NCBI GenBank assembly: GCA_963745075.1
Contig: CAVUWV010000013.1
Coordinates: 64,001-128,000 of the forward strand
Length of the DNA: 64,000 nucleotides
Origin: Candidatus Hydrogenedentota bacterium
Lineage (GTDB): Bacteria; Hydrogenedentota; Hydrogenedentia; Hydrogenedentales; SLHB01
Reading direction: 5' to 3'
Made by a program: the position numbers and the translations under genes. The notes under the pieces were generated by a model. The model was not told where the DNA came from. It saw nothing but the letters and a program-made list of their open reading frames with translations, and made no database searches. Each line of letters begins with the position of its first letter. The stretch's first letter is position 1. Of this stretch, positions 1 to 64,000 are shown in pieces.

Positions 1-355
1 TCGGCCTATTGGCTGGCTTATTCATCGGCTACATCGAGAACTTGGCGCGGGTGGCGTGGCTGCGAGATTGATGCGCGGGCCTTTAGCCGGCAAACAGTTT
101 AATCTTTACAAAAGCCCGATGATTATTGGCTCTACTCCACGAGCAGACATATATCTCTTCAAAGACCCTAGTATTTCACCCGAACACGCCTCAATTACTA
201 TCACTGGATCCAAATTCTTGTTGACCGACATGAACAGTCAATCCGGAGTATTCGTAAATGGTAGGCGTATTACTAAATGCATTCTCCAAAAGGGAGACGT
301 TGTGACCTTAGGTCAAACGGTGCTCAAGTACGACGATCGAGAAAAGAGGGGGTAA
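1..355 (+). CDS. Membrane-associated FHA-domain protein, 5'-truncated by the window edge, apparent frameshift near nt 66
   Basis: ORF 56-355 has FHA signatures (IIGS..RADI, SISPEHA, DMNSQSGVFVNG, LQKGDVVTLG). Frame 3 from nt 3 reads a hydrophobic GLLAGLFIGYIENLARVAWLR that joins LMRGPLAGKQF after a shift. Confidence 0.8.
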   Translation, partial: RPIGWLIHRLHRELGAGGVAARLMRGPLAGKQFNLYKSPMIIGSTPRADIYLFKDPSISPEHASITITGSKFLLTDMNSQSGVFVNGRRITKCILQKGDVVTLGQTVLKYDDREKRG

Positions 356-362
356 TACGGCT

Positions 363-1099
363 TTGCCAGCGATTAAGTTCCGGTGTCCGTCGTGTGGGAA
401 GACGATGCGAGCACCAATCGAAAGGGCTGGTTCCAAGGGTAAGTGTCCTGACTGTCTTTCCCCTATAGTTGTTCCAAGGCCAGTGTTCCAAGCAGTAGAA
501 CGTCCTTTTGCACAGCCGAGTTCTTCTGCCCCCGGGAACCGGTTTCTAATCGGACTCTGCCTGAGCGAATGCGTGCGAATCGTACCATCGCGGGAGAATA
601 TGTCCTCAATGCCACACCGAGATCGAGTTTAGGGGATCCCATCGTCAATTGCAGGGACTGCGACGTTAGCTCCCACGAACATTGTTATGAACGGGTTGGT
701 AGCTGTCCGAACGTCGAATGTCGCTCGCAATCAAATCCGCCACCTACACCCGCAAGCGGAACGCAGCAAATAGCACAAACAGCACCGGAACTTTCGGGAC
801 CCACAATATCCTGCCCATATTGCGGTGAAGCCATAATGGCCACCGCGAAGAAATGCAAATATTGTCAGGAATGGCTCGACGAATCTCTCCGAAAAATTAA
901 TGAGCGGATGGGTAAGAACGAGGACGACAACATGACGGCGGTTAACGTCCTGTTGTGCGTCTTCTGCTCAGGTATCGGCTGCGTTATGGGATTGATTTAC
1001 GCAATACAAGGCAAAAAGAAGGGGTGGAAGATGATGGTGTTAAGTATTGTCATTTCCTTCCTCTTCAGTCTGCTGAGAGCTATTATGGAGGAGTCGTAG
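363..1099 (+). CDS. Zn-ribbon + prokaryotic RING finger (Prok-RING_1-like) + Zn-ribbon + 2-TM membrane protein, reconstructed across three homopolymer indels
   Basis: N-terminal CPSC...CPDC. Joining frames at ~530, ~592 and ~629 gives ICPQCHTEIELGDPIVNCRDCDVSSHEHCYERVGSCPNVEC (C2-C...C2C-H-C-C-C), then CPYCGEAI...CKYC and two hydrophobic helices. Confidence 0.7.
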
Positions 1100-1102
1100 C
1101 CA

Positions 1103-1719
1103 ATGGCAGCGCCTAGTAATAAACCACACAGAGCTGGTCGGCGCGAGGCAGGACAAACCTGCCTTATCTGTCACGTACCGATCATTATTGGCGAATGGCT
1201 CACCTCATGTTCATCATGCAAGCTCCACTACCACCTCGAATGCTGGAATGAGAACGGTGGCTGCGCTCAGTACGGTTGCGACCAGGCTCCCGATGCAGAG
1301 CAATATGAAACGAATCAATTCCAGTCAAACGTGTGGGCCGAGGACAAGACGTGCCCAACTGCCATCAACGCATCAAGGCCGTGGCACTGAAATGCAGGTT
1401 TTGTGGGACGCTATTTGAAACGAGAGACTATGTCTCACAAGACGATTTCGCTAAACGTGAATATCGAGACCGAGAATATACGTTTGCACGAAATGCTCTC
1501 GTCCTTTTGTTTCTTCTCTCGATTACCGGATGTCTCAGCCCTGTCGCATTGATATTGCACCTCATCCTACGCTACGGCGGCCGTCTGGGTAGCAAGCTCG
1601 AGTTTAACCGATTTCCAGATGAACTCAAGGCCCTGAACCTGATAGGGCTCGTAATGAGTGGCGGACTTGTGGCTTTGGGCTTTCTTGCCTTATTGCTTCA
1701 AGCCTCACAGAGTATCTAA
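1103..1719 (+). CDS. Prokaryotic RING finger + Zn-ribbon + TM membrane protein, one frameshift at ~1355
   Basis: GQTCLICHVPIIIGEWLTSCSSCKLHYHLECWNENGGCAQYGC. Adding one C to the CCC run at ~1354 gives KTCPNCHQRIKAVALKCRFCG followed by hydrophobic segments. Confidence 0.75.
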
Positions 1720-1739
1720 AGCGGAGATGTTGAAGTTAC

Positions 1740-3014
1740 ATGGTGGCTTCGGAAGCAAGAGCTGAACATGAAAGGTGAGACCTGCCCAGCATGTGGTCGA
1801 TGCTTTGAGGTCGGTGAAGTTGGTTTCCACTTGCGAAGAGTGCCTCGCTGTTTATCATGTGCTGTGTTGGGAATCCGCGGGGGGGTGTGTCAACTGTTTC
1901 TCGGCCTGCTTCAAGCCCAGAGCACACTATAAAGTCCGAACCGGACCTTGTGATCTATGGATACGAAGCGCGTATGGCAAAACCACCTCCCCCTGGTATG
2001 CCCGTCCGACCAGCGGAAGAAGTCGCGGCGGAATTCGCGCCAAGGTCTTCGGTGGCGGGTAAGTGGCTGACCGGGGTAGCTGTATTCGCAGCGGTCCTGT
2101 CCGTAATGGCAATTCCAGGAGCCATTAGTGAGAACCTTCCCATGGTATTCGTGGGCGTTGTTTCGGCGGTTGTCGGAATCACGGTTGGAATCGCGGCTGC
2201 AATTCTCGCATGGACACAACATAGGTTTTGCCCTCTGTCCGTTGGTTCGGTGGTGATAAGTTGCTCAGTAATACTTGTGACAGGATTCGTGAGTGATCAT
2301 GTGTCAAGGGAAGATTCCCTATACGGTACAGGTATCACGGAACTGGAAAACTCGCAACTAACCGAAGCGCAACTTGCGAATCTTCCTGCTCCAATCGCCA
2401 ATGCCTTGCGGGCAAATGTTCTTATAGTGCATAAACGTCTCACGGAGACGACTTACGGGTCCGGAACGATTACTCGTGTCGCAGAGGGAAAAGTCTATAT
2501 ACTGACAAACAGACATGTATTGGGGGACGGCCAAGTCACAATTCACTTCTACTCTGGACAGTCTACCCGTGGTGAGATCGTATGGTTGGCACCGGGAGAC
2601 ATTGATCTTGCGTTTGTTGTATGTCACGCCGAGACAAACGTCGATTTTCCGGGCATTACAGTTCTTGATGGTCAAATGAATCCTGGCAATGGCTCCTTTG
2701 CCGTCGGCAATCCGATGCATCTGCCATGGACTTACACGAATGGCGCAATTTCTTCTGTTAGGTCTAGACAATACGGCGAACGGACGCTGTACGTGTACCA
2801 AACGCAGACTCCGATAAATCCTGGAAGCAGCGGTGGCGGGCTATATTCGGAAGACGGCGTATTGATCGGAGTCAATACCTGGACAGAAGATAAAGCTGTT
2901 TCTGAAGGTATTAACTTCAGCATTACAACAATGAGTCTTCTCGATTTGCTGCGTGAGGAGGAACTTCATCGTTTTATACGTGAAATCGCTACAATTGGCC
3001 AAGTAGAGGCATAA
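1740..3014 (+). CDS. Prokaryotic RING finger - 3 TM - trypsin-like (S1C/HtrA-type) serine protease fusion, N-terminus split by indels
   Basis: Reconstructed N-terminus ETCPACGRCFEVGE.VSTCEECLAVYHVLCWESAGGCVNC. ORF 1857-3014 has three hydrophobic helices and the protease triad motifs LTNRHV, DIDLA and INPGSSGGGL. No PDZ domain. Confidence 0.8.
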
Positions 3015-3050
3015 GGTGCTCGAACGAATAAGTGTGGAGATCTAGATCCT

Positions 3051-3934
3051 ATGAGCGTGCGTCTCAGACGGCTTACGTCAGATTATGAGAGAGTCCGAAC
3101 ACTATTTCAGGACAATCAACGGATTTGTTTAGTGGAAAAGACTGGGAAGCCGCCGGAGTACTACGTGTTTCAGTATCACGTGAGGAGTCTGCAGCAGGAC
3201 ATCGATTCAGGAACGTTACGGTGGGCCAACTCTTTTCGAGTTGAGATAAACTTACCAGGAACATACCCTCGCACATCTCCGCATTGCCGGGCGATTACAC
3301 CCGTGTTTCATCCGAATATCGCACCGCACTCCATCTGTATTGGCGACCATTGGGCCGCCGGTGAGTCCCTGGTAAACTTAATTGTTCGCATTGGCGAGAT
3401 GCTTGCCTATCAGTCGTACAACGTCAAAAGTCCTCTAAATGGAGATGCGGCACAATGGGCTGAAAAGAACAAGTCGCGTCTTCCGGTTGACCGTTTCGAC
3501 TTTTCCTCCTTACTTGCAAGAGGCGAAGTTTTGCGCGCCCACGAAGATCAGGTCAGCGGAGTATGCGCGAACTGCGGTCTCGAGGGGAGGGAGCTAAACT
3601 TCAGGTCTGCGTAAGTGGGCACACGACCTGCGAGGCTTGTCTGATACCCTGTGGACGATGTGGAAAACCAATGTGCATGGCCTGCGAGTTGATGAAATGC
3701 GATGTATGTGGTCAACCAACGTGCCCCCAATGCAGGGTGCGGTGCGCGATGTGCGGTAGCGTTGTATGCACTGATGACGCCACGCGGTGCAAAGTGTGCA
3801 AGGGGATTTATTGCCGTAATTGCTTGGTTAGGTGTTTCCGGTGCGGGTTTATCGTATGTATCAATCATATGAATAAGGTTAGGGACCCAGATGGCGAAAA
3901 GAAATTCGTTTGCAGTGTGTGCGGAAGCGATTGA
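3051..3934 (+). CDS. Ubiquitin-conjugating enzyme E2 (UBC fold) with a C-terminal RING-like/Cys-rich Zn-binding region, frameshift at ~3585
   Basis: RLRRLTSDY, YPRTSP, TPVFHPNI....ICIGDHW, SPLNGDAAQWA give the canonical UBC HPN motif and catalytic Cys. ORF 3563-3934 continues CANC... into CVSGHTTCEAC and tandem CxxC-x4-CxxC units. RBS GGAG upstream. Confidence 0.9.
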
Positions 3935-4418
3935 CAACGTGAGATTTGCCGACCCCGTACCGGGGGTGCGCAATCTGTCAAAGATTTTGCCGTTTACGTG
4001 GCAAGTCGAGCACAAAGCCTCGTCTCACTTAACTGCCATTATTCTGTTTGCATGTTTCGTTGGCTTTCCCTTCCTGTTGAATATTGAACAGCCCAACGGT
4101 ACGCAGGATAGTTGTGTGTCAATCGGTGGTCTGCAACTGCCCCGAATTTGCATGAGCCAAAGCTTGTTTGGAGTTCGGTGTCCAGGATGTGGTCTCACAC
4201 GGTCATTTGTCGCGCTAACTCACGGCGAATGGGCTGCCTCAATCCAACATCATCGACTAGGACCGGTGGTGTACCTGTACTTTGTCGCGCTGATCCTCTT
4301 TCATGCTTACGGTTTATTTGCACGTGCTCGGCCCTTGCCGCGGGGGCTGGTGTACGGTCACCAGATTGCCGCCTTAGTTCTAATTGGGGGGTTGTTCTTG
4401 ATTTGGGCGTTCCAGTAA
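3891..4418 (+). CDS. DUF2752-family membrane protein (true start may be GTG ~3939)
   Basis: C..Q.LFGVRCPGCGLTRSFVALTHG motif flanked by hydrophobic helices. Confidence 0.8.
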   Translation: MAKRNSFAVCAEAIDNVRFADPVPGVRNLSKILPFTWQVEHKASSHLTAIILFACFVGFPFLLNIEQPNGTQDSCVSIGGLQLPRICMSQSLFGVRCPGCGLTRSFVALTHGEWAASIQHHRLGPVVYLYFVALILFHAYGLFARARPLPRGLVYGHQIAALVLIGGLFLIWAFQ

Positions 4419-4469
4419 GGCGCATCAGAACACGTTGTTGGTCCGCGGTACGAAGACTCTAGGTATCGT

Positions 4470-4505
4470 CGAGTACGAGTACGAGACCGAGTAGGAAGTA
4501 CGATT
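4470..4505. repeat. Degenerate CGAGTA hexamer tandem repeat between convergent genes
   Basis: cgagta-cgagta-cgagac-cgagta-ggaagta-cgatt. Confidence 0.6.
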
Positions 4506-4545
4506 AACAGGACCCGAAAAGAGTTAATTTGCTCTAGCGTTACGG

Positions 4546-5697
4546 CTACTCGACCACCTGCTCGAATACCGCAAAATCGCCCGGATTCCACGCTTGCGCG
4601 ATGATGTAGAGTTTCCCGTCGAGAATGATCCCCGTGGCATTGTGGACGTGCTGGAAATTCTCCAACCCGAGTTCGGCCTTCGGCATAATGGTCGAAACCA
4701 CCTTTTCGTCTTCGAGGATGTAGATCGGCGCGCCGAGGTCGCGGTTCGGGCCGTGTAGGCAACCGACGATCATGTACGGACCCACATAGTCGACGTCACA
4801 GGGGAAAGCACCGGCCGGCACGTTCACGGTATCGCGATACTGGCCGAAACGCGTGAACCGCTCCAGCTCCGCATTGGGGCGATCCGAGACCACGAGGCGT
4901 TTCCGATCCGGCGAGACGGTGATTCCATGGCCCGTGCCGAACTGGCCGGGCGCGTCGCCTTTTCCGCCGAACACCAAGTCGTACCAATGGGACGCGAAGG
5001 GTTTGGTCGAGTCGATTTGTGCGGTCAGCACGTAATCCAAGTCCGAGTAGCCCGTCGTGATGTAGTAGAGCCCATTCAACTGCTCCACGTCGGTGGGCAC
5101 GAACTTTCCGCCGCCCGCGAAGTAGCCGTCCACCGTCGGTTCGTCGAAGCTGTGGCCGGTCGGCGTATCGAGGGTGTTGACCAGCTTTCCGTCCAACGTC
5201 GTCGTAAACACCTTGCCCGCGTCGTTGGCCGGGAAGACCAGGAACGGCGTGCCGTCCGGGTCGTACCAGATGGTGGTGTTGTGCTCGTTCGTGTCGCGCA
5301 CTTCGGGCGCCGTATCCAGGAGTTCCGTCGAGGCCAGGTCGGCGCTCATCTTGATGATGCCGGCCCCGGGCAACGCGAAATAAGTTTGGCCATAGCCTTC
5401 CCGACGATCCACGGCGAACCCGCCGTGCGCTTTCACGAGCACCTCGATGGCTTGCGCGGGTAGATGGTCGCTCGTGTACAGCACGCGGAATTTCAATTTG
5501 CCCTGCCCGCTGACCGCCGGCTCTGCACCGGTCCGCACCGCCGCCAACGGGAGCAGGTGCTGTGATACGTGGGACGCGACTTGTACGGCGGCGTCGTGAT
5601 CGTGATCGCCGTGGCCGGGATGGGCGAAGGCCGGAACGGCCACACCCATCGCTAACATCACCGCGACAAGCACAGAAATGCTGAATGAACGGAACAT
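4546..5697 (-). CDS. Secreted NHL-repeat-like/beta-propeller protein with a His-rich N-terminus
   Basis: ATG at 5697 with a GGAGAGG RBS. Signal peptide ends AFA-HPGHGDHDHD. GKGDAPGQFGTGHGITV and VSDRPN are NHL-like motifs. Confidence 0.65.
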   Translation of the reverse strand: MFRSFSISVLVAVMLAMGVAVPAFAHPGHGDHDHDAAVQVASHVSQHLLPLAAVRTGAEPAVSGQGKLKFRVLYTSDHLPAQAIEVLVKAHGGFAVDRREGYGQTYFALPGAGIIKMSADLASTELLDTAPEVRDTNEHNTTIWYDPDGTPFLVFPANDAGKVFTTTLDGKLVNTLDTPTGHSFDEPTVDGYFAGGGKFVPTDVEQLNGLYYITTGYSDLDYVLTAQIDSTKPFASHWYDLVFGGKGDAPGQFGTGHGITVSPDRKRLVVSDRPNAELERFTRFGQYRDTVNVPAGAFPCDVDYVGPYMIVGCLHGPNRDLGAPIYILEDEKVVSTIMPKAELGLENFQHVHNATGIILDGKLYIIAQAWNPGDFAVFEQVVE

Positions 5698-5950
5698 ACC
5701 AGGACCTCTCCCTCGGTTGGTTTGCCTTGCAAGCGCAAAGTATGGCAGGAATCGGTCGAGGCAGGCAAGTAGAAACACCGAAAGGCGGACGGTGTGCGGC
5801 TCGATTGATGACATCGCCGAGGGATATCTTGAACGCGACATGCAAAACGCAGTAGAACGTGGGACACATCCTGGCCGCCGCGGTGGATCGAATTCATTGG
5901 GCGGCTAACGATCGAGGCGAAATCGGTTGGATACTGGAAAGGGTACAGAC

Positions 5951-6898
5951 GTGACGACAGTCAATCTGGTCACTGGTGGCGCGGGATTCATTGGATCCCA
6001 CCTCTGCGAGGAGTTGTTGAAGCGTGGGGAACAGGTGTTGTGTCTCGACAATTTTTTCACGGGGCGCAAGCGGAACATCGAACACTTGATCGAGAATCCC
6101 CATTTTGAACTCATCCGCCACGATGTTACTGAACCGATACTCCTCGAAGTCGACCAGATCTATAACCTAGCGTGCCCGGCTTCGCCGATTCACTACCAGT
6201 ACAACCCCGTCAAGACCATCAAGACCAACGTCATGGGCGCGCTCAACATGCTGGGGCTGGCGAAGCGCGTCGGTGCCCGCATCCTGCAGGCATCCACGTC
6301 CGAGATATACGGCGATCCCGAGGTGCATCCCCAGCCCGAGTCCTATTGGGGCAACGTGAACACTATCGGTGTGCGCAGTTGCTACGACGAAGGCAAGCGC
6401 GTCACCGAGACGCTGTTCTTCGACTATCACCGCCAGAACAACGTGGATATCCGCGTGGTGCGCATCTTCAATACCTACGGACCGAAGATGCTGGTGAACG
6501 ACGGCCGCGTGGTGAGCAACTTCATCGTCCAGGCGTTGCGCGGCGAACCGATCACGATCTACGGCGACGGAAGCCAGACGCGGTCCTTCTGCTACGTCAG
6601 CGATCTCGTCGACGGGTTGATCCGGATGATGGACGTGGATGGATTCACCGGTCCCGTAAACCTTGGAAACCCCGGCGAGTTCACCATCCGCCAACTCGCG
6701 GACGAGGTGCTCCGCCTGACCGGCAGCACGTCCGAACTCAAGACGATGCCCTTGCCAGCCGATGACCCGACCCGGCGTCAACCCGTCATCGACTTGGCCA
6801 AGGAACGCCTCGGCTGGGAACCGACCATTCCTCTGTCCGAAGGGTTGCCCCGCACCATCGAGTATTTCGAACGCGTTGTGAAAGCGGAGAGTGGGTAG
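5951..6898 (+). CDS. uxs: UDP-glucuronic acid decarboxylase (UDP-xylose synthase), extended SDR
   Basis: [57 protein letters not shown]. Confidence 0.92.
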
Positions 6899-6916
6899 GC
6901 GTCCGCCGTAAAATGG

Positions 6917-7255
6917 GTGATCGGGAGTGCGCCTATCCACTCGAGAGGCAATCGCATCGAGCGGAAGGTTCAACTTCGGCTTTTCGGCGGACCAGCCGCC
7001 AGCGCCGTACCCCTGGTTGCATTCCTGGGCACTACCGTCGCCCTCGTCATCGGTTGCGTGCCAACCGGGACTGATTGTTGGCGCCATGCTCGGCATCTCC
7101 GGGAATGCTGCTCGCTCCGCGGTCACTTCGTGGATTGTGCTATCGTGCCGGTTGTTCCGTGGGCGCCGGAGGTGGTTTACGCGTTCTCCCCGCTCGTGTT
7201 TCTTCCGCTAATTATTGTGGCGATATGGACGCAGTACGGCACGAAATCGGGCTAG
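6917..7255 (+). pseudogene. Probable degraded membrane-protein (transporter-like) remnant
   Basis: Hydrophobic segments alternate between two frames (LFGGPAASAVPLVAFLG / GLIVGAMLGI / AFSPLVFLPLIIVAIW). No continuous plausible ORF. Confidence 0.3.
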
Positions 7256-7308
7256 GGCAGTTTAATGGCGTCTTTCGATACCGGTTAAGTTACACTTTGA
7301 TTCACGTG

Positions 7309-7369
7309 GCCGAGCTGTCGTGTGGCGCCTCGCCTGCATCTTCGGTTGCACATGTACTATCCCATCGCG
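7309..7369. repeat. ~60-bp imperfect direct repeat, copy 1 (copy 2 is 10215-10235 + 11418-11455, split by IS630)
   Basis: gccgagctgtcgtgtggcgcctcgcctgcatcttcggttgcacatgtactatcccatcgcg vs gccgagcagtggtgtgggcta|gcttgcaacttcggttgcacgtgtactatccggtcgcg. Confidence 0.75.
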
Positions 7370-7463
7370 TTCCCCTTGTGGTCCGATCCATTGAAAAATC
7401 CGTTAAGAGAAAATTCCTTGGATTTCCTCATGTCGGACTAATAGAATTGGACCCGGTATTTTC

Positions 7464-7691
7464 CTAATTCCCCTGGGAGGGTGGGTTCTCGTTTACATTG
7501 TCGCCATTCACGACAATTGAATTCGGATCCTGATTTAACAGCTTTTGCGAACGCATTTCGGCAGCTTCGGGACTGCTGTCGATTTCGTTGGATTGCTTTT
7601 GCTCCGGACTGCTGGATCCTCCGCAGCCGATAGCTCCCATCCCGGCCGCGAGTATCAACGCGCCCGTAAGAACTCTGTGTAGTTTTGACAT
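7464..7691 (-). CDS. Small lipoprotein downstream of the DUF1559 gene
   Basis: Signal peptide II with lipobox GAIG-C followed by GGSSS. AGGA RBS. Confidence 0.7.
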   Translation of the reverse strand: MSKLHRVLTGALILAAGMGAIGCGGSSSPEQKQSNEIDSSPEAAEMRSQKLLNQDPNSIVVNGDNVNENPPSQGN

Positions 7692-7741
7692 CGGTATTGA
7701 TCCTGACTAATTCTGCCATTCGCCTAACAACTCAAGATCGA

Positions 7742-7770
7742 CCTGGATCGCCTCATAGAGGCGATCCAGG
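7742..7770. terminator. Strong intergenic hairpin 3' of the DUF1559 gene (terminator or mRNA-stabilising stem-loop)
   Basis: cctggatcgcctc-ata-gaggcgatccagg, perfect 13-bp stem. No clear U-tract on the minus strand. Confidence 0.6.
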
Positions 7771-7790
7771 CCTTTGTTCTATCTCCAAGA

Positions 7791-8771
7791 CTATTGAAAC
7801 GCCGCCGCCAACGGATTCGATAACGGAGAATCGTTGTTAGAATATTTCGAGAAGGAGACGTGCCCATCAAAGTACAGAATATTAGCGCCACCTGGAACGT
7901 GATTAAATTTTGATACCGATAACGTCTCGCGGTCCCACATCAGGACGATGGAACTTTGCGATTTCGCCGAACCCGCCGGGTTGTTGATATCGGTTATCAA
8001 GAACCGTTCAATTCCTTCGCGAAGCCGATGGATGTCCGTTCCTTTCCCCTTCATTTTGTTGTCGTTGGGGTCTGGAAAGAGGCCAACTTGAATGCTGGCC
8101 ATCGAGGCGGACGCTGCGCCGCCGCCCACTGCGTTAAAGAACGCGGTGAGACCGGCTTGCCCACCGCCGAGCAAGCCGTCGTACGAATCGATCGTCGCGG
8201 AAATGGCGGAGTCGCTCAAGTCGAAATCGGGCTGCTCCGGGTGCATTGGGTCAGGGGGTGTGCCGAGCACATTCTTTTTCGCGAAATTATACACCGCTAC
8301 CAAATGACCTGGTGTACCAAGTAGATAACCGCCGCCCCATCGGTACCCCCGGGCATCAATCTGCATCGGGTCGATGACATCGGGGTTTGTGGTGCTGCAC
8401 CACCGGCCACCCGGACATTCGATATTATCGCTCGGCTGGTTTTCGGATTCGCCATTGGACGGGCAAAACAGTACATTTAAGTCGGTAAGATATTCTGGGA
8501 ACAAATCATACATGTGCGGAATTGTCGCTTGCCATTCACCGGTCCCGCTGTCGCACCCGGGGCACCATCGCGTGGGGGGGAGCTTTTCGCCTTTGCTCTC
8601 GTTGGTGAACATTTTAAACACCAATCCCATTTGCTTAAGATTGTTCTGGCAGCTTGCCCGTCTGGCAGCCTCCCGCGCCCTGGCCAATGCTGGCAGTAAG
8701 ATTGCCGCCAGGATCCCAATGATGGCAATTACAACCAGGAGTTCGATTAGCGTAAACCCTTTTCGTTCCAT
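7791..8771 (-). CDS. DUF1559 / prepilin-type N-methylation domain protein with H-X9-DG tail
   Basis: [44 protein letters not shown] at the N-terminus. [17 protein letters not shown] at the C-terminus. Confidence 0.92.
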
Positions 8772-8830
8772 GTTTTTGCCCTTTCAATCAGTAGTAGTGA
8801 AATATATGAGAACACAACAATACCGCATTA

Positions 8831-8880
8831 AATTATCGATGCCTATAATTCATTCTAAATCATTGTGGTCCTTCTGTCAA
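8831..8880 (-). promoter_or_regulatory. Sigma70 promoter of the DUF1559 gene with a partial LacI-type operator downstream
   Basis: Minus strand TTGACA (8880-8875), 17 bp, TAGAAT (8857-8852). AATTATCGAT at 8831-8840 matches 10 bp of the palindrome at 9007. Confidence 0.75.
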
Positions 8881-8964
8881 TATTCGAATTTCAAGTTTTG
8901 TATGTGGCGTACTTTTATGGTAAATATGTAATATGTAATAGTTTACGTTTGTCTGTGTTGTATC

Positions 8965-9020
8965 TTGACAATAGTGGCGAGATCTCGTATCGTTCGGCCG
9001 AAAAAGAATTATCGATAATT
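8965..9020 (+). promoter_or_regulatory. Sigma70 promoter of the LacI-family gene plus a perfect palindromic operator
   Basis: TTGACA (8965-8970), 17 bp, TATCGT (8988-8993). AATTATCGATAATT (9007-9020) has the central CG typical of LacI-family operators. Confidence 0.75.
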
Positions 9021-9057
9021 GTCATACAGGAACGATCAAGCTGAAGGGAAGGTACCA

Positions 9058-10143
9058 ATGGCTGGATTAGACCAAAGTCCGACTATCTATGACGTCGCCG
9101 AACGTGCGGGAGTTTCCGCCAACACGGTGAGCCGCGCCCTGAATGGCAAGAACGGGGTCTCGCGGGGGACCCGGGCCCGGATCGTCGCGCTCGCAAAGGA
9201 AATGAACTACCAGCCCCATATTGGGGCGCGTTCGTTGCGCGTAAAACGTAAAGGGTGCGTTGGCCTGACAATTCCCGCACCGGTCGATACCGTCCCGGTG
9301 AGCCGCGATTTCTTTATTTACCTCTGCGCAGAACTGAATCGAATATTCGGATCTCGGGGCGAACGTATTTGTCTCGACCTGAATCCATTTATCGAGTCGG
9401 GCAGCGCGGACTATGGGCGAAGTATTTGGCAGAAGCTGTTTAGCGCCTGCATCTTGGCGGGACCCTTGGCCACAAACGACATCACCATTCACCGGATTCA
9501 TAGCTCCGGAGTCCCGTACGTGGCTTTGGGCCGTCTCGACAGCCTACCCGAATGCAGTTGCGCTACGGTGGACTACGATCGAGGGGCGTACGAATGCGTC
9601 CGGTATCTGACGAACCGGGGGCACCGCCGAATCGGTATGTTGAAGGCCCTTTCCGATTACCAGCCCGGCGTCGAGCGCCACCGCGGGTATTTGCGGGCGT
9701 TAGAAATGGAAGGTATCGAACCGGACGAACGCTTGATTCAACCCGTTTGTTTCGTCATGCGGAACGTGGCAAATGCCACCTATCGCCTGTTGAACGATAA
9801 ATCCGTTACGGCCATGGTTGATGCGAGCGGTATAGAGGACGGTGCGGCGATTCGGGAAGGCGCTCGCCGTGCTGGACGCATTCCCGGGAAGGACTTCGAC
9901 ATCGTCTGCTGGACGTACTCCATGGACGTGCCGGTCATGGAGGAGGCCTGTGCACATCTGTGGCTCCCGGTGCGGGAATCTGCCTCGGAAGGCATCGAAC
10001 TGCTCTCGGAATGGTTTTGGGAAAAGCGGGAGGGTCCCGTGCGTGTCGTGTATGACCCGACGATTGTGAGAACCGACCTGCTTGTCGCCCGTTCGCGTGA
10101 GCAACAACCGGTGACTAATCGCCTCTTTTATGCCTCCCTGTAA
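9058..10143 (+). CDS. LacI-family transcriptional regulator
   Basis: PTIYDVAERAGVSANTVSRALNG HTH, hinge ARSL, periplasmic-binding-protein-like C-domain. Confidence 0.92.
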   Translation: MAGLDQSPTIYDVAERAGVSANTVSRALNGKNGVSRGTRARIVALAKEMNYQPHIGARSLRVKRKGCVGLTIPAPVDTVPVSRDFFIYLCAELNRIFGSRGERICLDLNPFIESGSADYGRSIWQKLFSACILAGPLATNDITIHRIHSSGVPYVALGRLDSLPECSCATVDYDRGAYECVRYLTNRGHRRIGMLKALSDYQPGVERHRGYLRALEMEGIEPDERLIQPVCFVMRNVANATYRLLNDKSVTAMVDASGIEDGAAIREGARRAGRIPGKDFDIVCWTYSMDVPVMEEACAHLWLPVRESASEGIELLSEWFWEKREGPVRVVYDPTIVRTDLLVARSREQQPVTNRLFYASL

Positions 10144-10235
10144 GGGGAATACGGGACACCGGCGATACCGGTCTGAGCGCGTTATTCGACGGCGAGTTTG
10201 GTCCGGCCGCGGTTGCCGAGCAGTGGTGTGGGCTA

Positions 10236-11418
10236 CTAGTGGTGTGATTTATAGTTGAGGGAATTTATCGTTTGTCGTATGCGTTCTGTATATAACTGGC
10301 TCGCAATGTGGAGAGGACCATGCGCATAGCAGCGAAGATACACCTCAATGAGGAAGAACAGCAAACACTGACGAAATGGTCGCGAGGACGCAGCACGCCG
10401 GCGCGCTTGGTGCAACGGGCTAAGATAATCCTGCTGGCAGAGCAAGGCCTGCAAAACAAAGATATCGCCAAAATGCTCGGCGTAATGGAACGAACGGTTG
10501 GGCGTTGGCGCGGGCGCTTTGCGAAAGGCGGCTTGGCGGTCATCGACAAAGACCTGCCCCGTGGCGGACGCCACGCCACAGAGCGCGAGAAACATGAGGC
10601 TTCCATCATCAAGAAGGTACAGGAAGAGAAGCCCAACAACGCCACCCACTGGACTACCCGTGAACTTGCCGAAGCTGTCGGAACCAGTCAGAACCTCGTC
10701 TTCCGCGTGCTGCGCGCCAACGGGCTCAAGCCGCACCTGGTGAAGACGTTCAAAGTCAGCAACGATCCGCGCTTCGAGGAGAAGCTGCGCGACGTGGTGG
10801 GATTGTACTTGAACCCACCCGAGCACGCGCTGGTGATTAGCGCCGATGAGAAGACATCGATTCAGGCACTTGACCGGACGCAGCCGGAACTGCCTATCAA
10901 GAAAGGCCGTTGCGGCACGATGACGCATGACTACAAGCGCAACGGAACGACCACGCTCTTTGCGGCCGTTGAGATGGCCGAGGGGCAGGTCATATCGACC
11001 TGCATGGACAAGCACCGCCATCAAGAATGGATCAAGTTCCTCAAGCTGATTGACAAGGAAACGCCGTCCGCCTTGGACGTCCATTTGATCGTGGACAACT
11101 ATGCCACGCACAAACACGAGAAGGTGAAGAATTGGCTGAAACGGCACCCCCGGTTTCATATCCATTTCACGCCGACCAGCAGCTCTTGGCTCAATGTCAT
11201 CGAAGGCTTCTTCGCCAAGCTCACCCAGAAACGTTTGCGCCGCGGCATCTTCAAGAGCGTCGCCGATCTGAAAAGGGCCATCAAAGAATTCATCGAGGCG
11301 CATAACCGGGACCCAAAACCTTTCGTATGGACAGCCACCGCAGAGAAGATCATCGAGAAAGTCGGCCGTGCGCGTATCGCAATGCATAATGATCCATCAG
11401 CTTAAATCAAACCACTAG
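10236..11418 (+). mobile_element. IS630-family insertion sequence
   Basis: Terminal inverted repeats CTAGTGGTGTGATTTA (10236-10251) and TAAATCAAACCACTAG (11403-11418), 15/16 match. The junctions fit a TA duplication in a CTAG target. Confidence 0.92.
10320..11405 (+). CDS. IS630-family DDE transposase
   Basis: HTH region, [45 protein letters not shown]. Confidence 0.95.
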
Positions 11419-11697
11419 CTTGCAACTTCGGTTGCACGTGTACTATCCGGTCGCGGCGCGGCCGCGCAGCGCATGGTGGCCAGCGCCTTATCGAGGACCA
11501 CGACGGCGTGCTACGTCTGGTCCTCTCGAACCAGAACGGTTTCTGCCGACACGCCATCCACCAGTGTCAGCGCCGAAACCGGAATGATCCTGAAGTACAC
11601 GTCGCACCTCCTCTTGGCGATGCCCTTCGAAGGTCATCGGCCGGTCGATTTGGTGGCAGAACCTGACGGATTGTTTCGCCGCAAGTATTACCAAATA

Positions 11698-11917
11698 CTA
11701 CGACGACCACCTCACCTTCAATTCCCGCCCGGTTTCTCGGCAATCCTGAAGATACAGGTTGATGAGTGTCCGATAGGGGGAATCCGGTTTCCTCCGCCTT
11801 ATTTTTGAAGTATTCGATTACCTCCGGATCCAGACGGAGGGTTATCTGATTCTTGAGCCGCCGGGCATAGGGGTTCTTGCGGGATTTCATCTTGTCAAAG
11901 TCGTACTCGGCTTTCAT
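11698..11917 (-). CDS. BrnA-family antitoxin, +1 frameshift in a C5 run at ~11778
   Basis: MKAEYDFDKMKSRKNPYARRLKNQITLRLDPEVIEYFK...G.P continues in another frame as YRTLINLYLQDC...KVRWSS*. Confidence 0.8.
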
Positions 11918-11923
11918 GACTCG

Positions 11924-12037
11924 TCATGTAGCGCAGGCGTCCCCGCCTGCCAATCATCAGATCATAAGCCACACCTATTGTAGACGCTCCGGTATAGGCA
12001 TCGAAGGAATGCAGGCGGGGACGCTTGCGCTACATGA
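11924..12037. repeat. REP-like inverted repeat pair (GTAG-type)
   Basis: tcatgtagcgcaggcgtccccgcctgc (11924-11950) is inverted at 12011-12037 with 26/27 identity. A related pair is at ~50439-50495. Confidence 0.8.
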
Positions 12038-12076
12038 GTTGTACACGCCGATCGTTTCAATAGGCGTCGTTATTCA

Positions 12077-13009
12077 TTACGCCACCAGTTCGCGCAGCAT
12101 CTCGATATACTTCGGTACCTCCGTGAACGGGTCTTCGGGTTCCTCGTATTCGAGGACGAGATAGCCGCGGTACCCCGCGTCCCGCAGAATCTTTACAATC
12201 CGTCCAAAGTCCGCGGGTTCTTTCTTTCCGTTGGGGTGAACGGATACCTTGATCTGCGCGTTCACGGCGTAGGGCGCGATCTCCGCGAGTTCGGCATAGG
12301 GATCGGCGGACCGGAAATTGCCGCTGTCGAAATTGACGCCGAACCACGGGGACGACTTGACGCCTTTCACGATGCGCATCATCTGTTCAACCTTGTTGGT
12401 GATGCCGCCGTGGTTTTCCAGCGCCAGGAAGACCCCACGTTCCGCCGCGTAGTCCAACGAGGTGTTGATGCCTTCGATGCAATTCGCCACGGCCTCGTCT
12501 TCACTGAGCCCGTCGGGCACTTTCCCGGCGGCGAATATGCGGATAACCGGCGCACCCATGGTGGCGGCGTGATCGATCCACTCCCGCGTATCGGCCAGTT
12601 GCTTGTCGCGCTCGGGACCCGGGCCCATGCCGAAGTCATTGCCGATAGCAGTTCCGGAGATATCCAGACCCAGCCGGAACGTCAACTCTTTCATGTGCAT
12701 GAGATAGTCGTGGGTGATGGTTTCCGGGAAGTAGTAGGCGGTCGGCTCGCAGCCATCGAGGTCCAAATCGGCGCAGAACCGGATAAAGTCATCGTACGGC
12801 ATCTTGGCATTCGCCATCGCTTCCTCGTTCGGACGACGCAGCAGCATCTTGTTGAACGAATACCCCGCCAGACTGAGCTTCATATACGGCTTCCCGGTCC
12901 GAACCGGCGGTTCGGCGGCCCGCGATGCATGTCCGCCCAAGGCGAGTGCGCCGGCACTGAGCGCAGCGCCTTTCAGAAACCCACGACGATCGCTGAGAGT
13001 GTGCTTCAC
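12077..13009 (-). CDS. Tat-exported sugar phosphate isomerase/epimerase (xylose-isomerase-like TIM barrel)
   Basis: SDRRGFLK twin-Arg signal, LALENHGG, NFDSGNF, YRGYLVLEYE. GTG start after a GGAGG RBS. Confidence 0.85.
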   Translation of the reverse strand: MKHTLSDRRGFLKGAALSAGALALGGHASRAAEPPVRTGKPYMKLSLAGYSFNKMLLRRPNEEAMANAKMPYDDFIRFCADLDLDGCEPTAYYFPETITHDYLMHMKELTFRLGLDISGTAIGNDFGMGPGPERDKQLADTREWIDHAATMGAPVIRIFAAGKVPDGLSEDEAVANCIEGINTSLDYAAERGVFLALENHGGITNKVEQMMRIVKGVKSSPWFGVNFDSGNFRSADPYAELAEIAPYAVNAQIKVSVHPNGKKEPADFGRIVKILRDAGYRGYLVLEYEEPEDPFTEVPKYIEMLRELVA

Positions 13010-13176
13010 GACGAGAATCCTCCCTGTATTCAATGCGCTGGGCGCGTGACCGATTTCAAAAGCACAGTGTACCAGAGGCCACGCCGGTGGGGGGAATCGA
13101 CGATTTCGGCTGCATTCCAGGCCAGGTTCAGGTACCATGAAATACGCGCCAGACAGCGTGGGGCAGGGAGGTGGCT

Positions 13177-13449
13177 ATGATCAACGTCGAAAAAGTCAAC
13201 GATGAAACCTATCGCGTCACGATCGAAGAACGCACCACCACCGAGCACGAGGTGACGCTCACCCAGGACTACTACCAGTCCCTGACCGGCGGGAAAATAG
13301 CGCCCGAGGCGTTGATCAAACAGTCGTTTGAATTCCTGCTCGAACGGGAAAGCAACACGAGTATCTTGCGCTCCTTCGAGTTGCCGGTCATCGGGCACTA
13401 CTTTCCCGAGTACGAACGGATCATCCGAAACCGGGTGGGTTCGAAGTGA
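13177..13449 (+). CDS. Small conserved hypothetical protein
   Basis: GGAGG RBS. Globular-looking sequence SFEFLLERESNTSILRSFELPVIGHYFPEYE. Confidence 0.7.
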   Translation: MINVEKVNDETYRVTIEERTTTEHEVTLTQDYYQSLTGGKIAPEALIKQSFEFLLERESNTSILRSFELPVIGHYFPEYERIIRNRVGSK

Positions 13450-13513
13450 GCCAACTGTCGAACGGCAAATGGGGCACGGGCGTCTCGCCCGTGATTATCT
13501 GGGGCGACACATA

Positions 13514-15547
13514 ATGCATAGCGTATTACTGAGCGCGGTTCTGCTGATGTTGTCGGGACTACTACCCACTTCCGCTGCGGTTGCGTCTGGCATTCCATTT
13601 CCTGGTAAAGAGCCCGGCACGGCCAAGGCGGAACAGTCTGATAACAGCTTTACCCTGAGCAACGACGTCCTTTCAGCGCATTGGCGCGTGGATGGGGGCA
13701 AACTGCGGCTGACCGAATTCACGAACGCCTTGGCCTCCGCACCTGAGACCGCGACGGAAGGCGAGCCATTCGTCATCACCCTGACCACCGGCGACACGCT
13801 GAACGCATCGGACTGCGCGACAACGAGTGCTCCTCAAGTCGAACGGATCACCGGCCGTTCCAACGCCCGGCGGCTGGCCGACCGGAGTGGGGGAGCGCGC
13901 GTGTCTGTCGCGTTGGCCTCGCCCGACCAATCGCTGGACGTTACCTGGAAAGCGGAGTTGCGGGATGGCTCCAACTACGTGATCCAGCGTGTGACGCTCG
14001 TGCCCGTGAACGGAGATTTCCCGGTCGAGACGGTTCGCCTTATCGATGTGGTTGCACCGGCCGCGAAGGTGACTGGCGTGACCCAAGGCGCGCCGGTTGT
14101 GGCGGGAACGTGCTTCTTCGCGCTCGAGCATCCCATGTCGGAGAGTGTCGTCGAAGGCAGCCGTGTACGGTGCAGTTTGCACAGGGGTGAGCCGTTGGCA
14201 AAGGGCAAGCCGCTTGCGTTGTCCTCCGTCATGGGAGTGACGCCCCCGAACCAACTCCGGCGAGGGTTCCTGTACTACCTCGAGCGCGAACGGGCCCATC
14301 CCTATCGCCCGTTTCTCCACTACAACTCCTGGTACGACATCTCCTGGGGCGACCGGAAATTTAATGAGGCCCAGTCCATCGCGGCCATCGAAACCTTCGG
14401 TCGCGAACTGGTTGAGAAGCGCGGCGTGACGATGGACAGCTTCGTGTTTGACGACGGCTGGGACGACAATGCGACGTTGTGGCAGTTTCACGACGGGTTT
14501 CCGAACGGGTTCACACCATTGCGAAAGGCGGCGGAACGATACGGCTCTGCGCTGGGCGTTTGGTTATCCCCGTTCGGCGGTTACGGCGAAGCGCGGGAGC
14601 AACGCCTGAAATACGGGAGGGAGCAAGGCTTCGAGGTCAATCGCAACGGCTTTTCCCTGGCCGGTGAACGGTACTATAAGCGATTTCACGATATCTGCGC
14701 GGCGATGGTGCAAACGTACGGCGTGAACTTCTTTAAGTTCGACGGCATGGGCCCCGGAAATAACAAGGTCGGTGGCGAGGAGTTTCTGGATGATATCGAG
14801 GCGCTGATGCGATTGACGGATCAGTTGCGCGAATTGGAACCGGACCTTTTCGTCAGCGCCACGACCGGCACCTGGTGTACGCCGTACTTCCTGTGGCATG
14901 CCGACAGCACCTGGCGCAGCGCCAGCGACATGGATTTCTGCGGCAAGGGTTCCAAGCGCCAACAATGGATCAACTACCGCGACACGTATACCTACCAGAA
15001 CGTCGTGCAGCAGGGACCGCTCTATCCGCTCAATTCTCTCATGACCCAGGGGATCGTCCATTCGCAACACGGCCCTTCCGCGCTCATGGGGGGCAACCCC
15101 AAGGATTTCGCGGACGAGGTCTGGTCTTTCTTCGGAAGCGGCACGGACCTGCAAGAACTCTACATCGCGCCCCAACTGCTTACAGCACAGATGTGGGACA
15201 TCCTGGCCGCGGGCGCCAAGTGGTCACGCGAGAATGCCGATGTCTTGGTCGACACCCATTGGATTGGCGGGGACCCCGGCCAAAACGAAATCTACGGGTG
15301 GGCGTCCTGGTCGCCGCGAAAGGCGATCCTCGTACTGCGCAACCCGGACGACAAACTGGCGACTATCACGATCGATATCGGACACGCTTTTGAATTGCCG
15401 GATGGCGCAACGCGCGACTACCGCCTGCAGTCGCCCGGCCCAAGCGCACAGCAGACGGAGGTGATAGAGGTTGCCGCGGGGCAGCCCCACACCATCTCCC
15501 TGGATGCATTTCAGACGGTCGTCTACGACGCCGAGCTTACGCGCTGA
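13514..15547 (+). CDS. Secreted glycoside-hydrolase-like protein (GH36/alpha-galactosidase-like TIM barrel)
   Basis: Signal peptide. HYNSWYD, FVFDDGWD, LGVWLSP and FFKFDG motifs. Confidence 0.7.
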   Translation: MHSVLLSAVLLMLSGLLPTSAAVASGIPFPGKEPGTAKAEQSDNSFTLSNDVLSAHWRVDGGKLRLTEFTNALASAPETATEGEPFVITLTTGDTLNASDCATTSAPQVERITGRSNARRLADRSGGARVSVALASPDQSLDVTWKAELRDGSNYVIQRVTLVPVNGDFPVETVRLIDVVAPAAKVTGVTQGAPVVAGTCFFALEHPMSESVVEGSRVRCSLHRGEPLAKGKPLALSSVMGVTPPNQLRRGFLYYLERERAHPYRPFLHYNSWYDISWGDRKFNEAQSIAAIETFGRELVEKRGVTMDSFVFDDGWDDNATLWQFHDGFPNGFTPLRKAAERYGSALGVWLSPFGGYGEAREQRLKYGREQGFEVNRNGFSLAGERYYKRFHDICAAMVQTYGVNFFKFDGMGPGNNKVGGEEFLDDIEALMRLTDQLRELEPDLFVSATTGTWCTPYFLWHADSTWRSASDMDFCGKGSKRQQWINYRDTYTYQNVVQQGPLYPLNSLMTQGIVHSQHGPSALMGGNPKDFADEVWSFFGSGTDLQELYIAPQLLTAQMWDILAAGAKWSRENADVLVDTHWIGGDPGQNEIYGWASWSPRKAILVLRNPDDKLATITIDIGHAFELPDGATRDYRLQSPGPSAQQTEVIEVAAGQPHTISLDAFQTVVYDAELTR

Positions 15548-15832
15548 CACGCTACGCGCTTCGACAAAGATCACCGACAGCGCGATTACCGGTTCTTATT
15601 CTCCCGGTTCCGTTGCGGGGGTATGATTCTAATCTTCTTGAGATGACGCAGACGAATGGAGGAGTTCGCGCACGTAACCCTTCCAAGGGTAAAGAATTAA
15701 GTGCCGAAACGATTCAGTTTCCACGGTGCGTGTCCGCTTCGCCTGAATAGGGGGCGGCTGCTCCCCGATCTCGTTCGAAAGAAAATCGTTCTTGGGACAT
15801 GCGGTATCCTCATCATGACCGATGGGTACTGT

Positions 15833-16822
15833 CTAATCCAAAAGAACCGGGTCAAATGATTCTGCCTGGTCGGCGGTGAGCGTATGGGCAATTCCATACG
15901 GTAAGTCGTGCTGCGCGCAGTAAGCCGGCAACATCCGAAGGATCTTCCGAATCGATTCGGGGGCGATACTCGTAAGCGGCACGTTGCATGCCCTCATGGC
16001 GTCTTTCAGGGGGCCAACGTCCTGACCCTGCAAATGCGCCATTATCAGGATCCCCGGACCTACCAGGTCTCCGTGTGGGAGCCCCTTCCCCAACAGACTT
16101 TCAGCCGCATATGCGAAATAGTGCTCACTACCCTCTTCCGGCCGGGAGTGGCCGATAAGATTGCAAAGCTGTACTTCCATGGCCAGGCATTCCAGTAGCC
16201 TGCGCAAGCCATTCGGCTCGCCCCGACCGGCCGAAGCTGCACACACCAAACACGCATCTTGGATAGACGCCGCCATCGCGTCTACGGACGCGTCGTATGA
16301 CATCATATCTGAATTCTTTCCAGCGTCGCGGGCAAACTTCCAGTCAGAACGCCCGGTGGCAATGGATAACACGTCTGTTATGCCGGCAGAACGAATTTCG
16401 ATGGGAGCTGCGGCCACCAGATCAAGGTCTACTACAATCAGGTCTGGAGACTTTGTTTCGAGGTATCGGACGCAGCCGTTTTCCCGATACCCTGACGCCC
16501 ACGTCAGGAAGGCGTCGACAGATAGCGCGGTGGGGACACACACAAGCTTCCGGCCCGTTGTGGCCGCAACGTACTTGGCGACGTTGACGGCAAGACCCCC
16601 TCCCAGGGCGTAGATGACTTCCCCTGATAAAGCAGGAATAAAGCTGTTCCAATGCTCAATGGTTGCCTCTTGTACTTCATGGATCTTCCGGGGAACGAAG
16701 CTGAGCCGCCGACCGACTGCGTCAAGAATCCCCTTGCTGACAAACAGATCCGAGGTCCGTTCTTCGACCAGTTGGTTCAAGCACGTGTACTGAATGAGCG
16801 GTAGGCCCCAGCAGCGTTTCAT
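15833..16822 (-). CDS. sn-glycerol-1-phosphate dehydrogenase-like enzyme (EgsA/AraM family, DHQS/Fe-ADH superfamily)
   Basis: ALGGGLAVNVAKY, VPTALSVDA, SRPEEGSEHYFAY, LPHGDLVG. Confidence 0.7.
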   Translation of the reverse strand: MKRCWGLPLIQYTCLNQLVEERTSDLFVSKGILDAVGRRLSFVPRKIHEVQEATIEHWNSFIPALSGEVIYALGGGLAVNVAKYVAATTGRKLVCVPTALSVDAFLTWASGYRENGCVRYLETKSPDLIVVDLDLVAAAPIEIRSAGITDVLSIATGRSDWKFARDAGKNSDMMSYDASVDAMAASIQDACLVCAASAGRGEPNGLRRLLECLAMEVQLCNLIGHSRPEEGSEHYFAYAAESLLGKGLPHGDLVGPGILIMAHLQGQDVGPLKDAMRACNVPLTSIAPESIRKILRMLPAYCAQHDLPYGIAHTLTADQAESFDPVLLD

Positions 16823-17335
16823 GACACACGGTCTCCTTTCAGTACGCCTTGATTTGGTTCACGGGGTTGCGTTTCGGAAATTCAGAGACAAGCACACGGG
16901 GTACCACCATCCAGGTAGAACAATCACCCAAAGAGGTAGGACCGCACACTGGATTTCCCTCTAGGGTGTTTCCCAATAAATCGCGGAGTATTCGCGTGCC
17001 GGATGCAGAACGTATATTCGAACCGACCGAATTCGGCGGTAGGCTGCGTCAGGCCTGCGGCCCGGCCCTGTACCATTGGAAATACTCCGAGAGGGTTTGA
17101 ACGAAACATAGACTACCCTTAGCTGTATATGGCCCTATATGCTTATATCCGCACGATTGGAATTAAACAAATTGCACCGCTGTAAGTTGCCGCTTAAAAA
17201 TGACTTGTGCGAAATACGCCTGTGTCGATCCTGTCCGGACTACACTCGGAACTCCCGGCAGCCGGTTGGGAATATTGAACGAGACTTCATGCGATTGTGC
17301 CAAGTCCAGTTCTGGTCTTGATAGCTGCTAATGTA

Positions 17336-17659
17336 TTATTGCGTATCTGGTTTGCAGACCACACATGGCTCAAGACCCATGGATACCGCTTCGCTCCGGG
17401 GGACGGAAAGTACTTGCGCCGATCCTCGCCGAAGTCGTTGGCATCCTTGCTTGTGAAACCACCCACGACCATCTTGATAAAAGACCGTCGGATCGTCCGG
17501 ATTACTGTTCGCGGCGGCTTGTTCGAGTTTCTGATCCAGCTTGTCGTATTTCTCGGCGTCCTGTTGACTATCCGCGCCGCTGCAGCCCATCACTCCCATT
17601 GCAAGCGTGACGATCACGATTACCGTTAGAGTGAGTACAAGTGAATTGCGCATAAGCAT
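17336..17659 (-). CDS. Small lipoprotein with an Ada-type metal-binding C-terminal domain
   Basis: Lipobox VMG-C. FHKQGC...EAVSMGLEPCVVCKP. AAGGAG RBS. Confidence 0.7.
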   Translation of the reverse strand: MLMRNSLVLTLTVIVIVTLAMGVMGCSGADSQQDAEKYDKLDQKLEQAAANSNPDDPTVFYQDGRGWFHKQGCQRLRRGSAQVLSVPRSEAVSMGLEPCVVCKPDTQ

Positions 17660-18062
17660 TCCAGGATCTCCTTTTTAATTTTGTCATAGATGCGGACTTG
17701 AAGTTATGTGATGCTCTTACACATTCCCGAAAGATCTTCGATCGGCGTCTTCGGCGTCTTCCCGATAACGTAGCGGAGTATGCGCGAAGTTGCGGAGAAA
17801 TCTGAGCTACTTTCGCCAAGGACTTCGCGAGTCTAACGTGGAATTCAAAATTATGCAATACCCTTCTACTGTTCGCCGTGGCCCCGGGGGAGGATTGTTC
17901 TGCTGACGCACGAAGAGACAGACCGCATCAACGACGCGACCATTCTATCTTTGGCCGGTACAACGGAAGTCACGACAGGAAACGCGGGTAGGAGCCTGCG
18001 CAATCCGATGAAGTCCAGGATGGGCTAGACGATATGGCTGCCGTGGAAGACGCAAGAATGTA

Positions 18063-18851
18063 TCAACGTCTTTTGCGAAAGCGTGCGGGTGGATTGCCAG
18101 AAAACCGTTTGAATGCAACGGCAAAGGCGAATTCGTTGGTGTAACCTACCATATCGGATATTACGGCGATTGAATAATCATGGAGGACGAGTAACTCTTG
18201 CGCTCGTTCCATCCGCAATCGTTGCACCATCTTCATGGGCGACATGCCGGTATACTTTTTGCACAGGCGATAAAGGGATGGGGCGCTGAGATTCAAGCGG
18301 TCGGCCATCTCCCTGACTGACCAAGGATGCCGTAGGTCGTTTGCCACAATTTCCCAAAGGTCATTCAGTTCAACGCGGTGGTCGGCGACGAGTTGTTGTT
18401 CATTCACGCCAAGTTCACGTTCAATGTCCACCACTATCAATCGTGCATACAGGCTGGCCGCAATTCGAAAATCAGCTCGCGGATTTCTGCATTCCCGGAG
18501 AAACCCTCGCATTGCCGAGTTTATGGCCGTGCTATAGCTTGTGCGTCGAATGACGGGACCCTGTCCGGCCAAATAGGACCAGCGGTCCAGATCGGGCAAA
18601 TGTACCCAGGTGAAGCGCCACGGCGCGTCGAGCGGAACGTATCCGAACGGCTGATTGGCCGGAACGATCAAAACGTAGCCGGGTTGCACCGGCGCTTGGT
18701 ACGATGGGGTGAAGAAGCTACCCTTGCCACGATCGGTGTAGACCAGGAGGTGGAAGCGAGGCTTCGTCCTCCCCAATTCGTACCCTGGGTACAGTTCGCT
18801 GATCCCTGCCTCGGCAACCAAATCGCACGTATCGACGTTCCTGGGTAGCAA
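18063..18851 (-). CDS. AraC-family transcriptional regulator (N-terminus may extend to ~18942 across a frameshift)
   Basis: Cupin-like N-domain and a double HTH (WSVREMADRLNLSAPSLYRL...ISDMVGYTNEFAFAVAFKRFSG). Confidence 0.9.
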   Translation of the reverse strand: MLPRNVDTCDLVAEAGISELYPGYELGRTKPRFHLLVYTDRGKGSFFTPSYQAPVQPGYVLIVPANQPFGYVPLDAPWRFTWVHLPDLDRWSYLAGQGPVIRRTSYSTAINSAMRGFLRECRNPRADFRIAASLYARLIVVDIERELGVNEQQLVADHRVELNDLWEIVANDLRHPWSVREMADRLNLSAPSLYRLCKKYTGMSPMKMVQRLRMERAQELLVLHDYSIAVISDMVGYTNEFAFAVAFKRFSGNPPARFRKRR

Positions 18852-19395
18852 CGTGCCACGGCGAGAAGTGTTCTATACACCGGTCTGACCAGACCATTCT
18901 ATCCGTGATGGTCCGTTTTCCGGTTAGCATATCGTCTTGCATTCGGTTGAGATGACCCTCTTCATTTCCGGACACCTTCCTTGGAACAGGTGGCAGGATT
19001 TCCCTTCGACGGCCTTATAGCGTTTCTCTCAAGGCTTATAAGAACCCAAATATGTTGCATTCAAAAAAATGTTTACGTCCCCGTTGCAAACGACGTATTT
19101 TCAGGATCTTATAGGTGCGTGGTGGCCGAAGATTGCATGTCCGCCACTCAGCTTCATGATAGTATCGCAAATAAAATCGCTAGTTTCAACCATTGTAAAG
19201 ATACCCGAATCGGGCTAACACTGGAGATATGGGCAGGGTGTGGTGAACGTCTCAAGCGCATGTTGTTGCCGGAAGCAGGTGGGCAACAAAAGGTCGATCA
19301 TGCCAGGCACTTAATGTCCCGACGAATGATGCACCCTGTATGGACGTCAAAGTGTTTCTGAAGCTGTAGCACTCTATTAACAGGAGTAATAGCAT

Positions 19396-20310
19396 ATGGA
19401 TACGGAGAAAGGGTTTACTCTCATTGAACTGCTGGTGGTAATTGCAATCATTGGAATCCTCGCGGCAATCTTGTTGCCCGCGTTGGCACGGGCCAGAGAA
19501 GCCGCACGGCGGGCAAGCTGTCAAAACAATCTGAAGCAGTGGGGCCTTGTTCTCAAAATGTTTTCCAACGAATCCGATGGGGAGCAATGGCCGGATAGCC
19601 AAGTTTGGGAAGAAACGCCCACGTACGAGGTGTGGCGTTTCGGGACCGGACCCAACGGTTGGGTGTTATATCCGGAGTATTTGACGGACTGGCAGATCGC
19701 CTTTTGTCCCTCCGACCCGGGGCGATGGCCGTGGGGACCCGATCAGAACCCGGAGAACGTCGACCCGATGGCGGACTGCATGAAACTCGAATCGGGGACG
19801 GGGTATCCCGAATTATTTTATCCCAAGGATGGTTCGGCCTGTGCGAACGGTCTGTTCCTAGATCTTGAGGGCGTCAGCTACGCCTACATGCCGAAATTGA
19901 TTCGTCCGGAGTGGACGGTAGACCCGGTTAATGTAGACGAATTGGCCACAGCGATTAACGACGCGCCGGCGAGCACATTGAATGCGGATATCGAAGTGAC
20001 GTTGACGAACTTTGGCGGCGTTACATTATCGCATCTCCGGGAAGGTATTGAACGGTATCTCATAACCGACATCAACAACCCGGCGGGGTCTGCAAAAGGG
20101 CAGAGCGAAGTTCCGGTCATGTGGGATTATGCGAGCGCATCGGATACCGGCGAAATCGACGAGACCGAATTCAACCACGTTCCCGGCGGCTCGAACATCC
20201 TGTATATGGACGGTCATGTTCAGTTCGCAAAGTACCCGACGGAAGACGGTTCGACGAAGTGGCCGCTAAGTAAGCCGATCGTTCTCGATTCCTGGTCTCC
20301 GGCCCATTAA
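19396..20310 (+). CDS. DUF1559 / prepilin-type N-methylation domain protein with H-X9-DG tail
   Basis: [69 protein letters not shown]. Confidence 0.92.
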
Positions 20311-20374
20311 GTTTCAGTTTCTGACCGAAACGGAACGACGACGAATTCGGTAGATCCGAGTGCATACCGGAATA

Positions 20375-20412
20375 CGCATTGACTCGCTGCGATTTCGCAG
20401 CGAGTCAATGCG
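20375..20412. terminator. Strong hairpin 3' of the second DUF1559 gene
   Basis: cgcattgactcgctgcg-attt-cgcagcgagtcaatgcg, perfect 17-bp stem. Confidence 0.6.
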
Positions 20413-20490
20413 GCGGAGAGCTGCTCGATTCGGCTTACGTTGAAGTTCGTCTTACCTGAAACATGATCTGAATGCTCCATTCCGAGGTTT

Positions 20491-22821
20491 ATGAGTTTGC
20501 AAATTCCTGTTCTCGGCAACCTTGTTCGCGGGTGCCGTACGAGTCATTCGCAAAGCAGAGCGGTGCTGACAGCGCTGGTGCTACTGATAACGCTGCCTTC
20601 GTGTGATTGCGCGACAAAAGAAGCCCCACGCGCGTACCTTCAGGAATCCGATTGGCCCGCACAGTTCTTCCGGCTTGACGCCAACGCCAGTGCGGCAACC
20701 TTTCATGGGCCCCAACTCGATCGCGCTTCCTTTTCTGGAATGAAACTTGAGTTTGAACCAACGGATGCCGTCTCGTGGACGCCGGAACCCCCATCGTCAC
20801 AGTTTCGTCTGCAAGATGGAAACCTGCAATTTGAAAGCGATGGCGCTGGTGCGATTACGACAACCGGCTCGCTCCACCTACCAGCGGCAAAGATCCGCGC
20901 GATTATACTGAGAGCGCGGGTGAAGCATGCGGAGCGGCTTTCCGTAGGATGGCGAACCGAAATGGCGCCGCAATTCTTGCCGGAAAATTCAACCGAACTT
21001 CCAATGACGGAGCCCGGCAGCTGGAAAACCTACGTGATTGTCCTCAGTCAAATTCCGGCATGGGAGAAGCATGGGGTCTATCTCGAAGGTCTGCGAATTC
21101 ACGCCAAGGAGTCGTCGTATGTGGAACTGGCGTTTTTGAAACTCGTTCCCGACGACCTCGAATCGACGAAGGAGCCGTTCGGCAGCGCGCGGCGTTCAAA
21201 GCAGAATGAGGATCGGCCGTGTATTTTCCTTAGAACTCCCGGCGAACTCATATTTCCGCTCAGACTTTTTCCGGTAGCTCGATTTTCCGCCGGTCTCAGC
21301 CTCGTCGATCCGGAACCGGCTGTCACCTGCAGCGTCATTGTGGAGAGCGGAAGTCAGACAAATACCGTATTCGAGACACGCTTGGAAACGTCCACAAATT
21401 GGCAGGACGTAAATTGTGATCTGAGGTCCGCGAACGAGGGTTCAGGAACGATCGTTCTGCGCGTCAATTCTCCAAACGGCGTCAACACGGTTCTCTGGAG
21501 CAACCCGATCGTGTACCAGCCCCTGGACCCTCGAAGGACCGGCGCACGCATCGAAGAGGTTCATCACAGCGGGAAATCGCTGCGGCCCAACATCGTCTGG
21601 TACGTGATCGATGCGTTGCGTCCTGACCATTTGGAGGCGTATGGCTATGACCGGGTGACCGCTCCGACGATTGCCCGTCTGGCCTCGGAAGGGCTGCTTT
21701 TTACGCGATGTTTCGCCCCGGGAACGTGGAGCCTGCCATCGGTGACGAGCATGCTGTCCGGCGCCAGCCCGCTCACGCACGGCGTCTGTCATGCGATATC
21801 GGAGTCGGTGCCGGACGATCTGCCTCTACTTGCCGAATCGCTTCGGGACGCGGGCTATGCAACGGCCAGCATCAGCGAAAACCCTCATGCAGCACCGAAG
21901 GCCGGTTTGGGTAGGGGCCTTAGCAGCGCCGAACAGAGTTACCGCCAAGTGGCATTGCGAGGGCAACGTCGCTTCGCGAAGGCCGTCGCATTGAGCGATG
22001 CCACGTTCGACGCCTCGGCCGATTTCGTGCGTAAAAACGCCGACCGCCCTTTCTTCCTCTTTGTACATACCGTGGAACCTCATGAGCCGTACGCCAGTCC
22101 GGCGATGTATCGGCAATTCTCCAAAGCGTCTCAGAATTCGGATACGCCGCGGATTGACAGTTATGACGACTGCATACGGTGGGCCGATGCAAACCTGAAC
22201 CGGTTCATAGCGATGCTGGGTGAACTGGGCGTTGACCAAAACACGTTATTGATCGTTTGTGCGGATCACGGTGAGGGCTTCACCGAACAGGAGGGGGGAA
22301 CCGGGCACTCCGGGAAACCGTACTTTGCCCGCATTCACGTCCCGCTGATTATCCACTGGCCCGGCAACGTCAAACCCGGAAGCGTCGTGGATTCGAACGT
22401 CCAGCTAATTGACCTTCCGGCCACATTACTCGACGTGATTGGGTGTTCTCGACCGCCGTCATTCGAAGGGGTGAGCCTTAAACCGCTGTTCGCCGGAGCG
22501 GAAGCCACTTTTCTTGAATCGCGTGGGAATTTCTCTATCGGCCATGACCCCGCGCAAATGGCGTGGGTTCACGGCGACCGACTGTACCTGAAGACGCCCG
22601 ACCAGCGGACACTCTTTAACCTGTCCGCGGATCCACACGCGCCAATGGAGGAAGGGCAGGAGGTAACTGAAGCGATGCGGCGCCTGGATGCGAATCTCAG
22701 AGACTACTTGGCGCATCATGCTGCGGCTTCCGATCGGGTGAAGCAGATCGGCACCGAAGACGAAGTCGTTGTGGACGCCGTAGAGCAAGATCGACTCCGG
22801 GCGCTGGGGTATGCGGGTTGA
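20491..22821 (+). CDS. Sulfatase-like hydrolase/transferase with large N-terminal accessory domains
   Basis: PNIVWYVIDALRPDHL, TWSLPSVTSMLSG, HTVEPHEPY, ADHGE, C-terminal LRALGY. Confidence 0.85.
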   Translation: MSLQIPVLGNLVRGCRTSHSQSRAVLTALVLLITLPSCDCATKEAPRAYLQESDWPAQFFRLDANASAATFHGPQLDRASFSGMKLEFEPTDAVSWTPEPPSSQFRLQDGNLQFESDGAGAITTTGSLHLPAAKIRAIILRARVKHAERLSVGWRTEMAPQFLPENSTELPMTEPGSWKTYVIVLSQIPAWEKHGVYLEGLRIHAKESSYVELAFLKLVPDDLESTKEPFGSARRSKQNEDRPCIFLRTPGELIFPLRLFPVARFSAGLSLVDPEPAVTCSVIVESGSQTNTVFETRLETSTNWQDVNCDLRSANEGSGTIVLRVNSPNGVNTVLWSNPIVYQPLDPRRTGARIEEVHHSGKSLRPNIVWYVIDALRPDHLEAYGYDRVTAPTIARLASEGLLFTRCFAPGTWSLPSVTSMLSGASPLTHGVCHAISESVPDDLPLLAESLRDAGYATASISENPHAAPKAGLGRGLSSAEQSYRQVALRGQRRFAKAVALSDATFDASADFVRKNADRPFFLFVHTVEPHEPYASPAMYRQFSKASQNSDTPRIDSYDDCIRWADANLNRFIAMLGELGVDQNTLLIVCADHGEGFTEQEGGTGHSGKPYFARIHVPLIIHWPGNVKPGSVVDSNVQLIDLPATLLDVIGCSRPPSFEGVSLKPLFAGAEATFLESRGNFSIGHDPAQMAWVHGDRLYLKTPDQRTLFNLSADPHAPMEEGQEVTEAMRRLDANLRDYLAHHAAASDRVKQIGTEDEVVVDAVEQDRLRALGYAG

Positions 22822-23070
22822 ATCAACTCCTCCCCGCTCTGGCTGGACCGAATGAACCTGCCGCGGAACGGGCATATGGAATAGGAAGCGTGCATTGATA
22901 TGGATAGCCGATGTCTTTGCCAACTGGAAGTGGCGGCCCCAGGGCGTGCATTCCGGCGATGCAAACGACGTGGCCACCTGGTCTTTGGTTACTTGCGGTG
23001 ATGTGGAAATCAGGGACATTAGTGAAATGAATTTCGTGCGTTTTTCCCCGAAAGTACGAGTGGCCTCAAA

Positions 23071-24549
23071 ATGACATCGAACGAACGGCCAACATCTCCA
23101 ATGCCGTTGTGGCGTTTCGGAACGACGGTTCGAACGGTCGGCATAATCTCCGGTGTCGCGATTGCGTTGATTCTTCTATTCGGTTCCGTGCGCACTATCC
23201 CGATCTACCGTGCAGTCGACGTTGGTGAACCTGCGGGAACCCTCCTGCCGCAGCGTAAACCTTCGGCTATCGTCATTTACGTGATCGATGCGCTCCGGCC
23301 GGACCACTTGGGTGTTTACGGGTACGGGCGCGATACCGCACCGGAAATCACGAAGCTGGCTCGTGACGGAGCGGTATTTACGCATTGCTTTTCGAACACC
23401 ACGTGGACGCTGGAATCCGTCCGTGGGCTGTTTGTCGGGATGCCCGGTGCTATGTATTCTCGATCGAGGCACAGTTGTGCAACCCCAGACTTCATTGACC
23501 TCCTTCCGGAGTATTTCGAGAAGGCCGGTTGGACTACGGGATTGGTCACGGAGAACGTGCACGTCACGGAAACATACGGCCTGGCGCAGGGGTTTGACTA
23601 CGTAGGGGATTCTTCGGAATACCTCGGGACTTCAGAGAACATTGCCGACAACGTGCTGAAGATGGCCGATGCCACGGAGGGCTCGCTGCGGTCATTTGTC
23701 CGACAGAACCGCGAGCACCATTTCTTCTTGTACGTGCACACCATGGAAACCCACGGACCGCTCGTCATTCCGGAATCGATAGAAACGTTCTATCCCGCCG
23801 GTTCAACTCCGCAGGAGAATCTTGTCGATTGGTACGACACCGCCGTTCGATGGGCGGATCAGCGTCTTGGTACGTTCGTCGAGCTACTGAAGGACGAAGG
23901 CATCTTCGAAAATACGTTGTTGATAGTGACCGCCGACCACGGCGAATCATTGGTACCGGGCAAAGCCAGCGGCACCCATCGGGGCCCACCCCTTTTTGAG
24001 CGGGTGCACATTCCTCTCATCGTCTCCTGGCCGAATCGTATCGATTCCAAATCAGTCTTTTCCCAGAACGTGCAATTCATGGACATCGGACCAACGGTTC
24101 TCGAGGCTGTCGGGATACCACGCGCGAAGCAGTTTCAGGCACACAGTCTTGTGCACCTTTTAACGCAAGGTCTGGATGAGTCGCTCGCCGGTCGGCCAAT
24201 ATTTACGGTCGGGCAGTACATGAACGGATGGGGCGTCCTGCAAGACGATTCGTATTTGTATTCCGTGAAGGGATCCAGGCGTTTGATTAATGTGAACGAG
24301 AATTCGACGGTCGATGACCAGACGGGCGGGAATGAAGCGGTGGTGCGGGAACTGAGCGGAATCGCTAACGACTACTTCTCGGCGCAGCGCCGGCACTACG
24401 TGGATTTCGAGTCTTCCCGGAATCGATCGCTGCTCGGTTCACTGGGATCCGCTTTCGGATGGGGATCGACCGGCTCCGAAGCGGAGAAGGCACCGGAATT
24501 GAGTAAAGAGCAGGTCCGGGCGCTCAAAGCGCTTGGGTACCTTGACTGA
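23071..24549 (+). CDS. Membrane-anchored sulfatase-like hydrolase/transferase
   Basis: N-terminal TM, YVIDALRPDHL, TWTLESV, HTMETHGP, TADHGE, LKALGYL. Confidence 0.85.
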   Translation: MTSNERPTSPMPLWRFGTTVRTVGIISGVAIALILLFGSVRTIPIYRAVDVGEPAGTLLPQRKPSAIVIYVIDALRPDHLGVYGYGRDTAPEITKLARDGAVFTHCFSNTTWTLESVRGLFVGMPGAMYSRSRHSCATPDFIDLLPEYFEKAGWTTGLVTENVHVTETYGLAQGFDYVGDSSEYLGTSENIADNVLKMADATEGSLRSFVRQNREHHFFLYVHTMETHGPLVIPESIETFYPAGSTPQENLVDWYDTAVRWADQRLGTFVELLKDEGIFENTLLIVTADHGESLVPGKASGTHRGPPLFERVHIPLIVSWPNRIDSKSVFSQNVQFMDIGPTVLEAVGIPRAKQFQAHSLVHLLTQGLDESLAGRPIFTVGQYMNGWGVLQDDSYLYSVKGSRRLINVNENSTVDDQTGGNEAVVRELSGIANDYFSAQRRHYVDFESSRNRSLLGSLGSAFGWGSTGSEAEKAPELSKEQVRALKALGYLD

Positions 24550-24647
24550 ATGGGAACAAGCCATGGGCGGATGGAGTCTAAAACGAGGTTATTGGTGTGC
24601 CGTGGATACGGCTTACCTTTGCAGTAAAACGGGAGAGGGAATTGAGA

Positions 24648-26138
24648 ATGAATAAGACTTGTCTGTCGTGCGTCGCTACCGTTTGTATCACAGCTTTCCT
24701 TATGGCGCCTTCGGCCTCGCCGGAGGATCTTCCGGCGCTTACCGTTCGCGGCAAGAATATCGTGGATGCCCATGGAACTGTCGTATCCATGCGCGGCATC
24801 AATTTCGGGGGGTGGCTGATGATGGAAACCTGGATTCCAAGTATCGAAATGGAATGGCACGACCGTCTGCCGAAAATGGCGGAGGAAGCGGGTATTCTCG
24901 AGGAACTGGAAGAATCCCTCGAAGCGGTCGGCGAGTTCAACGATGACGAACAGAGCGTGCACGACTACATCAAAAACCTTCATACGGACCTCCGAGACCG
25001 CGTTTCGGGAGACCAGTACGCCAAATACATCGCACTCTTCGAAGAGGAACCCCCCGTGTACGCGGCAAATGAAATGGACGCAATACTTCGCGAACGTTTC
25101 GGTGACTTTGGGGCGGCTCGCTTTTGGAACGCATACCACGACACGTGGATTACGGAAGCAGACTTCCAGATCGCCAAAGCCGTGGGCTTCAATTTTGTAC
25201 GCATCCCATTCTGGTATCGGTGGTTTGAGAGCGACGATAATCCATACGTTTACAACGAGTATGGTTTCCACTACCTCGACAACGCTATCGCTTGGGCCAA
25301 GGACCATGGCCTCTATGTCATGCTCGACTTTCATGGAGCCGTCGGCGGGCAGAGCCCTTGGGACCATACGGGTGAATTGAGTCGCGCCGAGTTTTTCAAA
25401 AACAGTGAATTCCAGAAGCGGACGGCAGCGCTGTGGAAAGCCATTGCCGCGCGCTATGCCCACGAATCCACGGTTTGGGCCTACGATGCCCTGAACGAGC
25501 CGTTCAGCGCGAAAGGCCTCAAAGACTGGTCTGAAGCACACGACCGAATCTACGACGCGATTCGGGAAGTAGATTCCGACACGATTATCGTCATGGAAGA
25601 TGGCTACAAACTCGAATTCGAAGCGTGGATGCACACCGGCTTCTTCCCCAAACCCGAGGATATGGGGTGGAAGAATGTCGTCTACTCGTTCCACTTCTAT
25701 TCCGGCGCGGACCCGCTATTTGCCGACGAGGAAGGTCTTGCCGATCATGCGAAGCGGGCTGAAGAGGTCAAGCGAGTTGGGACCATGGAACAAGAGCGGT
25801 GCGGCGTTCCGATCTACATCGGTGAATTCAGCACGATGGGTGACACCCCCAACGATATTGAAGGCATGCAGTTGTTTTTGACCATGTTCAATAAGTTGGG
25901 GTGGCACTGGTCTCCGTGGACTTGGAAATACGTGGACGACGACAACGAAGGAACCATCTGGGGCCTATATCAGTACGCCCACCCCTGGCCTCGGACGCCC
26001 AACATTCATCGGGATTCATTGGAATCACTCCTTGAAGTCGTGGACCGCTACAAGTTAGAGGACTTTAAGATTATGGAGCCGTACGGCGTGGTCCTACGCG
26101 AGTGCCTGAACCAACCGGTTGCAGACGCCGGCAATTGA
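24648..26138 (+). CDS. Secreted GH5 glycoside hydrolase
   Basis: Signal peptide, RGINFGGWLMME, FNFVRIPF, MLDFHG, ALNEP (acid/base), SFHFY, YIGEF (nucleophile). Confidence 0.9.
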   Translation: MNKTCLSCVATVCITAFLMAPSASPEDLPALTVRGKNIVDAHGTVVSMRGINFGGWLMMETWIPSIEMEWHDRLPKMAEEAGILEELEESLEAVGEFNDDEQSVHDYIKNLHTDLRDRVSGDQYAKYIALFEEEPPVYAANEMDAILRERFGDFGAARFWNAYHDTWITEADFQIAKAVGFNFVRIPFWYRWFESDDNPYVYNEYGFHYLDNAIAWAKDHGLYVMLDFHGAVGGQSPWDHTGELSRAEFFKNSEFQKRTAALWKAIAARYAHESTVWAYDALNEPFSAKGLKDWSEAHDRIYDAIREVDSDTIIVMEDGYKLEFEAWMHTGFFPKPEDMGWKNVVYSFHFYSGADPLFADEEGLADHAKRAEEVKRVGTMEQERCGVPIYIGEFSTMGDTPNDIEGMQLFLTMFNKLGWHWSPWTWKYVDDDNEGTIWGLYQYAHPWPRTPNIHRDSLESLLEVVDRYKLEDFKIMEPYGVVLRECLNQPVADAGN

Positions 26139-26651
26139 TTCAGGGTCGGCAAGGGTACCCGGAGTCTGACGACTGCGTAGTAAATGGGGCAGGCTTCACT
26201 ACCGTCACGATCGGGGTTGGAATCATGATCGTGGTGGAAGCGTTCCGGGGCCGAACGAGCCGCTCGATAAAACTCAGCATGTCGTGAAAGGTTGGTCGCA
26301 AAAATCCCCCACGTTGCCGAAACTTCAGTCGGCCTATCCCTCCATGGCGAGATTTCGGCAACCCGGGTCGCCCTGGGTCCTGGCAAGAAAGCAGCGCAAA
26401 TACGTTCACTCAGGCTGGTACATAAACTGGGGGCAGGTCAGGTGAGCGCGATGAGGTATGCGAAAGAGGGGGGGCGACCTCGACACGAAGTCCCAACCTG
26501 CTGCAATTCTCTATCGAAGAGGTATCGGCGCCTGCATTTTGACCACCATTACGTGAACGGTTCAAACCGGATTTCGATGCTTCTTGGAGCCGGCTTGATA
26601 CCGGACGGAGTATTCGAGGTGGGACTTGATGCTGCCTTGAATTCGAAAGGT

Positions 26652-26694
26652 AAGAAAATAGGCCAAGAGCCCGAAAAATGTGTGCTCTTGGCCT
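26652..26694 (-). terminator. Intrinsic terminator downstream of tRNA-Asp
   Basis: aggccaagagc...gctcttggcct, an 11-bp stem followed on the minus strand by ATTTTCTT. Confidence 0.65.
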
Positions 26695-26707
26695 TTAATC
26701 ATTTACA

Positions 26708-26784
26708 TGGCGGGGACGACGAGACTCGAACTCGCGACCTCTGCCGTGACAGGGCAGCGTTCTAACCAACTGAACTACGCCCCC
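26708..26784 (-). tRNA. tRNA-Asp (GTC)
   Basis: Reverse complement GGGGGCGTAGTTCAGTTGGTTAGAACGCTGCCCTGTCACGGCAGAGGTCGCGAGTTCGAGTCTCGTCGTCCCCGCCA: 77-nt cloverleaf, GTC anticodon, encoded CCA. Confidence 0.97.
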
Positions 26785-27325
26785 GCGTATCTTGGCGTTG
26801 CCGGAGACCAAATCCGGGTCCAGCAACGAGGCGAAACTATAGCATTCGCAGATCGGCCTTGTCAATTTGTGGGTGTTGTCTTTCACGGGTGTGAGGTGAC
26901 ACCGGGCCGTAAATCCAAAGCATTCGTTCGCGGTTCCCAAAAACGATGCGTACCGTGACGTGCCGCAGGGCCGTTTGCGCTTGAACCGGAAGTCGTAGGC
27001 CGGGGACCACCGTGCAAACGGCCACACCTACGGTGCGATCGCGCGTGGGCCTCGCGCCCGGAACTTGTCACGCGGAGTTGGGTCGCCGTGCTTGATTTTG
27101 GATCCAGCGATGGCGCGTATTTCGACGGTGGGACGAGGAATTCCACTCCAGTTTGTCCAACTGTTTCCGGGAGATCGAATGATCGAAATTTTGTTCTAAA
27201 AGACGATTGTATGTAGTCATACCGTGTACGTCTTGGCATCTTTACCGGATATCATATCACGGCTTAATCGAATTCTTGTTTCCGTAATTAACGTAGGTAT
27301 AACTCGTATTATTTAGTTATAGCGC

Positions 27326-27366
27326 AATAACATGTTATTTTATAACATGTTACAGCCATGTAACAT
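27326..27366. promoter_or_regulatory. Triple TAACAT/ATGTTA palindromic operator array in an AT-rich promoter region
   Basis: AATAACATGTTATT (27326-27339), TAACATGTTA (27343-27352), ATGTAACAT (27358-27366). Confidence 0.6.
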
Positions 27367-27445
27367 CTACTCGGCCTCGTTGTAGTATTTCCCGGGACCC
27401 AAGCGGCAAGGCTGGAATCTGTTCCGGTCAAGAAAAGGAGGATGT

Positions 27446-27568
27446 ATGGATATCACTGCCCTGTTGGAACAAATCTTCGCGTTCATCTTGCAGCTTCTCG
27501 AACTCGTCTTTAATTTTGCCGGTGGTTCAAGCGGCAATGAAAACGAGGATGAGAGCAGCGACAGTTAG
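27446..27568 (+). CDS. Unannotated 40-aa small protein (amphipathic helix + acidic tail)
   Basis: AAGGAGG RBS, then MDITALLEQIFAFILQLLELVFNFAGGSSGNENEDESSDS*, then a strong hairpin. Confidence 0.7.
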   Translation: MDITALLEQIFAFILQLLELVFNFAGGSSGNENEDESSDS

Positions 27569-27600
27569 TGCTCCGTTTGGCAGTAGCCGGTTTCGAATTT

Positions 27601-27641
27601 GAGGGAGCCTTTTCCATGCTGGAAAAGGCTCCCTCTATTCT
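27601..27641 (+). terminator. Terminator-like hairpin after the small ORF
   Basis: gagggagccttttcca-tgc-tggaaaaggctccctc, 16-bp stem, followed by tattct. Confidence 0.7.
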
Positions 27642-27727
27642 CGTTGGCCGTATCGCGCCCGGAATTTGCGCCTGCCTTCGCTCCTCGGCTATGGTTTCGC
27701 CGGTGACTGGGTCAGGAAGCACGAAAA

Positions 27728-28684
27728 ATGCAGTACACGACCGACACGAATTATGGGTACTTCAAGCGGCGCGGTGTCGTCTACGCCCACGCGGACGGGC
27801 GACCCATGAAGATGACGCTCTACATTCCGGAAGACGGCGAGCGCCGGCAACGGCCTGGAATGGTTCTGATTCACGGGGGAGCGTGGATTCTGGGAACGCG
27901 GTACCAGCAGGCTTGGTACTGTCGGCAGTTCGCCCGCGCTGGATTTGTCGTCATGACCATCGACTACCGTCTGATGCCGCGCTTCGCTTTTCCCAAGTGT
28001 TTATACGACAGCAAGGCGGCCGTGCGGTGGCTGCGATTGAACGCGGAGGAGCTTCGCATCGATCCCGACCGCATCGTGACGTTCGGCGCTTCGGCAGGGG
28101 GGCATTTGGCCGCATTGTTGGCTACGACCGCGCCTGAGGACGGTTTGGAAGGGTCCGAGAATGCGGGGCCATCGTCATCCGTTCGCGCGGCCATAAGCCT
28201 TTATGGCGCCGTCGATCTCACCTGCTACCGCGACCACCCGTTGCACGGGCCCCTCAGCGGGATAGCGCGCAAGCTGATGTTGGATTTTATCGGACGCGAG
28301 AACGTGGCGCCTGCCGGTACGACCTGGGAAGCCGCTTCTCCCATAACCTACGCGCGACCGGATACCGCGCCGATCATGTTCGTCCACGGAAAGACGGACA
28401 AGTTGGTCCATTTTGAACAATCCCGCCGGTTTTACGAGCGATTGCGTGAAATGGGAGTCCCCACACGCCTAATAGCGCTTCCCCGTCGTGGCCACGGATT
28501 TGACTACGTTCACGTCCGCCAGCGTCGGGCAATCTTCGATGACATGCTCGTATTTCTTCGCGAGCATATGGAACATTCGAGCGCGGACGCGGGGACACCG
28601 CGCGACGACCAGGCATTGGCGGCAGTACCCCGTGACGGTCGTGATCCGCAGGAGTCGCAAGGAGGGGAGCGTGGCGCCGTTTGA
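27728..28684 (+). CDS. Alpha/beta hydrolase (HSL/BD-FAE-like esterase)
   Basis: LIHGGAW oxyanion loop, GASAGG nucleophile elbow, VHGKTD, GHG. Confidence 0.9.
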   Translation: MQYTTDTNYGYFKRRGVVYAHADGRPMKMTLYIPEDGERRQRPGMVLIHGGAWILGTRYQQAWYCRQFARAGFVVMTIDYRLMPRFAFPKCLYDSKAAVRWLRLNAEELRIDPDRIVTFGASAGGHLAALLATTAPEDGLEGSENAGPSSSVRAAISLYGAVDLTCYRDHPLHGPLSGIARKLMLDFIGRENVAPAGTTWEAASPITYARPDTAPIMFVHGKTDKLVHFEQSRRFYERLREMGVPTRLIALPRRGHGFDYVHVRQRRAIFDDMLVFLREHMEHSSADAGTPRDDQALAAVPRDGRDPQESQGGERGAV

Positions 28685-29456
28685 TTTGTGGGTGGATTAC
28701 TACGACGTTTTGCAGAAAGGTATTGAGGGGGACGTAGAATTCTACGTGGCCCAGGCGCTACGGGCGGACGGGCGGACGCTCGAACTTGGCTGCGGCACGG
28801 GACGCATCTGCATTCCCATGGCCATGTCGGGTGTGGACGTTGTAGGGTTGGACCATTCCCCGGCCATGCTCCAACGATGCCGAGAAAAGTACGATGCGGC
28901 GGGTCCCACGACCGGACACTTGGAATTGGTTGAAGCGGATATGGGCGACTTCTCGCTCGATCGGAAATTCGCTTTCATCGCGATGCCGTACCGCACCTTC
29001 ATGCACTTGTTGGAACCTGTCGAGCAACAGGAATGTCTTCGCGCCGTCCGCCGCCACCTGGCTCCCGGCGGACTATTCGTCCTCAATACCTGGGCGGCCC
29101 GGCCTTCCACTATCGCACCGCACCTTGGTCCCCAAAAAGGCATGTTGCGGCTCGTGGACAAGTACCGGGACCCGGCAGAGGGGAACGGATTGTTGCACTA
29201 TTGCGCATCGACCTACGACGAATGGAGCCAGTTGTTTCGCGAAGACCACATCTTTCACGAAATGGACCCGATGGGGGCCATACTTCGGATGACTTCGCTC
29301 GAAATGGTGCGTGCCTGGACCACACCCCGCGAGATGGAATTCCTCGTTCAGCTTTGCGGCTTTGAAGTCGACGCCGTATTCGGAGACTTCTCGTGCGCAC
29401 CTTTCACCCGCGGCAGCACGGAAATGATCTGGGCGCTACGTGCATCCGAAGGATAA
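28671..29456 (+). CDS. Class I SAM-dependent methyltransferase
   Basis: LELGCGTGR motif I, VGLDHS, EADM. GTG start after a GGAGG RBS. Confidence 0.88.
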   Translation: MAPFDLWVDYYDVLQKGIEGDVEFYVAQALRADGRTLELGCGTGRICIPMAMSGVDVVGLDHSPAMLQRCREKYDAAGPTTGHLELVEADMGDFSLDRKFAFIAMPYRTFMHLLEPVEQQECLRAVRRHLAPGGLFVLNTWAARPSTIAPHLGPQKGMLRLVDKYRDPAEGNGLLHYCASTYDEWSQLFREDHIFHEMDPMGAILRMTSLEMVRAWTTPREMEFLVQLCGFEVDAVFGDFSCAPFTRGSTEMIWALRASEG

Positions 29457-29478
29457 CCGGCGTAGGCACGACCCGGCG

Positions 29479-29748
29479 TTACCAAATCTCGAAGTCGTGG
29501 TAACCGGCCCCTTCTTCGAGCCATTCCTCGACCACGCCATCCACTCTGGCGAAGGCCGGTCCTTCGTTGCACCACGCCAGCATGGCTTCGAGTGAAGTGC
29601 GCGGACCCTCGAACTCCGCCTCGACCGAACCGTCCACCCGGTTCCGAACCCAGCCGGTCAACTCCAACGACTGGGCCTGCCGGTAGGTGGCGAAGCGAAA
29701 CCCCACGCCCTGCACGCGCCCGCCGATCTGAACGCGGAGCCGCGGCAT
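29479..29748 (-). CDS. acyP: Acylphosphatase
   Basis: GRVQGVGFR, GWVRNRVDGSVE, GPAFARV. ATG overlaps the upstream TGA. Confidence 0.93.
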   Translation of the reverse strand: MPRLRVQIGGRVQGVGFRFATYRQAQSLELTGWVRNRVDGSVEAEFEGPRTSLEAMLAWCNEGPAFARVDGVVEEWLEEGAGYHDFEIW

Positions 29749-31103
29749 CAGTGCCGATAGATTTTGGCCAACCTGCCGCGGTAATCCGGATGGGCGAGCG
29801 ACACGGCGGCCTGACACGCGGCCAGCGCTACCGACGTATCGGTGCTCTCGATGACCGGCTGACAAACCGGCAGCAGGGCGCGCAGATCTAGTTGGGCAAT
29901 CAGGCTGAGCACGAGATAGTTAATCTGGGGCATGCCGATGCGTAGCAGCTCCTGAAACACGCTGATGTTGGTCCGGTCGCCCGCTTCGATTAGGGCCGCA
30001 GTAGCTTGGGCTCGGTGCGTCAGAACCTCCTGATACGGATCGTATCGTTGCGCCAACCGATCCCGCAGGATCTGCATGGCCTTGGGATCGCCTTCGCGCG
30101 CCAGGATGATCGCTGAATCAAACTCCAGAGACGGTATATTCAACATTTCATCGCGCATCAACTTCGTGCCCAAGGGATCCCCGAGCGCATGGAGAACGCG
30201 AACGATACGAAACCGCGCGCGACCCTCCGCATTCTTCAATTCCGCCTTCAACGGGTCGATGACATCCTGCCCACCCAGCGTGATGAGTGCGTTCGCTGCG
30301 GCATTGGCCTTGTCCTCATTCCGTTCGGTGATTAATTGCAGCAGCGTCGGGATGATCTCGCGATCCCCCAGCCACGCCAGCGCATCCATGGCGGGCACCG
30401 AAATATCCGATGCCCGGTCCTGCAACATCTGATGAAGTTGGGCTTTGCCCGTGGGGTCCTGTGTCAAACCGGCCAACCGCGCCGCGCTCGCCCGAACCAA
30501 CCGGTCGCCGCTGTCGAGTCCTCGCGACACCAACTCCCCGGTCGGCGGAGGAGACCCCGCCAGGACGAGGTGGTGCGCCGCCTCCAGGGCGGTGCGAAGG
30601 TCGTTGCCCGTTGCGAGCGTATCCAGATACTCCAAAGCCATCTGTTTCTGCTCGTCATTACCGCCCACCGCGATGACTTCCGCGGCCATCATGCGAAGCG
30701 GTTGGTTTCCCGCTGTGGCGTCGAAAATCTCGCTCGCGCGCTCCACCGCCCGTTGGACCACCTGCTGCTGTTCGGGCGTGAGCCCCCGGTCCACCAACGG
30801 ATCGAGCCGTTTGACCGTGATGACGCTACCCTGAACCTGAATCTCCTTCACGTCGGAAATCAGGTAATGGTTCAGTTGACCGGATTCCGACTCGACCGAA
30901 AGAATATTGTTGTCAACGCTTTGAATCCTCAGATTTGGATCCTTCGCTCCGGAATCTTTCAAGACTACAGTTACCAGCGTGTCGGTGCCTGCGATGTCCT
31001 TCAGACGCGCACCCTTTCCGCCGACGATCGGAACCTGAGCGCTCGCGACCGTGGCCACGGCCGCAATCACAACGGTTGCCAGCAATTTCCTCGTCACTAT
31101 CAT
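29748..31103 (-). CDS. Secreted HEAT-repeat protein
   Basis: Signal peptide. Repeated helical units (VRASAARLAG, AMDALAWLGD, AANALITLGG). Confidence 0.8.
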   Translation of the reverse strand: MIVTRKLLATVVIAAVATVASAQVPIVGGKGARLKDIAGTDTLVTVVLKDSGAKDPNLRIQSVDNNILSVESESGQLNHYLISDVKEIQVQGSVITVKRLDPLVDRGLTPEQQQVVQRAVERASEIFDATAGNQPLRMMAAEVIAVGGNDEQKQMALEYLDTLATGNDLRTALEAAHHLVLAGSPPPTGELVSRGLDSGDRLVRASAARLAGLTQDPTGKAQLHQMLQDRASDISVPAMDALAWLGDREIIPTLLQLITERNEDKANAAANALITLGGQDVIDPLKAELKNAEGRARFRIVRVLHALGDPLGTKLMRDEMLNIPSLEFDSAIILAREGDPKAMQILRDRLAQRYDPYQEVLTHRAQATAALIEAGDRTNISVFQELLRIGMPQINYLVLSLIAQLDLRALLPVCQPVIESTDTSVALAACQAAVSLAHPDYRGRLAKIYRH

Positions 31104-31131
31104 GGATTCCTCCCGGATTGCGTGTGTTTCG

Positions 31132-32379
31132 CTAGTGCAGTTCCAGATGTTCCTCTCGGATCACGCGGTCCAAAAACTTTCTCGCCGCATCCAGAGAGGG
31201 CACCAGCGGGTTTATCGTTAGCGCTTGAAGTGCGCATTCGTACGACTTGTGCCGAATGGATTCGATGGTAAGGCGGTCGCTTTCCTTGACCGACTGAAAG
31301 AGGCCTTTCAAGAATCGGGGGCAATTCCCGACCTTGCGCGGTTTGATCCCTTTCTTGGAAATCTGCACCGGAATCTCGACGCTGCAGTCATCGCCCAAAT
31401 CCCGGATCGCCCCATTGTTCCGCACGCAGAGGATGGTGTTGGTTTCCTTTTTTCCTTCCAGGGCAACGATCAGCGGAACGATCGTCTCTTCATACCAAAC
31501 CGCATTGCGCGCGCGGGTGAGTTCGGGAACTTCCGAAAGCGATTCGTCCTGGTACAGCTTGAGAATCTGCTGTTCGGCGTGATGCAGCACTTCTGCGCGG
31601 AACCGCGCACACGCTTGTTGCCGTTTGAGGATCTCATCTTGATGGAAATAGAGACTGGTCGTTCTGGTCGGGATCATGCGGAACAACTCGATCAGCGCGT
31701 TGTCGAACCCGTCGTCCTTTTCCGATTCAAGACGCTCCAGGATTCGCGCCATACAACTGCGGCCTTCGGCCTTGACGTCCTGAATCCACCCCATGTGATT
31801 GAGGCCGATGTAGTCGATCGTCAGTTCCGCTATGTCCTGCCGGAGCAGTTCCGCCATCTTCTTCATATAAGCGCCCGGGAGATCGCATACACCCAGGACG
31901 TTCAACTTCGAGTATTTGATCAGGGCCTCGACGCAGACGCCCATGGGATTCGTAAGGTTGATAAACGTCGTATCCGGATTGATCGCTTCGATTCGGGTTG
32001 CCATGTCAAACACGACCGGCAACGTCCGCATGGCGTTTGCGAATCCGCCGGCGCCGAGGCTTTCGTCCCCGATCATTCCCTGTTTCGGCGGCAATTTCTC
32101 GTCGCGCACGCGCGCCTGCATACCGCCCACGCGGATGTGATTCAGCGTGTATTTCGCTCCGGCAACGGCCTCGCTGACGTCCGTCGTCGCAACGATGGTG
32201 GATGGGAATCCGCTCTTGTTCAGCAGCCGTTGGCAGAAACCGGCTACCAGCTTCAGTTTCGGGCCTTCGCGCCCGACGAGCGCGATTTCCTTCACGTTAA
32301 CGTTGTGGGAAATGATGGACAGGATAAGTTCCGGAATGTAAACGCTGCTGCCTCCGAGAATGGCGATACGCTCAATCAC
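31132..32379 (-). CDS. Family 4 glycoside hydrolase (6-phospho-beta-glucosidase-like)
   Basis: IAILGGSSVYIPE, IRVGG..AR..DE, GDESLGAGG, INLTNP, GVCD, GLNH. Confidence 0.9.
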   Translation of the reverse strand: MIERIAILGGSSVYIPELILSIISHNVNVKEIALVGREGPKLKLVAGFCQRLLNKSGFPSTIVATTDVSEAVAGAKYTLNHIRVGGMQARVRDEKLPPKQGMIGDESLGAGGFANAMRTLPVVFDMATRIEAINPDTTFINLTNPMGVCVEALIKYSKLNVLGVCDLPGAYMKKMAELLRQDIAELTIDYIGLNHMGWIQDVKAEGRSCMARILERLESEKDDGFDNALIELFRMIPTRTTSLYFHQDEILKRQQACARFRAEVLHHAEQQILKLYQDESLSEVPELTRARNAVWYEETIVPLIVALEGKKETNTILCVRNNGAIRDLGDDCSVEIPVQISKKGIKPRKVGNCPRFLKGLFQSVKESDRLTIESIRHKSYECALQALTINPLVPSLDAARKFLDRVIREEHLELH

Positions 32380-32401
32380 TTCACAATCCCCTTCATCGCC
32401 T

Positions 32402-33085
32402 TCATACCCGCACAGACTCCAGCATAATGCCGCGGACTGCGTCAAACGCCGACCGCATGGCGATCCGCGACGGTTTGGGCCGGGTGTCCAACGAAACCCT
32501 CCCCGCCCGAATGGCATCGACGATCCCCTTGGGCGTGGGCTCCGCTTCAATCCAGGAAAACGTCGTATCTTCGTATGGCAACTTGTGGGTATCGGAGTTG
32601 CCGACCAGCGTCATTCCGAAGCGTGCGGCGGTGCGTCGAGCCCACCAGTTCGGGTTTAACCCACGCATGTATAGGGAACTCCACTCGATCGCGTCAAACA
32701 AATCGATATTCCGAACCAGATCATGCAGTAGACTGCTCGGCGCAGGGTAATACGGATGGGGTGCGATAAACGCCGCGTCCTTGCGCCCAATCTCACGCAA
32801 TGCATCAAAACTCGTGGCGGCCAAGTGGTCCGCATGGGGATTCAGAATCAATACATGTTTGCGCCCGATGAACTTTTCAATCCCCGGAACGAGCAGGACT
32901 CCGCGACGCCGGGCAAACTCGGAAAGCCGGTCGGTGTAGAGGTTCAAATCGTGGCATGTGATGGCGAGGACGCCAATACCTGCAGCGGCGACCGCGTCGA
33001 TCAACATTTCGGCCGAATACGAAAGCGAATCAAACGGATCATCCGCCGCGTGCGTATGGAGATCGGCTTTGAGGCGCTTCATCAA
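32402..33085 (-). CDS. PHP-domain metal-dependent phosphoesterase
   Basis: DLHTH, AITCHD, PGIE, APHP, GNSDTH. Confidence 0.85.
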   Translation of the reverse strand: MMKRLKADLHTHAADDPFDSLSYSAEMLIDAVAAAGIGVLAITCHDLNLYTDRLSEFARRRGVLLVPGIEKFIGRKHVLILNPHADHLAATSFDALREIGRKDAAFIAPHPYYPAPSSLLHDLVRNIDLFDAIEWSSLYMRGLNPNWWARRTAARFGMTLVGNSDTHKLPYEDTTFSWIEAEPTPKGIVDAIRAGRVSLDTRPKPSRIAMRSAFDAVRGIMLESVRV

Positions 33086-33393
33086 CGCGATACCACTTTT
33101 TCCCTACACGTTCCCGAGACTCAGACGCTAGCGATTCCATTACGGGCATGTCAAACGCGCAACGGGCCAAAAACCGGTCACGGGCGTTCCGCATCGGACC
33201 ACCCGCGAGGCGTCAGCGCTGACCACCCTTAGCCACCCCGAACGGCTAAGGGGTATCATATCAACCGGGCGTCAAGCGGTTCAAAGCAGCACGCTGCCGT
33301 ACAAAGCCGGAACGACTCCAAAACGTTGTTGCGTGGATTGTTCCCAAACAGTGGCAATGCGAGGGAATTGCCTACGCGAACCGCAGCCTTGGC

Positions 33394-33972
33394 TTACACA
33401 ACAAGGTCGTCGGGATCGGACAGGGGGATTCCGTCTTGACATCCCGGGCATTCCGCGGGATCGTAGCTTTTCATCGCCAGGTGGGCGAGCGGCTTGTACG
33501 GGCACTCGAACAGGGCCTCGCCGCCACTCCGGTCGATAAGGACGGAAACGCCGGCGACGCGCGCACCGCGTTCGAGCAGGTGGTCGATCGTTTTCTGCAC
33601 GGAACCTCCCGTGGTCACGATATCTTCCACGACCAACACGTTGGTGCGGGGCTCCAGTTTGAAACCACGGCGGAGCGACATCGTCCGGCCGTTGTCGTCT
33701 TTCTCCGTAAAGACGGCCCGGCAGTCCAACTGGCGGGCCGTCTCGTACGCGAGCAGGATTCCTCCCGTCGCCGGTCCGACGACCAATTCGACATTTTCCT
33801 GGGCCCATTTCTCCGCCATACCCTTACACAATTTCTCGGTGTAGTTCGGGTACTGAAGCACACGGGACGCCTGGAGAAACTGCGATCCGTGGCGGCCGCT
33901 CGCATACACGAAATGGCCTTCCAGCAGCGCGCCGGTCGCGCGGAAAATGTCCACTACCTGTCCCGATGTCAT
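33394..33972 (-). CDS. pyrE: Orotate phosphoribosyltransferase
   Basis: GALLEGHFVYASGRH, VLVVEDIVTTGGS PRPP motif, adjacent to pyrF and pyrD. Confidence 0.95.
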   Translation of the reverse strand: MTSGQVVDIFRATGALLEGHFVYASGRHGSQFLQASRVLQYPNYTEKLCKGMAEKWAQENVELVVGPATGGILLAYETARQLDCRAVFTEKDDNGRTMSLRRGFKLEPRTNVLVVEDIVTTGGSVQKTIDHLLERGARVAGVSVLIDRSGGEALFECPYKPLAHLAMKSYDPAECPGCQDGIPLSDPDDLVV

Positions 33973-34664
33973 GATGCGAGTTCCTTGTTTATGAGTTGGA
34001 CGGCTTCGCCGGGCCGTTCATGTTTGAGTACCGGACGCCCCACCACGATGAAGTCCGCACCGGCCTTCGCGGCGGCCGCCGGCGTGGTGAACCTCGCCTG
34101 GTCGTCTTGACCAGCCCAGTCAGGCCGCACGCCCGGCGTGACCAGCACGGGTTCCGGCCCGATGGTGTCGCGCAAGACTTCAATCTCCAATGGTGACGAC
34201 ACGATGCCATGGGCTCCGGCCTCGACGGCCAAGCGTGCCAGACGTGCCACGGCCTCGCCGGGCGTCTCCGGCAACCCTACCTCGCCGCGAAGCACTTCCT
34301 CGGATACACTCGTCAAAACCGTCACGGCCAAAACACGCGTTTCCGAGCCCTCTACCGCGTCGCGCGCGGCGGCGATCATATGTTTTCCGCCAAGGGCATG
34401 GACGGTGATGAACGCCACGCCAAGATCCGCGGCGGCCTTGGCCGCGTGACCGACCGTGTTTGGGATATCGTGCAGTTTCAAGTCCAAGAAGATGCGCTTA
34501 TCATTGGCCTGGAGATAGCGGGGGAGAGTGGGGCCCGTACGGGAGAACAACTGCAGGCCAATTTTGAACCACTCGCAGCCCGCACACGCATTCACGGCCA
34601 ACAGCGACTCTTCGCGCGTATCCAAGTCGAGCGCTACGATAAGTTGGGTCTTACGATCGGTCAT
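33969..34664 (-). CDS. pyrF: Orotidine-5'-phosphate decarboxylase
   Basis: LIVALD, FLDLKLHDIPNTV, TPGVRP, DQAR, VVGRP. Confidence 0.97.
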   Translation of the reverse strand: MTDRKTQLIVALDLDTREESLLAVNACAGCEWFKIGLQLFSRTGPTLPRYLQANDKRIFLDLKLHDIPNTVGHAAKAAADLGVAFITVHALGGKHMIAAARDAVEGSETRVLAVTVLTSVSEEVLRGEVGLPETPGEAVARLARLAVEAGAHGIVSSPLEIEVLRDTIGPEPVLVTPGVRPDWAGQDDQARFTTPAAAAKAGADFIVVGRPVLKHERPGEAVQLINKELAS

Positions 34665-34667
34665 AAT

Positions 34668-35621
34668 TCATACCTTCATTGCTCCGACGAGGTCGGACAC
34701 GTGGGCGATGCCATGGCGTTTGAGATAGTCTTCCAAATCGCGAAGGACGCGCAGCGCCGCGTCCGGCTGACGAAACGACATGGAACCAACGGATACCGCG
34801 GTCGCACCCGCCAGCAAAAACTCCACCGCGTCGCGGCCGTAGCAGATTCCACCCGTGCCGATGATTGGGATCTTCACCGCACGCGCTGCGTCCCACACCA
34901 TCTTCACCGCGACCGGACGGATCGCCGGTCCGCTCAGACCGCCGACGATGTTGGACAGACGGGGCCGCCGCGTCTCGGCGTCTATGGCCATGCCCAGAAG
35001 GGTGTTAATGAGGCACAACCCATCCGCGCCCGCTTCTTCCGCCGCCCGTGCCGGTTCCTGGATATCGAGCACGTTGGGCGTCAATTTGACGAACAAAGGG
35101 AGTCGCGTCGCGCTGCGTATCGTGCGCGTATACTCCATAACCGCGTCCGGGTTCTGTGAAACGAGAACCGCGCCTTTTGCCTGGCGCGCGTCGTGAACGT
35201 TCGGGCAGGACAGGTTTGCTTCGATGGCATCCGCCGCATTTTCCTCTTCCAGACGCTGCGCGAGCGTGGCGTACTCATCGGGCGAATGCCCGTAAATGTT
35301 ACCAATAATCGTCGCGCCCCGCTCCCGAAGGAAGGGCGCCTTCTCGCGCAGGTACACGTCCAGCCCGACGTTTTGCAGTCCAATCGCGTTGAGCATTCCA
35401 GCGGGCGTTTCCACCAGCCGCGGCGGTTTGTTTCCCGCCCGAACTTTCAGAGAGAGGCTCTTGGTAGTGACTGCGCCCAGCTCGGCTACGTTAAAATACT
35501 GGTTGTATTCCGCACCGTACCCGAACGTGCCCGACGCCACCGTCACGGGATTCTTCATCGATAGCCCGCCGAGATCGATCTCCAGGTTGGGCGCTATCGT
35601 AGTCTCAGCGCTTGGTGACAT
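34668..35621 (-). CDS. pyrD: Dihydroorotate dehydrogenase, family 1B catalytic subunit
   Basis: KNPVTVASGTFGYG, MLNAIGLQN, NLSCPN, KLTPNV, GGLSGPAIRP. Confidence 0.95.
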   Translation of the reverse strand: MSPSAETTIAPNLEIDLGGLSMKNPVTVASGTFGYGAEYNQYFNVAELGAVTTKSLSLKVRAGNKPPRLVETPAGMLNAIGLQNVGLDVYLREKAPFLRERGATIIGNIYGHSPDEYATLAQRLEEENAADAIEANLSCPNVHDARQAKGAVLVSQNPDAVMEYTRTIRSATRLPLFVKLTPNVLDIQEPARAAEEAGADGLCLINTLLGMAIDAETRRPRLSNIVGGLSGPAIRPVAVKMVWDAARAVKIPIIGTGGICYGRDAVEFLLAGATAVSVGSMSFRQPDAALRVLRDLEDYLKRHGIAHVSDLVGAMKV

Positions 35622-35738
35622 GGTATGGCATTACCCCGATGGTTTAACGAGCGGACGTGCACGCGGCGCGATGTCGCCCCATATTGTATCCACCGTACGC
35701 GCGGATTTCGAACCGTCAGCCGGGATGCGTCGGCTCGG

Positions 35739-36296
35739 TCAGGGTTTTGACGGGGCCCCGCCTTTATACGCGACTTCGCCGTCCTCGGATTCGTATTTTG
35801 CGCCATCCGGCAGGAATTCGAGGCGCGCCTCGAAAAATATCCGCTGCACCGCGCCGAGCGATTTGGAGCGGAAATGGCTCGCATCTACGATCCCCTCGTA
35901 GATCGCCCAGCGGTCCGTGTTCTCGCCGAGCACCATCAGCGCGTTGCGGTCCCGGTCGCGGCTGGTTCCGAATTTCTTGTACTCGCCGGTGCGGAGAATG
36001 TCGAGCAGTCCGTTCCGCGTTTCCCACGCGTGGCCGGTTTCGAGAAAGGCGTCGACCAGGTGGGCCCGGGCGGCTCGCGTACGGATCGCCTGTTGCACCG
36101 ACTCCGTATTCACGATGACGCCGTCGCGGTCGGCGATCGAGAAATCGCGGTTTCCATCATGCACCGCCTGTTCGATCTCGCGCGCTACCGCGCGCAACGT
36201 ATCGACGGGCACGTCGGCGTAGTCGGGCTTCATCTGCACAAAGGTGTGACATCCGCACATCCCAACCAGTAGACCGAGAAGAATGACTCGCTTCAC
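35739..36296 (-). CDS. Lipoprotein, YdbL/DUF1318-like
   Basis: GTG start after AGGA/GGAG, lipobox MCG-C, ENTDRWAIYEGI. Confidence 0.6.
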   Translation of the reverse strand: MKRVILLGLLVGMCGCHTFVQMKPDYADVPVDTLRAVAREIEQAVHDGNRDFSIADRDGVIVNTESVQQAIRTRAARAHLVDAFLETGHAWETRNGLLDILRTGEYKKFGTSRDRDRNALMVLGENTDRWAIYEGIVDASHFRSKSLGAVQRIFFEARLEFLPDGAKYESEDGEVAYKGGAPSKP

Positions 36297-36297
36297 G

Positions 36298-37932
36298 TTA
36301 GTTCTCCGTGGAGCCGGCTGCGACGACGCAGTTCTTGCCGCTCCGTTTCGCTTCATACAGTGCCATATCCGCCGCCCGAATGAGCGACTCCCCATCCAGC
36401 ATGTCTTCATGTTTCAGTTCCGAGACTCCGAAGCTCGCCGTCACAATGGAGTTGCTCGGAAGGCCGGAATAGCCGCCCAGCTCGATAGAGGCGCGCACAC
36501 GCTCGGCCTGTGCCATCGCGCCCGCCACTCCCGTCTGCGGCATGACGATGACAAATTCTTCCCCGCCGTAGCGAGCCAGGATGTCACTCCGGCGCGTGGT
36601 GCGGTGCGTGCGGGCCGCAATTTCCCGCAGGATTTCATCGCCTTGGAGATGACCGTATTTGTCGTTGATCATCTTGAAATCGTCAATATCGAAGATGATA
36701 CACGAAAGGGGAAGCCGGTATCGGCGCGCCCGGTCGAAGTCTTCCGCAAAGCGGTCGCGAAAGTGCCGGTGATTGTGGAGGCCGGTCAGTTCATCGGTTA
36801 CCGCCAATCGCTCCAGCCGTTCATTGGCATTCTGCAGGCGTTCCAGGAGATGCGCGCGTTCCAGGGCATTGGACGCGGCTTCCGCCACGATCTCACAGAA
36901 CCCGATCTCACGGCGGCTGAACGGACGGTCCTTGCGCGCCGCCCGGAGGAATAGGGAGCCGACGGTGGCGTCCAAAAGCACGATCGGGACGACCAGCAGC
37001 CCGGCGATTTCCGTGCCCTTCAATCCCTCGCAGCCCGCGGTGAGCGGATCGGTCTGGGCGTCTTCAATGACGACCTTTTCGAAGAGATCCATTGACCGGC
37101 GCAGTTCAGGGTACTTGGCCAATTCGATCACGAGATCCCGTACGCCGGCGTCATCGTGAGAAGCGACCACCTGTCCGCACTCGTCGTTTCCCCAAATCCG
37201 CACGACCGAACACCGATCGACCTGGATTACCCGGGCGATTTGCTCGACGAATATGTACAGCACGTCGTGAGAGCGACGGCGAGAGGAAATCGCCTTCAAA
37301 ATATCAAGCACCGACAGGAGGTCGTCGCGTCCGACGGACTCCGTGGTCTGCTGCGAACTGACGAGCCGCGTGAACATCGTCATCATCCGAGTGACTTGCG
37401 GGGTCCACTGAAGCAATGCGTCCGGTTGGGCGACCGGTAGCCCCTCCGCCTTCTTTTTCCCATCGGCGAGGAGCGCCCGGGCGATACTTTCCACGCTATG
37501 CCGGTCGGCCGTCCAACCGCCGTGGAATGCCGTTGCCGATTCATTTACCTGGCCCAGCATGGCGATGCTCACGGTCGACGAAAGCACCACCAGCACCCGA
37601 TCGTTGAGATCTTGCACGAATGGGCTTTGAACGCCGTCACCTTCCCGATGCCCCGCATGGTCCGCGCCGTCCGGTGTGAACGTAATCACGCGATCGGCCA
37701 GTGCGCGAATTCGGTCCAGATCGCCAATCGTCCGCGCTGTGGACGAGTCGATGCACAGAAGCAGCGAATCGCCTGGTGATCCGGCCAACTGCCGGGCCGA
37801 CTCTGACGCGAAGGCTTCGAAAATCAGGCGAGAATCGATCGGCACCAAAGAATTTGCGTTCGCGGCGGCGGACAAGAGCGAATGGTCCTTCGCATCGCCC
37901 TGGGTCAGCGTATTTGCGGCTTGCTCAAGCAT
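36298..37932 (-). CDS. Sensor (DICT-like + GAF) diguanylate cyclase
   Basis: GAF domain, TDELTGLHN, DIDDFKMINDKYGH, RRSD I-site and GGEEF active site. Confidence 0.92.
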   Translation of the reverse strand: MLEQAANTLTQGDAKDHSLLSAAANANSLVPIDSRLIFEAFASESARQLAGSPGDSLLLCIDSSTARTIGDLDRIRALADRVITFTPDGADHAGHREGDGVQSPFVQDLNDRVLVVLSSTVSIAMLGQVNESATAFHGGWTADRHSVESIARALLADGKKKAEGLPVAQPDALLQWTPQVTRMMTMFTRLVSSQQTTESVGRDDLLSVLDILKAISSRRRSHDVLYIFVEQIARVIQVDRCSVVRIWGNDECGQVVASHDDAGVRDLVIELAKYPELRRSMDLFEKVVIEDAQTDPLTAGCEGLKGTEIAGLLVVPIVLLDATVGSLFLRAARKDRPFSRREIGFCEIVAEAASNALERAHLLERLQNANERLERLAVTDELTGLHNHRHFRDRFAEDFDRARRYRLPLSCIIFDIDDFKMINDKYGHLQGDEILREIAARTHRTTRRSDILARYGGEEFVIVMPQTGVAGAMAQAERVRASIELGGYSGLPSNSIVTASFGVSELKHEDMLDGESLIRAADMALYEAKRSGKNCVVAAGSTEN

Positions 37933-38081
37933 GTAATCCCCGTACTACAATCGACTGCGCGGCGCGCCATTATTCGGCGACCGGCGGTTAATGTCAAGGA
38001 AGTCTGGTGCACGTCCGCATCCGGATTGCGGAGGGAGCCCACACTAGTGCACCTCCGCCCCGAGCACCCGGCAGGCCGCGA

Positions 38082-39320
38082 TCACGATTGGGCGACCGCC
38101 AGCGTATCGATGCTTTCCGGTTCGATCGTCTCCACGACTTGCACGGGGGTGGAACGCACGACCAAGTCGTATAGTTCCTCGACTTCGTCCATGCGAAGCC
38201 GGGCGCACCCGTGGGAGGAGTACTGCCCAACCGTTGCCGGATCGATGGCGCCGTGGATGCCCAAGTCGCTGGGAAGTCCTTCTTGAACCGGCACAAAGGG
38301 CATCCACCGCGTTCCAAGCTCGTTCTTGGGATCGCCCGGAGGAATCGGATCGGCGCCCGGCTTGTACCACGTCGGATCCTTAATTTTGTTGCCGATCTTG
38401 TACTTTCCCAAGGCGGTTTCGTGGCCGGGCATACCGAGTCCCGTGGAATAGCGTTTGAACATCCCGTTGCTGTCCATGAGAAACAGCCTGCGTGTCGACC
38501 GCTCTATCACGATCCGAAAGTCCTTCGGGGTCCACTTCAGCGTTTGTCCCACCTGTAGTGTCGCGTCCGCGTCCAAACTGTTGGCCCGAGTCAGGAGGCC
38601 TTGCGTGGTATTCAACTTGATTCCGATGCTGGTGAGACTATCGCCGGATTCCACCGTATAGACCTTGCTGTCGGGAGTGGCTTGGGGCGCGAAGATGAGT
38701 TCGACGTTTGCTTTCCCCAATGCGTCCAGCGCTTCGTTCCATTCGTCGGAATTCCAGGCAGCGCTTTTGACGGCCTCCGCGTACAGGTCGCGGGCGCCAA
38801 CCGGGTCGCCCTTACGCGCGGCGTTTCGCCCGAGACCGGTCAGGGCCGGCGCCCGATACTCGGAAGGCGCATGGGCCCGGATGTCTTCGTAAACCTGGAG
38901 CGCTTGGTCTACCTGCCCGTCGTCTTCCAAGAACCTGGCATATGCCGCAGCGGCTCGGGGCTGTTCCGGACTGTCGGGAAACGCGGTCGCGGCACGCTTC
39001 AACCGGGCCTGTGCCGAATCCCGGTCACCCTTCGCCAAGTCGAGTTTTGCCAGGAGCATAAGCGCGGGGCCGGCTAAGGTGCCGTCTTTGGACTTTTCCG
39101 CGATGGGCACCAACAGATCGCGCGCTTCCTGGGTATGACCGTCCGCGAGCAGGGTCTGGGCCGTCTCGATATTCGCTTGGGCACTGGCCTCCACGCGTCC
39201 AACGGAGCCGCCACTGCCAAACCAGCGCGTTGCACGGTACACGCCAAAGGCGGCGCCGAAAAGCGCTATGAGAACGACGATTATCTTGAGTAAGCTGGGA
39301 TCTTTTCGGGTTTTGTACAT
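38082..39320 (-). CDS. TPR + LysM + L,D-transpeptidase (YkuD) protein
   Basis: N-terminal TM, TPR-like helices, YTVESGDSL LysM, GIHG...SSHGCARL catalytic motif. Confidence 0.9.
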   Translation of the reverse strand: MYKTRKDPSLLKIIVVLIALFGAAFGVYRATRWFGSGGSVGRVEASAQANIETAQTLLADGHTQEARDLLVPIAEKSKDGTLAGPALMLLAKLDLAKGDRDSAQARLKRAATAFPDSPEQPRAAAAYARFLEDDGQVDQALQVYEDIRAHAPSEYRAPALTGLGRNAARKGDPVGARDLYAEAVKSAAWNSDEWNEALDALGKANVELIFAPQATPDSKVYTVESGDSLTSIGIKLNTTQGLLTRANSLDADATLQVGQTLKWTPKDFRIVIERSTRRLFLMDSNGMFKRYSTGLGMPGHETALGKYKIGNKIKDPTWYKPGADPIPPGDPKNELGTRWMPFVPVQEGLPSDLGIHGAIDPATVGQYSSHGCARLRMDEVEELYDLVVRSTPVQVVETIEPESIDTLAVAQS

Positions 39321-39483
39321 CACGTTTGAAGAAACACGCCCTATATCTTGTGGTGGTTTAGACTGGTTCGTACCAGAATACACCAATGAATGCGTCTACG
39401 CAATACGGAATGATCCGTTTCTTAATGGACAAATTGATGAAAGTACGGCTGCCGCGGGTGAATTCCGCAGTTTTCGCGAATGG

Positions 39484-40452
39484 CTATATGCGAGATTCTG
39501 CGATCCGGGTCAGATCCAGCAAGAGTTCGGTCATCGATTGGTAGCGGCGTTCCGGCTGCCGTCGCAATGCCTTGAGCACAATCCGGTCCAAGGCCGGCGG
39601 AATCTCGGAATTGTGTTTGGAGGGCGGCTCGAATTTGTACTTGCTGCTCTTGATTTGTTTCATGATTTCCCGCGAATCCCGCCCGTTGCACGGATGCTTG
39701 CCCGCGAAGAGTTCGTACATCGTAATGCCGAACGAGAAGATGTCGGAACGCGCGTCCAATCCGCGACCCTTATTGTTGATTTGCTCGGGCGACATGTACG
39801 CCCGGGTACCGCCGCCTTCCCGGATCCATCGGGTCCGCCAGCTCGAGCTGGCCTTGGAAAGCCCGAAGTCGCAAATCTTTACTTGTCTTAAGTCGCGCGA
39901 GAACAAAAAGTTCCCGGGTTTGATGTCGCGATGCACGATGCCACGTTGATGCAGGAAATCCAACCCGTGGCACAGGCGGATGCAGATGTCGATCATCTGC
40001 TGGAGGGTCAAGTCGCGGTCGGTGATGTGCTTGCGCAGATCCGGGCCATCCACGAATTCCATCAACAGGCAACGGCGAATGTTGCCGTCGGCATCTTCCT
40101 GTTCGATGATCTCCTTGTTGTACCGGATGATGCATTCGTGCTTCAGCTCTGCCGCGACGAGGATTTCACGTCCCAGGTAGTCGCGGCGGCGCTTCTTCTT
40201 GTCCAGGTCGAACTGGCGGTCCAGGACCTTGATGGCGACCGTCTGGTCGCGCTTGCGGTCGATCGCCTTGTACACGGTCCCCATCCCGCCCCGGCCGATG
40301 GGGGCGATGATTTCGTAGGGCCCTACGTGCGTCAGTTCCAGTGTCGAGCCGGCCCCATCGATGGCCGCACCAACCGGTTCGGTTTCCCGAAGGACGTCGT
40401 CTTCCCGGCGTTTGCGGCCGAACATTCTCATGATTGCACCTGTCTTAAGCAT
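39484..40452 (-). CDS. Hanks-type Ser/Thr protein kinase (kinase domain only)
   Basis: IGRGGMGTVY, VAIK, HRDIKPGN, DFGL, YMSPEQ, SDIFSFG. Confidence 0.95.
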   Translation of the reverse strand: MLKTGAIMRMFGRKRREDDVLRETEPVGAAIDGAGSTLELTHVGPYEIIAPIGRGGMGTVYKAIDRKRDQTVAIKVLDRQFDLDKKKRRRDYLGREILVAAELKHECIIRYNKEIIEQEDADGNIRRCLLMEFVDGPDLRKHITDRDLTLQQMIDICIRLCHGLDFLHQRGIVHRDIKPGNFLFSRDLRQVKICDFGLSKASSSWRTRWIREGGGTRAYMSPEQINNKGRGLDARSDIFSFGITMYELFAGKHPCNGRDSREIMKQIKSSKYKFEPPSKHNSEIPPALDRIVLKALRRQPERRYQSMTELLLDLTRIAESRI

Positions 40453-40569
40453 CGATGATTCCTACCACTCCCAGCTAAACACTCGGGTTTGTCTGTCATG
40501 CACCAATTGGACACATTACTGCCTTGTCGGCAGCGTTCGTCCTTCCCCTGGCAATGAGCCTGACCGAAG

Positions 40570-41529
40570 TTATCCAGTTTTCCAGCTCGCGGAACCGGCG
40601 GGCACCGGTACCTCGGAGATTATATCACGTAGCACGCTATGGGCGGTTACGCGGCGTAAGCGACTCTCCGGATTCAAGATAAGACGATGTTCCAGTACCG
40701 GATGGGCCAATGTCTTTACGTCGTCCGGAAGCACGTAACTCCGGCCCTGCACTGCCGCAAATGACTGGCAGGCACGGAATAACGCCATCGATGCGCGGGG
40801 ACTGGCCCCGAGGCTTAAATGGGTGGAATCGCGCGTTCGATGCACAATTCGAAGGATGTATTCGCGCACTTTGTCGTGGATGTGAATCTCGCGTATCCCC
40901 GCTTGCATCTTCAGCACGGTCTGCGGGTCCGTGACTGGCTTGAGCGCCTCCAGCGGGTGCGTGACGCGCATGCGCTCAAGCATTTCACCCTCGGCGGTGA
41001 TGTTGGGGTAGCCCACGGACAGGCGCAGCATAAACCGGTCGAGCTGCGCCTCGGGTAGGGGGAAGGTTCCCTCGTGCTCGACGGGGTTTTGGGTCGCGAA
41101 CACGACAAAGGGTTGCGCGAGTTGATAGGTCGTCCCGTCAACGGAAACCTGCCCTTCCGCCATCGCTTCGAGAAGCGCACTTTGGGTCCGCGGCGTGGCC
41201 CGGTTGATTTCGTCCGCCACGATCACTTGCGAGAAGATCGGTCCGCGGCGGAACTCGAACTCCTGTGTTTTCTGGTTGTAGATGGAAACGCCGCTGACAT
41301 CCGTCGGGAGCAGGTCGGGCGTGCATTGAATGCGGGTGAACGAACAGCCGCTGGATACCGCCAGGCATCGAACCAACACCGTTTTTGCGACGCCCGGCAC
41401 GTCTTCCATCAATACGTGGCCGCCGGCCAGGAACGCCGCCAATGCTGTTTTGATGACGGCGGTCTTGTCCAGAATCACCGTCTCGACATTGCGGACGATG
41501 TCCTTGATGGCTTGTCGAAATGCGCTCAA
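40570..41529 (-). CDS. moxR: MoxR-family AAA+ ATPase
   Basis: EDVPGVAKT, RIQCTPDLLPTD, DEINRATPRTQSALLEAM, ATQNPVEHEGTFPLPEAQLDRF, GASPR. Confidence 0.93.
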   Translation of the reverse strand: MSAFRQAIKDIVRNVETVILDKTAVIKTALAAFLAGGHVLMEDVPGVAKTVLVRCLAVSSGCSFTRIQCTPDLLPTDVSGVSIYNQKTQEFEFRRGPIFSQVIVADEINRATPRTQSALLEAMAEGQVSVDGTTYQLAQPFVVFATQNPVEHEGTFPLPEAQLDRFMLRLSVGYPNITAEGEMLERMRVTHPLEALKPVTDPQTVLKMQAGIREIHIHDKVREYILRIVHRTRDSTHLSLGASPRASMALFRACQSFAAVQGRSYVLPDDVKTLAHPVLEHRLILNPESRLRRVTAHSVLRDIISEVPVPAGSASWKTG

Positions 41530-41769
41530 GTACCCTTCCCTTCCACGCGTGAAACGATGATACAAGCCGGTCCCATGCGGTGCAAGTATTCAACCCGGAA
41601 TCGTCCGAAGATTTTGCACCTATAAAAGCGTGCGAACTGCGTCATCGGTTAGTTCTGATAAAACTGCACCGTTGTGCGATTACACGAATCGTGCTACTGT
41701 GAAAGCGTCAATTCTTAGCGAAGTTCCGGGCCTGTGTTTGCAGGCGCAACCTTCCGGAGGATCGGTGCC

Positions 41770-42573
41770 ATGCGTCTTGGGAGTACCTGCATATGTCGCG
41801 TCGTTCCCGTTTCGATCGTCGCCGTGCTTATGTTCTGCCCGTTGGCGCCAGCGGACTCGATCGCGGTGGACGGCAAAACCTATGACAATGTCGTTGTCCG
41901 CGAAAGTGCGACCCGTTATGTGGTCGAGTTGCCCGACAGCGGCAAGATTCTCAGCGTGAACAAGGATCAAATCGATAGCGGCGCCGTTCATGTCGAACGT
42001 GGCGCGGATCGAGACGCTTTGCACGCGCGGTGGGAAGAGAACAACCCGTACGTCGATGCGAAGCCGGCCAAGATAGACACAACCGCTCCCCAATCGACCG
42101 CCGAATCTACGGATACGAAGCCGGTCCTCATTAGGAACGTGCACAAGGGCCAGGAACCGAGGCAGTCCGCAGACCAGTCGGATCCATCCATTGCGCAGCG
42201 TTATAACGGATTGCTGGGTCCGGCTGGTCGCCACGTAGCCCGGACGAATGGCGGGTTTCAGGCGGTCGCTCCCGTTCGCAACGAGGACATCGTGATCCAT
42301 CAGGAGGGAGGCCGCAGTGCGGCGGTCGCGTCGCCGGGCGGGTATGGCGGCGGTGTGGCGGCGGCTCGGGGTGGCGCGTACGGAGGGGCAGGGGCTGGGG
42401 CTGGCTTCGGAGGCGGCCGCGGCGGCGGGTATGGTGGCGCCGGAGGCGGATACGGTGGTGGCGGAGGCGGTGCCTTCTTCAGCAATATCTCCGAACTCTT
42501 TTCGACGATCGACGACCGCCTCGTTGGCGAGACACCGGCGCAGATTGGCCTCCAGATTTCCGTGAGCCGCTGA
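41770..42573 (+). CDS. Secreted hypothetical protein with a Gly/Tyr-rich C-terminal tract
   Basis: GGAGG RBS, signal peptide ending APA-D, GGYGG-type repeats near the C-terminus. Confidence 0.65.
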   Translation: MRLGSTCICRVVPVSIVAVLMFCPLAPADSIAVDGKTYDNVVVRESATRYVVELPDSGKILSVNKDQIDSGAVHVERGADRDALHARWEENNPYVDAKPAKIDTTAPQSTAESTDTKPVLIRNVHKGQEPRQSADQSDPSIAQRYNGLLGPAGRHVARTNGGFQAVAPVRNEDIVIHQEGGRSAAVASPGGYGGGVAAARGGAYGGAGAGAGFGGGRGGGYGGAGGGYGGGGGGAFFSNISELFSTIDDRLVGETPAQIGLQISVSR

Positions 42574-42619
42574 ACTTTCTCCGTCGCACACGCGGTCGAA
42601 CATGGCCCGGGGCAACGAT

Positions 42620-42648
42620 TTGACTTGAGCCCGGATGTTTGGTATTCT
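42620..42648 (+). promoter_or_regulatory. Sigma70 promoter of rplM-rpsI
   Basis: TTGACT, 17 bp, TATTCT with an extended -10 TG. Confidence 0.65.
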
Positions 42649-42893
42649 CCTGCGTCGCATTGAACCCCGACGGGAAAGTTCTGCGCGTGCAGACTGTCCG
42701 GACGGGGGGAGCATGCGCCTGCAACACGATGTGCGGCGCTTTACCGGGCAGATCCCGTTACCTGCCGGTGCGGTACAACGATGGCCAAGGGGTTGGTAGG
42801 CCGCTTGTCCCAGGCGTTTCAGGCACCTGTTGGCGTCTGAGAAACCGGAGTCTCGCGAACGCATGCCGTTCGCTTCCGTGGAGGAATGAACGC

Positions 42894-43322
42894 GTGAAGA
42901 CATATGTCCCCAAGCAGGGGGAGATTGAGAAGAAGTGGCACGTCATCGACGCCGAAGGCAAGGTGTTGGGCCGGGTGGCCGTGGAAGCCGCGAAGCTTTT
43001 GCGCGGCAAGCACAAGCCCCAGTACACGCCGTACCTGGATTGCGGCGACAACGTCATCATCATCAACGCCGAGAAGGCCAAGGTTACCGGGAAGAAGGCG
43101 GAAGCGAAAATGTACTATCGCCATTCCGGGTATCCCGGCGGCATGTCGGAAACGAATTACACCCGGTTGATTGCCAAACATCCGACGCGGGCCATGACGC
43201 TGGCGGTCCAGGGTATGCTGCCCCACAACCGGCTGGGGCGCAAACTGGCCAAGCATCTGCGGGTCTACGCCGGTCCCGATCACCAGCAAGAGGCCCAGAA
43301 CCCGCAACCCTATACGCTTTGA
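42894..43322 (+). CDS. rplM: 50S ribosomal protein L13
   Basis: WHVIDAEGKVLGR, LRGKHKPQYTP..DCGD, YYRHSGYPGG. GTG start after GGAGG. Confidence 0.97.
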   Translation: MKTYVPKQGEIEKKWHVIDAEGKVLGRVAVEAAKLLRGKHKPQYTPYLDCGDNVIIINAEKAKVTGKKAEAKMYYRHSGYPGGMSETNYTRLIAKHPTRAMTLAVQGMLPHNRLGRKLAKHLRVYAGPDHQQEAQNPQPYTL

Positions 43323-43375
43323 TGGCATCGTGAATCCGGTACCGCCGGATCTTCGCAGGAAAAGAGGATAACAAC

Positions 43376-43774
43376 GTGGCAGAGATTAGCAATGAAATCG
43401 TGACCGTCGGCCGGCGCAAATCCGCCGTGGCCCGCGTCCGCATGAAGCCCGGCACCGGCGTGGTCGTGGTGAACGGCAAGCCTGTCGAAGAATACCTCGC
43501 GCGCGAGGTCCTCGTCATGGTCGCCCGTCAGCCCTTCGAGGTCACCGACAACATGGGCAAATACGACATCCGCGCCAAATGCGATGGTGGCGGTCTGGCT
43601 GGTCAGGCCGGCGCACTGCGGCTCGGCATCGCCCGTGCCCTGGTCGAGACCAACGAAAAATTCCGCCCTATGCTGCGCAAAGCCGGTCTGTTGACCCGCG
43701 ACGCCCGCGAGGTCGAACGCAAAAAGTACGGCCAACCCGGCGCCCGCAAACGCTTCCAGTTCTCCAAGCGCTAA
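43376..43774 (+). CDS. rpsI: 30S ribosomal protein S9
   Basis: [45 protein letters not shown]. Confidence 0.97.
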
Positions 43775-43803
43775 ACCCGCGCCAATCGTATTCGCGAAAT
43801 GCT

Positions 43804-43835
43804 GCGTCCTCCCATCCAGGGAGGACGCTTTTTTT
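43804..43835 (+). terminator. Rho-independent terminator of rplM-rpsI
   Basis: gcgtcctccc-atcca-gggaggacgc followed by T7. Confidence 0.92.
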
Positions 43836-43924
43836 GACGCGTCTTGTGTCGGCCGGCGGCATGTTCAATCCAGGATCGTGCCTTACGAAGAAACCAATGT
43901 TTCCACCAGGAACTGAACCTGGGC

Positions 43925-43958
43925 ACACTGGGAGCGCCACGCACCGGCGTGGCGAATT
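43925..43958. repeat. 34-bp REP-like direct repeat, copy 1 (copy 2 at 45935-45968)
   Basis: acactgggagcgccacgcacc(g/a)gcgtggcgaatt, 33/34 identical, with an internal gccacgc/gcgtggc hairpin. Confidence 0.8.
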
Positions 43959-44045
43959 TACAGGCTGCCCCGAGCCTTTTGCCGTAACTTAATCAGCATG
44001 CCGTTTTGAGCTAAGATTATAGTTGGTGTCGAATAAGGGGGGAGC

Positions 44046-45005
44046 GTGAGAACATGGTTCCAGATCCTGCCGGGGCTTGTGCTATTTGCCGCGGCTACTA
44101 CCTTGTGGCCGGGAGTCCCGGGACATTTGCAGCCGTTGCAGCAGTGCGTCGCCGCCTTGGGACAGAATCCCAACCATGAGCAGAAGAACGCACCCGTCGC
44201 CCCGGACAGGAATCGCCCTTCCTATGCGGGGACATGGGCGTTGTGGGACGCGGAAGGCCAATACCTCACCACAGCGGAGATCGTCGACATTCACGATCGA
44301 TTTGGTGCTGGAATACTCTTCTTTCGTTCCGAAACAAAACACGACCTGGATTTTAAGCGCCTGAAAAACGCGGGCTTGGCGCTGATCAAGGTGGCCCATC
44401 CGGGCTACGCACCATTCAAGGATGCAACCTTCCTGGACGATGAACTGCGGGTACGCGAGTGGGCGCGGACAGCCGCCGGAAATCCCTTCATCGATGGAAT
44501 CGCCTTGGACATTGAAGGTCCCACAGCAACCACTCACAAGAACTTGTTTCGTGTCCTGGCCGAAGAGGCGCACGCTCGGAACAAGACGTTTCACGCCGTT
44601 CCTCATTTCGCGTTGTTTAACCGATGGGAAGGCACGCTGACGCCGCAAGAGATCAACACGTACGCGGACGTGGTGTGGCCGTGGCTTTATAACCGCTTCC
44701 GGCAACCAAACTACGGCCAGGGTCTGGTGTCCATGCTAGCCTACTGGCGAGACAAAGGCGTGACCGTTCCAACCTATCCCATTTTCGACCACGGTAGAAC
44801 CGATTACTCAGGCATCGCGCCCTCGGAAGCCCGGGAAGTGCCGTCTATCCTCAAGAAGGCGGGCGTCGAGACCGTATGCCTCTTTCAGCCACACGTCAGC
44901 TACCGCAGCCTTACAGAATCGGAAGACTATGCAGCCTTGTGGCGAAACCTGGCCAAGGCGTACGGGAACAAGGGCGACGACGTTGTAGAACGCATTGGTG
45001 AATAG
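44046..45005 (+). CDS. Secreted hypothetical protein, possibly a TIM-barrel glycoside-hydrolase-like fold
   Basis: GGGAG RBS, signal peptide, IDGIALDIEGP motif. Confidence 0.6.
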   Translation: MRTWFQILPGLVLFAAATTLWPGVPGHLQPLQQCVAALGQNPNHEQKNAPVAPDRNRPSYAGTWALWDAEGQYLTTAEIVDIHDRFGAGILFFRSETKHDLDFKRLKNAGLALIKVAHPGYAPFKDATFLDDELRVREWARTAAGNPFIDGIALDIEGPTATTHKNLFRVLAEEAHARNKTFHAVPHFALFNRWEGTLTPQEINTYADVVWPWLYNRFRQPNYGQGLVSMLAYWRDKGVTVPTYPIFDHGRTDYSGIAPSEAREVPSILKKAGVETVCLFQPHVSYRSLTESEDYAALWRNLAKAYGNKGDDVVERIGE

Positions 45006-45070
45006 ACTGGTCATGATGGCATAAGAAACGCCGGACTCTCCATCGACTACGTGGTCGGAATGGACACGGA

Positions 45071-45740
45071 TTACCCCAGCGGTTTAATCCGCAGATTCCG
45101 GAAGGACAATTGCGTTCCGTGTCCCGCAAGGGAAAGGTGTCCGCTGGTCCGTTGTAGACCGGGATGGTCCTTGCCATCGGGAGTCGGCGCGCCGTCGCGA
45201 TAAGGGGCGAGATCGGCATCGACGATGACCGCGCCGTTCAGCGTGACGCGCACCCGCGTGCCTTCAACCCGAATCTCTTCCTCATTCCATTCCCCCACGG
45301 GCTTCAGGTGACCCGTTTTCGCAGGGATGATCCCGTAAACCGAACCGTGGTGCTGCCATGGTTTGGCCGCCGCGAACTTTTCCGCGGAGTCGTCGAGGAT
45401 CTGAATCTCCAGCCCGTCCCGCGACGCCTTGCCATCCATGGGCACATGGATCCCGATCCCATTGTTGGCGCCCGGCGTCAGTTTGAATTCAAACCGCAGG
45501 ATGAAGTCGGAGTATTCGCGCTCCGTGTACAGGTTTCCTTTCGGATTCAGCCTCCAAGACCCCGTCCACGGCCCGGTACCCGTCCGTGTCGCCGGCCCAC
45601 CCGGTCAAATCCTTGCCATTGAAAATCGAAACGAACCCTTCTTCGTCCGGTTTTGCCTGCGAAGCATGCGCAATTCGAGACGCAACGAGACCAAGGCCGG
45701 TTACCAGAACACCCAGCAGGATTAATGTCGCTTTCTTCAC
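45071..45740 (-). CDS. DUF1080 (3-keto-disaccharide hydrolase-like) secreted protein, frameshift at ~45550
   Basis: EGFVSIFNGKDLTGW in one frame. GNLYTEREYSDFILRFEFKL..GANNGIG, EIQILDD, GEWN and FRNLRIK in the other. Confidence 0.85.
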
Positions 45741-45934
45741 TCGAACTCCCCTTCGGTTACCGGCGTGGCAAAGCAGGTCTCCGCCGACACCATTTTTGTC
45801 GAGAATCTTCATGAGTGTAATCCCCGCGTCACGTCCTATCAAACACGCGGGAAATTGGCACGCAGCCACGCGGATTCCCGTAAGGGAGAGATTCACGCAA
45901 GAAATTCAGCAGACCCCGAGCACGCCACGTAGCA

Positions 45935-45968
45935 ACACTGGGAGCGCCACGCACCAGCGTGGCGAATT
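45935..45968. repeat. 34-bp REP-like direct repeat, copy 2
   Basis: Matches 43925-43958 at 33/34. Confidence 0.8.
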
Positions 45969-46050
45969 CATCGTCTGCCTCTGGATTTCCCCCGAATTTC
46001 CTTCCGTGAATCTCACCAGTCCAACCGAGCCTTGCCAGCATTCTACAACT

Positions 46051-46213
46051 CCGTGGCCGAAGGGCCTGAATACCCATAGTCACGCCACAGGCGTGATTGG
46101 CCGCCGCGCAGCAAGGTCAACTCGAGGCTGGGAGTATATAGGCCCTTCGGGCCATTACGGCGGCTTGGCGCCGCCGCGTGATTAGCGCAAGCAGGTGGCG
46201 CCGTCGGGCGGTG
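46051..46213. repeat. Long palindromic repeat element, copy 1 (internally shortened)
   Basis: Ends ggccgaagggcctgaatacccatag ... taggcccttcgggccattacggcggctt..cgccgccgcgtgatt are shared with the copies at 47.6 and 49.9 kb. Confidence 0.85.
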
Positions 46214-46337
46214 GGATCGAGAATATAATCTTGTATCCCCCAAATTCATGCAAGCCATAGTTGAATCTCCTTGTCCAGTAAAATCTTCCGGCGCCGTGAC
46301 TTGCCCCAATTCTCAGCCCGCCGAGTGGTGAGCACGT

Positions 46338-47108
46338 CTAACGCGGTCCTTTTCTTCGAGTCATTTGAGTCCCTGCCAGAGCAAGTGCGACGGCGGCGAG
46401 GCCCAGCGCTATCGGTCCCCCAACCGGCATGGTGACGAGATTCACATCGGGAATCTCGGGACCCGTAAGTCGAATTTCATCTACGTCAATCTGGTCTCCC
46501 CCTGCTCCGGTCACGTCAGCACGGGCGAGCATGTATATGGTGGTGTTGGTAGCCAGGTTTTCACCTGAAGGCCCCAGGTCAATGGTATGCAGCGTGATAT
46601 ACGCAGAACCGTCCAGAGAGTACAAGAAATCCAGCGTGTTGCCGGTTCGTACTATGTGAAGGGAATGGACATCGCTTGCTATGGGCGTAAACGTCCCCGG
46701 AATCGGCGCACCGTTGCGCCCCACGGCGATAGCGATACCGGACCCATCCATGATCCGGTAGATCCCGAACCAGGGAACACCTTCGGAAACGGGCCTAAAT
46801 GACACCTCAACCCCAATGGCGTCGTAGCTCCCAGGTGTAAGAACAGGCGTCTGAGGCTGGACAAACATCATGTCATAAGTGAAGTCGCCCGGCGCGAGCG
46901 GCCCCATTGTGCCACTGGGGGTCTCAAGAAGATCGTAGTCATTGGGATCCACCCCAAAAGTGAATGTCATGTCACTAGCACCATATGTTATCTCGCCGGG
47001 AGGAAGGTGTACTGGATCGCTGTTGCCCGTGTAGATCGCACTGCCCGCGAAAGCAGACCCACACAGCAAAAGTACTGCCGGCATTATGACGAATGCCATC
47101 CTAAACAT
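46338..47108 (-). CDS. Secreted surface protein with a C-terminal PEP-CTERM/IPTL-like sorting signal
   Basis: GAGG RBS, signal peptide ending AFA. The C-terminus MPVGGPIALGLAAVALALAGTQMTRRKGPR is motif + TM helix + basic tail. Confidence 0.75.
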   Translation of the reverse strand: MFRMAFVIMPAVLLLCGSAFAGSAIYTGNSDPVHLPPGEITYGASDMTFTFGVDPNDYDLLETPSGTMGPLAPGDFTYDMMFVQPQTPVLTPGSYDAIGVEVSFRPVSEGVPWFGIYRIMDGSGIAIAVGRNGAPIPGTFTPIASDVHSLHIVRTGNTLDFLYSLDGSAYITLHTIDLGPSGENLATNTTIYMLARADVTGAGGDQIDVDEIRLTGPEIPDVNLVTMPVGGPIALGLAAVALALAGTQMTRRKGPR

Positions 47109-47344
47109 AATGTTACCTCTCTTTCTTACGAAGGTTTTCCAGATGACCCGCTTCCCCCATGCCTCGAAGAGATTGCCCATGACAATGTAGCAACTGCGCC
47201 CTGGTCGACCCTCTTCCGACAGGCGATCCCAAGGATCTTGGGTGAAAAGGCAATATTCGAGATTACCCATATGGAAGATTCAAGGGAAGATTTAGAAGAT
47301 TTAGGGCACGAATTAGTGTTTTCCCCGCCGGTCGCGACGCCTGG

Positions 47345-47515
47345 CTAAGGTTTTCGGCAGCGTTTAGCGGGGCGGAGGAGGTGGCCGAGCAGGGTCTCCA
47401 ACTGTGGCACGAATTGGTCGTCGCCGGAGCGGCGCCCGATACGGGTCTTGCGACGTATTCGATAGACACCATCGGGGTTGCTCTCCAAGCGGTTCCACTC
47501 CGCCCAATCCCCTAT
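47345..47515 (-). pseudogene. C-terminal remnant of a Y1/REP-associated tyrosine transposase-like protein
   Basis: IGDWAEW...RIRRKTRIGRRSGDDQFVPQLETLLGHLLRPAKRCRKP* resembles the recalled C-terminal pattern DW.EWL...IR..TRTGRP.G...F...LE..LG..L.P...GR.P. No start and no HUH domain. Confidence 0.55.
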
Positions 47516-47542
47516 CGAGTTAGAGTCGGAAGAACCTGAATT

Positions 47543-47571
47543 TGTATAACACGAAGCTCATGACGCGTCAA
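47543..47571 (-). promoter_or_regulatory. Repeat-linked sigma70-like promoter, copy 1
   Basis: TTGACG, 17 bp, (TG-n)TATACA. The same hexamers and spacing recur at 49860-49888. Confidence 0.6.
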
Positions 47572-47604
47572 GGGCCCGAGAAGATCGAGCGTGCGGTTCT
47601 TCGA

Positions 47605-47918
47605 CGACGCCATGGTCCGAAGGGCCTGAATACCCATAGTCACGCCACAGGCGTGATTGGCCGCCGCGCAGCAAGGCCTACCCGGGGTCCGTGGATTTCC
47701 GTTTCGGTCGATACCCCGGAGGGGTTACATAGTCAAAATCCGGTTATGTATTCCCTTCGGGGAATTGAGAAGGTGGGGCCGTGGTGACCCCGGGTAGACC
47801 CACGCTTCGCGTGCGTCAACCCGGGGCTGCGAGTATGTAGGCCCTTCGGGCCATTACGGCGGCTTCACGCCGCCGCGTGATTGGCATCACCGGTTGGAGC
47901 AAACGGGTGGTGCCATCG
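47605..47918. repeat. Long palindromic repeat element, copy 2
   Basis: Terminal ccgaagggcct/aggcccttcgg inverted repeats with nested acccgggg/ccccgggt and ccccggagggg/cccttcgggg stems. Confidence 0.88.
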
Positions 47919-48035
47919 AGGCGGGGGATATTCAGGGGGAATTCACCGACAGACTACGAATTGGAAGATCCAGCGGGATTCTTCATGTCCTTGAATTCCC
48001 GTGCGATTATTCGCGAGCGATTCGGAGCGCGGCCA

Positions 48036-48866
48036 TTAGTTGTTGTCCTTACCCTCTACGCCTTGAAGCTTCTCAATGTTCTTCTGCGACCAATAGTTCA
48101 TCTCGTCTTCGTTCATAACTTCGCCGAATATGAACTTACCGTCCTTGCGGTAGTCCAGATCAACCGAATCGGAATTGGGGCGGTAAATGTACGTGTACGA
48201 CAGCGGAACAGGCGATTGGGCAAGGATGGCGCATAGCGCTTCCCGCGCCGTTACGCCGCTAACAGATACCGTGACTACCTGGTCGTCCACGATCGCCGGG
48301 TAAGGATTCCGGAATTCGTCCGGGCCTGCAGGAAAGAAGGTCAACCTATAGTCTGACTTCGAGTTTTGGTTAATTGCGCGGCCTAGCGCGCAGCATGCTT
48401 CCCAGACACTAGCATCGCTTACCTCCAAGGATACAACAACGTCAAGGTTATTGACGGGGGGGGCACCCGCTTGTCTGACGGGAAAGATAACGATTTGGTC
48501 GTGGATAACGTCCCATGTAAGTGTACCTGCGGTAGCTCCGACGAACCGGTCAAGACATTGATCTAGTTTGTCGCCTTTCGAAACCGTTAATGCAATTTGT
48601 GGTTGAGCGGCTATGGGTACCGACCGTCCCAAGTCAGGTATGTTTTCAAATGAAATCGGGACGTCGAAAACGCGGTGCAGCTTATTAAAGGCTATGCCAT
48701 ACATCGACGCCGCGTCTTTCGTGCCGCTAATTGGCTCCTTGGCAGTAGCTTCCAGCTCCTCTGTTGCGTCACCCACAGCCGCCACCGAATGTGCGCTGAC
48801 CAGTATGAGCAACAATGCAAGAGGATTTTTCGCAGTGTTCATATTTGCCACTTTCTTACCTATCAC
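48036..48866 (-). CDS. Secreted hypothetical protein, tandem paralog 2
   Basis: Signal peptide. Long near-identical blocks shared with 48897-49733 (WDVIHDQIVIFP, DASVWEACCALGRAINQNSKSDY, TAREALCAIL). Confidence 0.8.
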   Translation of the reverse strand: MIGKKVANMNTAKNPLALLLILVSAHSVAAVGDATEELEATAKEPISGTKDAASMYGIAFNKLHRVFDVPISFENIPDLGRSVPIAAQPQIALTVSKGDKLDQCLDRFVGATAGTLTWDVIHDQIVIFPVRQAGAPPVNNLDVVVSLEVSDASVWEACCALGRAINQNSKSDYRLTFFPAGPDEFRNPYPAIVDDQVVTVSVSGVTAREALCAILAQSPVPLSYTYIYRPNSDSVDLDYRKDGKFIFGEVMNEDEMNYWSQKNIEKLQGVEGKDNN

Positions 48867-48896
48867 AATAGGGTCACGTGTTCCGGAGCGGGGCCA

Positions 48897-49733
48897 CTAG
48901 TTGTTGTCCTTACGCTCTACGCCTTGAAGCTTTTCCGCGTTCTTTTGCGACCAATACTTCACCTCGTTTTTGTCCATAGCGTCGCCGTACATAATTTTGC
49001 CGTCTTTACGGTAGTCCAAATCAACCGAATCCAAATCAAGGCCACATATGTACCTGTACGAAAGCGGAACCGGCGCTTGGGAGAGGATGGCACACAGCGC
49101 TTCCCGCGCGGTTACGTCACTAACGGATACGGTGACGACGCGGTCATCCACAATCGCCGGGTAAGGATTCCGGACTTCGTCCGGCCCCGATGGAAAGAAG
49201 GTCAACTTATAGTCCGACTTCGAGTTTTGGTTAATCGCACGGCCGAGCGCACAACACGCTTCCCAGACACTAGCATCGTGTACCTCCAACGATACAATAA
49301 CGTCGAGGTTGTCGATGGGTGGGTCACCCGCTTGTCGAGCGGGAAAGATGACGATTTGGTCGTGGATAACGTCCCATCTAAGGGCCCCTTTGGTGGCCTC
49401 CATGAACCGGTCAAGACATGGCCCCAGTCTTTCCCCTTTCGTAATCGGGAATGCAATTTGTGGTTGCGTCGCGATATCTGTCGACCGACCCGATTCAGGC
49501 AGGCCCTCGAACGATATCGGAACGTCGAAAACGTAGAGCAGTTCATTAAATACACCGTCATACCCCCACGCCGCGCCTTTCGTGCCAACTGCTTCCTTGG
49601 CTCTAGCATCCAACCTTTCTGTTGCCTGACCCGCAGCCTGGGGCCAAGAGGCAGCCGAATGAAGGGACAACAACACGCCACACGTGAGCCAAACAAGAAT
49701 GGAATTAGCCTGGGGTAGTCTCTTCTTCTTCAT
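48897..49733 (-). CDS. Secreted hypothetical protein, tandem paralog 1
   Basis: GAGGGA RBS, MKKKR + hydrophobic signal peptide, paralogous to 48036-48866. Confidence 0.8.
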   Translation of the reverse strand: MKKKRLPQANSILVWLTCGVLLSLHSAASWPQAAGQATERLDARAKEAVGTKGAAWGYDGVFNELLYVFDVPISFEGLPESGRSTDIATQPQIAFPITKGERLGPCLDRFMEATKGALRWDVIHDQIVIFPARQAGDPPIDNLDVIVSLEVHDASVWEACCALGRAINQNSKSDYKLTFFPSGPDEVRNPYPAIVDDRVVTVSVSDVTAREALCAILSQAPVPLSYRYICGLDLDSVDLDYRKDGKIMYGDAMDKNEVKYWSQKNAEKLQGVERKDNN

Positions 49734-49859
49734 AGTTAGTTCCCTCTTCTATCCCGTCTGAGAATGTAGGGACGGAATACGAACTCGGCATGGATTACCA
49801 TCCGAGCGGCGCCACAGCACCCGATTCTCCGGCGAGTCAGAGTCGCAAGAACCTGCTTT

Positions 49860-49888
49860 TGTATAACACGGCGATTACGGTACGTCAA
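49860..49888 (-). promoter_or_regulatory. Repeat-linked sigma70-like promoter, copy 2
   Basis: TTGACG, 17 bp, (TG-n)TATACA about 130 bp upstream of the paralog-1 start. Confidence 0.6.
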
Positions 49889-49934
49889 GGGTCATAGAGA
49901 TTGGACCTGAGGGGATCTGTGCCTTCTTCCGACA

Positions 49935-50280
49935 ACGCCATGGCCCGAAGGGCCTGAATACCCATAGCCCCGGGTTGGCCGCCGCGCAGCAAGGCCTACC
50001 CGGTGTCCGTGGATTTCCGTTTCGGTCGATACCCTGATGGGGTTCCAAAGTCGCAATCCGGCTATGTACCCCCTTCGGGGAATTGTGGGGAGTGGGGCGG
50101 TGGTGACCCCGGGTAGACCCACGCTCCGCGCGCGTCAACCCGGGGCTGCAAGTATGTAGGCCCTTCGGGCCATTACGGCGGCTTGACGCCGCCGCGTGAT
50201 TGGTGCAAGCGGGTGGCGTCATCGGGTGGCGCAATTGGGTAGTGCAAACGGGTGGCGTCATCGGGTGGTGCAATTGGGCG
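49935..50280. repeat. Long palindromic repeat element, copy 3, ending in a 39-bp tandem duplication
   Basis: Co-linear with 47605-47918. tgcaa(g/a)cgggtggcgtcatcgggtgg(c/t)gcaattggg occurs twice, at ~50204 and ~50243. Confidence 0.88.
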
Positions 50281-50438
50281 GCACCATCGCGAAGATGTTC
50301 CGGCTCGGAATCGCGGTTGGGCGAGCGGTTTGATTGAGGCTCGGAACCGTGGTCATACGATTTGTTCGCTTGGTTTCAGGAATCGTGGTTGCGCGGGTGG
50401 TGTCATCGTTCTTGAGGCTCCTAACAGAATCGAGTGAT

Positions 50439-50496
50439 GCAGCGCAGGCGTCCTCGCCTGCCTCTTTTGAATTTGCAGGCGAGGACGCCTGCGCTT
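50439..50496. repeat. REP-like inverted repeat pair of the same family as 11924-12037
   Basis: agcgcaggcgtcctcgcctgc ... gcaggcgaggacgcctgcgct. Confidence 0.8.
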
Positions 50497-50728
50497 CACG
50501 AACTCTCCCGGTACTGGTTAGGAGTTCCCAATTTGGCAGTTCGGCGCGCCGATTGCGGCAGCCGTGGTGAATTGAAGCGTTTGCGGAAATCTTGATACTC
50601 TGGCGTACGCAAACCACAGGGATCTGTACTTTCGGAACGGGCTGTCCCGTGCCGGTGAGTTTTGATCGACTCTTGCGCCGTCGCCGTGTAGGGGACGGAA
50701 TTTCGGGATCGGAAGGAAGGAGCACCGA

Positions 50729-52097
50729 ATGAAGATCAAGCCGCACATTTTCCGTGAATACGACATTCGCGGGATCGCTGGCAAAGACCTGGATGAGTCG
50801 ACTTACGAAGTGGTTGGCAAGGCCTTGTGCGCCAACCTGCGCGGCAAGAAGAAGCACAACTGCGTCGTCGTCGGGCGGGACGGGCGTCTTACGTCGAAGG
50901 CCTACGCGGATGCGTTTATCGACGGCGTCACCGCGTGCGGCGTGAACGTCATCGACATCGGCGAAGTGCCCACGCCCCTCGTGTATTACGGGCTCTTTAC
51001 GCTGCCCGTCGACGGCGGCGTGATGATCACGGCTAGCCACAATCCCAAAGAGTACAACGGAATGAAAGTCGCCATCGGCAAGGCGACGCTCCACGGCAAA
51101 GAGATCCAGAAACTGATGAAGATCGCCCAGGCCGGGAAATTTCCGAAGGCCAAGGGCCCGGTTACGATCACGCGCATGGACCTCGTTCCGAAGTATCTGA
51201 AGCGGATCACGAGCGGCATTACGCTCAAGCGCAAACTCAAGGTCGTGCTCGACGGCGGCAACGGCGTCGGCGGCCCGGTCGGCCTCGAGTTGTACAAGCG
51301 ACTCGGGTGCGAGGTGATTCCCCTGTACTGCGACGTGGACGGGACCTTTCCCGAATCACCATCCCGACCCGACGGTCCCCGCGAACTTGAAGACGCTCAT
51401 CGCGACGGTGAAGCGCACCAAGGCCGATCTCGGCATCGCCTACGACGGCGACGTGGACCGCATCGGCGCCGTGGACAACAAGGGCAACGTCATCTTCGGG
51501 GACAAGCTGCTCATCCTCTTCGCGCGCGACGTGCTGAAAGAAAAGCCCGGCGCCACGATCATCGGCGAAGTGAAGAGTTCGCGCTCGCTGTACGAAGACA
51601 TCGCCAAACACGGCGGCAAACCCATCATGTGGAAGACGGGCCACTCGTTGATCAAGGCGGCCATGAAGATTCACCACGCGCAACTCGCCGGCGAAATGAG
51701 CGGGCACATGTTCTTCAAGCACCGCTGGTACGGGTTTGACGACGCCATCTACGCGGGCGCGCGTTTGCTCGAGTATCTGTCCAAGGGCCGGAAGACGTTG
51801 AACGATCATCTCGCCAACGTTCCCGAAACCTTCGTCACGGAAGAAATCCGGATCGAAACGAATGAATCCCGCAAATTCGCCATCGTTGCCCAGGCGACGC
51901 AGTATTTTAAGAAGGAACTCGGTCTCAACGTCAACGACATTGACGGCGCCCGCATCGAGTTCGAAGACGGGTGGGGGCTCATTCGCGCGTCCAACACGTC
52001 GCCCGTGCTGGTCATGCGCTGCGAGGCAAACACCAAGAAGCGGCTCAACGAAATCCGCAAGCTCATCGAGACGAAAGTCAAAGAGCTGAACAAATAG
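50729..52097 (+). CDS. Phosphomannomutase/phosphoglucomutase (AlgC-type), frameshift at ~51350
   Basis: IFREYDIRG, ITASHNP, YDGDVDR, GEMSGH, RASNT. The conserved FPNHHPDP is broken by one extra base in tttccc. Confidence 0.92.
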
Positions 52098-52180
52098 TAT
52101 CCGGTGTTGTGCGGGGGACGGCGATGCTGTTCCCCGCCGTCTATTTCGCGAGTTGCCGTCACGAGCAGGGGAGGGGAGCG

Positions 52181-54470
52181 ATGCTGGTCTGGGCTGTTGT
52201 AGCGGCTGCGATATTCCATGGTGCGGCCGACGGCAACGTGTTGCCGAATCCGTCCTTTGAAGAGCCCACCAACAAACCGTCCGGTTGGGATTCCCACGTC
52301 TGGAGCGGCACGGCGGACTTCGCCTACGTCGAAGACGGCCGGACGGGGAAACGCTGCGTTCGGATCGCGTCCAAATCCGGCGGCGACGTGGCTTGGTTCC
52401 GCACCGCGCGTGTGGAACCCTACTCGGTGTATCGTCTCTCCGGCTGGATCAAGACCGAACACGTCCAGGCTACCTCGGGCGAGGGCGCGCTGTTGAATCT
52501 TCATTACGGCCCGTCCGCGAAGACCCAGGCCGTTACCGGTACCACGGATTGGACGCAGGTCTCGGTGGAGTTCAAAACCGGCGAGACCGAGACCATCACG
52601 ATCAATTGCTTGTTCGGTGGTTGGGGGCAGGCGACCGGGACCGCATGGTATGACGATCTCAGTTTGGAACGCATAGGGGATCAAGCCTTGAACCCAGCCG
52701 TGACCGTCGACGTTTCCAAGACCGGACCGCCCATCTCGAAATACATCTACGGACAGTTCATCGAACACTTGGGGCGCTGCATCTATGGCGGCATCTGGGC
52801 GGAGATGCTTCAGGACCGCAAGTTCTATTACGCCGTCGACACGGAACACTCGCCCTGGGATTCCCTCAGCCCGGGCACGGTGGAGATGATTCCCGACAAC
52901 TCCTACGTGGGCGACCAAACCCCCTTCGTAACCGGCGGCGGAATCACGCAGGGTGGGCTGGGCGTCCTTGCGGGCAAGAAATACGAGGGACGTATCGTTC
53001 TGAAGGGCCAGGGTCCCGTGGACATTACGCTGTCTTGGGGCGATGGCGATGCCGACAGCGCCTTAGTGCGCATTATGGATTTAACGGACGAATACCAGAA
53101 GTATCCCTTGTCCTTCAAGGCCGGTGCGTCAACGGACGATGCGCGCATCACCATCGGCGGTCCCAATGCGTTCTATGTGGGCACCCTTTCCCTCATGCCC
53201 GGCGACAATGTGAACGGCATGCGCGCGGATACGCTGGAGTTGCTCAAGGAACTCAACGCACCGGTCTACCGCTGGCCCGGCGGCAATTTCGTCAGCGGAT
53301 ACGACTGGCGCGACGGACTTGGCGATCCCGACCGGAGGCCGCCGCGAAAGAATCCCGCGTGGACGGGCATCGAGCACAACGATTTCGGTATCCACGAATA
53401 CATGGCGTTTTGCGAGGCAGTCGACGCCGAACCCTACATCGCCGTGAACAGCGGGCTTGGGTCCGTCGACAACGCCCGCGACGAAGTGGAATACGCGAAC
53501 GGCGCAGCGACAACGGCCATGGGCGAGCTGCGGGCGAAGAACGGCCATCCTGAACCGTGGCACGTCAAATGGTGGAGCATCGGCAATGAGATGTATGGCG
53601 ACTGGCAACTCGGCCATATCCCGCTTGAAGAGTACGTAAAACGCCACAACGAATTCGCCGACACCATGCGCGCGCTCGATCCGTCTATCAAGTTGATTGC
53701 CGTGGGCGCGACGGGACCCTGGAGCGAAGCCATGTTGACGGAGTGCGCCGACCACATGGACCTGCTGAGCGAACATTTCTATTGTGGCGAGAAACCCGGC
53801 TTGATCGAGCACGTTCGTCAGATTGCCGACAACGTACGCGCCAAGGCCGACGCACAGCGCAAGTACTGGGCGGAGATCCCCGCGCTGAAAGATAACCACA
53901 TCCGCATTGCGTTGGACGAGTACAACTACTGGTACGGTCCACACCTTTACGGAGAACTCGGAACGCGCTATTTCCTGCAGGACGCCCTGGGCATCGCCGG
54001 GGGCATTCACGAGTTGACCCGCAACAGCGACGTTTTCGAGATGGCGAACTACGCACAAACTGTGAATGTCATCGGGTGCATCAAGACCAGCAAGACCGCC
54101 GCCGTCATTCGCAACCACCGGGCTGGTACTTGAGCTGTATTGCGCGCATTTTGGCGTGACGCCGGTCGAAGTTACCGGTGACGCCAAGCCCCTCGACGTG
54201 GCCGCGGCCTGGAATGCCGATCGGTCGGCCATCACGATCGGCGTCGTGAACCCGACGCTGAATACTGTCGAGCTGAAGCTTCAATTCGCGAATGTGGAAC
54301 CGGCGGAGAACGGCACAGTATGGGTCATTACCGGCGCCGACCGTATGGCCTATAATGAACCCGGCAAGGAGCCGTCTGTGACGATACAGGAGCAGGCGTA
54401 CCGTGGAATGAAAGACAACTTGTCCGTCGCCCCGTTGAGCGTGTCTCTTTACGAATTGAAGGTGAAGTAG
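52181..54470 (+). CDS. GH51 alpha-L-arabinofuranosidase with an N-terminal CBM4/9-like domain, frameshift at ~54108
   Basis: NPSFE CBM, IYGQFIEHLGRCIYGG, RWPGGNF, IGNEMYG, LDEYN, ANYAQTVNV. The C-terminal domain continues in ORF 54066-54470. Confidence 0.9.
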
Positions 54471-54566
54471 TACCCATCGTTGACGCAGCGTCCGCCAGGT
54501 TGCAGCAGACCGTTCCATTGCGGTAGCGTGAAGGTCTGGGATCCGGAGCCGGTGGGAATTCGTCCG

Positions 54567-56396
54567 ATGCAGACCTGCAGTGATTTCCTTCTAGAGAGTT
54601 GCGCCGAAATTGCGCTGGCCGCCGTCGAACATGTCGATGCCGAAGATTTCCAAGCACCTCTGGAGTCGGTCATCCGCAACCTTGTTGCATGTGTGGATAA
54701 GGACACCGGGATCGACGTTGCCCCGTTGCGTGACGCGGGGGCGGACGACGATCTTATCGGACGCCTGTTGCGCGCCGCCGAGACGGAGACCATCGAACGG
54801 CTCCGCGCTCAGTCCAACGGCAAGGATTTCGCCGGAAACATCCTTCAATTGCGGTCGTGCATTCGCAAGTCGATCCCGCCGTCACTGCTGAATCTCGAAA
54901 GTGTCCGGAACTATCACGAACTGGTGGCCGGCGTGACGCGGGATGCCCATCCCGAAAATCAGCGCTTGTACGACTTTTTCACCGGCATTCTGAAAAATAT
55001 TCGCGATCTGATCTTTGTGCATGACGCCCGCGGTAATATCCTTTACGTCAACGACGCGGGACTCAACACCATCAGGTACACGCGGGACGATCTACTGGAA
55101 GGATTGTCCATCTACGACGTCGTGGTTTCCAAGTATGTGGATCTCGTGGAAGAGCGGATGGCCGGTCCCGGCGGCGGGAAACTTTCGCCATTTACGATCG
55201 AGATTTACGCGAAAGACGGCGAACGCATCCCCATGGAGATCGATACGCGTATCCTTTCCAGTGACGGTGGATCCCAGGCCTTGGTCGGGGTTGCCCGGGA
55301 TCTCCGTTTGGAGCGCCGCCTGCAGACCGACATTCGGCGCGCGAACTGTTACGTGGAGACACTGCTCGACATCGCGCCGGTGGGGGTGCTGATCGCCGAT
55401 TCAGACGGACGTATTCGCGAGGCGAATTCGTTGGCCGGGGCCATGTGCGGTGCGCCGTCGTTAAATGCGCTTATTGGTTTGAATCTGTCCGAGCTGGGCG
55501 AACGGCAGGATCCCGCGGGCCGCGCAGCCTTGGCGCGCGTCGTCGATACGCGCAAAGATTTTCGGGCCTGCATGACGTTTCGGACTCGCTTCGGCAAGAA
55601 GGTCCATTGCGACGTGATTGCGGCGCCCCTCGAACTCGATGACGGCAGCCTCGACGGGGCCGTCATGTTGCTGGTCGACATATCCGAACAGAAGGCGCTG
55701 CAGCAGGAGTTGCTCCAGGCCGAGAAGATGTCCGCCCTCGGCGAGATCGTTGCGCGCGCGGCGCACGAACTGAACAACCCGCTGGCGGGCATTATCGGGT
55801 ACGCCCAGCTAATGCAGGACGCCCTTGAGAAACCGGCTCACAAGGAACGGATTGGCCGGATTCTGGAAGAAGCCGACCGGTGCCGCCGGATCGGGGACAA
55901 CCTCCTCGCCTTTGCCAAGCGGGGCCAACGCGAAATGGTTCCACACGATGTCAACGAGCTGGTCCGACAGGCGGTCGGACTATGTGAATACGCGCTTCAA
56001 GTCGATCGCATCGATGTAACACTGGACTTGGCCGACGAATTGCCACAAGTTCGCTGCGCCGTGCAGGACTTGCAGCGCGTGTTCCTGAACATCATCAACA
56101 ATGCCCATCTCGCTCTGCTGGAGGTCGGGCCAGATCGGCGTCGTCTTGAAATCGGTACGCGTCTGGAAAGCAATGCCATTCAAATCCGCTTCGCCGATAC
56201 GGGATGCGGCATCGACGAAGACATTGTGCCGAAACTCTTCCAACCCTTCTTTACGACGCGCGACGTGGGGGAGGGGATCGGGCTCGGTCTCAGCGTCGGT
56301 TACGCCGTCGTCTCCGATCACAGCGGCGCCATCAAAGTGGAGAGCGAGAAAGGCGAAGGCGCCACATTTATCGTGGAGCTTCCCGTTCGGTCATAG
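54567..56396 (+). CDS. PAS-PAS sensor histidine kinase
   Basis: Two PAS domains, AHELNNPL H-box, NIINNA, DTGCGI, PFFTTR, GIGLGL. Confidence 0.92.
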   Translation: MQTCSDFLLESCAEIALAAVEHVDAEDFQAPLESVIRNLVACVDKDTGIDVAPLRDAGADDDLIGRLLRAAETETIERLRAQSNGKDFAGNILQLRSCIRKSIPPSLLNLESVRNYHELVAGVTRDAHPENQRLYDFFTGILKNIRDLIFVHDARGNILYVNDAGLNTIRYTRDDLLEGLSIYDVVVSKYVDLVEERMAGPGGGKLSPFTIEIYAKDGERIPMEIDTRILSSDGGSQALVGVARDLRLERRLQTDIRRANCYVETLLDIAPVGVLIADSDGRIREANSLAGAMCGAPSLNALIGLNLSELGERQDPAGRAALARVVDTRKDFRACMTFRTRFGKKVHCDVIAAPLELDDGSLDGAVMLLVDISEQKALQQELLQAEKMSALGEIVARAAHELNNPLAGIIGYAQLMQDALEKPAHKERIGRILEEADRCRRIGDNLLAFAKRGQREMVPHDVNELVRQAVGLCEYALQVDRIDVTLDLADELPQVRCAVQDLQRVFLNIINNAHLALLEVGPDRRRLEIGTRLESNAIQIRFADTGCGIDEDIVPKLFQPFFTTRDVGEGIGLGLSVGYAVVSDHSGAIKVESEKGEGATFIVELPVRS

Positions 56397-56430
56397 TCTT
56401 CCGTCCGTGCCAGTCCGGGTGAGCAAACAT

Positions 56431-58236
56431 CTATTCTTCGGCCAATTCCAACTCGTCTTCCACAAACCGCTCGTCGTTCGGGTTCGGCACGTGCAAGTAC
56501 GTCGCCTCACCACCCGGATCCGGAAACTCCGTCAGAGTCAATTCCCAGTCCGGCGCGGCTTGCGGGTACCAATGGGTCGTGAGCCAAGCTTTCACGCGGC
56601 ATGAAAGGCCTTCGGGCCGTACGGTCGAATCCGGGAAAGGTCCTTCCAGGGTTCCGGGATCGATCGTGATGAGACGTAGAACTTTTTCCGGGACATCCGG
56701 GTTCAGGGCTGGGTCCAAACAGAACACGCGCGGGCCATACATGACCGCTACGCGTCCTGCTTGCGCCTTGCGTCCACGCACGAGACGCAGCGTCATCGGA
56801 AGCGAGAGATCGACCACGTCTCCCGGCTTCCACTCGCGCGAAATGGTGTGGTACGTTCCGGCTTTGGCCGATTCACCCTCCGCCGCGCCATTCACGCGCA
56901 CATCGGCCAATTCACACCACTTTGGAATCCGAAGGCGCAAGGCAAACGAAACCGGCATTTCGGGATTGACCCTGAGCGTGACGGTTCCGTTCGTTGGGTA
57001 CGCGGTTTCCTGAGAGAGGGTTACGGGTACGTCGTCGATCGTGAGGTGCGCGGTTGATTCGCTGTATAGATTCACCGCAATGCCGTCGTCGGACTGGTAA
57101 TAGATCAACTGCGGCAATTCCGCGATGATCCGCCGGTAGTTGCAGGGGCAGCAATACGTGTCCTTGTCGAAGTAGACGCGCTTGCCCTCCTGCGGCGAGT
57201 AGTAGCGGATGTGGCGTCCATCGGGCGACTGCGCCGCAAACAATGCATTGTATATCGCGCGCTCCATCAAATCGCCGTATTCGGGATTCCCTTCCATGCG
57301 CTGCAACTCGTCAAGCATCCGCACCAGGTAGGCGGTGGCGCAGGTTTCCCCGAGGTTGGCCGCCCCCTCCTGCGTGCTGTGCCAACACTCGTGTTGTCCG
57401 CAGGTACCTGTGACCACGAGTCCGTCCCGCGTGGTGAGGTAATCCACGACACGGTGCGCCGGAACGAGAAGTTGTGGTTGAGGCTGAATGCGGTAGAGAC
57501 GCAACTGCGCGATACATCGCGCCATGTACGCGTACGCGTGACCCTGGATGGGCCCCCAGCGGCCTTCCACGATGGGGCCGTCCCATTCCGCGAGTTTGCG
57601 CTGGCCCACACAGAAATCGAGGTACTTCGCGTCGCCCGTTTCTTTGTGCAGGGCCAACAAGGCGGGCTCCAGCCCCGTTACGGCCATGTACACCGTGATC
57701 GCACCGTCACCCGGTTTGCGATCCGGTTCCGCGGCCCATCCGGCGATAATGTAGTCGGCCGCACGCCGTGCCGCGTCGAGGGATTTGGTGTTGCCGAAGA
57801 AGCGGTGGTCCATGGTCAGCCCGTATATGAGGTAGGACATCTCGTGGATATCCCACAACGACCACAGACGCGCCTTCGGTGCGAACATTCCGATGTATCC
57901 GTCCGGTTCCTGCAGCGCGATGATGCTGTCCACGAGATGTTGTTTCCGCGCGAGGACCGCGGGATCGTCCGTGTACGCCGCAAACCGCACCGCGGCGTCG
58001 ATGAGCTTGCCGAGTCCGACATAACCGCCGGTCGCCGTGCGATCGTGAAAGGGTCTCAGGAACTCGCCGTCCGCATCGAGCACCATGAGATTGTTGCGAA
58101 TGGTTGCGTCGACGCGGCTTCCCAACTCGCCCCCGACCTCGACGTTTCCGATATCCAGACGTTTGAACGTGTCGGCAAGACCTGGCATTACGAGTGCGGC
58201 GCCGGCGGCGAACAACAGGACGAAACTGCGAACCAT
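56431..58236 (-). CDS. GH127-family beta-L-arabinofuranosidase-like protein
   Basis: Signal peptide, QEPDGY, GHAY, GETCAT, ERAIYNAL, YCCPCN, ETAYP..G, LRIPKW. Confidence 0.88.
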   Translation of the reverse strand: MVRSFVLLFAAGAALVMPGLADTFKRLDIGNVEVGGELGSRVDATIRNNLMVLDADGEFLRPFHDRTATGGYVGLGKLIDAAVRFAAYTDDPAVLARKQHLVDSIIALQEPDGYIGMFAPKARLWSLWDIHEMSYLIYGLTMDHRFFGNTKSLDAARRAADYIIAGWAAEPDRKPGDGAITVYMAVTGLEPALLALHKETGDAKYLDFCVGQRKLAEWDGPIVEGRWGPIQGHAYAYMARCIAQLRLYRIQPQPQLLVPAHRVVDYLTTRDGLVVTGTCGQHECWHSTQEGAANLGETCATAYLVRMLDELQRMEGNPEYGDLMERAIYNALFAAQSPDGRHIRYYSPQEGKRVYFDKDTYCCPCNYRRIIAELPQLIYYQSDDGIAVNLYSESTAHLTIDDVPVTLSQETAYPTNGTVTLRVNPEMPVSFALRLRIPKWCELADVRVNGAAEGESAKAGTYHTISREWKPGDVVDLSLPMTLRLVRGRKAQAGRVAVMYGPRVFCLDPALNPDVPEKVLRLITIDPGTLEGPFPDSTVRPEGLSCRVKAWLTTHWYPQAAPDWELTLTEFPDPGGEATYLHVPNPNDERFVEDELELAEE

Positions 58237-58508
58237 AAACGAACCCCCTCTCCAGCCCATTCTCCGCGAATCGCCCCGAATAGGCCCACAACCCTGCGAA
58301 TTGGTGAAGCACCCTCCGTACCGTCTATAATACCACCGTTGCGGATGCAAGGCAGAACCGGGTAAAACGAAGTTTGTCGCAGGACAACTGTGCACTGGGG
58401 TGCACCGTCTTTCCCTCCATTCAACGCCGATCCGCACGCTCTGTCGTAGGGTTCCCATAAATGGATACGTAAAGGCGCCTTCCGGAGTGTTGGCCACCAA
58501 AGGAGTAA

Positions 58509-59018
58509 ATGATGCGTTGGAGATTTTCTGTCGTCGCGTATGTATTGGTTGGTTTGTCAGTAATGGTTCTGGTCGCTGCCAAACAGCAGTCGGCCCAACC
58601 GGATCCAAAACCGCTCCGCGTGGCACAGAATCAGCAAGCCGCGGAGAAAGCGCAACCCATGACCGATGGCGAACGGGCCTCGCAAATTGAACGTGGCGCG
58701 TACATCGCCCATTACGTCGCCATGTGCGTCATATGTCACACGCCCAAAGACGATAACGGGATGCCGATCCAGGGCCGGGAATTCGAGGGCGGGGTCATCC
58801 CGGTTCAGCCTTCCTATCCCAGCATGAAGCAGTGGGCTTCCAATGCGCCCGCGCTTGGACCGCTCGTCGGTGGCGCTCCCGAGGACGTAATCTCGCTACT
58901 GCAAACTGGTATCTGGCCGCGCACCAAACAGTCGCCCCGTCCTCCCATGCCGCCATTCCGGTTCACGGAAGAAGACGCGCGCGCGGTGGTCGCCTACCTC
59001 CGAAGCGTAACGCAATAG
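58509..59018 (+). CDS. Periplasmic monoheme cytochrome c
   Basis: AAGGAG RBS, signal peptide, CVICH heme motif, distal PPMP Met. Confidence 0.88.
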   Translation: MMRWRFSVVAYVLVGLSVMVLVAAKQQSAQPDPKPLRVAQNQQAAEKAQPMTDGERASQIERGAYIAHYVAMCVICHTPKDDNGMPIQGREFEGGVIPVQPSYPSMKQWASNAPALGPLVGGAPEDVISLLQTGIWPRTKQSPRPPMPPFRFTEEDARAVVAYLRSVTQ

Positions 59019-59030
59019 CGCCGGGTCCGA

Positions 59031-60455
59031 TTATCCTTCGAGGTAAGGAATGACTGGGCAGTTCCGGCAGGAGGGATTGGGTTCGCACCAGTCCTGATAG
59101 ACCTGTAGCAGCCCTTGTTGGGTGCGAAAGTCTATCCGCGGCGGCTTGAGATCGCCAAACACCCGGGGAATCATGATCTTCACGATATGATTCCCCGGCT
59201 CTTTTGGTAAGGCCGCAAAGAAAGCGTGAACCTTCTCCTCGAAGGCCCGGTCCTGCCCCAAGCGGGCCGTTGCCAGCGCCGCAGGTAAAAATACGTTTCC
59301 GACGATCGCGCGAATCCGGCTCGCGCCGAGCGGGGCATTGGGCGACGGCAGCCGCTTCCCGGTCCACGTGCAATGTTCCGCCCAGAATCCCATGGCGCTT
59401 GGGAAAAGCCCTTCAAACGCGCGGCGTCGCTCGAGTGGTGAGCGGTCCTCGCGCCAGATGGCCTCGAGTGTGGCCGTGAGGCCCTTGCGTGCGGTGCGCG
59501 TCAGGAACCGCGCCGCGCCCGCGAAACGCCGTTCCGGATAGTTGTTCGGACGGACGCCCGTCCGCGACCACCGTAACGGCAGACTGCGCAAGCCTTCCAA
59601 TTGCGTCTTTCGCAATGCGTCGAGACGCCGAAAGTGGGGGATGGAGCCGTTATCCTCGGGAAGTGATTCCGGCAGCAGTCCCGCGATTTGCAGGAAGGCT
59701 GTTTCCACCAACAGGGGGTCTTGCCGTGCAAGCTGACAGACGCGTTCGTATGGCAGGCTGCGTGCGACCGTAGCAAAATGGTGCTTGAACCGGCTATACC
59801 CGCACGCCGTCAGAAACGATTCGTACACGGCCTGATCCGGCCCGGCCTGTTCGACGCGCACTTGCGCGCCGCGCGCCTTGTGCAGAAGCCGCCATTCGCC
59901 TGCGAGCAGCAAGAACCGGTGGATGTGCGCCGCGCCTTTCGCGCGCGACAACGCCGCGCAATATCCCTCCGTCATGCTGGCGGCGTGGGGGTAATCGTCG
60001 CGAGACATCGATTGCGCCACATTCTGTACGTCCACATCCAAATTCTCCGCAAGGAGCAGGCAGGCCACGCGTCGTCCCGAGGAGGTCATCGCGGGCGACG
60101 GCGGAGGTTTCGCGGAAAGCACGACTTCCAGAATCACGTTGTCGTAACGCGGGTCGGCGTGGTGCCCGTGTTGTCGCCATCCGCCGTGGTCGAGATGGAT
60201 TTCCACGTCGCCCGTCCGCAGCGTGTCGCCAAACTGGATTTGTGCGCCGCGAAAGTCGGGACCTTCCACGTCATTCCACCAGCCCGGCGATATGACGCGG
60301 ATAGGCATACCATCGGAAGTGCGTAATTCGTTCGCAGTAAATAACTGGTCGTACCAGATACATTGCACGACTGCTTCGGGCACGGGTTCCGCCTTTTCCC
60401 GCGCAACTGCGAAGAGCCTCGCGTATGCGTCGATGCCAGCATATGGTTGGGCCAT
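59031..60455 (-). CDS. DUF2851-family protein (start uncertain, ORF extends to 60530)
   Basis: ISPGWWN..EGPDF, GDVEIH, W.QHGHHADPRYDNVILEV, RPNNYPERR, QQGLLQVY...C...C..C. Confidence 0.8.
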   Translation of the reverse strand: MAQPYAGIDAYARLFAVAREKAEPVPEAVVQCIWYDQLFTANELRTSDGMPIRVISPGWWNDVEGPDFRGAQIQFGDTLRTGDVEIHLDHGGWRQHGHHADPRYDNVILEVVLSAKPPPSPAMTSSGRRVACLLLAENLDVDVQNVAQSMSRDDYPHAASMTEGYCAALSRAKGAAHIHRFLLLAGEWRLLHKARGAQVRVEQAGPDQAVYESFLTACGYSRFKHHFATVARSLPYERVCQLARQDPLLVETAFLQIAGLLPESLPEDNGSIPHFRRLDALRKTQLEGLRSLPLRWSRTGVRPNNYPERRFAGAARFLTRTARKGLTATLEAIWREDRSPLERRRAFEGLFPSAMGFWAEHCTWTGKRLPSPNAPLGASRIRAIVGNVFLPAALATARLGQDRAFEEKVHAFFAALPKEPGNHIVKIMIPRVFGDLKPPRIDFRTQQGLLQVYQDWCEPNPSCRNCPVIPYLEG

Positions 60456-60655
60456 GGTGCTCACTGAATGTCGCCGGTCTCCGCAGGCTGTTGGCTGTAC
60501 CAGTCCAGTTATCATAGCATCGCGGGACACATGCAGACCATGTCGCCCCTTGAACGGTTTCGTTTATTAGTCAATAATTTACCAGAAATCGCAAGCGTTC
60601 ATGGTATAATACGCCAAGTGCCGTGGGACCCGGTACCTTGTTCGGAGAGGCCGTT

Positions 60656-61528
60656 ATGAGCGGAAGATTCTTAGTCGGTCAATCGTGTTTGGTTGTTGCT
60701 ATCTCGTTTATTGCGAGTAGTTTGATACCCATTCCTGCGTTTGGCGATGACGGTGCGATAGACCTTATTGGCCGCGGCAAAACGTTCACCGTGGTCGAAC
60801 GCGATGGCGACGTTCGCGAGGTTCCCGAAGCGTCCCTGACGGTACAGGACGGCACCCACCGGAGCTACGTTGACCTCGACAAGGTTCCCACTGCTGAAGA
60901 TGAAGGCGGTGAAACTGCCGAGGCCGCCGAAGGTGCGACGCAGGCCGAAGAGCCCGCAGGTGAGGAAGGCAAGGTGGCTCCGGACGGGACGGAACCCGCC
61001 GGCGAGCCCGCAGCCAAGCCTGCCGAAGAACCCAAACAGGAAACGCCCGAAGAAAAAGCTGCGCGCGAAAAGGATGTTCGTGCTTTGCGCGCCATGATTG
61101 AACAGGGCGGAGCCTACTTCTACGACGAGAACAACAAGCCGCTTTCCTACCAGCAAGTCAGCGCCATGGTTCGGGAAGGAAACGTGGAGGACATCCACGC
61201 CGAAGGTTTGCATCTGTCCAGTTGGTCGTCGTCTCTCGGCAAACTGGAGAAAGATGGCAAGAAGACGTCCGCGTCTTCGTCCAAGTCCGCTGCCTCCGAG
61301 ACCCCGAAACGATCGGTTCATGAAAACGTTGCTGAGGGCGAGCCGTTCAGGAAATCCGTTCAAGACAACAAACCCTTCGACGTGAAACAGTACAATTCCG
61401 GCACCCCGGAAGACGGGCAAATCTCTCCGCTCGCAGTGCCGGAAGATCGCCGGCCGTTCCGCGAGGTCCTCAAAGAGGACAAGCGCGAACCCTTCAATCC
61501 TAAAGACGACTACACGAAGAACTACTGA
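60656..61528 (+). CDS. Secreted hypothetical protein with low-complexity E/A/P-rich linkers
   Basis: GGAGAGG RBS, signal peptide ending AFG-D. Confidence 0.65.
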   Translation: MSGRFLVGQSCLVVAISFIASSLIPIPAFGDDGAIDLIGRGKTFTVVERDGDVREVPEASLTVQDGTHRSYVDLDKVPTAEDEGGETAEAAEGATQAEEPAGEEGKVAPDGTEPAGEPAAKPAEEPKQETPEEKAAREKDVRALRAMIEQGGAYFYDENNKPLSYQQVSAMVREGNVEDIHAEGLHLSSWSSSLGKLEKDGKKTSASSSKSAASETPKRSVHENVAEGEPFRKSVQDNKPFDVKQYNSGTPEDGQISPLAVPEDRRPFREVLKEDKREPFNPKDDYTKNY

Positions 61529-61683
61529 TTCCCTCGTCGCGGACCGTCGGACCAAGTTCTCATATTTCCGCGTCTGGTGAGTACCGTTTCTGTCATGATC
61601 GTTCCGCAGTTTGAAGCGGGTGCGTAACTGCGCTTATACTCGTTCCAATTGTTTCTTCCCCCCCTCAAATCAAAGGAAAAGGC

Positions 61684-62580
61684 ATGCGGAAGCGTTTGTT
61701 GGTCACCGGCGGGAGCGGTTTTGTCGCCGGCAGCGTCATCGTCGCGGCGGCCCGCGAATGGGAAGTGCACCCGATTTCGCGCTCGGAAGGCCCGGGCAAT
61801 CTCGACCATGTCGTGTGGCACCAGTGCATAGACATGGACGAAGACGGGTTGCACCACCTCTTTCATGAAAATGAGCCTGCCGCCGTCATCCACACCGCCG
61901 CGCTGGCGGACATCGATTTCTGCGAGGCGAATCAGGATCTCGCCAAACACGTGAACACGGAACTTTCCCGGAGTGTAGCCGAACTCTGCGAAGACCACGG
62001 CATCCGTTTAGTCCACGTATCCACGGACACGGTGTTCGACGGCAAACGGGGGCTCTACACCGAAGAAGACCCGCCCAACCCGATTAACTTCTACGGCCAG
62101 ACCAAAGCCATGGCCGAAAAGGCCGTGGCGGAAGTGGGAGGGAAGTACGCGATCGCCCGCGTTTCCCTGGTCATGGGGTTGCCCGTCATCGGCGCCGGGA
62201 ATTCGTTTTTGTCACGGATGATGTCCGCCCTGGACGAGCGGAAGGATGTTACCGCGCCGAGCAACGAGATTCGCTCTCCGGTCGACGTGATCACGCTCGG
62301 TCGCGCCTTGGTCGAATTGGCGGGGAACGACGTGCGTGGATTCATTCACTTGAGCGGCAACGACTTGCTGAACCGCTATGACATGATGCAACGCATCGCG
62401 ACCCGCCTGGGACACTCCCCCGACCGGATTATCGCGAAGGACCCGAGCGGCATTCCGGGGCGCGCGCCCCGGCCCTTGGATGTGTCGCTCGACAATACAA
62501 AAGCCAGGGAAGTGCTGAAGACGCCCATGCTCGGGTTGGACGACGCCCTCGAACTGGTTTTGAACGAAAAGAAGGATTAA
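61684..62580 (+). CDS. RmlD-like (dTDP-4-dehydrorhamnose reductase family) SDR
   Basis: TGGSGFVAG, IHTAA, HVSTDTVFDG, YTEED.PNPINFYGQTK, RP.DVSLD. Confidence 0.85.
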   Translation: MRKRLLVTGGSGFVAGSVIVAAAREWEVHPISRSEGPGNLDHVVWHQCIDMDEDGLHHLFHENEPAAVIHTAALADIDFCEANQDLAKHVNTELSRSVAELCEDHGIRLVHVSTDTVFDGKRGLYTEEDPPNPINFYGQTKAMAEKAVAEVGGKYAIARVSLVMGLPVIGAGNSFLSRMMSALDERKDVTAPSNEIRSPVDVITLGRALVELAGNDVRGFIHLSGNDLLNRYDMMQRIATRLGHSPDRIIAKDPSGIPGRAPRPLDVSLDNTKAREVLKTPMLGLDDALELVLNEKKD

Positions 62581-62584
62581 CGAC

Positions 62585-63782
62585 ATGGCTCCCGAGATTC
62601 GTTTTGAGTTGGAAAACAAATTCGGTTCGCGCTACGGGGAGGAAGAGGAGCGAGCCATCATCGATGTGCTCCGCAAGAACGCGCCCACGAGCGGCGGCGC
62701 GTGTATTGCGTTCGAAGAAGCCTTCGCCGCCTATTGCGGAACGTCCCACGCGCGCGTCTGTTCCAACGGCACGGCGGCCCTGTTTCTATCCCTGGTCGGC
62801 TTGGGTGTCGGCCCAGGGGACCGCGTGCTCACCACGCCCATGACGTGGATCGCTACCGGCGCGGTCGGCGCCACGCTGGGTGCGGAGGTCGATTTCGTCG
62901 ATATCGATCCCGTGACCTACAATCTCGATGCCAACCAGTTGAAGGACAAGTTGACGCCGAACACGAAGGCGGTCCTCCCCGTACACCTCTACGGCCAGTG
63001 CTGCGACATGGACGCCATTAACGCCTTGGCGACGGAACACGGCTTTGCCGTCGTGGAAGACGCCGCCCACGCCCTCGGGGCCGAGTACAACGGGCAAGAA
63101 GGCCGGCAGCATGGGCGCGACGGGCTGCTTCAGCTTCCACGAACAGAAAAACATGTCCACCCTCGGCGAAGGCGGCATCATCACCACCAACGATCCCGAT
63201 CTCTTCGAGCGCATCGCCCTGTACCGCTCCCACTGCACGCGTGTTTACGGCAAGAGCACGAAGTACTGCCAACTCGACGAAGAGCAATTCCCCATGGGCA
63301 AGCGGTTCTGGTGGCAGGATTTCGAGGATTGCGGCTACAACTTCCGCATGACGGACATCCAGGCCGCGGTCGGCCTCATCCAGTTGCGCAAGCTCGACGA
63401 ACTGAACCAACGCCGGATCGAAGTCGCCGGGTACCTCAACGAAGGACTGCGCGACGTCCCCGGCTTGACGCTGCCGACCGTCCTCGAAGGACGCAAGCAC
63501 GTCTTCCACCTGTATCCCCTGCAGATCGATCCCAAGGTCTACGGCCTGACCAAGGAAGACTTCGTCTACCGCATGCTCCACGAACGCGGCATCAAAGTCG
63601 GCACCCACTACATCCCGCTCCACTGGAGCACCGCCTTCCAGAAGCGCGGCTTCAAACGCGGCCAGTTCCCCGTCGCCGAAGACGTCTTCGAACGCCTCGT
63701 CACCCTGCCCAGCCACCCCCGCCTCACGAATGAAGGGCTGGACTACATGATCGACAGCATCAAGGCGCTAGCGGCGAAGTAG
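62585..63782 (+). CDS. DegT/DnrJ/EryC1/StrS PLP aminotransferase, frameshift at ~63093
   Basis: SNGTAAL, PVHLYG, EDAAHALG, FSFHEQKNMSTLGEGG (PLP Lys), GYNFRM. One extra G in aacgggcaag splits YNGKKAG. Confidence 0.9.
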
Positions 63783-64000
63783 ATATTGGCTCGAGTCTTC
63801 GGACAAAGCGACCGACTACGAAGGACAACAAGGACATCAATGGCTCCAGTGACTTTTCTTTCGCGGACGGCGCGAGGGCCAACTCACTCCAGCCTTTCTA
63901 CTCTCCCCCGCGAATCCACTCCTCATTGAACCACACGTGCTTGATTGTCGACCCCGGCACGTCTTTGCGCGTGTAGGAATACGTGCAATGAAGCATCCCG

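Follow-up and report, generated by a model that had tools for sequence, protein, structure and literature searches.

Bacterial operons that combine genes for a ubiquitin-like protein (Ubl), E1, E2 and a JAB peptidase with membrane RING fingers were reportedly predicted from genomes by Burroughs, Iyer and Aravind (Mol Biosyst 2011). The Pfam family Prok-RING_1 (PF14446) was built for the RING proteins of these operons. A review from 2014, in which the 2011 paper is cited, mentions "related operons" in Actinobacteria, Planctomycetes and Acidobacteria and terms them uncharacterized. In the literature searched, neither a bench or biochemical study of any member of this operon family nor a bench-tested E1-E2-RING cascade of bacterial origin was found, and the only reconstituted prokaryotic cascade is archaeal. 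It is encoded by an operon of Caldiarchaeum subterraneum for Ub, E1, E2, a small RING finger protein and Rpn11, which was reconstituted in vitro and consists of five soluble components with a Gly-Gly end of Ub and a single small RING (PMC5654768, PMC6043591). Furthermore, Bil (BilABCD), type II CBASS (Cap2/Cap3) and Bub are described without a RING; in Cap2, E2 and E1 are fused, and the intermediates of Bub are Ser/Tyr oxyesters (PMC11601603, PMC11601596).

Here, we present an operon at the start of a 64,000-nt stretch of contig CAVUWV010000013.1 (C13) from a Candidatus Hydrogenedentota bacterium, in the following called the window. Judged from sequence comparisons and structural models, positions 1-4418 hold the 3' half of a Ubl/E1/JAB/E2/three-RING operon that was acquired horizontally and that probably serves to attach the Ubl to proteins on the cytoplasmic side of the cell membrane.

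Gene content, gene order and insertion site

The operon has a length of about 7.9 kb (C13:60545-68418), starts 3.5 kb upstream of the window and occupies positions 1-4418 with its downstream half. Its 5' part comprises genes for the Ubl, E1, a membrane-anchored JAB peptidase and a polytopic membrane FHA protein. These are followed in the 3' part by two RING/zinc-ribbon membrane proteins, a RING-3TM-trypsin-like protease, the E2 (HPN...Cys) with a Cys-rich tail and a DUF2752 protein. The RING genes share their strand with Ubl, E1, E2 and JAB genes, all within 7.9 kb. In total, 10-11 genes are present, mostly membrane-anchored; membrane segments were predicted in most operon parts by a crude hydropathy script, on which all statements on topology are based.

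A first-pass annotation, made from the letters of the window, had named an FHA gene, three RING genes, an E2 and a DUF2752 gene. All of them were recovered on the plus strand by Pfam profiles, and the partners it had proposed to look for upstream (Ubl, E1 and JAB) directly precede them, with a conserved C-terminal Gly in the Ubl and an E1 of the ThiF type. In correction of this annotation, the third RING and the protease form one gene. The features in window coordinates are:

1..355, plus strand: FHA domain (match 2-355; Pfam FHA, E 7e-18), the 3' end of the polytopic-membrane FHA gene
363..1099, plus strand: RING1, with zinc ribbon, Prok-RING_1 finger (24.7 bits), zinc ribbon and two hydrophobic segments; Zn_ribbon matches
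1103..1719, plus strand: RING2, with Prok-RING_1 finger (31.9 bits), zinc ribbon and two hydrophobic segments; one indel near 1345
1768..3014, plus strand: RING3 (Prok-RING_1, 23.3 bits), three hydrophobic segments and a trypsin-like serine protease (Trypsin_2, E 5e-18) in one gene
3051..3934, plus strand: E2 (UBC fold, HPN...Cys96; UQ_con, E 3e-11, 3051-3614) with a Cys-rich tail of about 110 aa
3891..4418, plus strand: DUF2752 membrane protein with conserved CPxCG, last operon gene (Pfam DUF2752, E 5e-17)
4419..4545, no strand: right end of the 9.3-kb inserted island (C13:59230-68545); empty site in same-genus genomes
4546-5841, minus strand: 431-aa gene, native flank

A histidine-kinase gene and the 431-aa gene are separated by 20-30 bp in four same-genus genomes and by 9.3 kb here. 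The island has a GC content of 50.6% compared to 59.1% for the genome, in agreement with the AT-rich block noticed in the first-pass annotation. Because of this low GC content and the empty site in the four same-genus genomes, we read the operon as an inserted island: by this sequence evidence the copy is horizontally acquired through a recent insertion, and it provides a clean case of such an event with a known empty site.

In a search for relatives of the E2, 2784 matches with an E-value of 1e-5 or better were obtained, and 218 species genomes harbor a relative. For the analysis of synteny, 80 loci were fetched and the 44 with at least 7.5 kb upstream and at least 1.8 kb downstream were counted. 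Genes for Ubl, E1, JAB, FHA, RING, protease and DUF2752 are all located on the same strand in matching order in 33 of these; RING genes adjoin the E2 gene in 39, and DUF2752 lies downstream of it in 38. This arrangement is also found in Planctomycetota, Verrucomicrobiota, Sumerlaeota, Riflebacteria and Myxococcota. Flanking genes are not common to the loci, the largest flank family being present in nine, and include sensor kinases, ABC transporters and the like. The operon is rare in the phylum of the window (4 out of 135 genomes) and absent from the five genomes of the same genus; in the phylum to which a Lacipirellula record belongs (L068, labelled Planctomycetota), 50 out of 401 sampled genomes have it. 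Carriers include at least one cultured strain, namely Lacipirellula limnantheis I41 (L068).

Components and predicted conjugation pathway

The Ubl scores at the cut-off of Pfam YukD (27.2 bits against 27.0). Its AlphaFold2 (AF2) model is a beta-grasp fold with SUMO, ubiquitin and NEDD8 as top PDB matches (E about 2e-6, probability 1.0). The sequence end QPEITAG is invariant in 18 sequences. Among 36 Ubl open reading frames bearing the motif, 6 terminate exactly there and 30 carry tails, which is GFCKQ in the operon of the window. The JAB protein, in whose translation HxHx7SxxD is readable (Pfam JAB, E 1e-8), would trim this short tail, exposing the invariant end, and may also take the tag off again. 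The E1 (Pfam ThiF, E 1e-48) has UBA7, UBA1 and NEDD8 E1 as nearest solved relatives (E 1e-40 to 1e-34), with ThiF/MoeB ranking behind; GxGxxG, DN, two CxxC pairs and Cys191 are invariant in the alignment. It would adenylate the Ubl glycine and then load it on a cysteine, for which Cys191 is the candidate, before the Ubl is handed on to Cys96 of the E2. The E2 motif announced in the first-pass annotation is indeed kept together with its cysteine (FHPNIAPHSIC in the window copy; H87, P88, N89 and C96 invariant in 18 sequences). The nearest solved relatives of this protein are the eukaryotic UBE2C, UBE2K, UBE2A and UBE2N.

The finger of RING2 follows the pattern C-x2-C-x11-C-x2-C-x4-H-x2-C-x6-C-x4-C and exceeds the curated Pfam cut-off of 29.1 bits for Prok-RING_1, whereas RING1 and RING3, both split by indels, remain below. 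In an intact relative (L032), the three fingers reach 33.9 (a RING1 homologue of 251 aa), 40.8 and 21.2 bits, so that one is still below the cut-off; the crude hydropathy scan gave two, two and three segments for these RING proteins. AF2 modelled residues 11-60 of RING2 with pLDDT values of 95-98, and the top Foldseek matches are the RING domains of RNF12, RMR1, RNF13 and RNF38 (probability 1.0, E only 5e-3 to 3e-2). The RING fold assumed in the first-pass annotation is thus predicted with high confidence as a cross-brace. Held at the membrane by C-terminal hairpins, the fingers would bring the Ubl-charged E2 to membrane-proximal targets.

The serine protease, in which His220, Asp250 and Ser325 are invariant (16 sequences), is joined to one RING by three predicted membrane spans and would face the periplasm; in this way, attachment of the Ubl on the inside could be linked to protein cleavage on the outside. 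A more far-reaching concept is a single inner-membrane complex of three RING ligases, an FHA scaffold, tethered JAB and DUF2752, in which cytoplasmic tagging switches or feeds the periplasm-facing protease. Such a machine would correspond, in bacteria, to the pathways of ERAD-type or regulated proteolysis and would pass from phylum to phylum as one 8-kb unit; we consider it speculative and, as a whole, improbable. The ERAD-like, signalling or defence role put forward in the first-pass annotation is conjectural.

In FHA domains, phospho-Thr is contacted by an Arg (GR), a Ser (SxxH) and an Asn (NG). In an alignment of 16 sequences, Gly and His do not vary. Ser replaces the Arg in 15 of them, and Asp or Ser mostly takes the place of the Asn; where the Ser is expected, most sequences have Glu, Ala or Val, and the window copy has Ser. 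Among the flanks of the related loci, neither a kinase nor a phosphatase gene is a recurrent neighbour of the operon. With these replacements and no such neighbour, the phospho-Thr input suggested earlier appears doubtful.

Frame breaks and alternative explanations

Between the 3' part of the JAB gene and the E2 gene, at least 9-10 frame breaks are present, including those by which the RING genes had been described as split. RING1 is spread over three frames (363-632, 569-1099 and a short third-frame stretch holding the first Cys pair), and the RING3-protease gene has two indels, one located at about 1817-1821 and a second at the G7 run near 1880 or behind it. The E2 runs on into a Cys-rich open reading frame (3563-3934). 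A single indel near 3584-3590 interrupts the gene, and alignments with full-length relatives (about 293-300 aa) extend over this site. The FHA gene, with intact relatives of 353-366 aa, begins upstream at about C13:63291, and the 359-aa L032 protein gave a single tblastn match (C13:63291-64346) with two stops in a short out-of-frame stretch.

It is somewhat unlikely, yet a reading to be reckoned with, that the breaks are real mutations and that the operon is a dead relic in this genome, decayed after its acquisition. The 126 conserved genes used as background, with a total length of 171.9 kb, contain 18 frame changes (0.105 per kb); at this rate, 0.83 breaks are expected in 7.9 kb, and the Poisson probability for seven or more is 2.6e-5. 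Homopolymers or GATC sites are not in excess in the operon and cannot explain the breaks. In addition, a 97% identical fragment (P0006) on another public contig of 9.4 kb has the same premature E2 stop. On the other hand, the assembly is indel-prone, with 14 of the 126 conserved genes broken and even EF-Tu split, and all breaks are indels, with zero nonsense substitutions when the frame is followed. Ubl, E1 and DUF2752 are intact. The window copy has kept otherwise-invariant columns no worse than intact relatives (E2 62/64, E1 78/80, protease 19/19, Ubl 24/24), which is unexpected after a neutral time long enough to fix ten indels. Since the assembly is indel-prone and nearly all invariant residues are kept, most of the indels are probably assembly errors; some breaks may be real because P0006 shares the E2 truncation. 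The copy also shows, as a caution, how operons of this type are missed by annotation when the assembly is indel-prone.

Two further explanations concern the function of an intact operon. The finger ligands represent C4HC3, a pattern common to PHD and C1 fingers, with weak Pfam matches to PHD, C1_1 and zf-HC5HC2H; some C1 and PARP zinc fingers also rank further down the Foldseek list, and the components described for Bil and CBASS do not include an E3 (PMC11601603). The fingers might thus be PHD- or C1-like binding modules, zinc-ribbon membrane adaptors or substrates, with an E2 that transfers the Ubl without an E3, which we hold to be quite improbable: 14 of the first 15 Foldseek matches listed come from RING-H2 domains of established E3s, several of which have a structure in complex with their E2, and the RING genes lie beside the E2 gene in most loci. 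The finger also retains Ile in C-x-I-C and Trp after H-x2-C, at positions corresponding to I30 and W58, mutation of which impaired the archaeal RING cascade (PMC5654768). On the other side, no basic residue follows the last Zn ligand in our reading of the alignment, so that the "linchpin" of many RING E3s is not evident (role of this position according to PMC5654768). An anti-phage or conflict system, with the Ubl conjugated to an invader protein or the membrane protease as effector, is an unlikely but not negligible alternative. It would agree with the patchy distribution, with the recently inserted low-GC island and with the fact that all three families of bacterial Ubl operons examined experimentally up to 2024 act in phage defence or stress (PMC11601603). 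The protease domain also matches the PADLOC models RT-Protease_XI and LmuA weakly. However, no PADLOC-DB 2.0 model, those for type II CBASS and Bil included (Bub may post-date this library), matched E2, Ubl, RING, FHA or DUF2752, and E1 and JAB gave only generic, weak partial matches to the CBASS E1-E2 and JAB models (E 1e-7 to 2e-13). The flanks are not shared between loci, and conservation between phyla is strong for the Ubl (mean column identity 54%) and for the E2 (60%), whereas the parts of many defence systems diverge fast. The preferred reading remains membrane-directed conjugation of the Ubl.

Comparison with known systems

Among eukaryotic membrane RING E3s, to which MARCH/RING-CH and ERAD ligases also belong, the PA-TM-RING proteins RNF13 and RMR1 share the membrane-tethered RING and are both among the five best fold matches. 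The proteins described here are not members of these families at the sequence level, RING and membrane spans are arranged in a different order, and we know of no RING-protease fusion in the eukaryotic families.

With Bil, type II CBASS and Bub, the operon has in common the co-encoded E1, E2, Ubl and peptidase and the patchy distribution (PMC11601603, PMC11601596). It differs in its RING genes and in an E2 and a Ubl without PADLOC match, the E2 profile matching eukaryotic E2s. The Caldiarchaeum operon shares a tailed pro-Ubl cut by a JAMM peptidase, the E1-E2-RING E3 sequence of transfer and eukaryote-like E1 and E2 (PMC5654768, PMC6043591); in contrast to it, the present operon is larger and mostly membrane-anchored, with an Ala-Gly end and three RINGs, plus FHA, protease and DUF2752.

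The novelty attributed to the locus in the first-pass annotation was overrated: the class had already been predicted in 2011, and the operon is an instance of a widespread type that adds no new kind of system. With the Prok-RING_1-type operons reportedly described in 2011, it shares the YukD-type Ubl, ThiF-type E1, HPN E2, JAB, RINGs with transmembrane helices and a sporadic distribution including Planctomycetes, with no demonstrable differences. Within this class, it is set apart by a host phylum in which the operon is rare. Because the family is large, with a fixed, self-contained gene order, eukaryote-like E1 and E2 and a cultured carrier, it offers a practical route to RING-dependent tagging in bacteria.

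Gene content and domain features of the operon

Combining the genes of the window (C13:64001-128000) with 16 kb of sequence upstream of it (L002) places the whole operon at C13:60545-68418. The Ubl, E1 and JAB genes, partners that the first-pass annotation proposed to look for upstream and whose absence would have told against its reading, were all found there, closely spaced and in the same orientation.

Features of the operon
L002 12545-12883, same strand as the window genes: 112-aa Ubl with a YukD-type match, C-terminus ...QPEITAGGFCKQ
L002 12880-14064, same strand as the window genes: ThiF-type E1 (E 1e-48)
L002 14064-14888, same strand as the window genes: JAB peptidase (HxHx7SxxD motif) that also has a hydrophobic segment
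Upstream of the window, in the tight gene pack, same strand: small coiled-coil ORF
Upstream of the window, in the tight gene pack, same strand: membrane part of the FHA gene
Within window 1-4418, +: FHA-domain end of the gene beginning upstream
Within window 1-4418, +: two genes with zinc-ribbon/Prok-RING_1/zinc-ribbon and C-terminal hydrophobic hairpins (RING1, RING2)
Within window 1-4418, +: third RING finger, three hydrophobic segments and trypsin-like protease in a single gene (RING3-protease)
Within window 1-4418, +: E2 with FHPNIAPHSIC
Window 3563-3934, +: Cys-rich ORF
Within window 1-4418, +: DUF2752

The gene models were settled by comparing the broken window genes with intact relatives. 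E2 and the Cys-rich ORF form one protein, the closest relatives being 293-300 aa long with alignments that span the break (best 120 listed of the 2784 relatives found, out of 2824 candidates, at an E-value of 1e-5 or lower). The third RING finger and the protease likewise constitute a single protein, which in 15 relatives has about 430-460 aa and invariant His, Asp and Ser, and the FHA and membrane parts belong to one protein of 353-366 aa in relatives. Some relatives also carry a fusion of JAB and coiled coil (434 aa in the related locus L032). A protein-atlas search with DUF2752 returned DUF2752 clusters alone.

The Ubl model is a beta-grasp with SUMO, ubiquitin and NEDD8 as top matches. Its QPEITAG end is invariant across 18 sequences and is present in 36 of the 41 listed Ubl ORFs, six of them terminating exactly at the motif and 30 having tails; judged from the sequences, these tails would fit trimming by JAB. 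The E1 profile gave better matches to eukaryotic UBA7, UBA1 and NAE than to ThiF or MoeB, and the E2 profile matched eukaryotic E2s. For RING2, a model based on 23 sequences reached pLDDT 95-98 across the finger, and 14 of the first 15 listed matches of the fold search against the PDB were RING-H2 domains of E3 ligases, with E-values of only 5e-3 to 3e-2 for this very small domain. The RING ligand pattern is C4HC3, and the Ile of C-x-I-C and the Trp after H-x2-C are retained. Passages of a study of an archaeal RING protein describe an impaired cascade upon mutation of the corresponding positions, I30 and W58 (PMC5654768). The complex prediction for E2 residues 1-160 with RING2 residues 10-75 scored 0.05 against a mark of 0.32, a value that bears neither way on binding.

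The FHA domain gave a clear Pfam match; the canonical phospho-threonine contact positions are mostly replaced family-wide in the alignment. The Cys-rich E2 tail (window 3563-3934; A1/A2 columns 172-299) contains about 26 nearly invariant Cys/His residues with repeated CxxC spacing and found no match in a Pfam search.

Distribution and variation of related loci

A pattern scan detected an E2 relative in 218 species genomes. From genomes with E2 relatives 80 loci were fetched, and the 44 with enough flank were used for counts. All seven accompanying parts (Ubl, E1, JAB, FHA, RING, protease, DUF2752) are present in 33 of these 44; singly, the protease was detected in 41, FHA and RING in 39 each, E1, JAB and DUF2752 in 38 each and Ubl in 37, some of the misses being due to operons exceeding the search span. 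Furthermore, tblastn with the window's own proteins recovered the same gene arrangement from records whose labels include Planctomycetota, Verrucomicrobia/Victivallales, Sumerlaeota, Riflebacteria and Myxococcota. Just 15 of these 44 loci gave a detectable Cys-rich E2 tail, which is confined to one clade; E2 tails differ in other clades, for example a zinc ribbon and helical repeat region in G130, a genome of the same family. No flanking gene is common to the related loci, and among 408 flanking ORFs no kinase, phosphatase, AAA ATPase or similar gene recurs beside the operon.

Variation within the loci was also observed. Between the FHA and RING-protease genes there are one to about six RING/zinc-ribbon membrane genes (loci L063, L070, L084, L085, L087), several Pirellulales-type loci have an extra small gene between Ubl and E1 that matches the RING1 query, and in loci L067 and L096 DUF2752 is placed among the RING genes and not downstream of E2.

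In the phylum of the window the operon is patchy, occurring in 4 of 135 genomes with this genome counted and in none of five genomes of the window's genus; in the phylum of the related locus L068 it was found in 50 of 401 sampled genomes. The sole same-family carrier, G130, has an E2 that is 45% identical, a different gene order and a single RING, which points to separate acquisitions.

Insertion site and frame breaks in this genome

A recent horizontal origin of the operon here is well documented. In four same-genus genomes the flanking histidine-kinase and 431-aa genes lie 20-30 bp apart, an empty site; here the distance between them is 9.3 kb. The inserted island, C13:59230-68545, consists of a 1.3-kb spacer and the operon. 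The AT-richness ascribed to the block from inspection was borne out by a GC content of 50.6% versus 59.1% for the genome. Of the mobile-element marks sought at the island ends, an adjoining tRNA gene and inverted repeats were absent; the sole repeats found were a 42-nt direct one, located in the upstream spacer, and one short chance-like pair.

The copies of the 42-nt repeat (L002 11224-11265 and 11624-11665) are 90% identical and 400 nt apart. The gene-poor spacer, at the island's left end, has a sole ORF (128 aa, minus strand) without a Pfam match. The adjoining 431-aa protein (window 4546-5841, minus strand), likewise without a Pfam match, has a hydrophobic N-terminus followed by a His-rich stretch and is 71-75% identical in all five same-genus genomes.

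The operon contains at least nine or ten frame breaks (JAB/coiled-coil junction 1, FHA at least 2, RING1 3, RING2 1, RING3-protease 2, E2 1). Programmed frameshifting was rejected because the sites are too many and their contexts unrelated. The assembly itself is indel-prone: EF-Tu is divided between two overlapping frames (L002 2246-3437, C13:50246-51437), and genome-wide 14 of 126 conserved genes of at least 250 aa are broken relative to a same-genus genome, their 171.9 kb showing 18 frame changes. The operon's break rate is about ten times this background, and neither homopolymers of four or more (8.9 per kb versus 10.4 in the genome) nor GATC (2.8 versus 5.6 per kb) account for the excess. 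In the genome-wide set, CGATCG in three and GATC in five of the 22 junction windows inspected give a hint of long-read assembly errors recurring systematically at a methylated motif.

We regard the breaks as probably assembly errors, with real mutations the less probable explanation, though one of appreciable weight. In favour of mutations, P0006, a public E2 fragment 97% identical and from a separate contig, has the same premature stop as the window. However, all breaks in the operon are indels, and nearly all residues identical in all other aligned sequences are kept by E2 (62/64), E1 (78/80), the protease (19/19) and Ubl (24/24); FHA retains 28/35, its deviations falling where the frame is off. 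P0006 itself comprises 130 aa on a 9.4-kb contig, seemingly with a further break upstream. Among public reads, one soil-metagenome DNA run contains a small share of the stretch, and no RNA run is listed as carrying it. Five contig pieces (window 1915-2130, 2929-3079, 3158-3327, 3629-3789 and 3958-4114, none on the operon's upstream half) match the window without gaps and differ from it in a single letter, the frame-break sites lying outside them. The integrity of the operon in this assembly is doubtful.

Relation to known systems

Literature searches on DUF2752 with ubiquitin, on Prok-RING and on operons with bacterial RING E3s turned up no experimental work, and PADLOC has no model matching the operon's signature proteins. 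Burroughs, Iyer and Aravind in 2011 reportedly predicted bacterial RING E3s acting with E1, E2, JAB and YukD-like Ubls. A 2014 review refers to that work in connection with operons of this kind in Planctomycetes and further phyla, which it describes as uncharacterized. The bench-studied bacterial families, as named in the introduction of a 2024 preprint, are CBASS, Bil and Bub (PMC11601603). The operon described here genuinely belongs, with its full set of parts, to the known, computationally predicted class.

Follow-up and report, generated by a model that had tools for sequence, protein, structure and literature searches.

A eukaryote-type E2 with a Cys-rich tail, probably a multi-zinc rod, in a bacterial ubiquitin-like conjugation operon

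Positions 3051-3934 of the window (the whole 64,000 nucleotide stretch that was analysed, positions 64,001 to 128,000 of Candidatus Hydrogenedentota contig CAVUWV010000013.1) are a single bacterial gene encoding a eukaryote-type E2 with a Cys-rich tail, which confirms that the feature picked out in the original prediction is real. The reading favoured here, with rather better than even confidence, is that this is the E2 of an operon that also encodes Ubl, E1, JAB, FHA, and Prok-RING proteins, that its frame is split by a likely assembly error, and that its tail is a rod of about seven zincs, likely to act as a partner-binding or tethering arm and not as an E3. The parts of the gene are as follows.

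3051..3488, + strand: UBC/E2 catalytic domain, residues 1-146 (Pfam PF00179, HPN and Cys, homologue model)
3489..3563, + strand: linker, the second half flexible (low pLDDT in the homologue model, variable in the alignment)
3564..3661, + strand: zinc-array cap (CANC ... C-x3-H-x2-CxxC-x3-CxxC), 'RING-HC-like', containing the break (sequence)
3576..3607, + strand: stretch with the single -1 frame break, G runs at 3582-3591 (frameshift-aware alignment, codon count)
3650..3934, + strand: five CxxC-x4-Cxx[C/H/D] units (period 15), a FYVE-like hairpin, and the final CxxC (sequence, fold prediction)
3564, 3608, 3629, 3650, 3674, 3698, 3722, 3743, 3767, 3788, 3812, 3833, 3857, and 3911, + strand: ligand pairs 1-14 (sequence)

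The ORF at 3051-3614 encodes 187 aa, including the UBC domain, and stops shortly past the CANC motif (3564-3575); the Cys-rich part continues in another frame, in the ORF at 3563-3934, with 13 further Cys/His pairs. Frameshift-aware alignment to 10 homologues finds exactly one -1 break, at about 3578, and no stops, which bears out the proposal that the two parts are joined across one indel; the gaggggaggg named in it is at 3582-3591. From CANC to the next Cys there are 32 bases in the window, as against 11 codons in 88 of 118 relatives, and intact relatives give two abutting tblastn matches, in different frames, at the window E2. That these are two separate genes was considered and rejected, full-length homologues having been sought and found: no full-length relative is split at this point other than the broken or contig-cut copies L041 and L016. 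Programmed frameshifting was also rejected, since the relatives have a plain open frame.

The UBC domain matches the Pfam UQ_con family (PF00179) with E 3.4e-11 and 43.3 bits, against a curated cut-off of 27, as do all 32 of the 32 homologues compared with this profile. The HPN motif (H87-P88-N89, at 3309-3317) and the catalytic Cys96 (3336-3338) are invariant across 111 homologues, and the model of homologue L006 aligns with eukaryotic E2s at Z 12.0-12.4, so that the core is, as had been said of it, eukaryote-like. On its sequence, the window E2 would be a putative thioester-forming Ubl-transfer enzyme.

The tail contains 14 ligand pairs, made up of 25 Cys, 2 His, and 1 Asp, within about 120 residues. 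There are six occurrences of CxxC-x4-Cxx[C/H/D], being the five units and one overlapping match, where shuffling gives a mean of 0.15 and none of 10,000 shuffles reached six. The number of units had been predicted correctly, but not their length of about 13 residues, the period being 15 residues (16 in the first unit). The whole 14-pair pattern is kept by 118 of the 120 best protein matches, and among 142 E2 fusions the number of pairs ranges from 11 to 40, with 14 in 114 of these; membrane helices are present in 8 of the 142.

In the loci compared, which were the best 80 of 218 relatives in GTDB genomes, the E2 and the full array are in one ORF of 281-321 aa in 32 cases. The array is shorter in two others (L068, L079), cut by the contig end in L016, and broken in L041. 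It is replaced by a Pro-rich linker and one zinc ribbon in 41 of the 80, and three have another tail or none. The closest intact relative is P0119 (293 aa), with identities of 69% over the E2 part and 50% over the tail; a quick tree of bacterial rows only, from which L041 was excluded, places it as the sister of the window E2. Array and ribbon types are clustered in this tree, with 3 and 4 changes, in an order that the tree does not give. Carriers are found, among others, in records of Planctomycetota, Riflebacteria, Sumerlaeota, Verrucomicrobia, Lentisphaerota, Chloroflexota, and Bacillota.

Several relatives are built differently. In L013:818-3064 and L068:8234-10651 the upstream protease frame runs into the E2-array, with ORFs of 749 and 806 aa, a possible membrane protease-E2 fusion. 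The tail of the E2 in L030 (ORF from about 4135) is, by eye, a glyoxalase-like domain, and that of L083:1483-2562, in the operon of a member of this genome's family, is a zinc ribbon plus TPR-like helices. L084 is a further RING-E1-E2 cluster of a different kind, with its genes in the same order.

The AlphaFold2 model of full-length L006 has a pLDDT of 84.9 and pTM of 0.68, with a disordered linker (residues 159-166 below 50), while the tail alone gives 96.2 and 0.81. The tail-only model is made of short strands and turns, with no helix of four or more residues before the last one. Its knuckle-hairpin-helix-turn units superpose on solved cross-braced treble-clef fingers at three places: the best solved match is 5x6t for the start (residues 1-50, Z 5.0, rmsd 3.4) and 2yw8 for the end (residues 75-124, Z 5.3, rmsd 2.6), and the middle (residues 46-108) matches 2zet (Z 4.4). 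Overall, FYVE/Rab-effector fingers match about 50 residues at each of the three places with Z 4.3-5.3 and rmsd 2.3-4.4, Z values that are middling, as expected for small domains. No solved chain among the structures searched covers the whole tail. A PDB sequence search with the tail returned weak FYVE, TFIIH p44, and PHD matches, all with E 0.01 or worse, Foldseek returned nothing under E 0.001, with LIM domains ranked first, and no Pfam family matches the tail in the window protein and the 32 homologues scanned. Feature matches in the ESM Atlas are below 0.9 and are leads only; its structure matches are to HerA/DUF87, Mrr, and phage proteins. FYVE fingers carry a lipid-binding basic motif, and none was seen in the tail. 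The models support the suggestion that the tail folds as treble-clef units, and it is most likely an interleaved, length-variable rod of these with about seven zincs.

The order of the pairs reads K1 K2 H1, five K-H units, and H-last. If each knuckle shares its zinc with the helix-type pair one unit on, every pair is used and there are seven sites. The models display neither zinc nor coordinates, for which reason we infer this pairing. Covariation over 1282 three-unit windows from the stored array proteins places knuckle position 3 with the last ligand of the next unit at ranks 1 and 2, and the second knuckle Cys with the next first helix Cys at rank 9. Ligand co-loss gives a mixed picture, with odds ratios of 2.1 and 1.7 for a knuckle and the next helix pair, and of 1.65, 0.59, and 2.3 for pairs in the same unit, from windows that overlap and are not independent. 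The same pair order is kept in six-pair arrays (L068, the histidine kinases, and the membrane protein beside pspA described below). In binuclear treble clefs the half-sites alternate, and the second zinc site of FYVE and PHD fingers is itself treble-clef-like, according to the available part of PMC4999995.

The array is not confined to E2s. Among the 150 best array matches there is a cluster of 90 proteins without E2, of which 42 keep the cap; the identical cap is present in 39 E2-less proteins that belong to this cluster. The family is YqhG-like and matches the E2-tail profile at 99.7%; PF11079 (YqhG) itself was found in one of about 20 scanned, under cut-off at E 1.6e-5. These proteins (L095:4444-10067, L094:2-3533; P0125, P0139, P0149, about 90 representatives) have a YqhG-like N-terminus and a capped array, often of 25-60 pairs. 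The genomic context available comes from the loci of two near-identical proteins, for one of which the flanks extend 8 kb upstream and 92 bases downstream; here the array gene comes after AAA and SNF2 genes, and the three may possibly form an undescribed SNF2-associated system. A six-pair (three-zinc) array heads a membrane protein beside pspA (G000:C34:59669-60364, - strand) and hybrid histidine kinases in the family of this genome (L085-L093). HerA/DUF87-type ATPases (P0166, P0219, P0235, P0248, P0255) end in arrays of 22-32 pairs; P0219 is confirmed by Pfam, and the Atlas clusters of this type are archaeal. From these sequences, the zinc array appears to be a generic module used by several unrelated prokaryotic proteins.

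The genes around the E2 in the window are:

2..355, + strand: FHA end of a membrane-FHA gene that starts upstream of the window (Pfam FHA E 7e-18; homology across the window edge)
363..1099, + strand: Zn-ribbon / Prok-RING_1 / Zn-ribbon / TM gene, frame-broken, candidate E3 (Prok-RING_1 E 2.2e-5, under cut-off)
1103..1719, + strand: Prok-RING_1 / Zn-ribbon / TM gene, one frame break, candidate E3 (Prok-RING_1 E 1.3e-7, over cut-off)
1768..3014, + strand: Prok-RING_1 / TM / trypsin-like protease gene, frame-broken near its start, candidate E3-protease (Prok-RING_1 E 6e-5, under cut-off; Trypsin_2 E 5e-18)
3891..4418, + strand: DUF2752 membrane protein, last gene of the operon, true start perhaps further in (Pfam DUF2752 E 5e-17)

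Upstream of the window are the Ubl, a ThiF E1 (E 1e-48), the JAB protease, and the start of the membrane-FHA gene. The Ubl, E1, JAB, E2, and RING genes form a single co-oriented cluster, which has the same order in related loci, many of which also have a DUF2752 gene after or near the E2. A Prok-RING-like motif is present in 25 of 25 array loci with at least 3.5 kb upstream and in 31 of 37 other loci. The operon Ubl ends in QPEITAGGFCKQ, and QPEITAG lies in the last 14 residues of at least 28 of 43 related Ubl ORFs, being the C-terminal end in six. PADLOC gave partial, generic matches only for the operon E1 and JAB, and the E2 matched none of its models (BilB, BubB, and Cap2 E2s), with no PADLOC match for P0001, P0002, or P0119.

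The operon is 50.5% GC in a genome of 59.1%, and is seen as a low-GC insertion of about 9 kb (L001:15230-20000 and window 1-4545, on G000 C13) between a sensor-kinase gene and the gene at 4546-5841. These flanking genes are adjacent, 30-100 bases apart, in the congeners G001, G002, G003, and G005, and are on different contigs in G004. The E2 is the only one of its kind in the genome; none of the five congeners searched has a close E2, and one of the 36 family members searched does, with a different tail. The adjacency of the flanking genes in four of the five congeners, together with the lack of a close E2 in these, indicates that the operon was inserted recently. Dispersed short repeats are present at the upstream edge of the insertion (L001, about 15240-15540), and there are short tandem gagtac-like hexamer repeats near both ends (window 4460-4500, L001:15895-15930). 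An intact transposase, which we take to be IS630-like, is at window 10308-11405.

The E2 is not the only interrupted gene of this operon. About 12 frame breaks and no nonsense codon were seen over six consecutive operon genes (window 1-3600 and L001:18064-20000), and frameshift-aware alignment from the FHA gene through the E2 finds 11 breaks and no stops in about 4.6 kb. At about 2.4 per kb, breaks here are roughly 20-fold more frequent than the genome background, for which 27 breaks were counted in 240 kb of conserved genes (about 0.11 per kb) and 21 of 191 genes are broken or have indel errors in comparison with a congener. The breaks may be real, in which case the recently inserted operon would be a decaying pseudogene cluster in this strain. 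Such decay must be allowed for because of the excess over background, which is concentrated in a horizontally acquired island, and it is perhaps also suggested by the intact Ubl, E1, and DUF2752 genes alongside. Against it, neutral decay accompanied by 11 breaks would be expected to give 2 to 6 stops, on a rough estimate from typical mutation spectra, and there are none. Several of the breaks are located at G or C runs, and the catalytic residues and 27 of the 28 ligand positions are canonical in the window copy. An artefact is the better explanation of indels without nonsense codons in genes whose catalytic and ligand residues are intact, and decay is considered unlikely. A further sign of indel errors in the assembly is tuf, which is split by a frameshift at L001:6246-7437. 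Public read-derived contigs from one run, with at least 99% identity, are five short pieces that span none of the breaks; a second run gave one distant piece and a third gave none, so that 3451-3600 is covered by none of the six compared. By our own estimate from the sequence evidence, the break in the E2 is probably an assembly error. The pseudogene explanation would in any case apply to this copy alone, and any role of the tail could be combined with it.

As regards that role, the original prediction offered either an E2-E3 fusion, by way of a RING-HC-like module, or an E2 with its own zinc array. The C3HC4-like spacing after CANC, on which the first of these was based, is as described, with eight ligands in order (CANC, C-x3-H, CxxC, CxxC). 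A related explanation is that the cap is a stripped-down, helix-less RING docked in cis on the RING-binding face of the E2, either as a built-in E3 or as a blocking mimic displaced by a membrane Prok-RING. Besides the spacing, pair 4 is CPxC in 47% of 120 E2-fused proteins, and the cap is always beside the E2 in E2 fusions, separated from it by a linker of 15-25 residues. E2-fused caps conserve CANCG (Asn 99%) and CLKC (Leu 92%), which YqhG-like caps do not, and this E2-specific conservation suggests a specific partner. When the full-length model is superposed on 8v0d, an engineered UbcH5B-MIB1 RING3 fusion and the top Foldseek match (175 residues over 2-226, rmsd 4.2), the cap falls on the RING; the RING in that chain is not necessarily the one on the RING face of that E2. 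The pose between the domains is uncertain (pTM 0.68; 0.53 for the Atlas model), and AlphaFold may put any zinc finger at a learnt RING site.

Pairs 3 and 4 of the cap are separated by only 3 residues in all 118 full matches, so that the central helix of a RING is absent; indeed there is no helix between them in either the full-length or the tail-only model, and none of the 32 full-length homologues has a match to a RING Pfam family even at E up to 1. RINGs match tail residues 1-45 at Z of 3.0 or less, level with C1, GATA, LIM, and B-box. The MIB1 RING binds its E2 canonically, with contacts at Val965, Met989, Pro993, Ile994, and Arg996 (10.1101/2024.03.01.582834, available part). Compared with these contacts, the hydrophobic residues and the Arg after the last CPxC are mostly absent from the cap, the first knuckle having A in 80% and N in 99% of the 120 proteins, and the residue after pair 4 being G in 42%, H in 13%, N in 12%, and K in 9%. 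The cap is also shared by proteins without E2, the array is swapped for a ribbon in about half of the related loci, and the putative E3-binding residues of the E2 (R4, R7, L8, YPR, W101, G104, E105) are conserved to a similar extent whether the E2 is array-type (52 rows) or ribbon-type (19 rows), with near-copies removed. The fusion of E2 and E3 by way of a RING-HC module is therefore weakly supported and unlikely, a docked helix-less RING is held to be unlikely, and the tail is probably not an E3, which leaves the E2 with its own zinc array as the better of the two options. Were the cap docked in cis, bacteria would have a natural fusion of E2 and E3, or else an E2 that inhibits itself until a membrane Prok-RING displaces the cap, and the RING mimic would be made of a poly-cross-braced zinc repeat fold, so far uncatalogued, which SNF2-associated and HerA proteins also carry. 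Somewhat less probable again is that the array binds Ubl or Ubl chains and so makes conjugation processive. Some zinc fingers do bind ubiquitin, and one of the 32 homologues has a weak Pfam zf_UBZ match (E 0.039); the other 31 have none, and the array is common on proteins for which no ubiquitin context is seen. The 25 Cys in about 120 residues, and the six-pair version, which in this genome's relatives is at the head of histidine kinases and of the membrane protein encoded next to pspA, might also point to a zinc/redox switch in which oxidation leads to zinc loss, the rod unfolds, and the activity or location of the E2 changes. This is thought the most improbable of these explanations, since a binding arm would equally account for the regular structural fold and for its replacement by a single ribbon.

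In the favoured reading, that of a partner-binding or tethering rod, the JAB would trim the Ubl after the conserved QPEITAG, exposing its glycine, the E1 would activate the trimmed Ubl, and the Ubl would then form a thioester with Cys96 of the E2. As E3s, the three membrane-anchored C4HC3 Prok-RING proteins would act on the conserved helix-1/L4/L7 face of the E2 and direct transfer to targets at the inner membrane face, with the FHA protein perhaps a phospho-dependent scaffold. The tail would be a FYVE-type cross-brace lengthened from 2 to 7 sites, in the order K1 K2 H1 [K H]5 H-last, and this zinc rod, on its flexible linker, may be an exchangeable arm that keeps the E2 attached to either the membrane complex or a substrate. 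A targeting role is consistent with the relatives P0095, P0109, P0122, P0189, P0220, P0234, P0243, and P0249, in which E2-arrays of up to 40 pairs have C-terminal membrane helices, DUF4190, or FHA domains.

No description of the E2 and array architecture, or of the repeat fold, was found in the literature searched, although the text or supplements of Burroughs 2008, 2011, and 2012 may contain one; nor is an array protein described in the available parts of PMC11601596, PMC3417536, and PMC1779556. No experimental study of this operon type was found in the literature searched. Bacterial operons in which a eukaryote-type E2 occurs together with RING proteins are relevant to the origin of the ubiquitin system, and this E2 subfamily is a natural test, in that the same enzyme has a predicted seven-zinc rod in some members, one zinc ribbon in others, and no tail in others again. 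The rod, which is without a Pfam family and without a solved full-length structure among those searched, would merit a structure because it appears to extend a two-zinc cross-brace to between 3 and about 20 sites and to be used by several unrelated prokaryotic proteins.

The operon type is already known from comparative genomics. Tri-ligase Ubl operons with Prok-RING_1 (PF14446), JAB, E1, and a eukaryote-like E2 were reportedly described by Burroughs, Iyer, and Aravind in 2011, in Mol Biosyst. The window operon is like these in having Ubl, ThiF E1, JAB, E2, and RING-type genes together, and in its sporadic distribution, being missing in close relatives. It differs in that most Planctomycete versions retrieved have an E2 with a Pro-rich linker and one zinc ribbon, whereas the window E2 has the 14-pair array. 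The bacterial Ubl operon type with Prok-RING of Burroughs, Iyer, and Aravind (2011) is cited in the available parts of PMC4197634, PMC7159879, and PMC11354881. The Bil, Bub, and CBASS Cap2 systems have the logic of Ubl, E1, E2, and JAB in common with the window operon, but BilB has a CEHH site (PMC11354881, available part) where the window E2 has HPN.

Compared with eukaryotic UBC-fold E2s (PF00179; UBE2S, UBE2K, UBE2C, UbcH5/UbcH7), the window E2 has the same fold (Z about 12, rmsd about 3), HPN, the catalytic Cys, the YP-x-x-x-P loop, and the Trp after the Cys. It differs in having only about 20% identity to them, a loop from HPN to Cys that is 1-2 residues shorter, three residues absent after the Cys, YPR in L4, WAAG in L7, and the zinc-array tail. 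In RING-HC (C3HC4) E3 ligases, for which SIAH-type spacing and MIB1 RING3 serve as comparators, the first eight ligands are in the same order as in the cap and the first treble clef superposes weakly (Z 2.7-3.0), but the cap lacks the central helix and most of the E2-contact residues, and its pattern goes on as repeats. The FYVE/Rab-effector (Slp/RIM) fingers, which of the solved structures come closest to the tail at its start, middle, and end, have two zincs, a cross-brace that the tail would extend to about seven, and up to about 20 in relatives. The YqhG-like proteins (PF11079, weak) have the same cap and repeat register as the E2 tail, but are without the E2 domain, usually have longer arrays, and lie, in the two related loci available, in an SNF2/AAA neighbourhood.
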